Source: Paraspadella gotoi
Lineage: Eukaryota > Animalia > Chaetognatha
Length of the DNA stretch: 64,000 nucleotides
Direction: 5' to 3'
Assembly (NCBI GenBank): GCA_051294375.1
Contig: CM119271.1
Span: forward strand, 3,317,061 to 3,381,060
Numbering within the stretch: position 1 is the first letter of the stretch; each line of letters opens with the position of its first letter. Shown in pieces: positions 1 through 64,000 of this stretch. The notes under the pieces are model-generated. The model did not search any database and was not told the origin of the DNA. It saw nothing but the letters and a program-made list of their open reading frames with translations. Position numbers and translations under genes: made by a program.

Positions 1-3000
1 TTTTTGACACGCCCTCTTGAGTCTTGGTTACCGTGGAGGAACCGTCGGTACCCGAGACATCTTCGAACTCCACTTGGATCAACTCGAAAGCCCCTGATAG
101 GATTTAATGACAGGATGACATTCGTGTTTTGGCCGACAAGAAATGAAAAGTAGCTGATTAAAGTTAAAACAAAACAAAAAGAAAAAAAAGAAAAGCTAGA
201 AAAAAAAGAAGAAAAGAGCCTCGCCTCTCTTCGAGTCAAATTTGACGACGAAAGATTCCGTGACGAATTCTGGAGAAACGTCCGTCGAAGCCGACGGCGC
301 CGCCGTGTGAGTCGTCACGATCACGTGATCCGGTTTCACGGATCGAAGGGAGTTGAGGGCGGATTGGACTTGGTCTTTCGGGGACTTCCCAGCGCACAAA
401 GGGACTTAATATGAATACCAATTTCATACAAGAGTCAGTTTTAGCATCATAGACACAGAAAACTAATAACAACAACAATTTCAACCTCGTGAATCGATCA
501 CAAAACTATTTCGTGGTCACTTTACCCGACCATTGTTTATTCTCATATTATTTTACTTTTATGCCTTTTTTACTGTTTTTACTTTATTACATTTACTTTT
601 TCTAATTTGAAACTTTTTTTCAATTTTATAAATATAATTTTTAAATCTCAGCTCTTAATTTTAATCATCTTGTCTAAATTTTTTATACGTAAACACTTTT
701 TAGAACCCTGAGATATGCAACAAAATATCGACTTTAACTTTCTAAAGGAAATGGAATCGCCGAATCCTAAATTGGTCAAGACGGAACCGGAATCGACCAA
801 TCAGCTCGCAGAATCAGTAAATGCTACACCTGTCTTTTGGCCGTTGACGGAGAGCGAATATCGAATGCATAACAAATCGCTTTTGGCGTCGAAAGTCACG
901 TCGACTTTTTGTATGTCTTTCACCGACGGCGAATGTGAAATCCAGTTGGTGATTTTGATGCTTTGAGTTTCGTTTCTTAGTTGGGACTTGAAGTGAATCC
1001 GTTGAGAGTCGTGATGCCTGCCAGATGAAAAAAAAAATCAAATAAGCATTAAACATCATGCGTACGTAAGTACGTAAAAAAATTTACATGCTTTTCCTAT
1101 TATGGAAGTTTATACGAAAGCTTTAATTAATTAATTAGTTTTGGTAGCGAAATACGGACGCTAAGCCGTAAGGCGTTCGTTTTAGAACAATAAAATTTTA
1201 AAAGTGACCCGTCTTTCCATTCAAGCTTCCAAATTTTTTAAAAGATCCTTCAAACCACGCTACTTATCCTCCAATTCACTTATTCTCCCAATCAATTGGC
1301 AAAACCGACCCTGTTTGAACTTGTTCCGGAAGTATCGTCGTATTGGTAGCGCGTACAACGAGTCCCACGTGGCTTCCACCACTTCCTTGATGATGCGTCA
1401 TCACTAACAAAACTCTGAGAAGAAAAAAAAATCAAAATTTAAATTTTTTTAAAAAAAAATAATTATTTTAATTAATTATTTAAAATTTTTAAAAATTTTT
1501 AAATTTGAGTTTAAGGTTTGGGTTAAGGATTATGTTAAGGATTAGGGTAAAGATAAGAATTAGGTTGATGACTATGGTTGAAGGTTAAGGATTAGGGTTA
1601 AGGAATAGAGTTAGGATTAAGGGTTAGGGTTAAGGATTAGAGTTAGGATTAAGGATTAGGGTTAAGGATTAGAGTTAGGTCTAAGAATTAGGGTTAAGGA
1701 TTAGAGTTAGGATTAAGGATTAGGTTTAAGGATTAGGATTAAGGATTAGGGTTAAGGATTAGAGTTAGGTTTAAGGATAAGGGTTAAGGATTAGCGTTCG
1801 AAATCCCTTACTCCTCATCCTTTGTCATTTCTATGAATGGAGATCTGATTCCTACGCGGTTGTCCATAACGTTGCTCGTCCATCCAGAATTGTAGGCGAT
1901 GATATCCTGAACGAAATTTCAAAGTTGAATAGAAAAAAAATCAACGACCAAACCAGCCCGAGCGCGAGTCTCGTGTCTCGTCAGCCACGCATTCACCTTC
2001 CTCTTCCTCCTCCTAGCACCCAGGGCTCGAGGCTCACCCAGTTCTCACTTCCTCGTTTCTACTCTCTCTCCTCTACTTCCTCCTCTCCGCTCCTTCTGAT
2101 TTTTCCCTCCAGTTTTTGTACACCTTTTTTTGCCTTTTTTAGTAGTATATACACGTTTTCCCACATTTCGCCTTCTTCCTTTACGACTTCGTTAGTTAGC
2201 CCCAGATTACCACCATCCCAGATAGAGTGGCGCCCAATGTGGGGCTCGAACCCATGACCCCAGGATTAAGAGTCCTGTGCTCTACCGACTGGTCAGTTAA
2301 TTGTCAGTTAATTGTATAAAAAAAACAAAAATGAACCAAAAATGAACGAAAGAAAGTTAATCACTGACCAGATCAGCTTCGCTTCGGGTTTTGCTCATCC
2401 AAAGAATCGAATTGTCGTCAGTAACGAGAATGAACTGGTATCTGAAGTGGAGAGGGGGGGGGATGGGAGAAGGAAAACATTTGTACACCGTTCCCACTGC
2501 TGTATAGATGAACTACGCAACATTTTATTCTATATGAAAATTTCAAAAAATATAGATTTTAAAATAGTTTAAATTTATTATTTTATTAATTTTTTTTGTA
2601 TTAAATTATTTTAATCTAATATTATTTATGTATTTTTTGTAATTTCCTTTAAAAGGTATGTACAAAGTCAAAATACGTATTTAATTTGAAAAGAGTTCGA
2701 AAAAGAAAGTTCTTTCAATCGATTTTGACGGAACTTTTTACATTTAGTTACAAAAGTTCCAACTTTAACTAGTTAATTAATGCTTTAAGTTTAAAATTCG
2801 TTCAGTTAGAAACATTTTTAGACACGAACACGGACGTGTAATTTAATCATTTATCTCGTTACGATGGAATGAATTTATTTTTCTTACTTTCCATCATTGG
2901 GAGCAACAAAGAACATCTTGGTTCTCGTGACGTAATGCTCCATGATGACGTGATCCTTCCAGTAAACATGACCAGCGAAAGGAATCCTCCAATAATTGGA

Positions 3001-6000
3001 CACGTTGGTATCCATATCTTTCACGAGCTATAGTGAAAAAAAATTATTAATTACATTTTTCAGGGAAAATTTGATACATAAACATGGTTTTTATTTAAAA
3101 GAAATTAAACTTCTGCGCTTAAAGTCAATCTAAATTGGTCGAAACAGATCTTTTACTCCCTCCCACCCTCTCTCTCTTTCCCTCTTCATCAAATGTTTGG
3201 CAAAAATTTTCAATTTGCGCTAACGAAGATTCGGAAAAAAACAAAGATTCGAAACATGTCCATATATTTTTGGAATACATACAAAATCAACTCTGTTTAC
3301 TATTAATTTGAAGAACGCAACGAAAAGTAAGTTTTAACACAAACTAAAAACCTTTAATCCGCCGTTGGAGTAATAGTATCCTCGGGTATCGTTCCATATT
3401 TCTAAAAAGACTCCTCTCTGCCCGGGATAGACAATTTTCTTTTTTCGAGTCTCGGATTCGGCCGTCGGAGCTGCCGTCGTAGAGTCATTTGTTTCCACTG
3501 TGGGTTCCGCGGTCGTCGCCAGCATCAACGACATCTCGTGAGCATCGGGCGAAGGCGGAGTCATACAAGTGATCTCCGTTTCGCTCAAGTTTTTAACGGT
3601 ACAAGGACGACCTGGTAAAGTTAATTGGGAGATATACTAAGAAAAACCTCGCTTGAACTTCAAGATTCGAGTTGAAGCAAAGACCTATGTTTCGTTTTTT
3701 ATTCAAAAGGACCGTAACCTATAGAAAAACCATAAGGGTAATAAGTCGACAATTATTTTTTTTTTACCAGGCGCACGTCATATTGAAATAAAAAAATTAC
3801 GTAATATCAGTTGGTCACTAAAATTTGCTCGACATTTTGCCGATTCAAAAATTAGCGTGCCAGTTTTAACTAATTTTTGTCTTTTTTTTTTCTATAGAGA
3901 AAATTAAGGTCTCAGATTACGTTTTGTTTCTTGGCACGAAAAACGAGGTTTGTGGATCGCAGTCGGTTCGCCGACCTTAAATTTCATCATTTATGTTTGG
4001 ATTTCGTATCCACAACTAAATTGAGAGTTAATTTCTTAAAAGGGGCTCTGATGTAATAGGGGATTTTTAACAGTTTTTCATAAAACTCTGATATAGCATA
4101 AATATCTTAAAAATACCCCGGGGGAAAAATCCATCGACGCTTCCTTATAGTTATACAAATTTTTTTTTTTTAAGCCGAGGTTGTAAATATTTATTTGATC
4201 TCCTTGAATAAATATATAAATAAATATAAATATATAAATTTAGTTGATCACTTTGAATAAATACATGGCGACGTATTTTAAACTGAACGTATACAATTTA
4301 ATACATAAAGGAAGAACTTTTTACTTTACTTCTCCATTTTATGCTATATTTAAAACAATTTAATTTTTATCTATTAAGACTGACCGTCAATGTAAACCTT
4401 CGTGTCGATCGGATCGAAGAATTTTCCTTTAATCGTAATCATAGTTCCACCGACGACGCTTCCGACGTTGGGCCATACGGATTCCACCACTGGATGATAA
4501 TTTTAACATATTAACACAAAGTTACAACACTACTATTTCATATCATGAAAATAAAAAAAAAAAAATTGTACATTCGCTTTTTTTTCGAAATGGAAAAATT
4601 ATAATGTAGCCTGACGCAGGCGATACCCTGAACTGAAACATAAATGAGCAATGATCAAACAAAAGGTCAAAACCAACCTGCATGGGTTTGGAACATGTAC
4701 AACCCGTTTTGGGCCGAGACGTAGAAAAAGCTTCCCTGTGGTTTTGAGAGTCCGAATCGACCTTTATTAATTAAAAAAAATACAATTAGCCTACTTGTTA
4801 AAGTTAATCGTATGTTTTATATGTTCATACGCTTTCAGAGCTTATTCAGTTGGGGCTTTCTTTGTACAATGTATAACTGTACATATAAATTAATAAAGGC
4901 TCTACGGAAATAAAGCGCATAACCTTTTTTTTTTTTTGGCTCTTGTTAGATATATTCGATGATATTAAATTCTACTCTTAACTATTCGTTCTATAGTTTT
5001 TCCTATTATCTTTTAGTTCTCGTCGCGACTAAAAAAGACTAGATCGGTTTCTGTCCAAAGTCAAAGACTCACCCTCAACGATGAAAGAAACATTAAAATC
5101 GGAGATGAAAGGTTTGATGTCGTCCACTTTACATTTAAGGACTCCATATTCCGAGTCTTCGGCGTCTAGGGCGACGCCGTACGCCGTCGTTTCTATTTCG
5201 TCCGCGATGAGATTGCAAGGGTTGAAACCCGCCTTTTTTGAGGGGATTTATAATTATGAAAACTAGTTTTATTTTTGAAATTTATGGAAACTATTTATTT
5301 ATTTCTAAGAATATCTGTCCTTAAATTAATATTTTCTAAAAGAATCCCATTATTATTACCAGTTATATTATAACCATTATTATTACCGAACTAACTTAAG
5401 AATATGGGTTAAAATTAAAAATCAAGGATTTCACGATTTCAGAAAATAGTGCCAAATTATCATAATCTAGCAATTATTAGAGGATTTCATACCATCTCAA
5501 TTATGAGTTATCAAACCTGCTTTCAACTTTTTGGATCTGAAAGGCGATTCTTTCAAAAACTTTCACCAAATTTCAGACGAGCATTGCTCTTTTTTTTTCT
5601 TAAAATGATAATCCTACCGTCGTGCGGAGAATCATTTCTTCTTTTCCGTTGGTCGACGTCGGGAGACTAGACCGCCACCGATCGGTGAATATGCGACCCC
5701 GAATGGTGATCACCGTGCCTGAGGGCGTTAAAAAAAATGTAATCTCTCGGCCTCATTGGATTAGTCAACATGGCGGGTTTTATTCGTAGATTATGGAGCG
5801 CAAGGACCAAGGTTTGCTTTTCAAGGAGAAGCCTAACTCAATGGGGAGGATCAAGAATATAAAATGAGGAGCTGCTTAAAACAAAAATTTAAACCTTTGA
5901 AAGAGAAATTTTATTAATTATTATTAATATTGTTTTTTATTAATTATTATTATCCATCGTTTATTTTAATGTCGGAAAATTAGCATTGACCATGGCTGAT

Positions 6001-8553
6001 TCGAGGGACATTAAAAATGCTGATTGAATGTAGTTGAAACTTTAAAGTTTTCCTCGTTTTATCGAGTTCCTGAAACTGGGAACTTCAAACGCCCGAGTGG
6101 CTCGTCAGCACAAGGGCGAGAAAGGCTAACCCGGCGGGCCGCTTATCGGCTCCATGCTTTCTATGAGGGGCGTGTTATGGCTATTGACACGAACGGTGCA
6201 TTGGCCATTGCAGTGATTCTTGATCGGTATCTGCTTATTGTCCACTTTGACTATCACTCGGTAATAACCGACGTCCGGGTCCGGTTGCATGGGCCTGCAA
6301 AAATTAAAAAGCAAGAGGGAGATGCCGTCTCAAGAATTGAAATTTGAGAATTGAGATATTTGTAAGAAACACCTTTGGGTTTTATTTTACTTTTTCCGAC
6401 CGGGGTTAGGGGGGTTTAGGATTAAGGGTGGTTTAAGAGGGGTTTAAGGTTAAGAGTGGTTACTGGTTACTGGTTAGGGTAAAGAGGGTTTATGGTTAGG
6501 ATAATTAGATAATACTTTTTTGGAATTCTTTTTTTTTTTAAATAAGTAGGCAAAATTTTAATTTCACCGACCAGGGTTTTAGCGTTTTTTAATAAATCAT
6601 TTTAAAATATTTATTTAAAAAAAATATATAAAAAAAATTACTTAATTACCCTAACCCTCTTAACTTTAACCACACCCCTAACCCCCAGTCAGCGAAAATA
6701 AAATTAACCCAATAAATATTTTTAAATAATTTTTCAAAAGACCCCCGAAACCCAGGTGGGCGAAAGTAAAAATTTTTGCCCGTTGTTTTAAAAAAAAATT
6801 TTTTTTAGCTTGCTTTTAAATTTAAGTTTTTAAAAAGTATTGACTAACGGGGTGAAGCATTTGATCTGCGTTTCGGTGCATTCCTCAACGAAAGTCTCGC
6901 AAGTGTGGTTGACGTTCGATCCGACCAGTTGCACTTCGTTGCCCGGTCCGTCGAATTGATCTTTGGCGAAATCTGTCGGCGGATAGAAGACACGAGTATA
7001 TAAAAACGGGATAGATCATTCTTTTCTTTTTTTTCGCATTTAGTTTAATTTCCATAGTTGTTTATATCTAAAATAGCGACTGGAGAAATCGGACAAAAAG
7101 AAAATCGCTCAATGGGTTTTGGTATTTATTTCTTCTTTTTTTTTTCAATTTTTTTGTTTTTTTATTTCAGATCTATCCATCCATTTAAAATAATCCTATA
7201 TTAAAGGAGCTTTAAAATTAACTAGTTTAACCATAGTTTTTAAATCAAAGTTCGAATCACTTATTCACGAGCCAATCTTCTGTTTTCATTTCCGCCGACC
7301 TATAATATAATAATATATATAATATATAGCTTATTTATTAAATGAATGGATAATTTTTATATTGGTTGTACCAATTTCATATATGTCTATAATTTAGGCG
7401 ATTGGAGGGTGCAGTGAAGAATAACCTCTCATTGACCCCCACACTTTCCTCTGGCGACTTACTTTCTCCTGTGATGATGAGTTTGACCTGACCGAATTCG
7501 CCGAACTCCGATGGGGAGACCGAAAATACTTTTGAATTGACGGCTGATGTAGTCAAAAAAGAAACATGTGTAGCGTTTGAGCCAAACTTTGGCATTAGAC
7601 AAAGTGTTGCGCCGCATTAACTTTCTCTTCGCAACTTAGTATACGTCACGTCAGATGCCAAAAGAATCTCCTCGCAAGACTATATCGTCTCAATATTACA
7701 CGAGTCATGGAATATCCTGTGCTTGCCAATGGTGAACCCTTATCGCTCAGTATTACTACCAAGTTATTTGCATTGCAAAATGCACAGCAAATGAAAGTGG
7801 GGAAGGAAAAACAGTCTAGCAGGCTGACAGACTCCGTAATGACTGAGATGGTGCAACTGCTCACAGGAACAGGTTGAAAACTAAAAGTTCTCTCAAATAA
7901 ATAAATAATGGTTAAGGGACTTTTTGGAGAATATGAAAATAAAAATAATTTTTAAAATTTATCTTATTAATAAGCGCATGGAAGCATTTAAAGATTTTAT
8001 TACTATATAAAGTTTTTTAAAAAACGTTTTAAATTTTTTTAAATAGATTCTGATAAAGCTTTAAAAGTTAGATAAAGGTTATTAATACAACTTTTTAAAA
8101 TTTTTTTGTTTTATTGAAAAAATTTTTAAAAAAGTATAAAATTCAACCAATGATGATGATTATGATCATTTTTTAAGTTTTTTTCTATTTTTAACCAATT
8201 TATTGTCAAAATTTTAAAAAATTGTAGTACTAACTTTTCAAGCTCTATAGGAATCCGTTATAACAAATAACCAAAATATTTTTTTTAAATTTTATTTTTT
8301 AAAATATTAATAAATATTTAAAAGCTTCAGTGCAACAACCCAATGAACTAATTCAAAAAGTTGCATTGAAAATCGATTTTGTAATAGAAAGAAAAAAAAA
8401 ATTTTTTTTGAAAGAACTAGAAGTTATAAAAAGTGTTCAATTTTGGCCCGCCTTACTGCTCACTTAAAGTTAAACGTCAATTCACCTTCTTCTGCGTTGA
8501 GGCGAGAAACGCTTTGAAAAAGAACGACCACGAGGAAAGTAAACGATTCCATT
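1..8553 (-). CDS. PKHD1L1: Fibrocystin-L (PKHD1L1)-like protein, 5' part (multi-exon, continues beyond window start)
   Basis: Manual splicing gives signal peptide MESFTFLVVVLFQSVSRLNAEE, then AVNSKVFSVSPSEFGEFGQVKLIITGENFAKDQF...GNEVQLV...CTETQIKCFTP (IPT/TIG-like). Further IPT exon ~4385-4490 (VESVWPNVGSVVGGTMITIKG) and a PA14-like region (GQRGVFLEIWN...FFVAPNDG..YQFILVTDDNSILW). Splice sites flank each exon. Confidence 0.8.
1508..1793. repeat. Telomere-like degenerate satellite (TTAGGG/TTAAGGA/TTAGAG units), intronic
   Basis: Tandem ttaaggattagggttaaggattagagttagg units seen directly. Confidence 0.85.
2228..2291 (-). pseudogene. 5'-truncated tRNA-Lys(CTT) copy with encoded CCA
   Basis: RC: cagtcggtagagcacaggactCTTaatcctggggtcatgggttcgagccccacattgggcgCCA. 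D-arm, anticodon stem cagga/tcctg and T-loop are intact, but the first ~12 nt are missing. Confidence 0.8.
6381..6781. mobile_element. Foldback/MITE-like element with telomere-like subterminal repeats
   Basis: Inverted motifs ttttact(t)tccgacc / gtc(a/g)gcgaaa(a/g)taaaa with GGGTTA-rich versus TAACCC-rich arms. Related to 9397-10403 and 58497-58643. Confidence 0.55.
7975..8457. repeat. AT-rich dispersed repeat family (also ~29140-29562 and ~36730-37147)
   Basis: Shared blocks gattctgata...aaaagttagat, tgatga(c/t)gat and terminal tggcccgcctta. Confidence 0.6.
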
Positions 8554-8859
8554 GCGAGGATGAATATTTAATCCAAATTCCAAAGTTTGACGGGCATTTT
8601 AGGATCCGCCGTCGGGCGGTTTTTCGGCTATTTTTGTCGGTTTTATAATTGTATGAATGATACGAATGATACGAGAATAAAAAAATAGTTATATTAACCA
8701 TAAATAAAAAAAAAAGGAAAAAAGAGAAAAATTATGCTGCTAAAACGAGAACGACGAAGCCGAAAGTCAAAACGGAAAATATTTCGAAAGACATTTCGAT
8801 TGCGTAACTTATCCCTCTCGATACTTCTTTGTCTCTGTCTCTCTCCTTCTGTCCCTTCC

Positions 8860-8960
8860 CTTCGCGGATGTTGTCGGCGGTTTCCAGCCACGACGCCGTC
8901 ACGTGACCCATAATTGGCGCGCGATCGTATGGCGTAATGGCGTGCTGGAACCAGGACGCC
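8860..8960. promoter_or_regulatory. CpG-rich promoter-like island upstream of the PKHD1L1-like gene with palindromic GTCACGTGAC E-box
   Basis: GTCACGTGAC at 8898-8907 (CLEAR/USF-type), ATTGG (CCAAT) and AATGGCG (YY1-like) motifs ~350 bp upstream of ATG 8553. Confidence 0.4.
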
Positions 8961-9396
8961 GCCTCAAGTTTTTCCCTCTCTTCCTCCCATTCTCCCACTC
9001 CGAATTCGCCATCGATTAATCCGGTTAAAATTAGCGTGTTTTTTAGCGAATCCCGATGGAAACTGGGAAAGGGTCACGGTCAATGGATCCCGATCCGACG
9101 CCCCCTCGGTCCAAAAAAATAAAAGAAGTTTTAATTCGATCCGACGTTTTCGAGAACACGAAAAAATGGATGGAAGATCAGAGGACCCCGACCACATTAA
9201 TATGGGATTTATTCATTTAAATAAGCTCATTTTTAGTCAATTATTATTAAGATTTATTATTAAGATTAAGTGATATTAACCCTGAAAAAAATCTTACTTC
9301 TATTGCCTCCCTTAATGCCTCACCACTTAACAGAGTGATAACTAGCAATAACCATTAACCACTTTACGTTCCACGTCCCATTACAACCAAAACGGT

Positions 9397-10403
9397 ACTA
9401 TTTTACTTTCGCCGACTGAAACCGAGACAATCGATTATTTTTTTATTTGCTTATATTATTACCGTGGTTTAATACTACAAAAAAAAGTTTAATTAAGGTT
9501 AAGGTATTTAAAGTGAAAGGTGGATAGGGTTACGAGGGTTTAAGGTTAAAGTAATTAAATAATAATTTTTATAAAAAAATTTAAAAAATTTAAATATATT
9601 TTAAGACTTTAGTGGGCAAAAATAATATTTTATCATATTTTTTTATATTTATGCTCATAAGCAAAAAAAAAAGATCCTAAATAATAAATATAAAATTTTA
9701 TTATTAAAATTTTTTACCAAACCTTAACCACCTTATTACTATATATATATTACTAACACATAATCCTTATTTTTATATTTATAAATTATAACCAAAAATA
9801 ATAACTTATTATAATCATTCTAAATCATAAATTATAAAAAAAATTATTGTTTAAAATCTTCCCCGTTAATATTTTTTATAAGTTTGTGTTAATAAAAATC
9901 TTATGAGCATAAACGCAAAACAAGTTTTTTCTTTAAAAAAAATATTAATTATTTAAATTTAAATATTACCCCAATCACCCTGAACCGAAACTAATAAATA
10001 CCTCTAACCAACCTTAACCCTAACCTCCCTAAACCAATAACCACCCCAAGATAAATTTATTTTTCAACGACTATAAACCTTAATTTTTACCGGTCGGTAA
10101 TTTATTAGTAATTACATAACTTTTATTTTCCCTTTAAGTTTAATATAATTTTAATTTTTACAATAATATAATTTTTTAAATTTTTTTGTTTTATTTTTTT
10201 ATAAATTAAAAAAAAATATTTTTACATATTTAATATTATTCAAAAATAAAATCATAAATTTTATTTCATACATTTTTCATTAATTAAATACCCCTAACCA
10301 ACCCAACTTTATTTTTTTTATATAGTATAAAACCACAATAATGGTATATACGAATAAAAAAATTAACTGACTGTCTAGGTCCAGTCGGCGAAAGTAAAAT
10401 AGT
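9397..10403. mobile_element. ~1-kb foldback element with long imperfect terminal inverted repeats
   Basis: actattttactttcgccgactg (9397) vs cagtcggcgaaagtaaaatagt (ends 10403); the inverted similarity continues inward. Confidence 0.7.
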
Positions 10404-12090
10404 GCTGAATAACTATATACTAATATAGCTCTCTAATAATAGGAAAAAAAGGGCAAAATTATTTTGCCCGATTTCGCCCGACTCTTTGAAAACGGGCGGA
10501 TTTAATTGAACCGTTAAAATCTGACTAATATTTTCGGAGCGACGTGTCTTAGGGTGAGGGGGGCGTTATCAAACCAGTTCTGTATCAAGCGGTGGTGCCC
10601 GGGCCGACGTTCGCGACGCAAGATATCGAAGAATGAACCGACAACGTAACACCGAATACCCGTCGATCGCAAGAATGGGAAATAAGCGCCTCGGCGGACT
10701 GCGCCTGACCGTGCCGAATGATTTCACGCTTTTACAAAATTATTTTTCCGAACAAACGAGGGCACTCCAAATTTATAGTCCTCCAAAATTATTAGCACGC
10801 CTTTGCAGACGAAAATTTACATTTTACATTACGCTACGTATAGTCCTATCTCCTCGCTGAGCAGCTGAATTCTAATGCAATGACTATTAGTCATGGACTA
10901 ATGTTATTCTCTCGCGGTTTTGTTGCGAAATGAGAGTAAAGAGAAAGAGAGAAAGAGATTTCAAGCCTAAGGTTCGAGAAAAGGAGAATTTCTTGGCCGT
11001 TTCTTCCTCTCCCATTTTCCTTTGACGGATTATATTAACTTCAGACATAGCATATTTATTAACCATAGCACATTTATTTATAATTTATTTTGCCGTTCCG
11101 ATCAAAACTTCTCACAATTTTCTCATTTATGATTAACATTAGAGGCATCAAAGTTTCCCTTTTACATGCAATTGTTAAACAACTAAAACCTGTCGCCATT
11201 ATATTTAAGTCAGTATTTCTTTGTATTTGTAAAACCAGTTGAGATTTTTTTTTGGTTCTACCATAATAATGAGAGCGCAGATCTATTTAACTACCTCAAG
11301 ATGAAAAACAAGATTTATATAAAACAATTTTAATTGTATATTTCTGGTCAATGGTGATATCAACTAAAGCAATGAGTACACAACATCGTATACATAATAA
11401 ATAAAGAAGATCAGAAAAAAAAAGGGACGGCCCATAATTTTACAATTACTGCTATTATTAATATTAAGTTATCCTTTTCGGTTGCCATAAAAAATAACAA
11501 AACGGGTCGGTTACGAAAAAAAAAAAAACTTGTTCGGAACAGGTAAGTGGTGACTCGTTTCCTGTTTAAATCGCACATAAATTATGGAATCTCGTCGAAC
11601 CAAAAGAGTAATCATACTCGGGGCTTTATCAGCAGCATTTCATTCTTGTTCGAACCAAAAGTTGGTGAAAACGCGGGAATCATTTGAAAAAAAAAACTGA
11701 AGCAACGAAACTTATCACAATGTCACTCGTCACAATTTTCTCTGGGTTCAATAACGGAAAAAAAAGAGTTGGTGCGATTCATTGGGTGTGGGGGGGGGGA
11801 AAGTGGTTGTTCTCGTTAGGAAAAAGTCGTCTGAAAAAAGGTCAAATGAAGAAAAAAAATGGCTTAATAACTTGTATTCAGTTTTATCTTTACTACATTT
11901 TGGTTAAACTAAATTATATTAAAAAAAAAGTACTATTAAGCTCGAAAACGAACTAATAATCAGAGCTCATCGATATTGAGCGTCTTAATCCCTTTTCCAT
12001 CATGATTGGGCAACGTCGACTCCTAATCGATATTGACATGAAAACATGGAGGCGAAGAAAATCCTCATTCATAGTCACTGAATTTCATCG

Positions 12091-13770
12091 CTAACGTTCT
12101 TCGACATTCACGTGAGCTGGGGCGGGGGCGGCGACAGTTTGGAGTTCACATCCGGGCGCGGAGGTGTTTTGGAGATGATCGATGATACCAGTTATGACGG
12201 GATGACGCATGGGCGCCGTCGTGAAGAGGCATCCCACGTACGCGTGTGTTCCCCACTCGTGGTGCCGAATCACCTGATAAAAAAATGGGAGGTTTTTGTC
12301 CATCGAAACAATACAACTACTGCGAGGGATTTCAAGGTAAAAACGTCGAGTTAATCGGCATCACCTTGCAGCAGCCGAGATCTTCGATTTCGAAACCGAG
12401 ATGGCGAAATCGTTCGTCCGTTTCGAAGAGTGTAGCGTTGGTGTAAGCGCTCAAAAATGGCTTTCCGCTGAAGATGAAATCAAAAAGTTTTTTTACTGAA
12501 GTACCGTTTGCTTCTAATTTAAACACTTAAACATTTAAACAGCTCTGTATTCTTCACAATCAGAAAAATACAATTGGATGCTAAGAAACGACGACAAAAA
12601 TTAAATCTATAACGAATCAGTAAAGACAAAATAAAAAGTGATCCAACTCGCCTGGAAGGGTCGATGAAGTCGGCCCAGAACCCGGCGCCTTTGAGCGTTT
12701 CCGCCATCGCCTGCGCGGCGTCGATGAAGGACGTAAGCAGCTCTTCGCGTTCCGCGTCTACCGCTTCCGTCCAAGCTAAGATCAAATGCAATTGTTAATT
12801 GTTGTTAATTATTGATCTTTTCGTTGACTGTGCGTTCGTGTTCTCTCTCTCTCTCTCTCTCAACAAGAAATTAAACCCCGCCTGACCCGTCATGTCGTTT
12901 TCCGTCTTCTGACACATGGTGACGACAGTGAAGTTGGTTTGACTCAGATCTGCCTCGGGGAAGAGGGCGTTCAAGTCTTTTTTGAGAAGAGATGGGCAGT
13001 CGAAGAAGGCGCACTCGAACAGATTCTCCGCTGCGTGAATAAATTAAAAAAATAAAGAAGATATGATACGAATCAACGATATCGTGAGTCACGCACCCCC
13101 AAAATCCATCGTTTCCCCCCCCCCACCGATCCTAACGGATTTAATTTTGGGCGTGGCGGTCTCGTCGCCCATGATCCGCGCCTCCAACGCCGCGTCCTCG
13201 GCGTGGAGCGTCGCCCGCGCCCGCTCCTTGATCAACGCAGGGAGGTGAGACTTCAACTGGCTGAAGACGTCGCCGTGTCGCTCGTGGGGTAAGGGGACGG
13301 TGAGGACGTCCGGCGGTGGGAGGGGAAGGAAAGCGAAGGGGGGAGAGTTCTGCGAATAAAGGAGAAAAAAAAATTGACACCTGATATGAAAAATCTACAA
13401 TTGAAACTTTAAAAAAAAAAGGTGATTTGTTTAATCTAAAGGAATGAAAAATGAATGAACACGGCACAAGAAAGGTAGAAACCAACTCGCAACTCCCACG
13501 AACCTGTCCTCCTTCTTGTACGACGAGCGGCACCCCGGTCTGACCCGGTAACGGAAACGGAGAGTCTTTCGTCAATGGCCCCCAACTCGTCGCCGGCAGG
13601 GTCTCGTTCGCATCGCTGCAGCTCTTCAGCGGGAGACCAACGAGGGTGCGTCGGCGTCCGGATCGGTCGCCCTCGCGCGAGCAGAAGGCGCGGATGTGTC
13701 GGGCGGCGGCAGCGAGGGAGGGCAGGAGGGCCGTTCGTCGGGCGGAAAGCCTCAATACGCGAGAAGCCAT
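12091..13770 (-). CDS. MMADHC: Cobalamin trafficking protein CblD
   Basis: Spliced product contains [74 protein letters not shown], plus an Arg-rich mitochondrial presequence. Confidence 0.95.
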
Positions 13771-14470
13771 GATGGAGATCAGTTGATGGGGAGAGTGGGG
13801 GCGATCACTTTTGAGGGAGAGATGGGGCAGTCACAGGCGGAGGAGACAGTAAAGTTGGGACGAATTGGTCACAATGGAGTTCGAAGATCCTTCCTTCCTT
13901 CCGACAGCGAAAGTTCCACTCGCGGATGAAAACCAAATAAAGACGAGTAAAAAAAAAACCTAAAGACTCATTCGTTTTAATCCGATTTTGTTTTCATGGC
14001 GCAAGAAAAAAAAAATAGGGTGAGACAGAGAGTGAGAGAGTTTTTCTCAAAATATCGATTGGTTTAATTTTCTTCGGAGTAGAAAAAGGGGAAGATGGGC
14101 AAATTAATGATCGTTTCGCCGAAAACTTTTTAATTCTTTGAAAAAAAAAGTAAGCGAAATAATTATAATAATTATGTTCAACACGGGAGATCACAATAAG
14201 TAACGCAATTAACTTGATGACTATTCGCAGAATAATAGTGAAATGCAGAACGAGGGCTAAAAAGATTAATATCAATTCTTGTTTTCGAAAACCAATTAAA
14301 GATTAGTCACCACGAGAGAAATTTTTTTTATTAAGAGGTAAATACTACTAAATATCAACTTAAGGAATGAGTGAATTCGTTAAATATATAGTATATCGAA
14401 GAATCCCAAATGACTAGTGCTTATTAAAAAAAAAAAGGTCGACAGGAAGGGCGCTTCCGCGTTTGACACG

Positions 14471-15528
14471 TTAAAACAAAATGTCCTCGTCGTGGTCGCC
14501 ATCGAGCATGTTGGGAGCCTCGACGAAGACCCCCTTGGCCTTGAGCTCGGCGGCGACGCGTTCCGCCTCCGCGCGAATCTTCTTCTTTTTCTCCTGAATC
14601 TTCTTGAGGCGATAAAACTCTTCGCGCTCTCGCTCGTCGAGCTCCGTCGTGATGTAGGACAGAGTGTTCTCTATCTTGGGTATGATCACGTGCTCAATGG
14701 CGTTCACGCGTCTGAGAAGTTACAAAGTATTTTTTTTTAAATGAATTACGAAACTATTTTTTTTTTAACTTTGAACAATGCGACGAACCTGTTGGTGATC
14801 TTGATGGCCTCGTCCAGCGTGATGAAAGACGTCTGTAAGGAAGCCAGATCGACGAGCAGTTGAACGGCCTGCAGAAGGACGCGTTAAAACAAAGATTCAC
14901 ATCTCAAGGTAAAAACAGAAACGAAAGGAAGAAAAAAAAAAAAACCAAACGAGCACCTGGTCGTAGTTGGTCTTGAGCTTGGTCATCTGTTGGCCTCCTC
15001 TCGATAGGCCCAAATAAGAGAAGGTGTCGCTCCCGTCGCGATAGTGCTCGAACACGGGAAGAGTCACGCCGGCTACATTGTCTTTGCGCATGCGTACCTG
15101 GAGGGAAGAGAAATTGTGTTGTTGTGCAAATTTTTTACAATTATTTTTTAGATGAATAAAAAAACAAATTTAAATATACGTTTGAAGAAGAAATCTGGCT
15201 CTTTTTTTTTTCCGGATCCTTTCTACCCATCCCCATTGCAAACCTTCGTCTGCGCCTTGGTGACGTTCTGCAGCACGGGCTGGCTAAAGTCTCCGCAGAT
15301 GAACTTAGCCTCGGCGAGGGAGAAGGCGGCGAGCTTCATGACCTCGCCAACTTTGAGTTTCGTCTCGATGATCTTCTTGAGGATGGAGCGGAAGCGGAGG
15401 GTGAGAGCGTCCGACTTTTTCTTGAGGAGCGAGTGACCCTTCTGCGCCCCCTTCAGTCGTCCCTTCATGATCTGCATGGCCATGCGCGAGGGGAAGATGT
15501 TGAGGCGCTCCTTGCCGCCGCCCGACAT
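14471..15528 (-). CDS. ATP6V1D: V-type proton ATPase subunit D
   Basis: [17 protein letters not shown]...[12 protein letters not shown]...NVAGVTLP...[33 protein letters not shown]; 4 exons. Confidence 0.97.
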
Positions 15529-15760
15529 TTTCAATCGTCGGGGGGGACGTTGGTGAAGTAGAGAAAGACTCGAAGAGTTTTTTTTTTTTTTTAAGTTTTT
15601 CAACTTCACTCTTCAACGATGAAAATAAAAAAAAACGGACAAAAAATAGTAAAGCAGCGCCTGTAACAACGAGAGACAAAAACCTCACGGAAAATTAAAA
15701 AAAAAAATCTTCATTCTCGGATTAGTCAACAATCGCTCCAGTTCCATTCTCTTTTCGCTC

Positions 15761-16527
15761 CTACTTGACGAACTGCTCCTTCACTTCCACGTCGCTCCGC
15801 TTCTCCTGCTCCTTCTCCTCCCTCAACCGCTTGAAGACTCCAGTGGCCAGTGAGGAGACGTAACCCCCGCTCTCCTCGGCCTGCAACCCCCCGATATGCT
15901 CCATACCCTGCGTCGACAAGATGGACTTTAGGTTCTCGAAATCTACGCGGGTTGCGCCGAACTTCGCCTGAAAAAGATGGGCGGAGAATTATTGAAAATG
16001 AGAATATTTGAATATATATAGAGGGTTCTGAAATATTATTAAGACTCGTTACAGGTTTCTGGGCATGAGACTAAATAAGATTGAGTTCATAAATTTAATT
16101 TTCATCATCAAAATTCAAAATTTTATATATTGTTTTTATATTTGTTGTACCAATTTTATATAATTTTGTGATTTAAAAGAAAAAAAAATATATATATACG
16201 GATTTTTTGTCAATCTTGCGTGGTAGTAAAAATAATTTAAAGTTTATGAAATATTTAACTCGGATAATTTAGCAAACTATTGTATTGATTTATCGATACG
16301 TGACACACTACCTGTTGTTCACCCCTGGCGTATAAATTTCTGGCGCGATTGTTGGCCAACTCCTCGACCGCGCGCACATTGGCGTCGGCGCGGGCGGCGT
16401 CGTCGACGGGAAAGAGGCGGTCGGCCTCGGCGCGTAAAAAGGCCCCCAAATCTCGCCCTTCCTTGGTCGCATCGAGCGGCCATTTTTCCAGGGCGGCCAC
16501 GAGACGCCGATAATGCCGAGAACCCAT
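15761..16527 (-). CDS. UQCC2: Ubiquinol-cytochrome c reductase complex assembly factor 2
   Basis: YRRLVAALEKWPLDATKEGRDLGAFLR...LANNRARNLY in exon 1 (16527-16311), spliced to exon 2 (15967-15761). Confidence 0.8.
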
Positions 16528-16606
16528 TGGATTGAGTTGAAAAAAAAAAAAAAAAGGACTTTTGCCTAAAGTTTTGGTTCCTAACGGAAATTCCAGGAAA
16601 AAAAAC

Positions 16607-17151
16607 TCAGTAGTTGATGATTCCGAATGGCTTGGCCTTTCTCAGTCGCATCTTATGTTCTAGATAGGCCTTCTGCTTGCGTTGCCAATATTCTGGAGTC
16701 CTGTCGTCCAGCTCAAAGTGGGGCTTCACCGTGAGATCCAAGTTCCACAGCCAGTCGGGATAGTAGTCGTCCTCTCTGAGCTCGGGCCCAGGGGTAGGGT
16801 CATCAAGGCGGTACTTAATGCAGCAGTGCCTGAAGGGAGGGTGGGTTCAAAATGTGTAACTGAAGAATGAAAACCACCGTCGATTTGAAAAAAAAAGCAA
16901 CCACGCTTCCATCCCGACCTGGCTAAGATCTCAGGATCGGTCTCCACTCGTATTGCCTGTTTGTCGACTTTGCTGGTGGCTTTGGCGATAGTGGGGGCGG
17001 CTGCTGGTTTAGCGGCCTGCTTGGCTTTCGGGCCAAAAAGGGCGGGGGACGAATGGAAGGAAGAACTCGCCGGAGGGAGGAGGGGCGAAGAAAGAGAGGA
17101 GTAAAGAGGCCGATGAAAAGAATTCGACAAACGAACGAGAAAAAAGGTCAT
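16607..17151 (-). CDS. MRPL54: Mitochondrial ribosomal protein mL54
   Basis: Presequence, then VETDPEILARHCC...ELREDDYYPDWLWNL...TPEYWQR; 2 exons. Confidence 0.88.
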
Positions 17152-17396
17152 TATCTTAGTTTTAAACGAATCGGGTATTTTCTTGGTTCTTTCATTAAAC
17201 TAGGAAAAAGAATATCAAAATTAAACGCTCATATGTAACAAGGAACTAACAAAAAAAAAAGTTCGAGACGAGTAATCTCATGAAAGAAACGTATCGACGA
17301 ATGAGCGAACGAGTTGTCATTATCACAACAAAACTGAGGGAGAGAGAGAACAAGTAAAAAGAGAAACCGAAACGGTGAGGATGAGGATGAGGCGCG

Positions 17397-19254
<1,858 letters not shown>

Positions 19255-20147
19255 CCTCGGGTGAGGATTAGAGATAAAAGATGAGAACACAAAACAGGGA
19301 AAATAAGTTCGGTGTCAGTTCTATCGGTTTTGGGTAAAAAATGTTTCCGCGATTGAGTTCAAATCATTGACGATATCGAAGGCGGGAGATATGAAAAAAA
19401 AAGTTTCACTGTAAATGGAAACGTAAAATTACATGGGCTCAACTCCCTTATACTCGAGTTATACGAAAAAAATTACATACATATTTTGGAGGGAATTTAA
19501 CGGCATCTTTGAACTGTATCTAAAGTTTAAAAAACCTATTGAGGCCGGAGAAAATATAATAAAGAAACTGGTGACTAGATCTATAGAGAATAAAACGCGG
19601 AATCACATTTCTGGGACGACGTAAATTAAAAAAAAATATCATGGAACCGCGTTAAATATAGTATATGTTTTCCCCATTACAGACCACCCGACAAAGGAAA
19701 AATATTCTTTTTTTTAAAGCTGCAGCAAAAAGTTTTAAAGACGAAAAAAAAATAAAACAAAAAAAAAAAATAAAAAAAACCATCAGACCGTCGTTGGTTT
19801 CCTTTTGTTTTGTTTTTTCATTTTTGCTCTCCCTTAACTTCCGAATGGGGAAAAAAAAATTCCATCAGAAATTAAAGGACAAATTTCCAGGAAACAGACA
19901 TTACATACAAAGTTCGGAAACGAAAATATTTTTTAGGAATGGTGTGCAAAAAAAAGCTACTAAAATTCCAATGAAGCGCACACTCCCAAAATCACTAGTG
20001 TTCCAACGTCTTCTCGTGTGTAGACTGTAGAGACAGAGAGAGACAGAGCGCGCGAGTTTGGAGTGTCAAAGTGAGAAGAAAGATAAGGCCTATGGGGATC
20101 GGGTTGAGGGATGAGGTTTGAGGGGAAGGGTCGAATGGAAGTGAGTT

Positions 20148-20149
<2 letters not shown>

Positions 20150-20235
<86 letters not shown>
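20150..20235. repeat. (GA)n microsatellite
   Basis: Perfect GA run of ~85 bp in the SMAP 3' region. Confidence 0.95.
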
Positions 20236-20237
<2 letters not shown>

Positions 20238-20302
20238 AACGCGTGAGATTTTTTTAAAAACTTCTGTTAACCGTGAAACTATTATTTTCTTTAAAAAGTT
20301 AT

Positions 20303-21908
20303 TCACTGCCACAAATTATTTGACAGCGTTGCTCCGGCGGCGTTTTGAGCCGTGCCTCCGTTCATCTTCAAGTTGGCCAGTTGCTGCTGGACTTGCTGAA
20401 GGTGCAACTGTTGATTCTGTTGTTGCTGATGTAGCTGCTGGTGCGGCGGCGCCTGCATGTAGGAATAAGTTCCGAAAGCCGGGGCCGGGGCCGCGTTGTT
20501 GTAAGCGGCCGGGCCGTAAGGGGAAGGAACGTTGAAGCCCCGATTGACCGGGGAAGCCCCGACGGGCATGTTGGGGGGAAAGTGACCCAAGGGAGGAGTA
20601 TGATGGCCGCCGAAGGGAGGCCCGCCCGGATGAGGCGACGACTGGTGGCCGCTCGAGGATCCATAGAGCGCCATGATGGAGTCCTTGGTGACGGGCTTCG
20701 ACGCCGGTGATGGAGCGACGCCGGAAGTGGAAAACGCCGCCGTTGAGTTCGAAGATGGAATCGGAGAAGTATCACAGAGAAGTCCTGAAGAAAGTAAAAT
20801 CGAAAGGATCGTAATAAAGTGAGATGAATTCAAAACGTATAGTGTTCAAGTCCTGAAAAAACCGTTTAATTAGATTAGTGAACGCTCAAACCTTTAAATG
20901 GGTCATGAGTGGGCGCGGGAGCGGGTACCGGCGTCGCCGTTTCGACGAGGACCGGCGCAGGGTCCTTCAAGGCAGGCTCGTCCAACGACAAAAGATCCAC
21001 GTCTGATGAGGAAGGCGCGGCCGGCGGGGATGGCGCTGGCGGCGCCGCTGGAGGTTTGGGCGCGGGTGGCGCCACCGTTCCTGATTTCGATGACTCGTTC
21101 GATGTCGATTTTAGAGCTGAGGCGCCGTTCGACGCCGTCGGTCGCGCGGAAACGCCGGCCGATTTTGATTTTTCGCTGACGGGTCTGGGGACGGCGGAGG
21201 AGGAAGGCGGAGCCCGGGATTTGGAATCGGCGAGGATGTCGTCGAGACCCAGACTGCCGACGTTGGGGTGGAGATCCGGGACCCACTCTCTGGGAGTAAG
21301 AGAGGAGTCGAAATGTTAAACGCGTTGATTATCGAATTAGCCTACACGTCCGTCCATTCCCCTATTCTCCGCTGACCTGGCGACGTATTTGCGCTGCTCA
21401 TACTTGGTCCGGATGAAGGCCTCAAGGGCGGAGTCGGACTGGGGACGGCGAAAGCCCTCGGGGACGTTGGCCTCGAAGACGGCGCGGGCGCGGCTGTTCC
21501 CCATATCCTTGATGGTCGCCACCTTAGGAGGAGAAGCGGAGGGGCTCGTCAAGCGGTGGTACGAATAATGATAACAAATTTAAACGGACCTGTTCCGGCG
21601 TCCACGTGTCCAGATTGACGGATTTGACCTTGGAGATGTGGACGCCCAAGTTGCGATGAATTCCTGCGCAACGGATGCAGAGGAAAATGCCGAGATTCCA
21701 TGAGGCCCAACGAGGGCCTTTGGCGTCGCAATCCACGCAGTATTTGTTGTCCTCGTCGCGTAGCAACGCGCTGTGTAAATGGAATTGTCATTGGAATAAT
21801 TCTCAATGCATCGTGATATCACGAAGACCACAGAGATCCTAAAAACCTGAGTATCATCTGCAGTTTATCCTGTAAAAGTTTCTCTCTGTCTTTGACGACT
21901 CGCGACAT
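20303..21908 (-). CDS. SMAP1: Stromal membrane-associated ArfGAP (SMAP1/2)
   Basis: [47 protein letters not shown] zinc finger, DLLSLD clathrin box, KDSIMALYG and C-terminal TLSNNLWQ. Confidence 0.93.
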
Positions 21909-22949
21909 TGTGACTGATTCGGGATGAAAGCTGATCTTTTGTTTGCGGGAGGAATTTCGCGGTTTCGTCGGTTTTTCTTCCGATGCGATTCGCTTTTTTT
22001 TTCTTATGAGGGCATTTAATCCGATCGAGGAGGGTTAGAGAGAGAGCACCTGGTTGTTAATTTGTTTCCTACTTTGCGAATTCGTTTTTTTTTTTAGCAA
22101 TTAGCTTTTGTTTTTATTAGAATTTTCACGCGTCTACTTTTGAGCTAAGTACTTAACGACAATTTGTCAACGAAAGAATTTTTAATAATGGGACGGGAGA
22201 AAAAAAGGACGAAATCAACATAAATTTTTTTTTTCCAGATCAATATTTTTCAATCTTTTTCACCGCAAGAGGAACTTCTATATAACTACATACGTGTACA
22301 TAAATCTATTTTACTCTCCACAATGAGTTCATGTACTACGAACACACAACCAATCTGTTATAACAGTTTCACATTTCTTCAGTTTATGTACAATGAATCT
22401 CGCAGCGACGCCCTCCTTCCAACACAGCCCCACGAGGCTCGCGCCTTCGTATTTCGATGAATCGCGATTAAAGCCTAAATAAAAAAAGGAGGGACGGCGA
22501 TAGATATTAGAAAATAAATACTTCAAAGGTGACGCACAAATTAATTAAATAAATTAATAAAAAAAAAATAGGCGGGTGGAAATAATGGAGTGTTAAGACA
22601 CTGATTAGAACCTGGACCTACAGGAGCGGCCTTGCTGAAATCTGTTTCAAGGTGACTGGTAAACACTAAACGATCTCAAGATATCACAAAAGGTTAATCC
22701 AGGGTCAGTGACGAAATTGGACATAATATTCACACCCCTTTTCCGAATTTTTTTTTTTAATAAAAAAAAGCAACAATATCACTCGATTCACCCGTGTTAA
22801 GATTGTTATCTCGCAAACTTTGATTTTTGTTTAGTCCGTTTTTATTTTTTTTTCTTTATTCCTCAGATGGTTATAAGAAAAGGAAGGAGAGTTTTTCGTC
22901 GTCGTCGTCGCAACGAAGGGGAAAAAGGAGGCAAACAAATGAAACGTCA

Positions 22950-24589
22950 TCAATGAGTGAGCGACCCCCTGTTGTCGTCGTCGTCGTTGTAGCTGGGCCG
23001 CGCGCCCCACTGGACGTTGCTGTATTTGGCGCAGAGCTGAGACTTGAGCTCGGCAGCGTGAGCGGAGTCGCGCGTCTCGACCACGCATTTGATGGCGACG
23101 GCGTAGATGTCCGATTTGATCCAGGCTCGTTCGTGAAAGATGTCCTGGCAAGTATTAATTTTACAATAACTACATTAAATGTATGTAAAAATAAAAATGT
23201 TTACCAATTCCAAAATTCAACCCCCTCTACTTGGTACCAAAGAACGGCCGCAAATGACATTCATAGCAGCAAGGCAAACCTTGATGCTGACTCCAAGATC
23301 CAACATGAGCTTGGTGAGCTCGGCTATGCCGCCGGGTCGGTCGGAGACGCGGACGACGAAGCGACAGAGACGATCGTCGGCGGCGAGTCCGCGATCGAGG
23401 CACCGGCCGAGGATCGTCGTGTCGATGTTCCCGCCGCACAGAGCGACAACCACTTTTTTACCTGCCACGATAGTTAATTTATAAAAGATCATTGACTTCA
23501 AAACTCGAAGGGTTGCCCAAATTTTTCAAAATATCCCGTCGCACTTCCCCCCCCGCCCCAACCTTCTAGCTCCGGGCAGAGACCCTGCACGATGGCGGCG
23601 AGCCCGGTTGCGCCGGCCCCTTCGACGACCGACTTCTCTACTTCGATCAGACGCAAGATGGCGATGGCGATGTTGTCTTCCTCCACTACCAACATCCGGT
23701 CGATCAAAGGAGACGCCGTCGCGAACGCGTTCACGCCCACCTAAAACGCGTTTAGCAGAAACTCCTAAAAAAGACAATCCGCAGCGTTTTTTATACTATA
23801 ACTATTCTCGGTTAACTGTTTTCCTAGCTCGCCTGTCGAATTTCAATGACGTAATCGCTAATCAATATTTCAAACTCAATCAGAGCGAAAAACAATCAAA
23901 GAAAGGACATGTTCAAAGAGGCAGTTTATTTCCTTTGAAAAAATATAACAGCAATTATAATAAACAAAAGAATAAGAATCAAGCAAAATGCATTCATTTA
24001 AAAGCAGGTGAAAATAAGCTAAAGGTTTGATCATAAAACTTTGGACATAATCTACTGGCACGCGGCAGTGAAATAGCTTGGGTCACATTGAACGATTGAA
24101 CATTATCGATCTAAATTTTCCATGATTTGAATGTGACGCTGAAGGACGTCTTCGGTGTAAAAAAGTAGCCTGACAACATCCGAAAGTCGATACAAAAAGT
24201 CCGACGGAGAGTATTCGAACTGGGCCTCGAGAAGATCAGTCTTCAGCGACTCAAACTGTCCGCATAAAAATAATAACATCTATATAATAATATCGACAAA
24301 ACCAAGATAAAATGAAATATTTTAGTTAAAACGTTATTAGAAAAGTTTGAAATGAATTTTCAACAACGATTTTATTTGATAAAAACGGACATGTTTCGGC
24401 TTAACTACAAGCCTTCATCAGCATTAAAAAAGTTAGTGAATTTGAAACAAATTATGTGCATAAAGAAAGAGTGAGAGAGAGAGAGAGAGAGGGCAAAGTT
24501 TCCAACACAGAGTTGAGAAGGGATAGTGGTCAATTGTGAGGACAGATTAAGGTGAAACAAATAGAGCCAGTTTGTGAAAAGAAATTGAA

Positions 24590-24625
<36 letters not shown>

Positions 24626-25942
24626 AGAGAGAGAGTGAGAGAACTTGAAAAATAATACATTGTGCAATGTACAACAAAGATAAATATTGTTTAAAACTTA
24701 ATGATTAGTGTTAACAATTAACTACTGTGAATAAATAAGTTAGTGAAGATGAAATTGTGAAATTTGAAATGTGAAGGAAATAGAGGTGAGGGATAGTTAA
24801 ACAATTATTATTATAGTGAAGTATAAGAGTTAAGATAGAGCTCAAAGTGAGCTGGCCCCCCTTGGCTTGTGCAAATGAAAGGCCTGATCGATGTGGTCGG
24901 GTCATTGACGTGTCAGTGGCTGTGAGGACAAAATCGTTGAGCCTATGTGTGCGGCGTTAGGGAGGCTTCCTTGCGGGAAGATACCCAAGGCTACTCTGAT
25001 GTCTCTCTGGCCTGGTACGCCTGCCGACTGCCCTCTTCTCGCCTGCTGACGAGGTGGGCGGCTTTCCGTTCTTGCCGCTTTTGCGACAGGAGTGGTGGAC
25101 TCTCCTTCCTCCTGCAGCCGTCGCTTTGGGCGGCGCTCACTCCACAGAGAAAGGGAATGAGTTGCTACAGGTGAAGGAGAGGCATCGTCTGCCCATTGCC
25201 TGCGCAAGGGTCTCCGCCTGTCTCGTTGAGTGGAGACAGGGGAGTCATTGTGCGGACGTGGTGGAGACGGGGCCTCCACCACGCTTTTGATAAGCGAATC
25301 ATAGCTTGGAGGGAGGTCGAATCGTCCTCCATCACGATTCAAAGAGGGCTCGAGGGCTTTGATGTATATTGCCTCTCTAATACCTCTTGAGAACCAGTTC
25401 GGGTCATGGGACAGCACGAGACAGTCTGTTTCTCTAAATACATGGCCAGTATTTACCGTATGCTCGGCTACAGCGGACAAGTAATGACCGCGGGCATCAC
25501 GATAAGGTTTCGTGTGCTGCTGAAATCGATCCGTCAGAGATTTGCCTGTCTCGCCCACGTATGCTGCTGTACAGGCTTGGTTGCCCGCCCCTGCACAGGC
25601 CGCCCAATAGACGGCTCCTGATGTTTTCGGTCTGGGGATTTTATCTTTCGGTTTCACCAAAAGCTCACGCAGAGAACCGCGGGCCGTCACTGAGGTGGAG
25701 ATCCCCTGCTTTGCTCACTTTGAGCTCTATCTTAACTCTTATACTTCACTATAATAATAATTGTTTAACTATCCCTCACCTCTATTTCCTTCACATTTCA
25801 AATTTCACAATTTCATCTTCACTAACTTATTTATTCACAGTAGTTAATTGTTAACACTAATCATTAAGTTTTAAACAATATTTATCTTTGTTGTACATTG
25901 CACAATGTATTATTTTTCAAGTTCTCTCACTCTCTCTCTCCT

Positions 25943-25973
<31 letters not shown>

Positions 25974-28900
25974 TTCAATTTCTTTTCACAAACTGGCTCT
26001 ATTTGTTTCACCTTAATCTGTCCTCACAAATTGACCACTATCCCTTCTCAACTCTGTGTTGGAAACTTTGCCTCTCTCTCTCTCTCTCTCACTCTTTCTT
26101 TATGCACATAATTTGTTTCAAATTCACTAACTTTTTTAATGCTGATGAAGGCTTGTAGTTAAGCCGAAACATGTCCGTTTTTATCAAATAAAATCGTTGT
26201 TGAAAATTCATTTCAAACTTTTCTAATAATTATTACACAACGAAAAGAAAGGATTATACCACAATAGTTAAAACGTTATATGAAGTATTCTTTGAGAATC
26301 ATCGCATACATGGTGACAATTTTACAAACGCCGGTAGAAATACGCTGTCATTTGCAAACCAGTGGGCTTTCTGAGGATATTAATATTGTTAATATTTTAA
26401 TAAATACTTTGTTTAAAAAAGTGCTAAAAGTTCCAAAAAAAATTTGAATTTAAAAACAGTGAGTTAAAAAATGAAACCCGATTTGAAAAGCCAACTTTCT
26501 CCACTCATTGTCAAGGCATATCTTAACCGATCAATATAAAATTTTAACACATTAATAGTTTTAGTATTTTCTACTCAACTAATTTTTAAAATCAATGAAA
26601 TAACCACTGGTTTGCAAATGACAGCGTATTTCTACCGGCGCTTGTAAAATAATCATCATGTATAACAAAATTAAGAATTAATTAAATATAACACATGAGT
26701 ACAGGTACAATATTTTTTATTAAAGAACAATATTTTGATCCATGAGACAGATCATCTACAGGGCCAAATGAGTAAATTAATCCTTGATTTTGTTCACTGA
26801 CTCACTCACTCACTCACTCTTCTTTTTTTCTCATTTGGCCCTGAAGATGGATCGAAATATTGATCACAAATAAAAAATATCGCAACTGTACTTTCATGTG
26901 TATTGTGTAATCTTTAATTAATTATATGTAGTAATAATTATTAATATTCACCGACCTCGGCAGAGACTTTAACGTTGTCATTGAGAGTCCACATGGCTTC
27001 GTGAAGATGACTCCTCAGGTCGCGCATGTTTCGATCCAGATGATGCAGCACGACGCAAGGGTCGTCGAGGGGCGGCGATGACGGCAACGGTGGACGAGGT
27101 AGTCGACGGTATCGTTCGAGATGGCGCCTCGAGAGATATCTGCCCGGGAGAGATAGAAACTTCGCTACAACAGATTATTTAGCAAAACAATATCGGGGAA
27201 AGTCATTGTTGTTGTCGTCGTCATTTTGTACTACTACTATAAACAAGCTAAGACGACTCACTCCTCGGACACGAGCATGTCGACGAGTCTCCGCGTCGTC
27301 GTCAGCGCATGGCGTCGACGAGACAGAGTCGCCGCGATTCTGGCATCTTTGTTCCTTGTCGTTCGGCAGTTGGATACCATGGCGGATTCTTGTTTGAGTT
27401 AAGAGAGAGAAAGGGTTGATATTAAAATGAAGAAGCCGAAAAAAACCGAAGACTGAGTCATAAGAAGCCGTAAAGTTTATCATCATTTCAAAAGTGCTGT
27501 CGGAAAATTATAAGTTGAAATTTAGTTAACTTTTAACTCTTAATTAGGCTAAATACATGCTCAAATTAACCTGCAGAGGTCGGCTCACCCAACGCGGTAT
27601 TATTCCGAGAGACGCGAACGAAGTGGTGCCAAAAGGACAATCTCCTCGTGGAGTCCACAATAAAAAAAGAAGTCGCGATCAGGTAGAAAAAATAGTATCC
27701 ACGCATGACTATTGTCGTTATTCGTTTGGCGCAAAATGAGAAAGAAAAGAGTTTTCCCTTTTTGGAAACTTTTGTAAACCCAAAGAGAAATCCATCCCCA
27801 GGGAAATCCTTGGGGTTCGAGGAAAATCCTAACGACTGATAAGCTATAGAGCAGCAATGTAGTTATTTTAAGGATTAAAAGCATGTTATAGAGTTGTCAA
27901 TTTTTTTTTAGTTTTTAACGAATCTAAAAGAAGTTTTCCCCGAGTAATCCTCAATTTATCTTATGTTTTTTACTACAGTTAAATTTTTTTTTCTTTGTAT
28001 CTTATTCTCTGGTCTATAAGTTATAACAAAACCGAAGTAACACTTATTATTACATTAGCCTAAGAAATGATTACTAAGGAGGAACAGGTTACAAACTAAC
28101 AGAAGTCCGGTATAAATATTATTAATGTGTTTATTAAAATTCATGAAAATAAAAAAAACATTTAAAGATTTACGCATGGATACTCAGGTTTTACTATTAA
28201 AGAGCCGAAATCCATGAAGGGTATAGGTTCCCAACTGATGACCTTCCCATTGTATAAACATAATAGATAAAAGATATTCAGAAATAGAATAATTAAAAAT
28301 TAGGATAAAGGAAAAAATTTATTTTCATTAAAGTATTTTAAAATTATATTCATGACATAAAGGTGCCCCTATAGACCTTTCCCCAGTATGTATCCCTATC
28401 AGAACATACAATTCTACTTTGTAGTCTTATCCCTATTAGTTTTTTAAAAAATCATATATAACTTTGGTCCCCCATCAAAAAATTATCCATTCCCACCCCT
28501 TTCTGTTCAGCCTATTAGATATTATGATTTTTCATTAATGACTTTCTAACAGGAATGATGTGTGATATCTATTAGAAAACTAGGACAGATTGTAATCTAA
28601 CCTTGTGTTGTGTAGATGCTCCTCTATTTCCAGAAGACAACACTAACTTCCCATTCCCAAAATGAGTTATTAGATATAATGATAAGTAAAAAATTTTTAA
28701 GAAAGCAATATATATATATTTAAAGAATATAGATTAAATGGTAGCCATTGTGTTAATCCTTTCGGCTTCGTTGAGTATAGAGATTTAACAACTATCTCTG
28801 TGTTGGAAACTTTTGGCCCTCTCTCTCTCTTTCTCTCCTCACTCTCTCTCTCTCTCTCTCTCTCTCTCCCTTCTTTTACACAAATTTGTTAATGCATCAT

Positions 28901-31900
28901 TACCGCTGATGAAGACTCGAAATGAAGAGTCGAAACATGTCCGCATACTAATAAAAAATCGTTGACGAAAACATTTCCAAACTTTGTTAAAGATTAAATG
29001 GTAAATCTTTCATAAAATATAAAAAATAAAAAATAAAAAATAGTGAAACAAGTAATTTGAAATTTTCATATATAGAATAGTATTATATATACTATTTTAT
29101 ATTATCCAAATGCTATATAATGTCAATAATTTTTTGGGGTATATTTTAATTTTTTTATAGGATTCTGATAGAACTTGAAAAGTTAGATGAAGTTTATTAT
29201 TACAACATTTTGAAATTTTAACGATTTGTTTATAAAAATTAATAAAAACTATCAAATTTATTGAATGATGACGATGATGACTTTTTAAAGTTTTTTAAAA
29301 TTTAAACCCATTTATCATTAATTTTTTTAAAATTTATAATACTAACCTTATTTAACTTTTTAATCTTTATCAGAATCCATTTCTAAAAATTAAAATTTTA
29401 AGCATTTCTTATATATTGTTAAATATTAAAATGCTTCTATGCGTGAGGAAAATGTATTAAATCCAAATATAACATCATAAGTCAATTTGGTTGTAAAAAG
29501 ACAAAAGACTTTCATTGCAAACTATTTCATATTGTAAAAAATGTTAAATTCTGGCCCGCCTTAATAATTACCGTGGAAAATCCTGTTCCCGAGTAGGGTT
29601 TTTTTTCCCCCAAAGGAAAATTTTATCTTGACAGTGACATCGAAAGAGAATTGAAAAACATGAAATTCCCGAAAAAAATGTTCTGACATTAACGACCCGT
29701 CAAAGTCGCTTCACAGTTCACCCCAAATCCCTTCAAGCCCCTCTTCTCTTTTCCCTCACCTTGGGCACAGCAAGGCCGTCGGCGAGCGTGGACCCAGGCT
29801 TGACGTAAACGGGTTTCCCTGCCTTTATGGCCTCCGAAAAGGAGGGGCACTTGACCGACTCGGCTCCGTAGATGAGAACCTTCGGGTTGAGGCTTTGATG
29901 GCGAGAGCGGTGCCGGCGATGAGCCCTCCGCCGCCCGCGGGGATGATGACAGCCTCGACGTCGGGCACCTTCTCCATAATCTCCAACCCCATGGTCCCCT
30001 GGCCAGCGAGGATGTGGGGATGGTCGTAACCGTTGACGTAGAGGAGACCTCGGTCGTGGGCTAATTTAAGCGCGTGGCGGCGACTCTCGCCTGGTTAGAG
30101 AAAGAATAGAGGAAATTAAAAAACGAGAAAAAGGATCAAGAGAACTAAAACATATTTGGGTAAGTTCGTCACTCGACTCACCGATGTGATTCCCTTCGAT
30201 AATAATCTCGGCTCCGAATTGTCGGCAGCCGGATATTTTCATGATCGGCGCCGTCTTTGGCATCACCAACGTCACGGGGACCTTCAAGTCTTGGCCGTGA
30301 TACGCCATGGCGAGAGCGTGGTTGCCTTGGAAAAAAAAACTTTTTGTACTTTTGGTCAAATTATTTTAAACCAAGTGCTTGCGCTAAATTTCCATTGCGA
30401 AGCTATAGAAAGAAGCTGAAGGATGATTACATTGAAGTTGATTGTTTAATAATTTATTAGAAAGCAAATTACGATTGACACCCTAGCCGCGGCTTGCTGC
30501 AATATCTAAATACGGCAAATTCAAATCTAAACGATTTTATTTACCACCTCATATAAGTAGGTATAAGTAAAAGAAAAATGTTAAACCAAATTAAATGATC
30601 ATCCACAACAAGAGGGTGCTTTTTCGTCGTTTAAACGATGTATCGGTTTGCTGTCAATGATAAATTCCAATTACTAAGTGCGAAATCTCATAAAAATGAC
30701 AATATCTGATAACGGGGAGATTAAAAAAGTACAAAAGAAAAATGAATGCAATCAATCAGTCAATGCCACAACGAAAATTTGGAAAGAATAAAAAATTACA
30801 TAAATTAATATTTAATGTCTCGACGTCGCGTTTCCAGGAAACAGAAGCGACCCCATTTAAATTTTGAAAGATATTCGCAAAAGCCCCGAGAGAATTCTAG
30901 CGTCAAAGAAACGGATCGTCGACATGTTAGTTAAATATTTTCCGAAACATGCGGAAAAAACAAGTTTGAGCAAACAATGTCGGATCTGCCCACGATCATC
31001 ATCGGTAATTAATAATTAATAAATAATTAATTAATTCAAGTTAATTAATTAATTTATTCAAGTTAATTATTTAATTAGGCAATTTGATCCAAAATATTTG
31101 TTTTGATTGATTAATTGACTGATTAATTATTTATTAATTAATTAATTGACTAATTGATTAATTAACTGATTAATTGTTTGATTAATTAATACATTTTGCA
31201 TTTACATTTAAAATAACAAAAACAATCAATTAGTTAAACAGGTTTTTTGTTTTTTCCATTTATACTCATTTCCACTCAAACGATTCCATCGAAACTTTTC
31301 TACCCAAATACAAAATTTCAAGTCAATCGCCCCATCCACTCATGAGTAATTGGTGTTCAAATAGTGAAATATATTTTTTTGTTTTTTCCATTTAAACTCA
31401 TTTCCACTCGGACGATTCTATAGAAACTTCATATCCAGCTCAATCACACACTTCCCTACCCACACACAAAATTTCATTCCAATCCATCCATCCAATCACG
31501 AGTAATTGATACTTTTTGCTAAGGTGGGACGGACGGACGGACAGACAGACGTATGGTTTTTGCATAACATGATATAAATTGAGGGGGCGGACCGACGGAC
31601 CGACAAAGTGAATTATAGAGTCGGGGAAAAAATGACAACAAAAATACTGGTATAAAAGACTAACTTTATGAAATCCGGAAACAAAGGAATGAAGTGAATG
31701 ACAAAAACTTTCACGGATATGCTAGAGGCATTACCGGCGCTAGCAGCGATGACTCCCTTTCGTTTCTGTTTCGTCGCTCAGCTGGATGAGGGTATATCTG
31801 GCACCCCTCTCCTTGAAACTCCCGGTGTACTAATTTAAACACCGGAGGCAGGAACGAGCACGCGAAACAAAGTGTGGTACAAGCGGATAATCGATAATTT

Positions 31901-32360
31901 AGGCCGGAATTCCGATCAACTTTCGGAACTCTTCACTTTATACTTAACGGAAAGACAGAAAAAACGCGTTTTTTTCCTCGAATTAACCTGCATCTGTTCC
32001 TTCTTGAAATAAAAGATCCATGTTGTAGTACTTGGACAGATGCGAGTAACCACAAGGCGTCCTGCGGATGCCGGTTGGCGATCTTGAAGGAGGCGGCGCT
32101 GATATCCTCGAAGGAGATCGTCCGCGGGTTGTCAGGATCGCACCAGGGATCCCGGTACTGCTCCGGCGTCTAAAATATGGCGAAATTTAAAGTAAGAAAT
32201 TTACATAGATAAAAGCGGGAATTTAAATAGAAATTCGGTTTCTCCTCTAACTCACCACGTCAGCGGTGTCGCCGCTCGTTGGGCCGTTGCCATCCTTCCG
32301 CGCCGCGTTCGCCTTGCACTTGACAGGGCAAGCGGAGATGACTTTTGGTTCGCTCTCCAT
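22950..32360 (-). CDS. PLP-dependent L-threonine/serine ammonia-lyase with C-terminal ACT domain (this copy carries probable 1-bp sequencing indels)
   Basis: TGSFKERG (PLP Lys), [44 protein letters not shown] and DRPGG ACT motifs. The ~6-kb intron 23745-29758 hosts a nested gene and TEs. Confidence 0.92.
24103..27706 (-). CDS. Nested same-strand gene: 193-aa putative secreted helical cytokine-like protein
   Basis: Exons 27706-27589, 27388-27262, 27139-26956 and 24255-24103, all GT-AG with matching phases (1,2,0), give one open frame. Hydrophobic N-terminus; AATAAA at 23930-23925. Confidence 0.75.
24384..24425 (-). ncRNA. Minimal hammerhead ribozyme (PLE type)
   Basis: Reverse complement of the 26138-26179 motif. 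Confidence 0.85.
24902..25690 (-). CDS. Penelope-type GIY-YIG endonuclease (C-terminal fragment of the PLE ORF)
   Basis: KPKDKIP..SGAVYW..C..C...[19 protein letters not shown]...[19 protein letters not shown]. Confidence 0.88.
   Translation of the reverse strand: MTARGSLRELLVKPKDKIPRPKTSGAVYWAACAGAGNQACTAAYVGETGKSLTDRFQQHTKPYRDARGHYLSAVAEHTVNTGHVFRETDCLVLSHDPNWFSRGIREAIYIKALEPSLNRDGGRFDLPPSYDSLIKSVVEAPSPPRPHNDSPVSTQRDRRRPLRRQWADDASPSPVATHSLSLWSERRPKRRLQEEGESTTPVAKAARTESRPPRQQARRGQSAGVPGQRDIRVALGIFPQGSLPNAAHIGSTILSSQPLTRQ
26138..26179 (+). ncRNA. Minimal hammerhead ribozyme (PLE type)
   Basis: aatg-CTGATGA-a-ggctt-gtagtt-aagcc-GAAA-cat-GTC-cgtt: core boxes, stem II ggctt/aagcc, palindromic acatgt, stem I aatg/cgtt. 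Confidence 0.85.
26309..26660. mobile_element. MITE with ~55-bp TIRs and TA flanks
   Basis: cgccggtagaaatacgctgtcatttgcaaaccagtgg vs ccactggtttgcaaatgacagcgtatttctaccggcg. Confidence 0.8.
26680..26910. mobile_element. Inverted pair of decayed hammerhead-like PLE repeat fragments
   Basis: tcatttggccCTGAAGAtggatcGAAAtattg..aataaaaaatat on +, with a diverged reverse-complement copy at ~26700-26772. Confidence 0.5.
27749..27842 (-). promoter_or_regulatory. Cluster of kB-like, STAT (GAS) and GATA motifs upstream of the nested gene
   Basis: GGGAAAACTC (RC 27749-27758), GAGAAATCCA 27785, GGGAAATCCT 27801, TTCGAGGAA 27816-27824, GGAAAATCCT 27821, TGATAA 27837; all lie 40-140 bp upstream of ATG 27706. 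Confidence 0.5.
28744..28990 (+). mobile_element. Solo Penelope-like pseudo-LTR of a related subfamily
   Basis: Shares ctctgtgttggaaacttt-(CT)n-HHR-aataaaaaatcgttg architecture with the 25712-26229 repeat. 13-bp TSD agattaaatggta at 28731 and 28991. Confidence 0.8.
28903..28944 (+). ncRNA. Minimal hammerhead ribozyme, variant stem II
   Basis: CTGATGA-a-gactc-gaaatgaa-gagtc-GAAA-cat-GTC. Confidence 0.75.
31230..31555. mobile_element. DINE-1/Helentron-like non-autonomous repeat (also ~38815-39140)
   Basis: Internal ~130-bp direct repeat (tttttccattta.actcatttccactc) ending in a ggacggacggacagacagac microsatellite. Confidence 0.45.
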
Positions 32361-32821
32361 TGTCGCTCCGTTCGCGCGTTTTCTTTCGTCGGCGGAGATT
32401 ATAATTTCCTTTTCTGATTGTGGCGCCCTCCAAGCGGGAAGTTTAACTGTTCGAAGTCCGCGTAAGCGACGGCTGCGTCGGTTAGATTCTAGGTCTCCGG
32501 TTTCATCTGTGGGCGTCGGCAAAATGCGGTAAAAATACGAAAACAACCAGGACTTACATATTTATCGCAACCAGAAAAAAACATTTCAGCAAATCATGAA
32601 CACAAACATTGAAAAATCATAAGGGAAAAAAATCAGGTAGTCAATGCGATAGTTAGAATGAATTTGTAAGTTTTAGAAGATATTTTCGTCTCGTTCCTAG
32701 AGGATACGTTTAAAATCACCGCATCTGCCAGAAGCGCCCGTTGACTTCGATCGTTTTAACATCCACTCGCATCCAAACGCCATCAACTAGTTCCCTCCTT
32801 CATCCTCCTCCGGAGCGCAAA

Positions 32822-32983
32822 TCATTTCGATCCTTTTATCCATTTTCTCAGGAAATAAATCCCGGCGATGGTCCCGTAAGTCGCCATGGCAACATTGGCT
32901 CGTCCCGTCTTCGTGTAAGAGTTGAACCTAACGGCCCAACCTTTCAGTTCGATACCGGGCGGGGGCGCTTCTCCTCCGGCCAT
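32822..32983 (-). CDS. ATP5MK: ATP synthase subunit k/DAPIT paralog b
   Basis: MAGGEAPPPGIELKGWAVRFNSYTKTGRANVAMATYG...; intronless, 53 aa. Confidence 0.88.
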   Translation of the reverse strand: MAGGEAPPPGIELKGWAVRFNSYTKTGRANVAMATYGTIAGIYFLRKWIKGSK

Positions 32984-33275
32984 TTCTTTTCTGGTATACG
33001 AGTTGTCGATACGATGGAAGCGTCTGCCAGAATTATTTACAGCTCTTCTGAAAATCAAATCAAGCAAAATGTGATCAAAATAAAATATTGTTGAGATTTG
33101 TAATTTCATTTTAATGTTGGCTTGCCATCAGGAAAATAAGATAATTCTATAACATTGACCCTCCTTAATTTTATTGCGAAAACCCTCAGAAGTGTAAAAA
33201 GCCTTCGTAATATTGCGATATTATCAATAAATTTTTCCTAATGGCAAGAAGAAAAAAGAACAACCAAAAATGAAT

Positions 33276-33486
33276 TCATTTCTTCTTGCAATCCGTCTTC
33301 GCATTGGCCTCGTCAATGGCTTTCATCATCTTCTTGTAGACGTAGCGAGCAACGCAAATCGAGAAAATAACTCCGTAGGTCGCCATGGCAACATTGGCGC
33401 GGCCCGTTCGGGTAGTAGGAGTTGAAGGTCTTGCTTACTCCTTCCAAAACAACGGCCAGGTGGAGGGTTTCGTCGCCCCCGGCCAT
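33276..33486 (-). pseudogene. ATP5MK: ATP5MK paralog a, indel-containing copy (likely sequencing errors)
   Basis: Same as 40851-41057 but with several 1-bp indels. Confidence 0.7.
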
Positions 33487-33737
33487 CTCACACGCTCGGG
33501 ACAGGGAGGTTTTGTTGTTGCGATGTTTCTTTCACTCGACCTTTAAGCTTTTATTTATATACCTTTACTGTTTAATATCAATAGATTTAACTGTTGCCTG
33601 ATAAAAAAAAAAGGTACAACTATAAAATAAATAAAAAATTGGCGAAGAGAATTAGAATATAAAAACGAGTGCGAAATAGCAACGGGTTTAAAAATGGCAC
33701 ATCCTCTAGAGACGCAGTTTGTAGTCCGACCCTAATC

Positions 33738-36350
33738 TCAGCTTTCCGTGGCTAATTCGGAGACGCGACAATATATCGAGTCGAGCAGGTCCAGCTGAAC
33801 GCAGGAGTCTTTAAGAAAACTTAGTCTCCTGTTCGGGCGAGAGTTGTGGAGTCGTTAGGAGTCTCCAAGGCGACTTCGGTTGTCGAACTCTTCGTTCCCA
33901 ACTCGAGCTTTCGAGAGAAATAAACGAAAAAAAATTAAATCCGCTTCATTTAATAACACATTTTTATCTCCAATCATCACGGGGCTTACATTGCGGATCT
34001 CCAGCTCGTAGTGCCCTCTCGTTCAGATCGATTCGCTTTTCGCAAGGGATCAAGAAATTTCTGTCGAATGGAAGAAAGACCGGACCAGATACCGCTGGCG
34101 TTTTCGTGTCTTCGGATCACGAATGAACAAAAATCTGAATGAATGGAGGATAGAAAATGAGTGAAAAAAAAAAGCAATATAAACGGGTTGCGATGCATCG
34201 ACTATTTCGATCATGCATCACAATATTCAAATAAGCAATGTTGCACAACCAACCGCTCTTCATCCTGTATTTCTATTCAGCAAGATTCAAACTCAAAAGG
34301 AATTTCAGCGAGTAACGTACCTGGCACAAGTTAAGAGCGGCCATGAGGGTTTCTTGATTCTCCAACAAATTCGTCTCGACTCCGTCGGGGAGGAAGAACA
34401 TCTGGCGGAACCACGGTATCATGGAGGCTCCGAGGAAAACGGCGATGGGTTGCCGAGAGGTGGACGACTTTTCTCATGGGGGAGGACCTGGGCGTCACGG
34501 CGTCGAGAGCGGATTGAATTTCTGGTTTGAGCAGGTAAAGAGATGACGAAGCCCCTTTGGATAAAAACAGAAAAATGCTTAACATCGATGAAAATAGTTA
34601 CACATGCTAAGTAAAAATATAGCACAGTAATAAACAAATCCAAATTAAACCTGAGGCCGGAATGAGCGGCGACGGCATAGAGACGGCGTAATAAGAAAGA
34701 ACCGGCGCCTCGGGCTCAGAATTTGCTGACGAAGATTTGGAGCCAGGTCGACGGCCATTTTTCTGTAAAAATTGTTGTTGTATTGGCAATGGGAGGATAG
34801 CCTGTGATACCCGGGGCGCGGGTATCTTCACCAACTGGCATAGGGGCTGCGGACCTCAGTGACCGCCTCCTGTCACTGGCATGTTTATACCGGCACCGTC
34901 ACATTTAAGCCAGAACCGGGATACCAGGGATTGAACCCGGGACGCACGGATGGAATGAGATGATTTAGCTGCTCAGCCATTGAGACGAGGCTGAGGACGG
35001 ACAGCAGTGAGGCAGCTTTAAGTCTTGCTGCCACAGGATCCCCCAACCAGACTTTCTCCACAGAGTGGTCCTCATACCTGAGTGGATGATTGTCTGAGAG
35101 AGGTTTGCATCCTCATTGCCATAGTGAGAGCGAGCGAGTCTGGAGCGTTTACCAGAGAAGTAAGGGCGATAGGCGTGATTTTCGATGCTCACCTACCCTG
35201 TAACCATATTTCGTAGGTGCGCACGGTGCGCAGCGGTTGCGTGTTCCGAGAGTAGGGCTTCACCACTTATGGCAATGGAGGATAGCCTGTGATACCCGGG
35301 GCGGGGTATCTCACCAACTGCATAGGGGCTGCGGACCCTCAGTGACCGCCTCCTGTCACTGGCATGTTTATACGGGCACCATCACATTAAAGCAGGAACT
35401 CGGGATACCCAGGGATTGAACCCGGGACGCACGTGGATGGAATTTGAGTGAATATGCAGATCAAAGATTCAGCCTGCTCAGCCATTTGAGACGATGGCTG
35501 AGGCGTACGGATCGCAGTGAGGCGGAAGCTTTTAGTCTTGCTGCCACAGTTGACGCTTAATGTTTTGCAGTCGTACAAATAAATTTTGAGTAATTATATC
35601 TTTAAATAACCACTCTATAACAGTTAACCATCCCAATGATACCTCTATCCCCACCTGACTAGTTTAGAAGGGCATTCGATGATGACCGTTTCGCAGACGT
35701 CGCTTAGGATTTTTTTAACGGCGGACTCCTGCAACGCCTTCCGGTCGAGCGATCCCGGCGCCAACTTTTCGTCGCCGATTCCAAGCTCTGCATGCCCTTG
35801 AGGACGATCAGATCCGTCCCAGCCAGCAGCAGCGGCGACGTCAACGCGGCGACGCAGCAAAAAACTGTTCGGCGCTGTAGACGAGCGGAATGGCCGGCGT
35901 CCCGAGACGGAGAAGCGCGTGAGCGAAACAGCCGGCGGCCAAGCCGCTGACTTTGGCCGGTTTCTCATCGTCGGTATCTTTGGATACGTTCTCGTCGTCG
36001 TCGGCCTCTTTTTCAACTTTCTTCCTCTTCCTCCTCCTCGCCGCCCGATCGATCTCTTCTTCAACGCCGTCATCGCCGAGACTCCGTCCGAGAAGAATCC
36101 CTCACGAGCGATAAGAGACGCTGAAATTGCCTCTCCAAATCAGAAGGTGGCGACTGAGCGGCGCCTCCGACGCAGATCTTGTTCAGCAATTCGGGCGACG
36201 GTTCGAACGACGACGACGCCGCCGCCTCCGGGGAATCGACGCCAAGTTCGAAGTGGCACGGCGCCAAGGGGACGTCGAAGAGGGAGAAGATATGCTTAAC
36301 GAAGGATTCCACTTCTAAATTGGGATCATCAGCGGATTCGTCCTCGTTTT
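33738..36350 (-). pseudogene. GLMN: Glomulin 3' part, duplicated copy truncated at the N-gap
   Basis: Near-identical to 41309-43409; frameshifting 1-bp indels. Confidence 0.7.
34781..35548 (-). mobile_element. Full-length TRIM with tRNA-like LTRs (Helenus-type)
   Basis: LTRs 35548-35268 and 35035-34781 (TGTGGCA...TGCCATA). PBS-like agTGGTGAAGCCC follows the 5' LTR and purine tract ggagaaagtctggttgggggatcc precedes the 3' LTR. 4-bp TSD GTTG. A-box tggctgagcagg and B-box ggttcaatccc inside the LTR. Confidence 0.88.
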
Positions 36351-37344
36351 NNNNNNNNNNNNNNNNNNNNNNNNNTTTTTTATAGGATTCTGATAGAACT
36401 TGAAAAGTTAGATGAAGTTTATTATTACAACATTTTGAAATTTTAACGATTTGTTTATAAAAATTAATAAAAACTATCAAATTTATTGAATGATGACGAT
36501 GATGACTTTTTAAAGTTTTTTAAAATTTAAACCCATTTATCATTAATTTTTTTAAAATTTATAATACTAACCTTATTTAACTTTTTAATCTTTATCAGAA
36601 TCCATTTCTAAAAATTAAAATTTTAAGCATTTNNNNNNNNNNAAAATTTTCATATATAGAATAGTATTATATATACTATTTTATATTATCCAAATGCTAT
36701 ATAATGTCAATAATTTTTTGGGGTATATTTTAATTTTTTTATAGGATTCTGATAGAACTTGAAAAGTTAGATGAAGTTTATTATTACAACATTTTGAAAT
36801 TTTAACGATTTGTTTATAAAAATTAATAAAAACTATCAAATTTATTGAATGATGACGATGATGACTTTTTAAAGTTTTTTAAAATTTAAACCCATTTATC
36901 ATTAATTTTTTTAAAATTTATAATACTAACCTTATTTAACTTTTTAATCTTTATCAGAATCCATTTCTAAAAATTAAAATTTTAAGCATTTCTTATATAT
37001 TGTTAAATATTAAAATGCTTCTATGCGTGAGGAAAATGTATTAAATCCAAATATAACATCATAAGTCAATTTGGTTGTAAAAAGACAAAAGACTTTCATT
37101 GCAAACTATTTCATATTGTAAAAAATGTTAAATTCTGGCCCGCCTTAATAATTACCGTGGAAAATCCTGTTCCCGAGTAGGGTTTTTTTTCCCCCCAAAG
37201 GAAAATTTTATCTTGACAGTGACATCGAAAGAGAATTGAAAAACATGAAATTCCCGAAAAAAATGTTCTGACATTAACGACCCGTCAAAGTCGCTTCACA
37301 GTTCACCCCAAATCCCTTCAAGCCCCTCTTCTCTTTTCCCTCAC

Positions 37345-39942
37345 CTTGGGCACAGCAAGGCCGTCGGCGAGCGTGGACCCAGGCTTGACGTAAACGGGTT
37401 TCCCTGCCTTTATGGCCTCCGAAAAGGAGGGGCACTTGACCGACTCGGCTCCGTAGATGAGAACCTTCGGGTTGAGGCTTTTGATGGCGAGAGCGGTGCC
37501 GGCGATGAGCCCTCCGCCGCCCGCGGGGATGATGACAGCCTCGACGTCGGGCACCTTCTCCATAATCTCCAACCCCATGGTCCCCTGGCCAGCGAGGATG
37601 TGGGGATGGTCGTAACCGTTGACGTAGAGGAGACCTCGGTCGTGGGCTAATTTAAGCGCGTGGCGGCGACTCTCGCCTGGTTAGAGAAAGAATAGAGGAA
37701 ATTAAAAAACGAGAAAAAGGATCAAGAGAACTAAAACATATTTGGGTAAGTTCGTCACTCGACTCACCGATGTGATTCCCTTCGATAATAATCTCGGCTC
37801 CGAATTGTCGGCAGCCGGATATTTTCATGATCGGCGCCGTCTTTGGCATCACCAACGTCACGGGGACCTTCAAGTCTTGGCCGTGATACGCCATGGCGAG
37901 AGCGTGGTTGCCTTGGAAAAAAAAACTTTTTGTACTTTTGGTCAAATTATTTTAAACCAAGTGCTTGCGCTAAATTTCCATTGCGAAGCTATAGAAAGAA
38001 GCTGAAGGATGATTACATTGAAGTTGATTGTTTAATAATTTATTAGAAAGCAAATTACGATTGACACCCTAGCCGCGGCTTGCTGCAATATCTAAATACG
38101 GCAAATTCAAATCTAAACGATTTTATTTACCACCTCATATAAGTAGGTATAAGTAAAAGAAAAATGTTAAACCAAATTAAATGATCATCCACAACAAGAG
38201 GGTGCTTTTTCGTCGTTTAAACGATGTATCGGTTTGCTGTCAATGATAAATTCCAATTACTAAGTGCGAAATCTCATAAAAATGACAATATCTGATAACG
38301 GGGAGATTAAAAAAGTACAAAAGAAAAATGAATGCAATCAATCAGTCAATGCCACAACGAAAATTTGGAAAGAATAAAAATTACATAAATTAATATTTAA
38401 TGTCTCGACGTCGCGTTTCCAGGAAACAGAAGCGACCCCATTTAAATTTTGAAAGATATTCGCAAAAGCCCCGAGAGAATTCTAGCGTCAAAGAAACGGA
38501 TCGTCGACATGTTAGTTAAATATTTTCCGAAACATGCGGAAAAAACAAGTTTGAGCAAACAATGTCGGATCTGCCCACGATCATCATCGGTAATTAATAA
38601 TTAATAAATAATTAATTAATTCAAGTTAATTAATTAATTTATTCAAGTTAATTATTTAATTAGGCAATTTGATCCAAAATATTTGTTTTGATTGATTAAT
38701 TGACTGATTAATTATTTATTAATTAATTAATTGACTAATTGATTAATTAACTGATTAATTGTTTGATTAATTAATACATTTTGCATTTACATTTAAAATA
38801 ACAAAAACAATCAATTAGTTAAACAGGTTTTTTGTTTTTTCCATTTATACTCATTTCCACTCAAACGATTCCATCGAAACTTTTCTACCCAAATACAAAA
38901 TTTCAAGTCAATCGCCCCATCCACTCATGAGTAATTGGTGTTCAAATAGTGAAATATATTTTTTTGTTTTTTCCATTTAAACTCATTTCCACTCGGACGA
39001 TTCTATAGAAACTTCATATCCAGCTCAATCACACACTTCCCTACCCACACACAAAATTTCATTCCAATCCATCCATCCAATCACGAGTAATTGATACTTT
39101 TTGCTAAGGTGGGACGGACGGACGGACAGACAGACGTATGGTTTTTGCATAACATGATATAAATTGAGGGGGCGGACCGACGGACCGACAAAGTGAATTA
39201 TAGAGTCGGGGAAAAAATGACAACAAAAATACTGGTATAAAAGACTAACTTTATGAAATCCGGAAACAAAGGAATGAAGTGAATGACAAAAACTTTCACG
39301 GATATGCTAGAGGCATTACCGGCGCTAGCAGCGATGACTCCCTTTCGTTTCTGTTCGTCGCTCAGCTGGATGAGGGTATATCTGGCACCCCTCTCCTTGA
39401 AACTCCCGGTGTACTAATTTAAACACCGGGAGGCAGGAACGAGCACGCGAAACAAAGTGGGTACAAGCGGATAATCGATAATTTAGGCCGGAATTCCGAT
39501 CAACTTTCGGAACTCTTCACTTTATACTTAACGGAAAGACAGAAAAAACGCGTTTTTTTCCTCGAATTAACCTGCATCTGTTCCTTCTTGAAATAAAGAT
39601 CCATGTTGTAGTACTTGGACAGATGCGAGTAACCACAAGGCGTCCTGCGGATGCCGGTGGCGATCTTGAAGGAGGCGGCGCTGATATCCTCGAAGGAGAT
39701 CGTCCGCGGGTTGTCAGGATCGCACCAGGGATCCCGGTACTGCTCCGGCGTCTAAAAATATGGCGAAATTAAAGTAAGAAATTTACATAGATAAAAGCGG
39801 GAATTTAAATAGAAATTCGGTTTCTCCTCTAACTCACCACGTCAGCGGTGTCGCCGCTCGTTGGGCCGTTGCCATCCTTCCGCGCCGCGTTCGCCTTGCA
39901 CTTGACAGGGCAAGCGGAGATGACTTTTGGTTCGCTCTCCAT
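37345..39942 (-). CDS. Threonine/serine ammonia-lyase, 5' exons (duplicated copy, frame intact, no 3' exons before the gap)
   Basis: Matches 29759-32360 and lacks the indels seen there. Confidence 0.75.
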
Positions 39943-40401
39943 TGTCGCTCCGTTCGCCGCGTTTTCTTTCGTCGGCGGAGATTATAATTTCCTTTTCTGA
40001 TTGTGGCGCCCTCCAAGCGGGAAGTTTAACTGTTCGAAGTCCGCGTAAGCGACGGCTGCGTCGGTAGATTCTAGGTCTCCGGTTTCATCTGTGGGCGTCG
40101 GCAAAATGCGGTAAAAATACGAAAACAACCAGGACTTACATATTTATCGCAACCAGAAAAAAACATTTCAGCAAATCATGACACAAACATTGAAAAATCA
40201 TAAGGGAAAAAATCAGGTAGTCAATGCGATAGTTAGAATGAATTTGTAAGTTTTAGAAGATATTTTCGTCTCGTTCCTAGAGGATACGTTTAAAATCACC
40301 GCATCTGCCAGAAGCGCCCGTTGACTTCGATCGTTTTAACATCCACTCGCATCCAAACGCCATCAACTAGTTCCCTCCTTCATCCTCCTCCGGAGCGCAA
40401 A

Positions 40402-40563
40402 TCATTTCGATCCTTTTATCCATTTTCTCAGGAAATAAATCCCGGCGATGGTCCCGTAAGTCGCCATGGCAACATTGGCTCGTCCCGTCTTCGTGTAAGA
40501 GTTGAACCTAACGGCCCAACCTTTCAGTTCGATACCGGGCGGGGGCGCTTCTCCTCCGGCCAT
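40402..40563 (-). CDS. ATP5MK: ATP5MK paralog b, duplicated copy
   Basis: Identical CDS to 32822-32983. Confidence 0.8.
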   Translation of the reverse strand: MAGGEAPPPGIELKGWAVRFNSYTKTGRANVAMATYGTIAGIYFLRKWIKGSK

Positions 40564-40850
40564 TTCTTTTCTGGTATACGAGTGTCGATACGATGGAAGC
40601 GTCTGCCAGAATTATTTACAGCTCTTCTGAAAATCAAATCAGCAAAATGGTGATCAAAATAAAAATATTGTTGAGATTTGTAGTTTCATTTTAAGTTGGC
40701 TTGCCATCAGGAAAAAAGATAATTCTATACATTGACCCTCCTTAATTTATTGCGAAAACCCTCAGAAGTGTAAAAAGCCTTCGTAATATTGCGATATTAT
40801 CAATAAATTTTTCCTAATGGCAAGAAGAAAAAGAACAACCAAAAATGAAT

Positions 40851-41057
40851 TCATTTCTTCTTGCAATCGTCTTCGCATTTGGCCTCGTCAATGGCTTTCA
40901 TCATCTTCTTGTAGACGTAGCGAGCAACGCAAATCGAGAAAATAACTCCGTAGGTCGCCATGGCAACATTGGCGCGGCCCGTTCGGGTATAGGAGTTGAA
41001 GGTCTTGCTTACTCCTTCCAAAACAACGCCAGGTGGAGGTTCGTCGCCGCCGGCCAT
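40851..41057 (-). CDS. ATP5MK: ATP synthase subunit k/DAPIT paralog a
   Basis: MAGGDEPPPGVVLEGVSKTFNSYTRTGRANVAMATYG...; 68 aa with a charged C-terminal extension. Confidence 0.85.
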   Translation of the reverse strand: MAGGDEPPPGVVLEGVSKTFNSYTRTGRANVAMATYGVIFSICVARYVYKKMMKAIDEAKCEDDCKKK

Positions 41058-41308
41058 CTCACACGCTCGGGACAGGGAGGTTTTGTTGTTGCGATGTTTC
41101 TTTCACTCGACCTTTAAGCTTTTATTTATACCTTTACTGTTTAATATCAATAAATTTAACTGTGCCTGATAAAAAAAAAAAAAGGTACAACTATAAAATA
41201 AATAAATAAAAAATTGGCGAAGAGAATAGAATATAAAAACGAGTGCGAAATAGCAACGGTTAAAATGGCACATCCTCTAGAGACGCAGTTTGTAGTCCGA
41301 CCCTAATC

Positions 41309-44300
41309 TCAGCTTTCCGTGGCTAATTCGGAGACGCGACAATATATCGAGTCGAGCAGGTCCAGCTGAACGCAGGAGTCTTTAAGAAACTTAGTCTCCT
41401 GTTCGGGCGAGAGTTGTGGAGTCGTAGGAGTCTCCAAGGCGACTTCGGTTGTCGAACTCTTCGTTCCCAACTCGAGCTTTCGAGAGAAATAAACGAAAAA
41501 AAATTAAATCCGCTTCATTTAATAACACATTTTTATCTCCAATCATCACGGGGCTTACATTGCGGATCTCCAGCTCGTAGTGCCCTCTCGTCAGATCGAT
41601 CGCTTTTCGCAAGGGATCAAGAAATTTCTGTCGAATGGAAGAAAGACCGGACCAGATACCGCTGGCGTTTCGTGTCTTCGGATCACGAATGAACAAAAAT
41701 CTGAATGAATGGAGGATAAGAAAATGAGTGAAAAAAAAAGCAATATAAACGGGTTGCGATGCATCGACTATTTCGATCATGCATCACAAATATCAAATAA
41801 GCAATGTTGCACAACCAACCGCTCTTCATCCTGTATTTCTATTCAGCAAGATTCAAAACTCAAAAGGAATTTCAGCGAGTAACGTACCTGGCCAAGTTAA
41901 GAGCGGCCATGAGGGTTTCTTGATTCTCCAACAAATTCGTCTCGACTCCGTCGGGGAGGAAGAACATCTGGCGGAACCACGGTATCATGGAGGCTCCGAG
42001 GAAACGGCGATGGGTTGCCGAGAGGTGGACGACTTTCTCATGGGGGGAGGACCTGGGCGTCACGGCGTCGAGAGCGGATTGAATTTCTGGTTTGAGCAGG
42101 TAAGAGATGACGAAGCCCCTTTGGATAAAAACAGAAAATGCTTAACATCGATGAAAATAGTTACGCATGCTAAGTAAAAATATAGCACAGTAATAAACAA
42201 ATCCAAATTAAACCTGAGGCCGGAATGAGCGGCGACGGCATAGAGACGGCGAATAAGAAAGAACCGCGCCTCGGGCTCGAATTTGCTGACGAAGATTTGG
42301 AGCCAGTCGACGGCCATTTTTCTGTAAAAAATTGTTGTTGTATGGCAATGGGAGGATAGCCTGTGATACCCGGGGCGCGGGGTATCTCACCAACTGGCAT
42401 AGGGGCTGCGGACCCTCAGTGACCGCCTCCTGTCACTGGCATGTTTATACCGGCACCGTCACATTTAAGCCAGAACCGGGATACCCAGGGATTGAACCCG
42501 GGACGCACGGATGGAATGAGATGATTTAGCCTGCTCAGCCATTGAGACGAGGCTGAGGACGGACAGCAGTGAGGCAGCTTTAAGTCTTGCTGCCACAGTT
42601 GACGCTTTAATGTTTTGCAGTCGTACAAATAAATTTTGAGTAATTATATCTTTAAATAACCACTCCATAACAGTTAACCATCCCAATGATACCTCTATCC
42701 CCCACCTGACTAGTTTAGAAGGGCATTCGATGATGACCGTTTCGCAGACGTCGCTTAGGATTTTTTTAACGGCGGGCTCCTGCAACGCCTTCCGGTCGAG
42801 CGATCCCGGCGCCAACTTTTCCGTCGCCGATTCCAAGCTCTGCATGCCCTTGAGGACGATCAGATCCGTCCCAGCCAGCAGCAGCGGCGACGTCAACGCG
42901 GCGACGCAGCAAAAAACCTGTTCGGCGCTGTAGACGAGCGGAATGGCCGGCGTCCCGAGACGGAGAAGCGCGTGAGCGAAACAGCCGGCGGCCAAGCCGC
43001 TGACTTTGGCCGGTTTCTCATCGTCGGTATCTTTGGATACGTTCTCGTCGTCGTCGTCGGCCTCTTTTTCAACTTTCTTCCTCTTCCTCCTCCTCGCCGC
43101 CCGATCGATCTCTTCCTTCAACGCCGTCATCGCCGAGACTCCGTCCGAGAAGAATCCCTCAACGAGCGATAAGAGACGCAGAAATTGCCTCTCCAAATCA
43201 GAAGGTGGCGACTGAGCGGCGCCTCCGACGCAGATCTTGTTCAGCAATTCGGGCGACGGTTCCAACGACGACGACGCCGCCGCCTCCGGGGAATCGACGC
43301 CAAGTTCGAAGTGGCACGGCGCCAGGGGGACGTCGAAGAGGGAGAAGATATGCTTAACGAAGGATTCCACTTCTAAATTGGGATCAATCAGCGGATTCGT
43401 CCTCGTTTTGGCCCCTCGTCCCTTCCAAGTTTTGATGATTTCCGGTTGGAATTCGGCGACAAATCCGATCGTGGATGTGACAGAGACGGCGATCCTTTGA
43501 TAGAGAAAAGGCCAACGTTAAATTATTAATTGTTAAATTGTTAATTATAACAAGAACAAGCCACCCAAATAACACACACCCACCAACATACCGCGTCGTC
43601 TCCAAGCATTGATCCGCCAAATTCAACTCGCTCATTTTTTCGATCTTCTCGAGCGACGGCGGCGCCAGCGTCGCCAAGTGACGTCGCACAGTGTGCAGCG
43701 CCATCGTCGTGGATTTCCAGCGCGCCCTATTCTCTAAGCCGTTTCCCATTTTGACGAGGACGGACGCCAGCGGCGCCACCAAGTGGCAAAAGGCGACGTC
43801 ATCGAATTCGCTCTTTTCCATCGCTTCGAGCAAAGTCAAAAGCGCCTCTTTTGGCGGGAATGACTCGATGGCGCGACAAAAAAGGGCGCGGATAATGGAC
43901 TCGAATTTCGGAGGGTTGATTCGCTCCTCGCCGGAAGGGGCGAAGCCACTGAAAGACAACGCGCGTAGGGGTATCACAGAGACAGCTCATATACAAAGAC
44001 ATCCAGGTTTAATTTCCCGCCAAAGAAATTGAAATGGACAATGACGGAGAATAATCGAAATAATCTGATTTGAATAAGAGGAGAGGGAGGGATGAGATTG
44101 GCCCTTACCCAATTAATTCTACGATGACGCCAAAAATGCGCCAGACTCCTCTCCTCCACAAATCTTCGTCAAATTCCTCGTCGAGGATTGCTCGAAGGGC
44201 CTTTAGGTCTCGTCGATCGAGGAGAGTTCGAAGCCTCATCGCAAAGACCTCGACGGCGGCGTCGACATCCTCGGCATCCGTCGGTGGAGGGTCCTCTGAG

Positions 44301-44395
44301 AAATCCTCGGTGCCGATGGGCGGCGCCGCGGCGCCCGATGGGAAGATGGCGGCGTGCATCCCGACAAAATCGTCCAGAGTTTCGTTAAAAGTCAT
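41309..44395 (-). CDS. GLMN: Glomulin-like protein (with probable sequencing indels)
   Basis: PPKEALLTLLE, PAIPLVYS, ECPSKLVR, HSGL, PDGVETNLLEN..LMAALNLARY..IRD....GIW, FLDPLRKAIDLTRGHYELE, QLDLLDSIYCRVSEL motifs. Confidence 0.85.
42341..42597 (-). mobile_element. Solo LTR of the tRNA-containing TRIM
   Basis: Same insertion site and GTTG TSD as 34781-35548, but a single LTR. Confidence 0.88.
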
Positions 44396-44583
44396 TACGG
44401 GTCAACCGCTCGAGAAAATGATCTGTTCCTTCAAAAAATAAAATATTTAAAAAAAATATAACCATATTCGGAATATAAAAAAAAAAAGGTAAAAAGGATT
44501 AACATGGCAATAAATACAAGGATGAAAAAAGAGAAACGTTATCACCGGAGAAAAAATAAAAGGGGGAGAGAGGCGAGCGTTTT

Positions 44584-47500
44584 TTACTCCATCCCGTCGA
44601 TGGGTAAAAAGTCAAAATCGGGGGGATCCTCGGGGATCGGCGGCGGAGTTTCTGGAATGGAGATACCTTCGGCGTCCAGCATCTGAATTTTGATCTCCAT
44701 GTCGAGGAGCATGTCTAAGTTCTCTCGGGCAGACTGAGACGAAGGCGGCTGACTCAACAGCGCGCCCAAACCGTCCGTCCACACGTCGAAAGTCTGCGCG
44801 GGAAGTGAAAAAAAAAAAAGAGGAAAAATGATGGGTCAGGATTGACGGAAAACGAAAATGATGGGTCAGGATTGGTCAGTAAAGCAACAACGCAAATCCC
44901 ACCTTGTCGTCGAGCGCGAGAAAGTCAAGGAAGACGGGGTCGGAAGGTTCGCTCTCGAGTTGAAGAGAAAAGGCGAAAAGGCTTCGCTGACCGCCGCGTT
45001 GTCGCGATAGGAAAGGGCAGTTCTTGCCTAAAAGGCGATAATAATAAAATCAATCCCTACATAAAACACTACATAGTTGAAGTTCGATAAAAATAATCGT
45101 CGGCCTTAAACTCGCCCTTGAGAATATTCTTAATGTCGACGACGGCGACTTTGTTTAGAAGTTTCTCTGGCGCCGGAGGAGATTCGGCCGACATGTCGGT
45201 GAAGTCGTCGTATTGGAGGAACTTGTGGTCGGAAGAAAGACGACAAAACCTGAAATAAAGATTCCAGGTCAAACGTCCGTCAAAAAAAAAAAAAAGAAAG
45301 AAGAAAACTTCGCCTATACTTGTCGAGGGAGGTCCCGTTTAGCGTTGTTTTTGAACCATGAACCTTCGTCCAGAAAGTAAGACCTTTGGACGTTCTACAC
45401 GCGTACGAAAAGCCGTGAAAAAACTCGCCTGTATTTGTCGCGAGCGGTCCGTTTAGCGTTCTTGTTAAACCACGAGCCTTCGGCCAAAGAGTTAAGCCTT
45501 TGCACGCGAACCAGGTCCATCAACTCGACCTCTAACGCCTTTCGCAGATCTTGAATGGGTTTGGCTTGGAATTCTTTATCGTCACGGGCCACGATTTCTT
45601 TCGTCCTAAAACAAAGCTCAAAGCTAAAACAAGTAATGTCGATTTTGGAGCAGGCTCATCATTCATCAACCTGAGCTCCATAATTCTGTTGTAGGCGAGG
45701 TTGTCGAATTCCTTTTTGATGTCTTCCACAGTTTCCGGTTGGGCGTGGAGAGCGCGGACGATCTGCTCGCGAACCACGGCCATGACTTTGTTGAAATCGT
45801 TCGCCGAGGCGCGCATCTCTTTCCAGGTTTTGTTGACGAGGCGAGTGCACACGCAAAAGAATTCCTGCGTGAAAGGTTTTTTATATAACACTTTCGCGCA
45901 TTCGCCACCCAGCGAGCACGTCAAGCCCACTCACGTGAAAAGCGTCGTCGTGACTGAAGAAGAAGGGATGAAATAGCTGAGCGTGTTCCGCCTCGAGCGG
46001 CGGCTGCCCAACCTTGAGTACCTCGCAAATACACTTGGTTAAGGCGATGCAGCTTCGAATCACTGGACACTCGTGATCGTTTACGTCAAACCTAAAGGAG
46101 AAAAAATAATAAAAGAATGAAGAATTCGTCGACAGTTTTATATTGTGGCGAATCCCGTATAGCTTGGTGAAACTCAGCTTATCCAATTGGCTTGGACAGA
46201 TAAGTACTCGTTCACTGGAGTCCCGGGTTCAATCCTCTCACGGTCACGCTGGTTAAAGTGTGATGGTGTCGGCTTAAACATATAAGGGGAACACGCCAGT
46301 GACATGGGGTGGTCAGTGGTCACTGCATGTCCAAAACTGTCGGAAGATGCCTCACATCCCGGGCATCACACATGACCCCCGTTGCCATAATATTTTATTT
46401 TCTTATCGCTTAATGCTTACCTGGAATTTTCCAAGACCAGCCGCCTGAAATCGTCGACGTGATTTCGAGCTAAGTAGATAAGATTATCCAAGGCGAGAAG
46501 ACCCGGCGGCGAGACGTCGAAGTCCTCCCAGGGGTGCGCCGCGTTGGTGAAACCCAACTTCTTTGCCCAATCCTTGGCAAAGGGCGAAGACGACGAGGAT
46601 GAGAGCGTGGAGGCGCCGCCCGTGATGGAAGTGGCCTTCGTACTGCGGGCCGAGACCGTGGCGGAACCGTCTGGCGTCGATTGGGTAATTTTAAAGATCC
46701 AACGAGGCGACCCATCAGTTAAAAGATCTCTCACCGAAATCTAGATGCTCGAAAGCCACCTGGCGCAGCTCCACGATCTTAGCCCGCTCCAAATCGTCGT
46801 CCCTTTCCATCCTTGCGTGCATGCGTCGCGTAAGCGTGAACAGCATGCACGCCTCCAACACTTGCAACTGGTGCATCATTTCTTTGAAGAGGAAATTTGA
46901 GCAAATTATGTTTCTATCGATGAAAATCGTTTTATTTTTATTTTTTTACCGGGTTTAAGATGCCCATCTTTCGAGGGTCGCAGTATTTTTTCGTAGACGG
47001 CGTTGCGGATGCTGTGCAGCATCAGAGGATCGAATAGTTCCCGGTAGGAAACTTGCGTCGAAAGCGACGGAGGGTGAGAACCTCGGGGAGCCGAAGTGGG
47101 AATTGACTGTTGAGAGAAGAGAGAAAGAGATGGTCGGGTGAGTTTTGATTCCATGACCGCAAAAACGCGGGGAAATCAAAATGTACCTGCGTCTTGTTAG
47201 ACTTGATGAAGAAGGCGTTGAGAAGCGCCAAGGCGGCCGTCTGCACATCCACACGAGGCGACGTCTCAATGTGGTGGAGGACGTCTTCGAGTGGGACGCA
47301 TTTTGAGATCATCTTGACGCGATCAGCGCCGTTGGTGATGACGCCTGGAGAATAAAAGCGAGTCCGAGGAGAAATACCAAAAAAAAAACTTGGAATAGAT
47401 CAATAAATTAGATAAAGAAATGATCCATTAAACAAACGAAATACCTTCTAAAATGAGAAGGGAGTTGATAAGAACCGTGACTTGATTGGCATTAAGATTA

Positions 47501-48433
47501 GGCGCTTTGTTGCCACCCGACGAAGAGACCGCGGAAGGGGACCTGCGGTAAAAAAATGGGTATTTTTATTTATTTATTTAAAAAAAAAAAAAAAAAAAAT
47601 TCTATGTAAAACAATAATAAATAATAAATAGATTTCACCACAACTCGCCTGCAAATCGAGGAGACGTTGGTGGCGACTTGCTGGACGAAGGCCTCTTCAA
47701 TGACGTCCCAGCTCACGTGGCCGTGGTCCATGAGTTCCATGAAGGCGGAAAGTAGCGCCGCAGAGGCTTCGCCGGAGACGGCACCCGTCTCCACCATCGA
47801 CAAGAGGTGGGTCAGTCCGCGACGCTGGATAAACTCCGTGGCGAAGGTGTTGTCGCCGGAAAGGCGGGCCAAGTGCTGGGCGGAAATAATTTACGTATAT
47901 TTATTATTTAACCTCCTGAGCTGATGAGCGGTAATTATTGTAGAGAGAGAGAGAGCCACAAACGACTTATCAAGAATAAAAATCCAGCCCCTCTTCGCCT
48001 CTACCTGAGATATGTCTCTTAACTCTCTCGACTCATTGGCGCTCGTCGCCGTCTTGAGTCGATTCAGAATCTCCGCCGCCATCCTGCCCGCCGATGACGT
48101 GAGGCGAAGTACGTTGCCGTCCTTAACCTCATTTCGGTTTCGCTCCGTCACGTAGTGGAGGTAGTGGGGATGATCCTGAGCGTCCCACTGGAGAGCGTAG
48201 TGTTCGGCCGACTTGAGCTGCCATCCCAGGGCCAGTTCTTGGATGACGGCCGCCAGCGGCCGCTTTTGGTCCAGCTCCAGGAGCTGAGGGAACTGGTTGG
48301 GGACTTTGACCACCGGGGCGAAGGGTCCCAGCTCAAGCTTGACGGCAACCTTGGCAATAGTGTTGCGCGGCACGCCCTTTTCCGCGCGGACGATCCCTTG
48401 GGTGGGAAACGCGTCTATGGGGTTCGTCGACAT
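44584..48433 (-). CDS. ELMO: Engulfment and cell motility protein (ELMO/CED-12)
   Basis: AKVAV..PQLLELDQKRPLAAVIQEL..YVTERNRNEVKDGNVLRL; D.TFATEFI; PPGLLALDNL; NKTWKEMRA; PH-region FCRLS.DHK; LLDMEIKIQMLD..IPETPPPIPEDP. Confidence 0.95.
46144..46389 (+). mobile_element. Solo LTR of a second tRNA-containing TRIM family
   Basis: TGTGGCG...GTTGCCATA termini, 4-bp TSD ATAT, B-box cgggttcaatcc, and blocks shared with 42341-42597 (tgtga.ggtg.cgg.tt/ataaaca, gccagtgaca, cccggg.atcaca). Confidence 0.82.
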
Positions 48434-48610
48434 TCGGCTTTTTTTCTAGTTTATTTAATTGTCATGGGTCGAAGACCCCGTGCCAACTGTTTTTATAACA
48501 GAGAGTAAGAAGATACAACGTAAAAAACACGAACTTCAACAGTCAGTGGAGGTGGTCGAGATTCTAGTCTTCTAAGCCAAAGAAAAGGAAATAAAACAAA
48601 AGTAAAAATC

Positions 48611-50465
48611 TCAGTCCGGCTCGAAACCCTCGTCCCGCTCCTCGTCCGCAAAGACGTCGGCGAGCATATGTGAGGGGATTTCGCTTCCACGCACGCGCAA
48701 TGCGTAGCAGGCGCGCTCAACCTTTTCCAGACTGGATTTCAAAACATTGATTTTTCGGCCTGTAAGGGATCGAAGGATCGAAACAGGTAATTAATGTTTA
48801 ACTTGAAGAAGGGAAATTCCCACTTCTCATATCCTGTGAAATTGTGAATCCTTACCCATCTCTCGGGGACCCTGATTGCCGACGAGCAAAAACCCCGCGT
48901 GGACGCGCTTGAGAAAGGCGGCGACTCGAAAAGGCGTCTCGACGTCTCCTCGGGAGGTGGCCATGATGCAGAGGCGCATCAATTCTCCCGTCAAGTCGGC
49001 GACACCGAGACAGAATTCGGTAGGGGGGAGACGAAGGGAGGCCGTGTCTGGAATGATTGGGGACCAAGGCAAGAGAAAAGTCTATTTTTACTTTGCACCT
49101 TTTTAAAGGCCTTCATGTAGCGTAGCGTAGCCCTTCATGTAGCGTACTGGCAGATCGAAATTGATTAACGTGTGCCACGTGTCAAAACAGAATACGAAAT
49201 AAAAAAAAAAACTTTTAGACTTTCCTCGACTTATTATTTCCAAACCTGATGATTCGCAGGCGGAAAAATCTAACTCCCGCTCTGAATACGACGGCGACAT
49301 CAACCCTCCGGTTTTGAGATAATGCAAAAATGTTGCCGCTTCAACATACTCCTGAAAAAAATCGTGCGGTTTGTTCGTTTGATCATGGGTCTTGGCGCCT
49401 CTCTCCTTCTCAATATACATAACTCTCTATCTCTCTCTCCGTCGATTTTTAGTTTAAGACTCAGCTGATCCGCCCCACTATTTCCGAAATCCCAAAATGC
49501 TTCGAAATTCCGAATACAGTTGATGGGTGAAAAAAAAAAAACGACCGAAATTTAATATATCTCAGCCAAATAGATGAGCACTGAAAAGTCCACTGGAAAT
49601 CTCTGGACGTCTTCGAAAGAGCAAACCTGATAACCCCAGGTGACGGACTTGAGGAACTGATGGACCTCTGACCCTTTCAGCTCGGCGGCGATCTTGGCCA
49701 ACTTCTCGCGTCGCACGAAGGAGAGTTTATCTTCGGCTTCGGCCAAAATCTTCCGTCGCTCTTCGCTCGCGAGGCCGACAGAGCGGTGGAGGGTGAAGAT
49801 CACGCGTTTGCTCTCTTTAAGTCGTTTTTGAAAGGCCAAATGGGGTGGTTACTAAATTATGGCCATTAGAAACTAAATGCTACGATTAATTTTACTCTTA
49901 GATGAATCTATCGGTAAAAAAATCCGCACCGATGGTGACGTCCCGGGTGAGTTTGATGATTCTCTCGTTCCTGTCCTGCCTGTCGTCGAGGATCTCTCTA
50001 AATCCAGCGAACATGATCATCACGGGATTGTTGGGATCCACTTTCTGGCTAGAGGGATCGAGGGGGGGATTATAAGGAAGGAACTTTTGATGCAACCAAG
50101 AATGAGATCGAGTTCATCAATCTCATTTGCATATTGTGGTATTGACATTGACTTGTCATTAATTCTGTTCTTATGTCATTTCATGTTCTCATTTCACGAA
50201 TTCACTTTTGTCATTAGTGTAGCAATTGATGATAATGATTGATTAGAGAGTTTGGGAAGAAGAATCGCGTGCAGCGGCCAAAGACAAGCAGGAATTTTTT
50301 TCCCTTTGTACTCAGTTTCTATTCCCTTAGTGATAAGACGCTAACTTGCCTTTCCTCGGAGAGACGGGCTCGCGGTTTGGCGCCGCGCCTTCGACCGGCA
50401 CCGCTTCCGCCGGCGCCCCGTCGCCATTCGTTTTTAGAATCATCAGTTTTATCTGGAGACGACAT
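48611..50465 (-). CDS. TSNAX: Translin-associated factor X (TRAX)
   Basis: [66 protein letters not shown]. Confidence 0.95.
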
Positions 50466-53345
50466 GACGCTCGCGTCTCCGGCGCCAATGGCGAGAGAAG
50501 GAAACGAGTCAAGTTTCTAAAACATACATTGATCGAGGTTTTATTGAAAATAATAAAAAAGTAAACTGGAATCACGATTGTAAACAAAGATGAAATTAAC
50601 TAAAATGCTTGTATATATATATACTCGAAAAAAGAAAGAAAAATTACACAATACGATATAGCAGTGAATATTAATACAGGGGAGATTTTCGGCATTACAG
50701 AGTCGGAAAGAGCAACGAGGCGTGAAAAAATTCTCAACTGGTGGTGTTTACAATCAATTTTATTCTTCTCGGATTTTAACTACAAAATCAATAAAAAAAC
50801 TAAATCTAACAATCTGAAAACTTTTTAAAACTGTAAAAACATTTAAAATCTAAAAATGTAAAATAAAATTAACTTTACAGATATTAAAAATAATTGTGAC
50901 AAAAACTGAAAAGCAATCCTGTAAACATTAAACACTCATACAATTACCCACTTTTAACACGAACAAAAACAATTAAGCTATATAAAATCCATATCTGATG
51001 TAAACAAAAATTTAGATTGTTAATTATTGGTAATAAAAATTTAAAATAAAAAGCAATCGGTATTTAAAATGCCTCAAATTATTGTTTAACTCCCGTGCTC
51101 AAAAGTTTGTTTTTTTTCGTTTTTTTTTTTCAGTACATATCAGTTCACCTCGTACAATACTTTAATATTTGATTATGATCTTGTGATCCATTATGACAAA
51201 AACACCATAACCATAATTTATATATTGCAGGCATGAGGTAGCCTAAATTCTATTCGAAAAGCACTGAGCAAATTATGAAGACATGCATAGATTTCGAAAT
51301 TATAAATATATGCTTTTTTCCTTTTTGCACAATACGTTAGCTCCATGGGAGCCAAAAAAACCAGCTTTAACAAACTCTCCATGACTAATGATAACCGTTT
51401 TATTACGTACGTTTTAACCAAAAAAAAAAAAAAAAACAAACAAAACATTTATTTAGTAAAAAAGTACGTTTTGTTGAAAACCTGAGTAGCTTAAGAAACA
51501 TACCAAACAAGATTGAGGTAAATTTTTACGATAAGTTCATTCAAGCTGGACAAATTTCTTAGTTTGTTAGTAAGAGCAAGGTAGTAACGATTGGGGACAC
51601 CTGATAACGTGTTTTGCTTCAATAAATATTCACAGTTGTTTTTGGGCCAATCCGAGATGTTTTTACTGGCTTGAAGTAAAAAAGTCTACTAACCTAAGTA
51701 CATTAATTTAAGTGATAATATTTTCCATTTGAGAAATTTACAAACTTGAAATAGCTTATTTCTTATTAAAATACGTAGTCTAATCGTAGAATTTATTCTT
51801 TTTAATCATTAAAAGTTAAACCTAAAAGTCTACAAGTACAAACGCTTCCTGGAGACCAAAAATATTATGATATATTGTTCGGGAATCGTATCATTAGTCC
51901 ATAGTAATTAAGACCAAAAATTGAAAAGTTGCTGAGCTAAAAGATATTATTTGCACATCCTCATCAATATGTAATTATTGTCAGATGTAGCTTTACTCTT
52001 TCCAAATATCCCGATGTGTATATATTACAATTTAAAAAATCCAATAGGATAAACGTTAACATTCCGAGGTTAAAGAGAGTGAAATTTGGTTAGGGGGGAA
52101 AAGGCAAGGCAAGAATAAGTTAGATCTCTTGCACATCGATAGAAAATTACGTTTTAATCAATAAATAAGCTGAACTGCATAAATGGGAAGAACGTAATTT
52201 GTTTGCTGAGGAAAAAAAAAATTATGAATATAGAATAAAATTCTAAAGAATCCAAACAGTTTGGAAGGCATAGTGACTACAATTAAAAACTCCTTGATGG
52301 ACGATAAAATGAAAAATGGCAAGTTGCAAGTTTATATTCACTACGTCTATGATTTCGTGAGTAATAAGAATACATTAGCCGAAGAACTCGTAGATTCCGG
52401 TTTTTCTTTTTATACAAAAAAAAAAAACAAAAACAAAAAAAAACGTTTGTTGATGCGAATATTACACGAAAGTAGGAAACAAAAATCCCCACCCAAAAAC
52501 ATATACACCAAATGAAATAATTATATATATTATATAATCGCAAAAACGTCTTACGTTTTGGGAACAAAAGGGACCAAAATTAAAAAAAATACCCTTGAAA
52601 CACAGGTTTTAGGACCCGTAGGTTGGGATAAGGTAAACGGTATTGAGCCCTGAGTTGTAATATTCATTGGCGGCAATAACCCGGAATCCACTCGACTTCT
52701 TAGAATAACTACTTTTGCAATGCTATACAGTCTTTTTTTTTTTAAATTTTATGTTGTTGAATAAATGGGTTGAACAAAAACTAGCCTTTCAACCCTCTTC
52801 CACGAGAGAGAGAGAGAGAGACCTTTACTCCGTTACGATAAAATTGCATTCGAGTTTGGGGGGGGGGGGACAGGAAATCATTATCTACATGAAGTCCGCG
52901 AAGTATTTCATACATTATAAAAAGGTGATGATGATCCATTCGTTTATAAACCCGCCTTCACCGTTTTTTTTTTCACATTCATAGTAATCAATGCGATAAG
53001 TTCACCAGACAAACACCCGACTCCCCCCAACATCAGGGAAAAAAAAAGGAAGTCCGGATCGGGCATTCTTTTTTTTTTTATCAAACAGATTCGCACGCAC
53101 AGAAAAAGAAAGCGTAGTAGATAGACAAGTTCCGGAGAAACGATGATATGAGATAGAGTTCCTCTTTTTGCACACAAGTGGTGGCAGCGACGGACCACAC
53201 GCACTTAATTGTTTTCTCTGTGTATTTTAAAATCTTTCTCGACCAGCCACCCGCCCAACACCCCTCCAAAAAAAAAAAAAAAAAAAAGATCTGGAAAAAT
53301 ACTGTACGCGTATAATCTTTATTTTTTTTTCTCTATGAGGTTTAT

Positions 53346-56300
53346 TCAAGGAAAGGCGGCCTCCATGGCGGCCATGTCGTCGACGTGGTTCTGTCCGTCT
53401 TCGTCCTCGTCGTCGTCGTCGCCGATTCCGGATCCGGCGGCGTCGTCGTCGCCGATCATCGCTTCCTCCATCTCGACTCCTTCCTCGATCTTGATGTCGT
53501 CGAGGTTTCCCTCCACTTCGTCCTCGGAATAGCTGGCAGCTTCTTCGCCGGCTCCGGAAGCCGCGGCGGGCGGCGCTGCAGGGCCACCCGCGCCTCCACC
53601 ATACCCGTGATACCGCCCCATGTTCGAATAGCCTACCATTGTGGGCAATCCACCGGCGCTCATCTCGAAGTAACCGCGGTGCGGCGATGCCTGGGGAAAG
53701 GCGCCCAGAGGATCGGCGTCGTTCAAGCTAGCCGGCGCTCCGGGGCCGCGTTGCCCGGCTCCCATGGCGCGAAATCCACCCCCGAAGCTAGCAGCGGCAG
53801 CGGCAGCCGCAGCCGCGGCGGCAGCTCCACCGGCTCCGAATCCGGGCACGCCGCCGGCTTGAGAACCCGCCCCGGCTCCGCCGGTGCTCAGGTTCATGGT
53901 GACCCCAGCGCCACGCGGGCCAGGTAATCCGCCGCGCGCGCCCCGGGCACGGGCTCGACCAGGACGCATGTATGGCTTAAAACCCAGCTTGTGCATGTGG
54001 TAGTAGACGGCGAGGCGGGAGATGCCGAACTCATTGGCGATTTCGCCCACGGGGACCTTGCGAGTTACCAACGCCTTGAACACGTTGATGTCGACTTTGT
54101 TCTGCGCGCCGCGCGGTCGCCCGATTTGCATCTGACCCCGGGACGGCGAGTTCATGTAACTCGGCAGGGGCTGTTGTTGCTGATCCGGCGACTGCTGCTG
54201 CAACGGCACGACGGCACCGACGTTCCCTTCGGCGCCGGACTGGGAAGTCTCCGGAAAAATGTTTCTCGCGCCGCTGGCGTTGTTGTTGGCGGAGGCGGCG
54301 ACGGCGCCGTTCTGCACATCATTAGAGTCTTCGGTGGTGGAGGCGATCTCGTTGTCGCTCGTCGTCCAGCTCCGACGACCGTAAGCGTTGATGCCAAACT
54401 TTTGCATCCTGGGGGAGGAATGAGAGAACAAAATGAAAATGCATACATAGGAATTAAAATTAATGGTTGTGCATGTGTCAAAAATGTAAGTTTTTTCTTT
54501 AAGACTGCACGACGTAGGAGCCTTTTTATTTGTGTGTGCAACAACAGGAGGGACCGAATGGAAGATCAATTTTACGTTCGCCGACTAGAATTTTCGCTTC
54601 TTATGAATAACAATGTAAAATTAAATGTAAAATTTAGCCGTACAATGTATAATCCCGGCGAGATAAAGTGAAAAGGAAAATACTTGGAGAAATAAAAAAA
54701 ATACAACGAACCAGTAATAAACGCAGAGTCGGCTGACTCCCATCTCGTTGGCGATGTCTTTGACCGGCACCCGCTGCGTCAAAAGCGTTCTCATCCGGTT
54801 TACGTCGACGCGCTGTCGACCACGCCCAGGAGCGCCGCGACCCACGCCGCGAGCCGCATTCATGTAAGAAGGATAAGGGACCAAAGCCTTGGAAAGAGAG
54901 GCGAGATGAAGATTTAAAGGTTATAAATAAGAGATTAGAGTGATGTGATAAAATAAAATTTCATAAAAATAAAATTTAACAAATCGAACATGAAAATAAA
55001 AACCCATAAAACTACGATAAATTTATTTTTTAATGTTATACTTTACGGGGCATCAGCGAGCTATACTTATTTAGTAATAAGTATATGAAAGTTTTTTTGA
55101 AATTTAAACCTAATTAACAACAATTTTAAATTTTTTTTTTCTTTTATCATTTTTTTATTCCTTACCTTACCTTCCTTACCTTCTCAGAATTTAAATATAT
55201 AGAGGAAGTACTATATACAAAATAGGCTGACTGGGTTACGATATCAATAAAAAAAATAAATACAAATTAGTATTTACTAATAAGATAGTTTTTAAGATAT
55301 AATTGCTAAATTTTGATTCCAAACTTTTACTTCACCCTAATAGAGATGCATTCACGCGCAGAGCAAAAAAATAACCTGCGAGGTAGACGCGAAATCTGAC
55401 GCATCCTGAGCGGACGCGGATTTGTTGGCGGAATTTCCGGAGAGGGAGGCGATTTGGTTTTGCACGTAGGAGAGAGGAAGACCGAGAACGTTGGTGATCT
55501 GCGTCGTAGTCATCTTCAGCTGCGACGTCATGTAGCGAATCTGTTCCGAGACGGAAGCAAGAAGCGGCGCCGCGGGGATTCCGGCCAAGGACGGCGGGAG
55601 GGCGACGCTGCCACCGGCGGCGCCTCCGCCACCGGGATCCGACTTGGCGTCGTCGCTCTTCCCGGCGTCATCGAGGAAGTCGGAATTTAGATCCTTGCGT
55701 GGAGAATTTTTCATGGCCGCGTCGAGACCGGTGGCGACGGCGGCGGCTGCGGCAGCGGCGGCGGCGCGGTTACCAGTGGTGGAGGATCCGGCGGAAATGG
55801 AGGAGCGGTGGTGCTGTTGAGGATCGAATCCGCCGGCGCCTCCGCCGAGACCAGCTTGTCCGCTAGAAGAGGAGGCGTCCGCGTCGACGGGCAGCGTGAA
55901 GGCCTGGATACCGACGACGGTTCCTTCTTCCAGTCCCGAAGTCGGAGAAAGCATCTTTGAAGCGGCCGTCGACGACGAAGACGCCGGGGAAGCGTTGTGG
56001 TTGGCGCCGGCGCCTCCCGCCGAGTACGAGGGTGATCCGAAGGACGGGCGGAGGAGGGTCGAGGTGGGCGTGGCCGAAGTGGATCCGGACAAGTCCTTCG
56101 TGGGTTTGAAGGCGAAACCGGGCCCGACCTTGTCTGCCTCCTCCGAAGTCAACTCCTCGTCGCCCTCCATGACACGGAGGCTGCCCTTGAGGAAGTTGTC
56201 GCGGAGGCCGTTACGACCGGCCCATTTGCGGCCGCCGTGGGCCGTCTCCACCATCACGAAGATGCTCGTGTTTGTCAATGACGAAAGCTGCGGAAAAGCG

Positions 56301-56943
56301 AGAAGGGATGGTGAAAATGAAAATTCACATTTCGTCTCAATTTTAACCCGATTGGTCGGTCAGTCATTTGAGGTCGACTCACCTTGATCGCGCTCTCCAG
56401 CAGGATGCTGGTGAACTTGGTTTCCATCTTCTGACCCTCTTCGATAAAGCTGAGGAAATTTGCGGCGGCGGGAAAGGATTCAGCGGCGTTGGCTGGATCG
56501 AGGCCAGCGGCGGCGGCGCCCAGATCGGGCTCCTGGATGGAAGACGAGAAGGCGGCGAAAGGATCGGCCGACGACGGGGAAATCCCCGCCGTCGCGTAGT
56601 TGTTGAGGTGAGGATTCATAGCTGCCGCGCCAGCGGCGGCCGCAGCGGCGGAGACCGGCGAGGCGAGGGAGGAGGGAAGGCCCGCGGCGTGGCCAATACT
56701 ACTGGGCTGAGGAGAACCGAGGTTGTTGCCGGCGGGATTCATCGAGGCGATGGAAGAGATCTGGAAGGGCGTCTGTTGCTGTTGTTGCTGAAGTTGTTGT
56801 GGCTGTTGCTGAGGTGTGGCGGGAGAAGAGGGGGTGGTAGACTGAGGTGGGGGCGCCAAATGTGCCACCGAGTCCATCTCTTGGTTGGGCGCGCGACTAG
56901 AAGGAAGACAAGGCGACGAAAATGCTGCTTGAAAGTTGTGCAT
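53346..56943 (-). CDS. Uncharacterised putative transcription factor: divergent MADS/SRF-like segment plus three HTH-like repeats (ATG 56943 or 56877)
   Basis: Four GC-rich exons (~56943-56382, ~56288-55376, ~54887-54712, ~54408-53346) with compatible splice phases; Gln/Ala/Gly-rich linkers and acidic tail. Confidence 0.75.
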
Positions 56944-57338
56944 AGTTTTTTTTTTCGCTCAAATTTCGATTGGCTGAAGCATCGGGCACGGTTTTTTTTC
57001 GTGGTTTTTAAAAAAAAATTTCACGTATCCTTAAAAACGGAAAAAAAGTTAAAAATAAACGTATAAAGAGCAGCACGAATAAAAAAATTGTCGAACCCTT
57101 CTTTGGCACGGTTTCAATTTTTTGGAAATATTATGCAAAGAATAAAGTGTTTGAATGAAATAATCTTAAAGTGACAAAAAAATTTTTTGGGGTCAATTGT
57201 GAACAATTTTAAAAATTTAAGTCTTACTTATATCATATCCCAAGTGGTTTATTGTATTGCTATTATACAACAACCATAGAAAACATTACTTAAAACGGAA
57301 AAGTTCAGCAAAGGTTTAAAAATTGGAAGGTCACTGTA

Positions 57339-57530
57339 TGGAGGACGCTTTAGGTCATGTGGGTCATGTCGCTGGCCACCGTGGTAACCGGTGGTTGTTT
57401 AGCCACTGACCTTGCGCTGAGTACACTTGGGCTGACTTTTGGCTTTAAAAGCGGACAAGCTCACGATGGTAGACAACTCGAAATCCACGGTAACCAGCGA
57501 CATGACCCACATGACCTAAAGAGTCCTCCA
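57339..57530. mobile_element. MITE with ~37-bp TIRs and TA flanks
   Basis: tggaggacgctttaggtcatgtgggtcatgtcgctgg vs ccagcgacatgacccacatgacctaaagagtcctcca. Confidence 0.85.
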
Positions 57531-58496
57531 TAACTGGTTATTTTAGGTAAGTTTGGGCTAAGTTTAGGCAAGGTTAACGGAGAAAAAAACATTTAGGTTA
57601 CGGTTAGAATCTAATTTGTTTTTTATTTTATGCAGTTATTTTTGAATCATCATTCTTCAATTTATAATTTCTATTTTTATTTTTTCCGGCCGACGTTGGC
57701 TTCATCCCTTTGATTGTTACCATGGAACCAGGGGGCTCTCTCAAACCTAAAAGACTTCGCCAAATTCGCAACGAATGCAGGCTTAGACCTCGGCAAAACG
57801 TCAAGGCACTTTTTTGAGAGACCTTCTGTCTGCCTTCAGCGCGAGAATGGGGACCTGCCTGATTCCCGATGTCCAGTGATTGAGTTTCCACCTCATGTGG
57901 ATGGAGTTGCTTGACTTTGTCCCCCGATCTCTTTTTTCTTTTTCTTTCTTGTTCGCATTTATTGTTTACATAGAAACTTTTTGCAACCATTTCCAAAATT
58001 ATTACTTTGCTCTGTTTTCTTTCAGAATAAAAAAATTCTATAATTAAAAAAACTTTCAAGAAGATTTTTATTGAAGGTGCACCCAAATCTTTTATTCGAG
58101 ATCAAAGAAGACTCCTTTGCTTTACCTTCACCTTATCGACCCAATTTACCAACTTGTATACATAATTGTTAAAATGATTCACGACGTTAAAAACCTATAA
58201 AAACCTTTTAAAATATACAAAGCTCTATAATTTAAGCCTAGTGAACTTGTGGCTAAGCTTCAACTAAAAGGTGCTGGTTTTAATGTGCAATAAAAACCCT
58301 TAACTTAAGGAATTCGTCACGGGAAAAGTAAGCACAATATTTCGCATTATTAATATTATTCGCTTAAAGTACTGTAAAGCAATTGTTGCCAATTATTTCA
58401 GCATATATTTTTACTCCATGATCAGTGGTAAAATATATATATTAGGCAAAAATCGATGTTTGTACAGTATTTCTCCATTTAAAAAATATTTTGGAT

Positions 58497-58643
58497 AAAA
58501 TTTTAATTTCGCCGACCGGGGTATTGGCGTCATATAAAAAAATATAAGAAAATATAAAAAAATAACCACCCTTAATCCTAAACTACCCTTAAACCACTCT
58601 TAACCCTAAACCTCCCCTCACCCCGGTCAGCGAAAATAAAAAT
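58497..58643. mobile_element. Short member of the telomere-like foldback family
   Basis: ttttaatttcgccgaccgggg ... ccccggtcagcgaaaataaaa with TAACCC-rich arm. Confidence 0.55.
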
Positions 58644-59258
58644 ATACTAATTTTAGGTTAATTTTAAGTTAATTTTTCAAAAGCCGCCAAAACCACAAAC
58701 CCCAAAACCCCAATTTTTGAGTTCTTAAAAGTATATAATACGAACTACAATATACCAGGAAAATAATTAGCCTAATTTTTTTTTTAAATTGGCCTCTACA
58801 TATTTCACAATCAGCTAAAACCCCATTGTTGATCATTCAGCCATATTTCATAATTAGTTTCAGAAACAGTATTAATAATAAAATATCTCACAACATTATT
58901 AAATAACTACTAGCACTTGATATATTAATACGAAAAAGAAAAATATTATGAAATAAAACAAATAACTAACAAATTTTTGAAAGTTGTAAAAATTTTTTTT
59001 CTATATTCGCCATGATTTTTGCGCTGAAAGATGTTAACTGTCGTAGGCCGCCTAAAACTTAAGCTCACTCCAAAACATATGATTGAAATCCCATCGCACC
59101 AAAAATTGAATTAATCAAAAGTGTAAAAACAAACGCAAAGAGCCCCAGGAAAATGACCCGAACGCCCAAAATCAGGAAAGTTAGTAAGGAAACGGGAGAG
59201 AGTTCAATTTTAAGCTGACCAAAAACTGAACAGGTAAAATTTCAGAAATATCAAAATA

Positions 59259-59857
59259 CAGGGAGGTCCAGCTCCTTTGAAACTAGCTTCAAGTGCTTTC
59301 AGCACAGAAAAGGTTTCTGATCGAAAAAAAAACGAGACTATATTTAAAAATTAAGCTAATTTCTTTTTTGATTGATAACAAAAACGTCTGGAAAATAAAA
59401 CGGCATCCCCTGGAATTTACACTTTTTGCATAACATGTCATATTTTTTCGTACCGTTTCTTTACAAAATTTAGGGAAATTTTGGCGAAAATCAAAATGAA
59501 GGATGAAGACTTCTGACTTTTGACTACGCAGCTTTTCTGACTGCGATCCCCTAGATTAAAGAAAATGTAGAATAGAGAAGCAGGATGACTCAAGCATCCC
59601 CTCTAGAACTCTCGACTTTCTGATAGCGGCAATTAGTGTCAAGAAATGGCCACATTTTAACGGGCGCGGCCGCAAAAGCATGCGCCGCCTTCTCTGGACA
59701 CTTGGAGAAGGTCAGGGTTGCCGAAGACAAAATTGTTTAATAGATTATATAGTCAAGACAATTTTTTACATGTGTACCAATTTTCATATCGTTATTCTTT
59801 TATTTACCCCTCCAAACGATTTCTTTAATTTAGTCCCAAAAGAGCTTGACCTCCCTG
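59259..59857. mobile_element. Tc1/mariner-type non-autonomous element
   Basis: TA|CAGGGAGGTCcagctc ... gagcttGACCTCCCTG|TA. Confidence 0.75.
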
Positions 59858-60851
59858 TAATTACAATAAATTGGTTTTTTTTTAAATTCTAACCTTATTA
59901 ATATTCGTGAACAGCTTTATGAAGTTTAAGGAGTCAACAAATTTTGTTTGCAATAAACCGCGGAGTAATTATGTATTCTTTACCTACTATTGTGTCATAT
60001 TAAACTCTTACATAAGTTATTAAATATAATCAAATAAAACTCGGCCGAAAAAATATTTAATCTCAAAAGTTGTTTAAAATATTCAACGTCAACTATTATG
60101 TCGAATAATAAATGATAAATGTAGTGGCAACAAATATTATTGGAACGAAAACTTTATATAAAAATGAGGAGTAGATTTCAAACATATTTTTTAGTTTGCA
60201 TCTCATATGAATCACGCAAGCACATTAAAAAAGAAACATAGTGATGTAAACATGATGGCTGGAAATGAAAAAAAAAATTGGACATAGGACTTACAATCAA
60301 GCCCCATTAAATAAATAATTACTACACAAGCGAATAACCGCTTTTATTTGCGTGAAAGCCGTCCGATATAACCGTCCTCCACCGTAAGAAAAGTAATTAG
60401 CTACGATATATTTTTTTTTAAAATCGGGCAATAACGATTCCATAGTGATAAATAAAATGTAAACAATTAAATAAGCTACTAAAAACCAGAATTTAATCAT
60501 AGAATCGACTAGAAAATACTGACGAAAAAAAAATCCTTTCAACCACCGTAGAGGAAAGGGAGGGTCGCGAGCTGGTGAGGAGGGGGGGTGGACGAGAGGA
60601 AAGGGAGGGCCACGAGCTGGTGAGGAGGGGGGGGGAATAGAGAAAGCAGCTCCAATCAAACAATCTCTCAAATCGGAAAATCTCGACGAACTTTTACCGC
60701 GGATCAATATTCTGGCTTTTTTTTTGTTTCGCGCAATGTCATCATCGGAAAAATCGGGTGGGGAAGACATCACCGTAAGCGAAGAGAAATGGCACGTCGT
60801 AGTGCCTCTTTCTCTTTCACTCTCTTTTGTGTGAGATTTTGGGACGTTGTG

Positions 60852-62274
60852 TCACAAGAGCTTCTTGCCTCCGCCGCAAGCGGCGCCGTTGGGCAAGGCT
60901 TCGGCGGAGGCGTCGCAACGGAGCCGCCGCCGTCGCGGCCCGTCAGAGTTCATTTTAGTTTCTCCAAGGTCGTTGCCGGCGTCTTCGTCCTCGTTGTCGG
61001 GGAGGAAAGGAGAAACGGCGAGGCGCACAACGCGGCCAAAGACGAGGCAACACAGGGTCTGGTGGAACATCGCCGCCACTCGATAGTACCTTAGGGGACG
61101 AAAATTTGCGAACGAAAAATGATTACAGAAGGTTTCATATTATAAAATGAGGTACCACTTTTTTTGTGAACAGAATCTGTACCCACCAAGCTAACCGATC
61201 GAGTCTTAATGACGATATAAATGGAACTATCGAGGCGAATTTTAATATTCAACCCCTGACAAGAGATACAGGGCCCTGGGGCTGGACCCCTGGGGGGTCA
61301 AAAAATGATAAATTTTTTTAAAATTTTTTAAAAAATATTTTCATAGAATCAGGTTCATTGATGTTTTAACCTAACAATTTTTTTTAAAACAAAAATTGAA
61401 AAATTTTTGCTAATTAATCGGTGTTTTATGGAGGACGCTTCAGGTCACGTGGGTCATGTCTCTGGCCACCGTGGTAACCGGTGACCACTGACCTTACGCT
61501 GAGGACACCTCGGCCGACTTTTGGCTTTAAAAGCCGACAAGCTCCCGACGTACAAGACAACTCGAAATCTCTTTAATACTTTCTCCTTCACTGTTTATTA
61601 CTGTTAATGTTAAACTCTTTGTACATTGTATGAAATGTATCTTCGTTTAAACCCGTCTCCTTATCTCAATTATTCACGTCGCCATAGTATGAAGATGCAT
61701 GGTTCATCGTTTTTCTTATAATTTTCTCGAATTATTCAAAATCTGACTTGAACCGCTGATGTTCATGAAGCTGAACTAAGGTAAACTAATATTTTTGTGG
61801 TAAAAAATATGTTTTTGTGAAAGAGTAAACGTCTGTGCAACTGTTCAAAACAAATAAAAATTTAATATCTCGGCCCATCGGTATCGTTCGGACCAAATTT
61901 CAATAAATTTCAGTAGTTTTCTCGGAACGTGTTCTTGTCACAAAAAACAAATATGAAGCCTTCTGTAAAGTAAAGTTTGAAATGGAAGAAAATTTTACCG
62001 GAATTTAACCGTTTACTTTAGATTTAAATCGATTGAAATAGCGCTGAAAATAGCTTGAAAATAATATAATTTTGTAGAACGAATATTCAATTACAACAAA
62101 AACTAATTTACCTGCCACTGAATGGGTCCGATGTTGCAGGACAAACCATGTTGTTAAGATTAATGCCGGACAAAATAGCAAGTCCTTGCAAAGGAACCCA
62201 ATGATATAAAAACATGAGTCCCGTCATAAATACGGAATAACTCCAATCATCCCACGTCTCGTAGGTATAAAGAC
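60852..62274 (-). CDS. TMEM164: TMEM164, last two coding exons (62274-62112, 61089-60852)
   Basis: GLYTYE..TGLMFLYHW..LQ.L....[30 protein letters not shown] matches the TMEM164 C-terminal motif as recalled. Confidence 0.82.
61427..61569. mobile_element. Truncated copy of the 57339-57530 MITE
   Basis: Left TIR and internal sequence match; right TIR absent. Confidence 0.75.
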
Positions 62275-63325
62275 CTGAAAACAAATCGTTTAATAATTTT
62301 CAGAGAATTTTAATGTTCAACTAAACTCGCACAGCATCCGTTCGTGAAACAGAATCCTGCAATTAAAGTTAAAATTCATGTTCATTCCAATAAACTTTTT
62401 TTTCCATATTTATACTTGTACTTGGCTGAACCATCGCGGTTTCTTTGTGAGTGTAAAAAAAATACGAGTAACGACCTGTTCTTCCACATCGGCCGAAAGC
62501 CTTAATTATAAAGACCGGCTAGACTCGGTCAATCAACTTCGAGCAACGGATCCTACAACCATCTCCGTTTCGACTGACTTCAATTGGTAAGGGCATGCGG
62601 GTACTCAACATTCCCGATAGAAGTCGACTGACGATCGTTCAAACTCCATCTTTATTCAACCTATATACTAAATAAAATTTCGGTATTGTCCGTATCAACA
62701 GACACTAAGCCATAAGATGATTAGCTAGTTATATACAGTTCGACGTTACCCTGAGTAATCTATCAGTGAAAGCTGAGAAAACTTTTAAACCAAAGCCATT
62801 AAAAAACAAAACAGCTTTTTAATTCACATCAAAACAGCAACTCGTAAGAAAGAGGATGGGCTAAAATCTTAGCAATAGCCACGACAATCTACTTTCACAA
62901 CAAGCTAGTTTTTTACTTTACAATTGAATTAATAGGTAATAAGAATATTATAAAATTAATTTAAAATTTTCTGTAATCATACAGAACAATCTGGCTAATA
63001 AGATTGGCGAACCATGAAATATTTCACAATAAAATTGAGCAAAATTTAATATAAATTATCTTTACATTTAAAAAATGTAAACACCAAAAAATATTATGGA
63101 TGATGTATCCGCGCTAAAAGAGAATGAAAATAACACGGAAAAATAAAAACTGGTGAAAAATTAAATAAAAATAACATTAGCAATGTGATAAACCTCATTG
63201 ATTGGTTAACGCAAATAATTAATTAAAACGCTGATCCCATTACTACATTACTACAATTGCAATAAAAAATTGACCTAAACTTCACAAAAAAAATGGAGCA
63301 TCGAGAAACGGACAAGTGGGGGTGG

Positions 63326-64000
63326 TCACGAAGCGATGTACTCTTGAATGGCGCTGGGCAATGGTAAGGCTGAGACATTGGCAAGGTTCTTATCTCCCAC
63401 GTGACTCCGTATGGTTCGCCGACAAAGAGCGGCAAGCGAAACCGGTTCCGGAGCTAGCCCACCAAGATACTTGTAAGAAACCTCGGCGTGACCCCAGACA
63501 ACGTTGACAATGGGGTAAAGGGTTTTCCCCTTGAGTCCATGAAACGCGACGCCCATGTACTCGTCGTCAACGACGAAGGCCAGGGTTCCGGCGTCCATGT
63601 CGAGGATCATGACGAAGCTGTCGGGGATCGTCATCTCTTCGTTGGCCTTGACGTCGTGTAAGGGATAAGGGTCAGAGTTGTTGTTATTAGAATCAGCGTG
63701 GTAAAGCCGCTTGCGTCCAATGTCCCAGCCCCAGCTGTCCGAGGTGGATCCGACCACGGATGAATAACCGTAAGCGTGCACGGGGGCGGTGATCTCGGCC
63801 ACGCCCACGACGGCGTGGGTGCCGCGCTGGCGCATGCTCCAAGTGATGCGCCACGCGTGGACGCCGTTCGAGTATCCGACCCGGCCGCGAACGCAGTCCG
63901 TGCTTTGGGCGACGGGGTGGCGGTGGATCGTGGTCGGGTCCTCGTCCTTGACGAAGATGTTGAGAGATCGATCGACGGGATTCCAAGCGTGAAATTCTTG
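63326..64000 (-). CDS. SPSB1: SPRY domain-containing SOCS box protein (SPSB1/4, gustavus-like), 3' part
   Basis: [66 protein letters not shown] plus SOCS box [11 protein letters not shown]...LPLP; open to the window end. Confidence 0.93.

Follow-up and report, generated by a model that had tools for sequence, protein, structure and literature searches.

A four-exon gene nested in a dehydratase intron, with a possible reading as a helical cytokine

In the excerpts of the papers cited here and below, class-I cytokines are described as having four helices, long loops and an up-up-down-down topology (PMC11339341). Invertebrates in general possess JAK, STAT and IL-6-type receptors, yet most are reported to lack IL-6-like ligands in an excerpt of PMC13203501, and likewise in one of PMC9601804. 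The exceptions are Drosophila Unpaired (Upd; PMC5385356) and a GH-like type-I helical cytokine of amphioxus (208 aa), which was cloned and assayed (PMC9010856); an invertebrate IL-6 receives a passing mention in PMC9465101. Homologues of Drosophila Upd2 were undetectable by sequence (PMC5385356), and structure-based searches recovered invertebrate IL-1 that sequence searches had missed (PMC13736523).

The DNA analysed here (a stretch of 64,000 nucleotides, referred to as the window) holds a gene of four exons that is nested, on the same strand, within a threonine/serine dehydratase intron. The nested gene looks real, and its product is probably a small, helix-rich, secreted protein. We give a probability of about 0.45 to the reading that it is a class-I long-chain helical cytokine of the IL-6/Unpaired type. 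If confirmed, this would bring the ligand class into a further animal lineage and make a direct ligand-receptor test possible; a non-cytokine product would still leave an orphan secreted gene of a kind prone to be missed by annotation. The candidate shares with Drosophila Unpaired 1-3, the ligands of Domeless, that it is an invertebrate protein, secreted (by prediction in the case of the candidate), basic and without sequence-detectable homologues. It differs in that the host organism does not group with insects. The amphioxus GH-like protein is also alike: it too is of about this size and comes from an invertebrate, a divergent helical cytokine whose identity to its vertebrate counterparts is low.

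The nested gene and its product

The features of the gene and of the intron that contains it are as follows.

23741..29759, minus strand: host intron of the threonine/serine dehydratase gene (PALP family), ~6 kb; joined in RNA run X1 at depth 424
27589..27706, minus strand: coding part of exon 1, 118 nt; ATG, signal-peptide-like residues 1-19, sequon Asn35; splicing predicted
27262..27388, minus strand: exon 2, 127 nt; residues 40-82 with Met43 and Cys47; donor RNA-supported
27140..27261, minus strand: intron 2, 122 nt, phase 2; spliced in X1
26956..27139, minus strand: exon 3, 184 nt; residues 83-143 with the Pro-rich linker and Cys110
24103..24255, minus strand: exon 4, 153 nt; residues 144-193 and stop, FxxR at 163-166; splicing predicted
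23925..23930, minus strand: AATAAA, poly(A)-signal candidate, ~170 nt past the stop and ~185 nt ahead of the host acceptor

When the four exons were joined at GT-AG sites in matching phases, the 193 residues were identical to those of the earlier note. All four exons lie within 23741-29759 on the strand of the host gene, which agrees with the nesting described there, and the sequon, the two cysteines (47 and 110) and the downstream AATAAA were each recovered at the sequence level. The introns (200, 122 and 2700 nt, each GT..AG) have phases 1, 2 and 0, and the joined open reading frame of 582 nt is intact. Its product has Cys47 and Cys110, a single sequon (Asn35), a pI of 9.5 and an arginine content of 14%, with 12 overlapping RR or RxxR words; removal of residues 1-19 leaves a mature chain of 174 residues. 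In-frame alternatives exist for the intron-1 donor (27570, giving 199 aa) and for the intron-3 acceptor (exon start 24279, giving 201 aa and three cysteines). The upstream host exon matches Pfam PALP with an E of 2.7e-05, and the assignment to threonine dehydratase was judged by the translated exons.

The signal-peptide-like start claimed earlier was borne out by a simple rule, drafted after the candidate had been inspected, which is passed by only 5 of the window's 363 frames of 39 codons that begin with ATG, the candidate included. The hydropathy of the N-terminus peaks at 2.2, and the signal reading depends on exon 1 being joined to the rest.

Searches for relatives were made with single exons. 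With E allowed up to 10, none of the four exons matched a Pfam family. Exons 3 and 4 found no relative among the longer proteins of a 5.8-billion set (33 and 12 candidates), no match in metagenome contigs and no usable match in the Atlas; exon 3 had one match among 1.84 billion representatives, a spurious repeat artefact. No cytokine was present among the sequence matches of single exons at E up to 10. Since the queries were only 41-61 residues long, these null searches are weak, and a fast-evolving family would be missed by them. On its sequence the nested gene would be an orphan that annotation would easily miss.

Helix layout and comparison with known cytokines

Single exons were modelled with AlphaFold, with no alignment. 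The model of exon 3 has helices at 86-94 and 109-141 that flank the Pro-rich linker, and that of exon 4 has helices at 145-157 (confident) and 160-192 with a break of 2 residues between them; both models consist of helix and loop only. The helix order proposed earlier (A, Pro loop, B, C, D) did not hold up: segment 141-157, its helix C, lacks amphipathic character on three scales (p 0.18-0.76), and ~2-5 residues separate C from D. Such a gap spans at most 7-18 Å, compared with a helix of 25-30 Å to be crossed, and leaves too little room for the long CD crossover that an up-up-down-down bundle needs. Because the earlier map was too tight, a second map was drawn, with helix C at 109-137, the CD loop at 138-161 and helix D at 162-192; its N-terminal half (A at ~22-41, B at ~63-92) is weakly supported.

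Periodicity was assessed in 60 tests, uncorrected and with the boundaries of the second map set post hoc. Segment 162-192 was alpha-amphipathic (p 0.003, 0.005 and 0.038 on three scales) and segment 109-137 marginally so (p 0.053-0.091 on three scales), and the periodicity of segment 138-161 was extended, not alpha (p 0.014, 0.017 and 0.041). With either map, every N-terminal segment fell short of significance for amphipathicity (best p 0.054). The C-terminal half thus fits the cytokine layout under the second map, a fit obtained post hoc. The AlphaFold helix at 145-157 is at odds with an extended CD loop, and to fit it would have to be a mini-helix; IL-6 and leptin have a mini-helix in the CD loop. 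The spacing of the last two helices may resemble that of IL-6-family and arthropod Unpaired-like proteins, which we treat as a lead only.

The IL-6/gp130 family (LIF, CNTF, CT-1, IL-11) resembles the candidate in its mature chain of ~170 residues, in its make-up of helix and loop, and in its first intron, which is in phase 1 in both. A further parallel is the last exon, which in the candidate begins, in phase 0, at the proposed CD loop. The FxxK/R motif of site III sits at the start of helix D, and the FxxR of the candidate (163-166), the only FxxK/R word in the protein, opens the last predicted helix, a position reached in 8.8% of shuffles. An excerpt of PMC9601804 describes FXXK as the LIFR-binding site III motif of LIF-type cytokines, with R in place of K in 14.6% of oncostatins. 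The length of the candidate (193 aa, 174 when mature) lies within the 100-200 aa given for cytokines in PMC11339341 and close to the ~200 aa in PMC9010856, so the size match to long-chain cytokines asserted in the earlier note stands. The candidate is unlike the IL-6/gp130 family in having no sequence or profile match (in single-exon searches), in the phase 2 of its middle intron and in its long Pro-rich segment, which would be the BC and not the AB loop under the second map. In vertebrate class-I cytokines, long-chain members included, the mature-domain introns are mostly of phase 0, and the phase 2 of intron 2 counts against class-I membership. The exon layout of the short-chain IL-4/13 (four coding exons, three phase 0 introns; PMC4905449) differs from the 1/2/0 phases of the candidate. 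Class II cytokines (type I interferon and the IL-10 family) are similar in being secreted, all-helical and of comparable size, and the helix that replaces their CD loop (PMC11339341) would suit the exon-4 model, but the exons of the candidate gave no match to them.

The most serious contender is a secreted, lineage-specific helical protein outside class I, either another type of bundle or a basic precursor that is processed at its Arg-rich sites, with a possible role in matrix or mucus, as an antimicrobial or as a hormone-like product; we regard this as quite possible, at clearly less than even odds. The exon chain, the splicing of intron 2, the codon bias and the signal-like start serve it equally well, and the arginine content with its RR and RxxR words, the few residues that part the last two helices of the prediction (suggestive of a hairpin) and the lack of cytokines among the matches at E up to 10 point in its direction. 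It accounts less readily for the C-terminal pattern of helix, extended connector and helix, for the position of FxxR and for the size.

The class-I cytokine reading, for its part, makes use of the sequence at the 5' end of the gene:

27785..27839, minus strand: putative 5' control region; kappaB-like words at 27785, 27801 and 27821, TTCnnnGAA at 27816, TCAGTC at 27834-27839; function predicted

Three of the nine occurrences of GRRAAATCC in the window fall within 45 nt here (27785-27829), overlapping TTCnnnGAA, and the kappaB-like/STAT-like cluster sits just inside the initiator-like TCAGTC. This tailored word was equalled in 0/1000 shuffles, but it was chosen post hoc; the pre-set kappaB consensus, GGGRNWYYCC, occurs 0 times exactly and twice with one mismatch, which was equalled by 36/1000 shuffles and 68/1274 windows. 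The cluster would be compatible with an inducible immune gene and proves nothing.

As a cytokine gene, the locus would have its own start near 27835, within the host intron, with transcription that may be rare or occur upon challenge; the kappaB-like and STAT-like words clustered there suggest that the promoter is probably inducible. The transcript would end at the AATAAA, ahead of the host acceptor. Cleavage of residues 1-19 on export would yield a secreted ligand of 174 residues, predicted to fold with A and B in the N-terminal half and with C (109-137) and D (162-192) joined by a CD connector, long and extended, that covers 138-161; Cys47 and Cys110 may form a bond. The Arg-rich N-terminal half (pI 9.5) could retain the ligand on the extracellular matrix, and a gp130/Domeless-type receptor would pass the signal to JAK-STAT, both receptor and pathway being assumed from the family. 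The complete proposal, an NF-kappaB/STAT-inducible, matrix-binding cytokine without detectable relatives that would be the missing JAK/STAT ligand of a deep-branching lineage, transcribed inside a housekeeping intron, is possible but less likely than not.

Splicing, coding signal and start site

The RNA evidence comes from one run (X1) of one study, possibly made on the source sample itself; of three runs considered, one contains the stretch. The run is RNA-like, since 12 of the 15 joints among those listed are CT..AC introns, the host intron included. The joint between exons 2 and 3 (27139/27262) is an exact 122-nt skip (CT..AC on the plus strand) in one of the four contigs over 26900-28060, at depth 3 and with 30 nt on each side; another X1 contig reads intron 2 unspliced (depth 5.4). 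Contigs at the boundaries of introns 1 and 3 are unspliced, like host pre-mRNA, with a single contig over intron 1. Splicing had been claimed for three introns: intron 2 was thus confirmed in X1 and introns 1 and 3, met only in unspliced contigs, we infer. As the host and the nested gene share a strand, the intron 2 joint is no proof of an independent transcript, and contig depth is a poor proxy for expression level.

The coding signal was scored with a 3-periodic codon model, for which the other genes of the window supplied 1817 training codons. The claimed frame was the best in three of the four exons, with exon 2 favouring another frame. The preference for the joined frame was matched by 1/1000 base shuffles, a result inflated by the frame having been picked as stop-free. 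Exons 2 and 3, at 0.20 bits/nt, fall in the range of known exons (0.14-0.40), exon 4 reaches 0.01 bits/nt and exon 1 is the weakest at −0.087 bits/nt.

The low score of exon 1, where T-rich DNA favours Phe/Tyr/Leu, and the sole, unspliced contig over intron 1 would suit a product in which exon 1 is untranslated or unjoined. The second ATG of the gene (Met43, in exon 2) lies in a strong context, GCCATGG, and a start there would give 151 residues without a signal peptide, a product that would stay in the cytosol or, like CNTF, leave the cell upon damage. We consider this improbable: the claimed frame is the best of three in exon 1, both exon 1 donors are in phase with the sole acceptor ahead of exon 2, and signal-like starts are rare in the window (5/363).

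Equally hard to credit is a locus with no independent protein, namely a gene in decay or cryptic exons that are joined now and then in the abundant host pre-mRNA (or, as a variant, the dehydratase using exon 4 as an alternative last exon, with both sites of phase 0), for which speak the joint depth of 3 against 424 for the host joint (which could be stray splicing), the strand shared with the host, the lack of a homologue and a host donor frame-compatible with exon 4, but against which stand the 582-nt frame intact over four exons, the codon bias, the signal-like start, the poly(A) word and the acceptors of exons 2 and 3, which are of phase 1 and 2 where the host donor is of phase 0.

Repeats and neighbouring genes

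Most of intron 3 consists of a retroelement remnant, on which the earlier note is silent:

24334..26229, no strand assigned: remnant of a Penelope-like retroelement within intron 3; its inverted arms, 520 nt long and 99% alike, enclose a weak GIY-YIG frame

The frame has 270 codons and matches Pfam GIY-YIG with an E of 0.027, below the curated cut-off. The remnant has a high repeat depth in X1, and it is flanked by a 15-nt direct repeat (~24323 and ~26266), perhaps a target duplication. Hammerhead-like cores (CTGATGA, short stem, GAAAC) are present at 26142-26175, in the arms, and at 28906-28940, in a partial copy; their stem sequences differ, the folding z is ~ −1.2, and they have no match in Rfam. 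Intron 3 also holds two small inverted-repeat (MITE-like) elements, at 26306-26663 and 26698-26892.

Elsewhere in the window, a tandem duplication of ~7 kb (29060-36350 and 36644-43409, 95-99% identity) takes in the 5' portion of the dehydratase together with a gene next to it, without the nested gene; the copies could be either a recent duplication or an uncollapsed haplotype. A 412-codon frame at 53349-54584 on the minus strand, in Gly/Ala-rich surroundings, matches a helix-turn-helix at an E of 0.0015 (below the cut-off). At 63329-64000 on the minus strand lies an SPSB/gustavus gene, whose protein is 71-75% identical to five other proteins and ~60% or less to those of molluscs, arthropods and chordates. 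In a quick tree of 53 rows (52 of the 120 matches, hand-picked) it groups only with the same five, which places the host organism as an animal on a long branch. The minus strand also carries many of the other long frames of the window.
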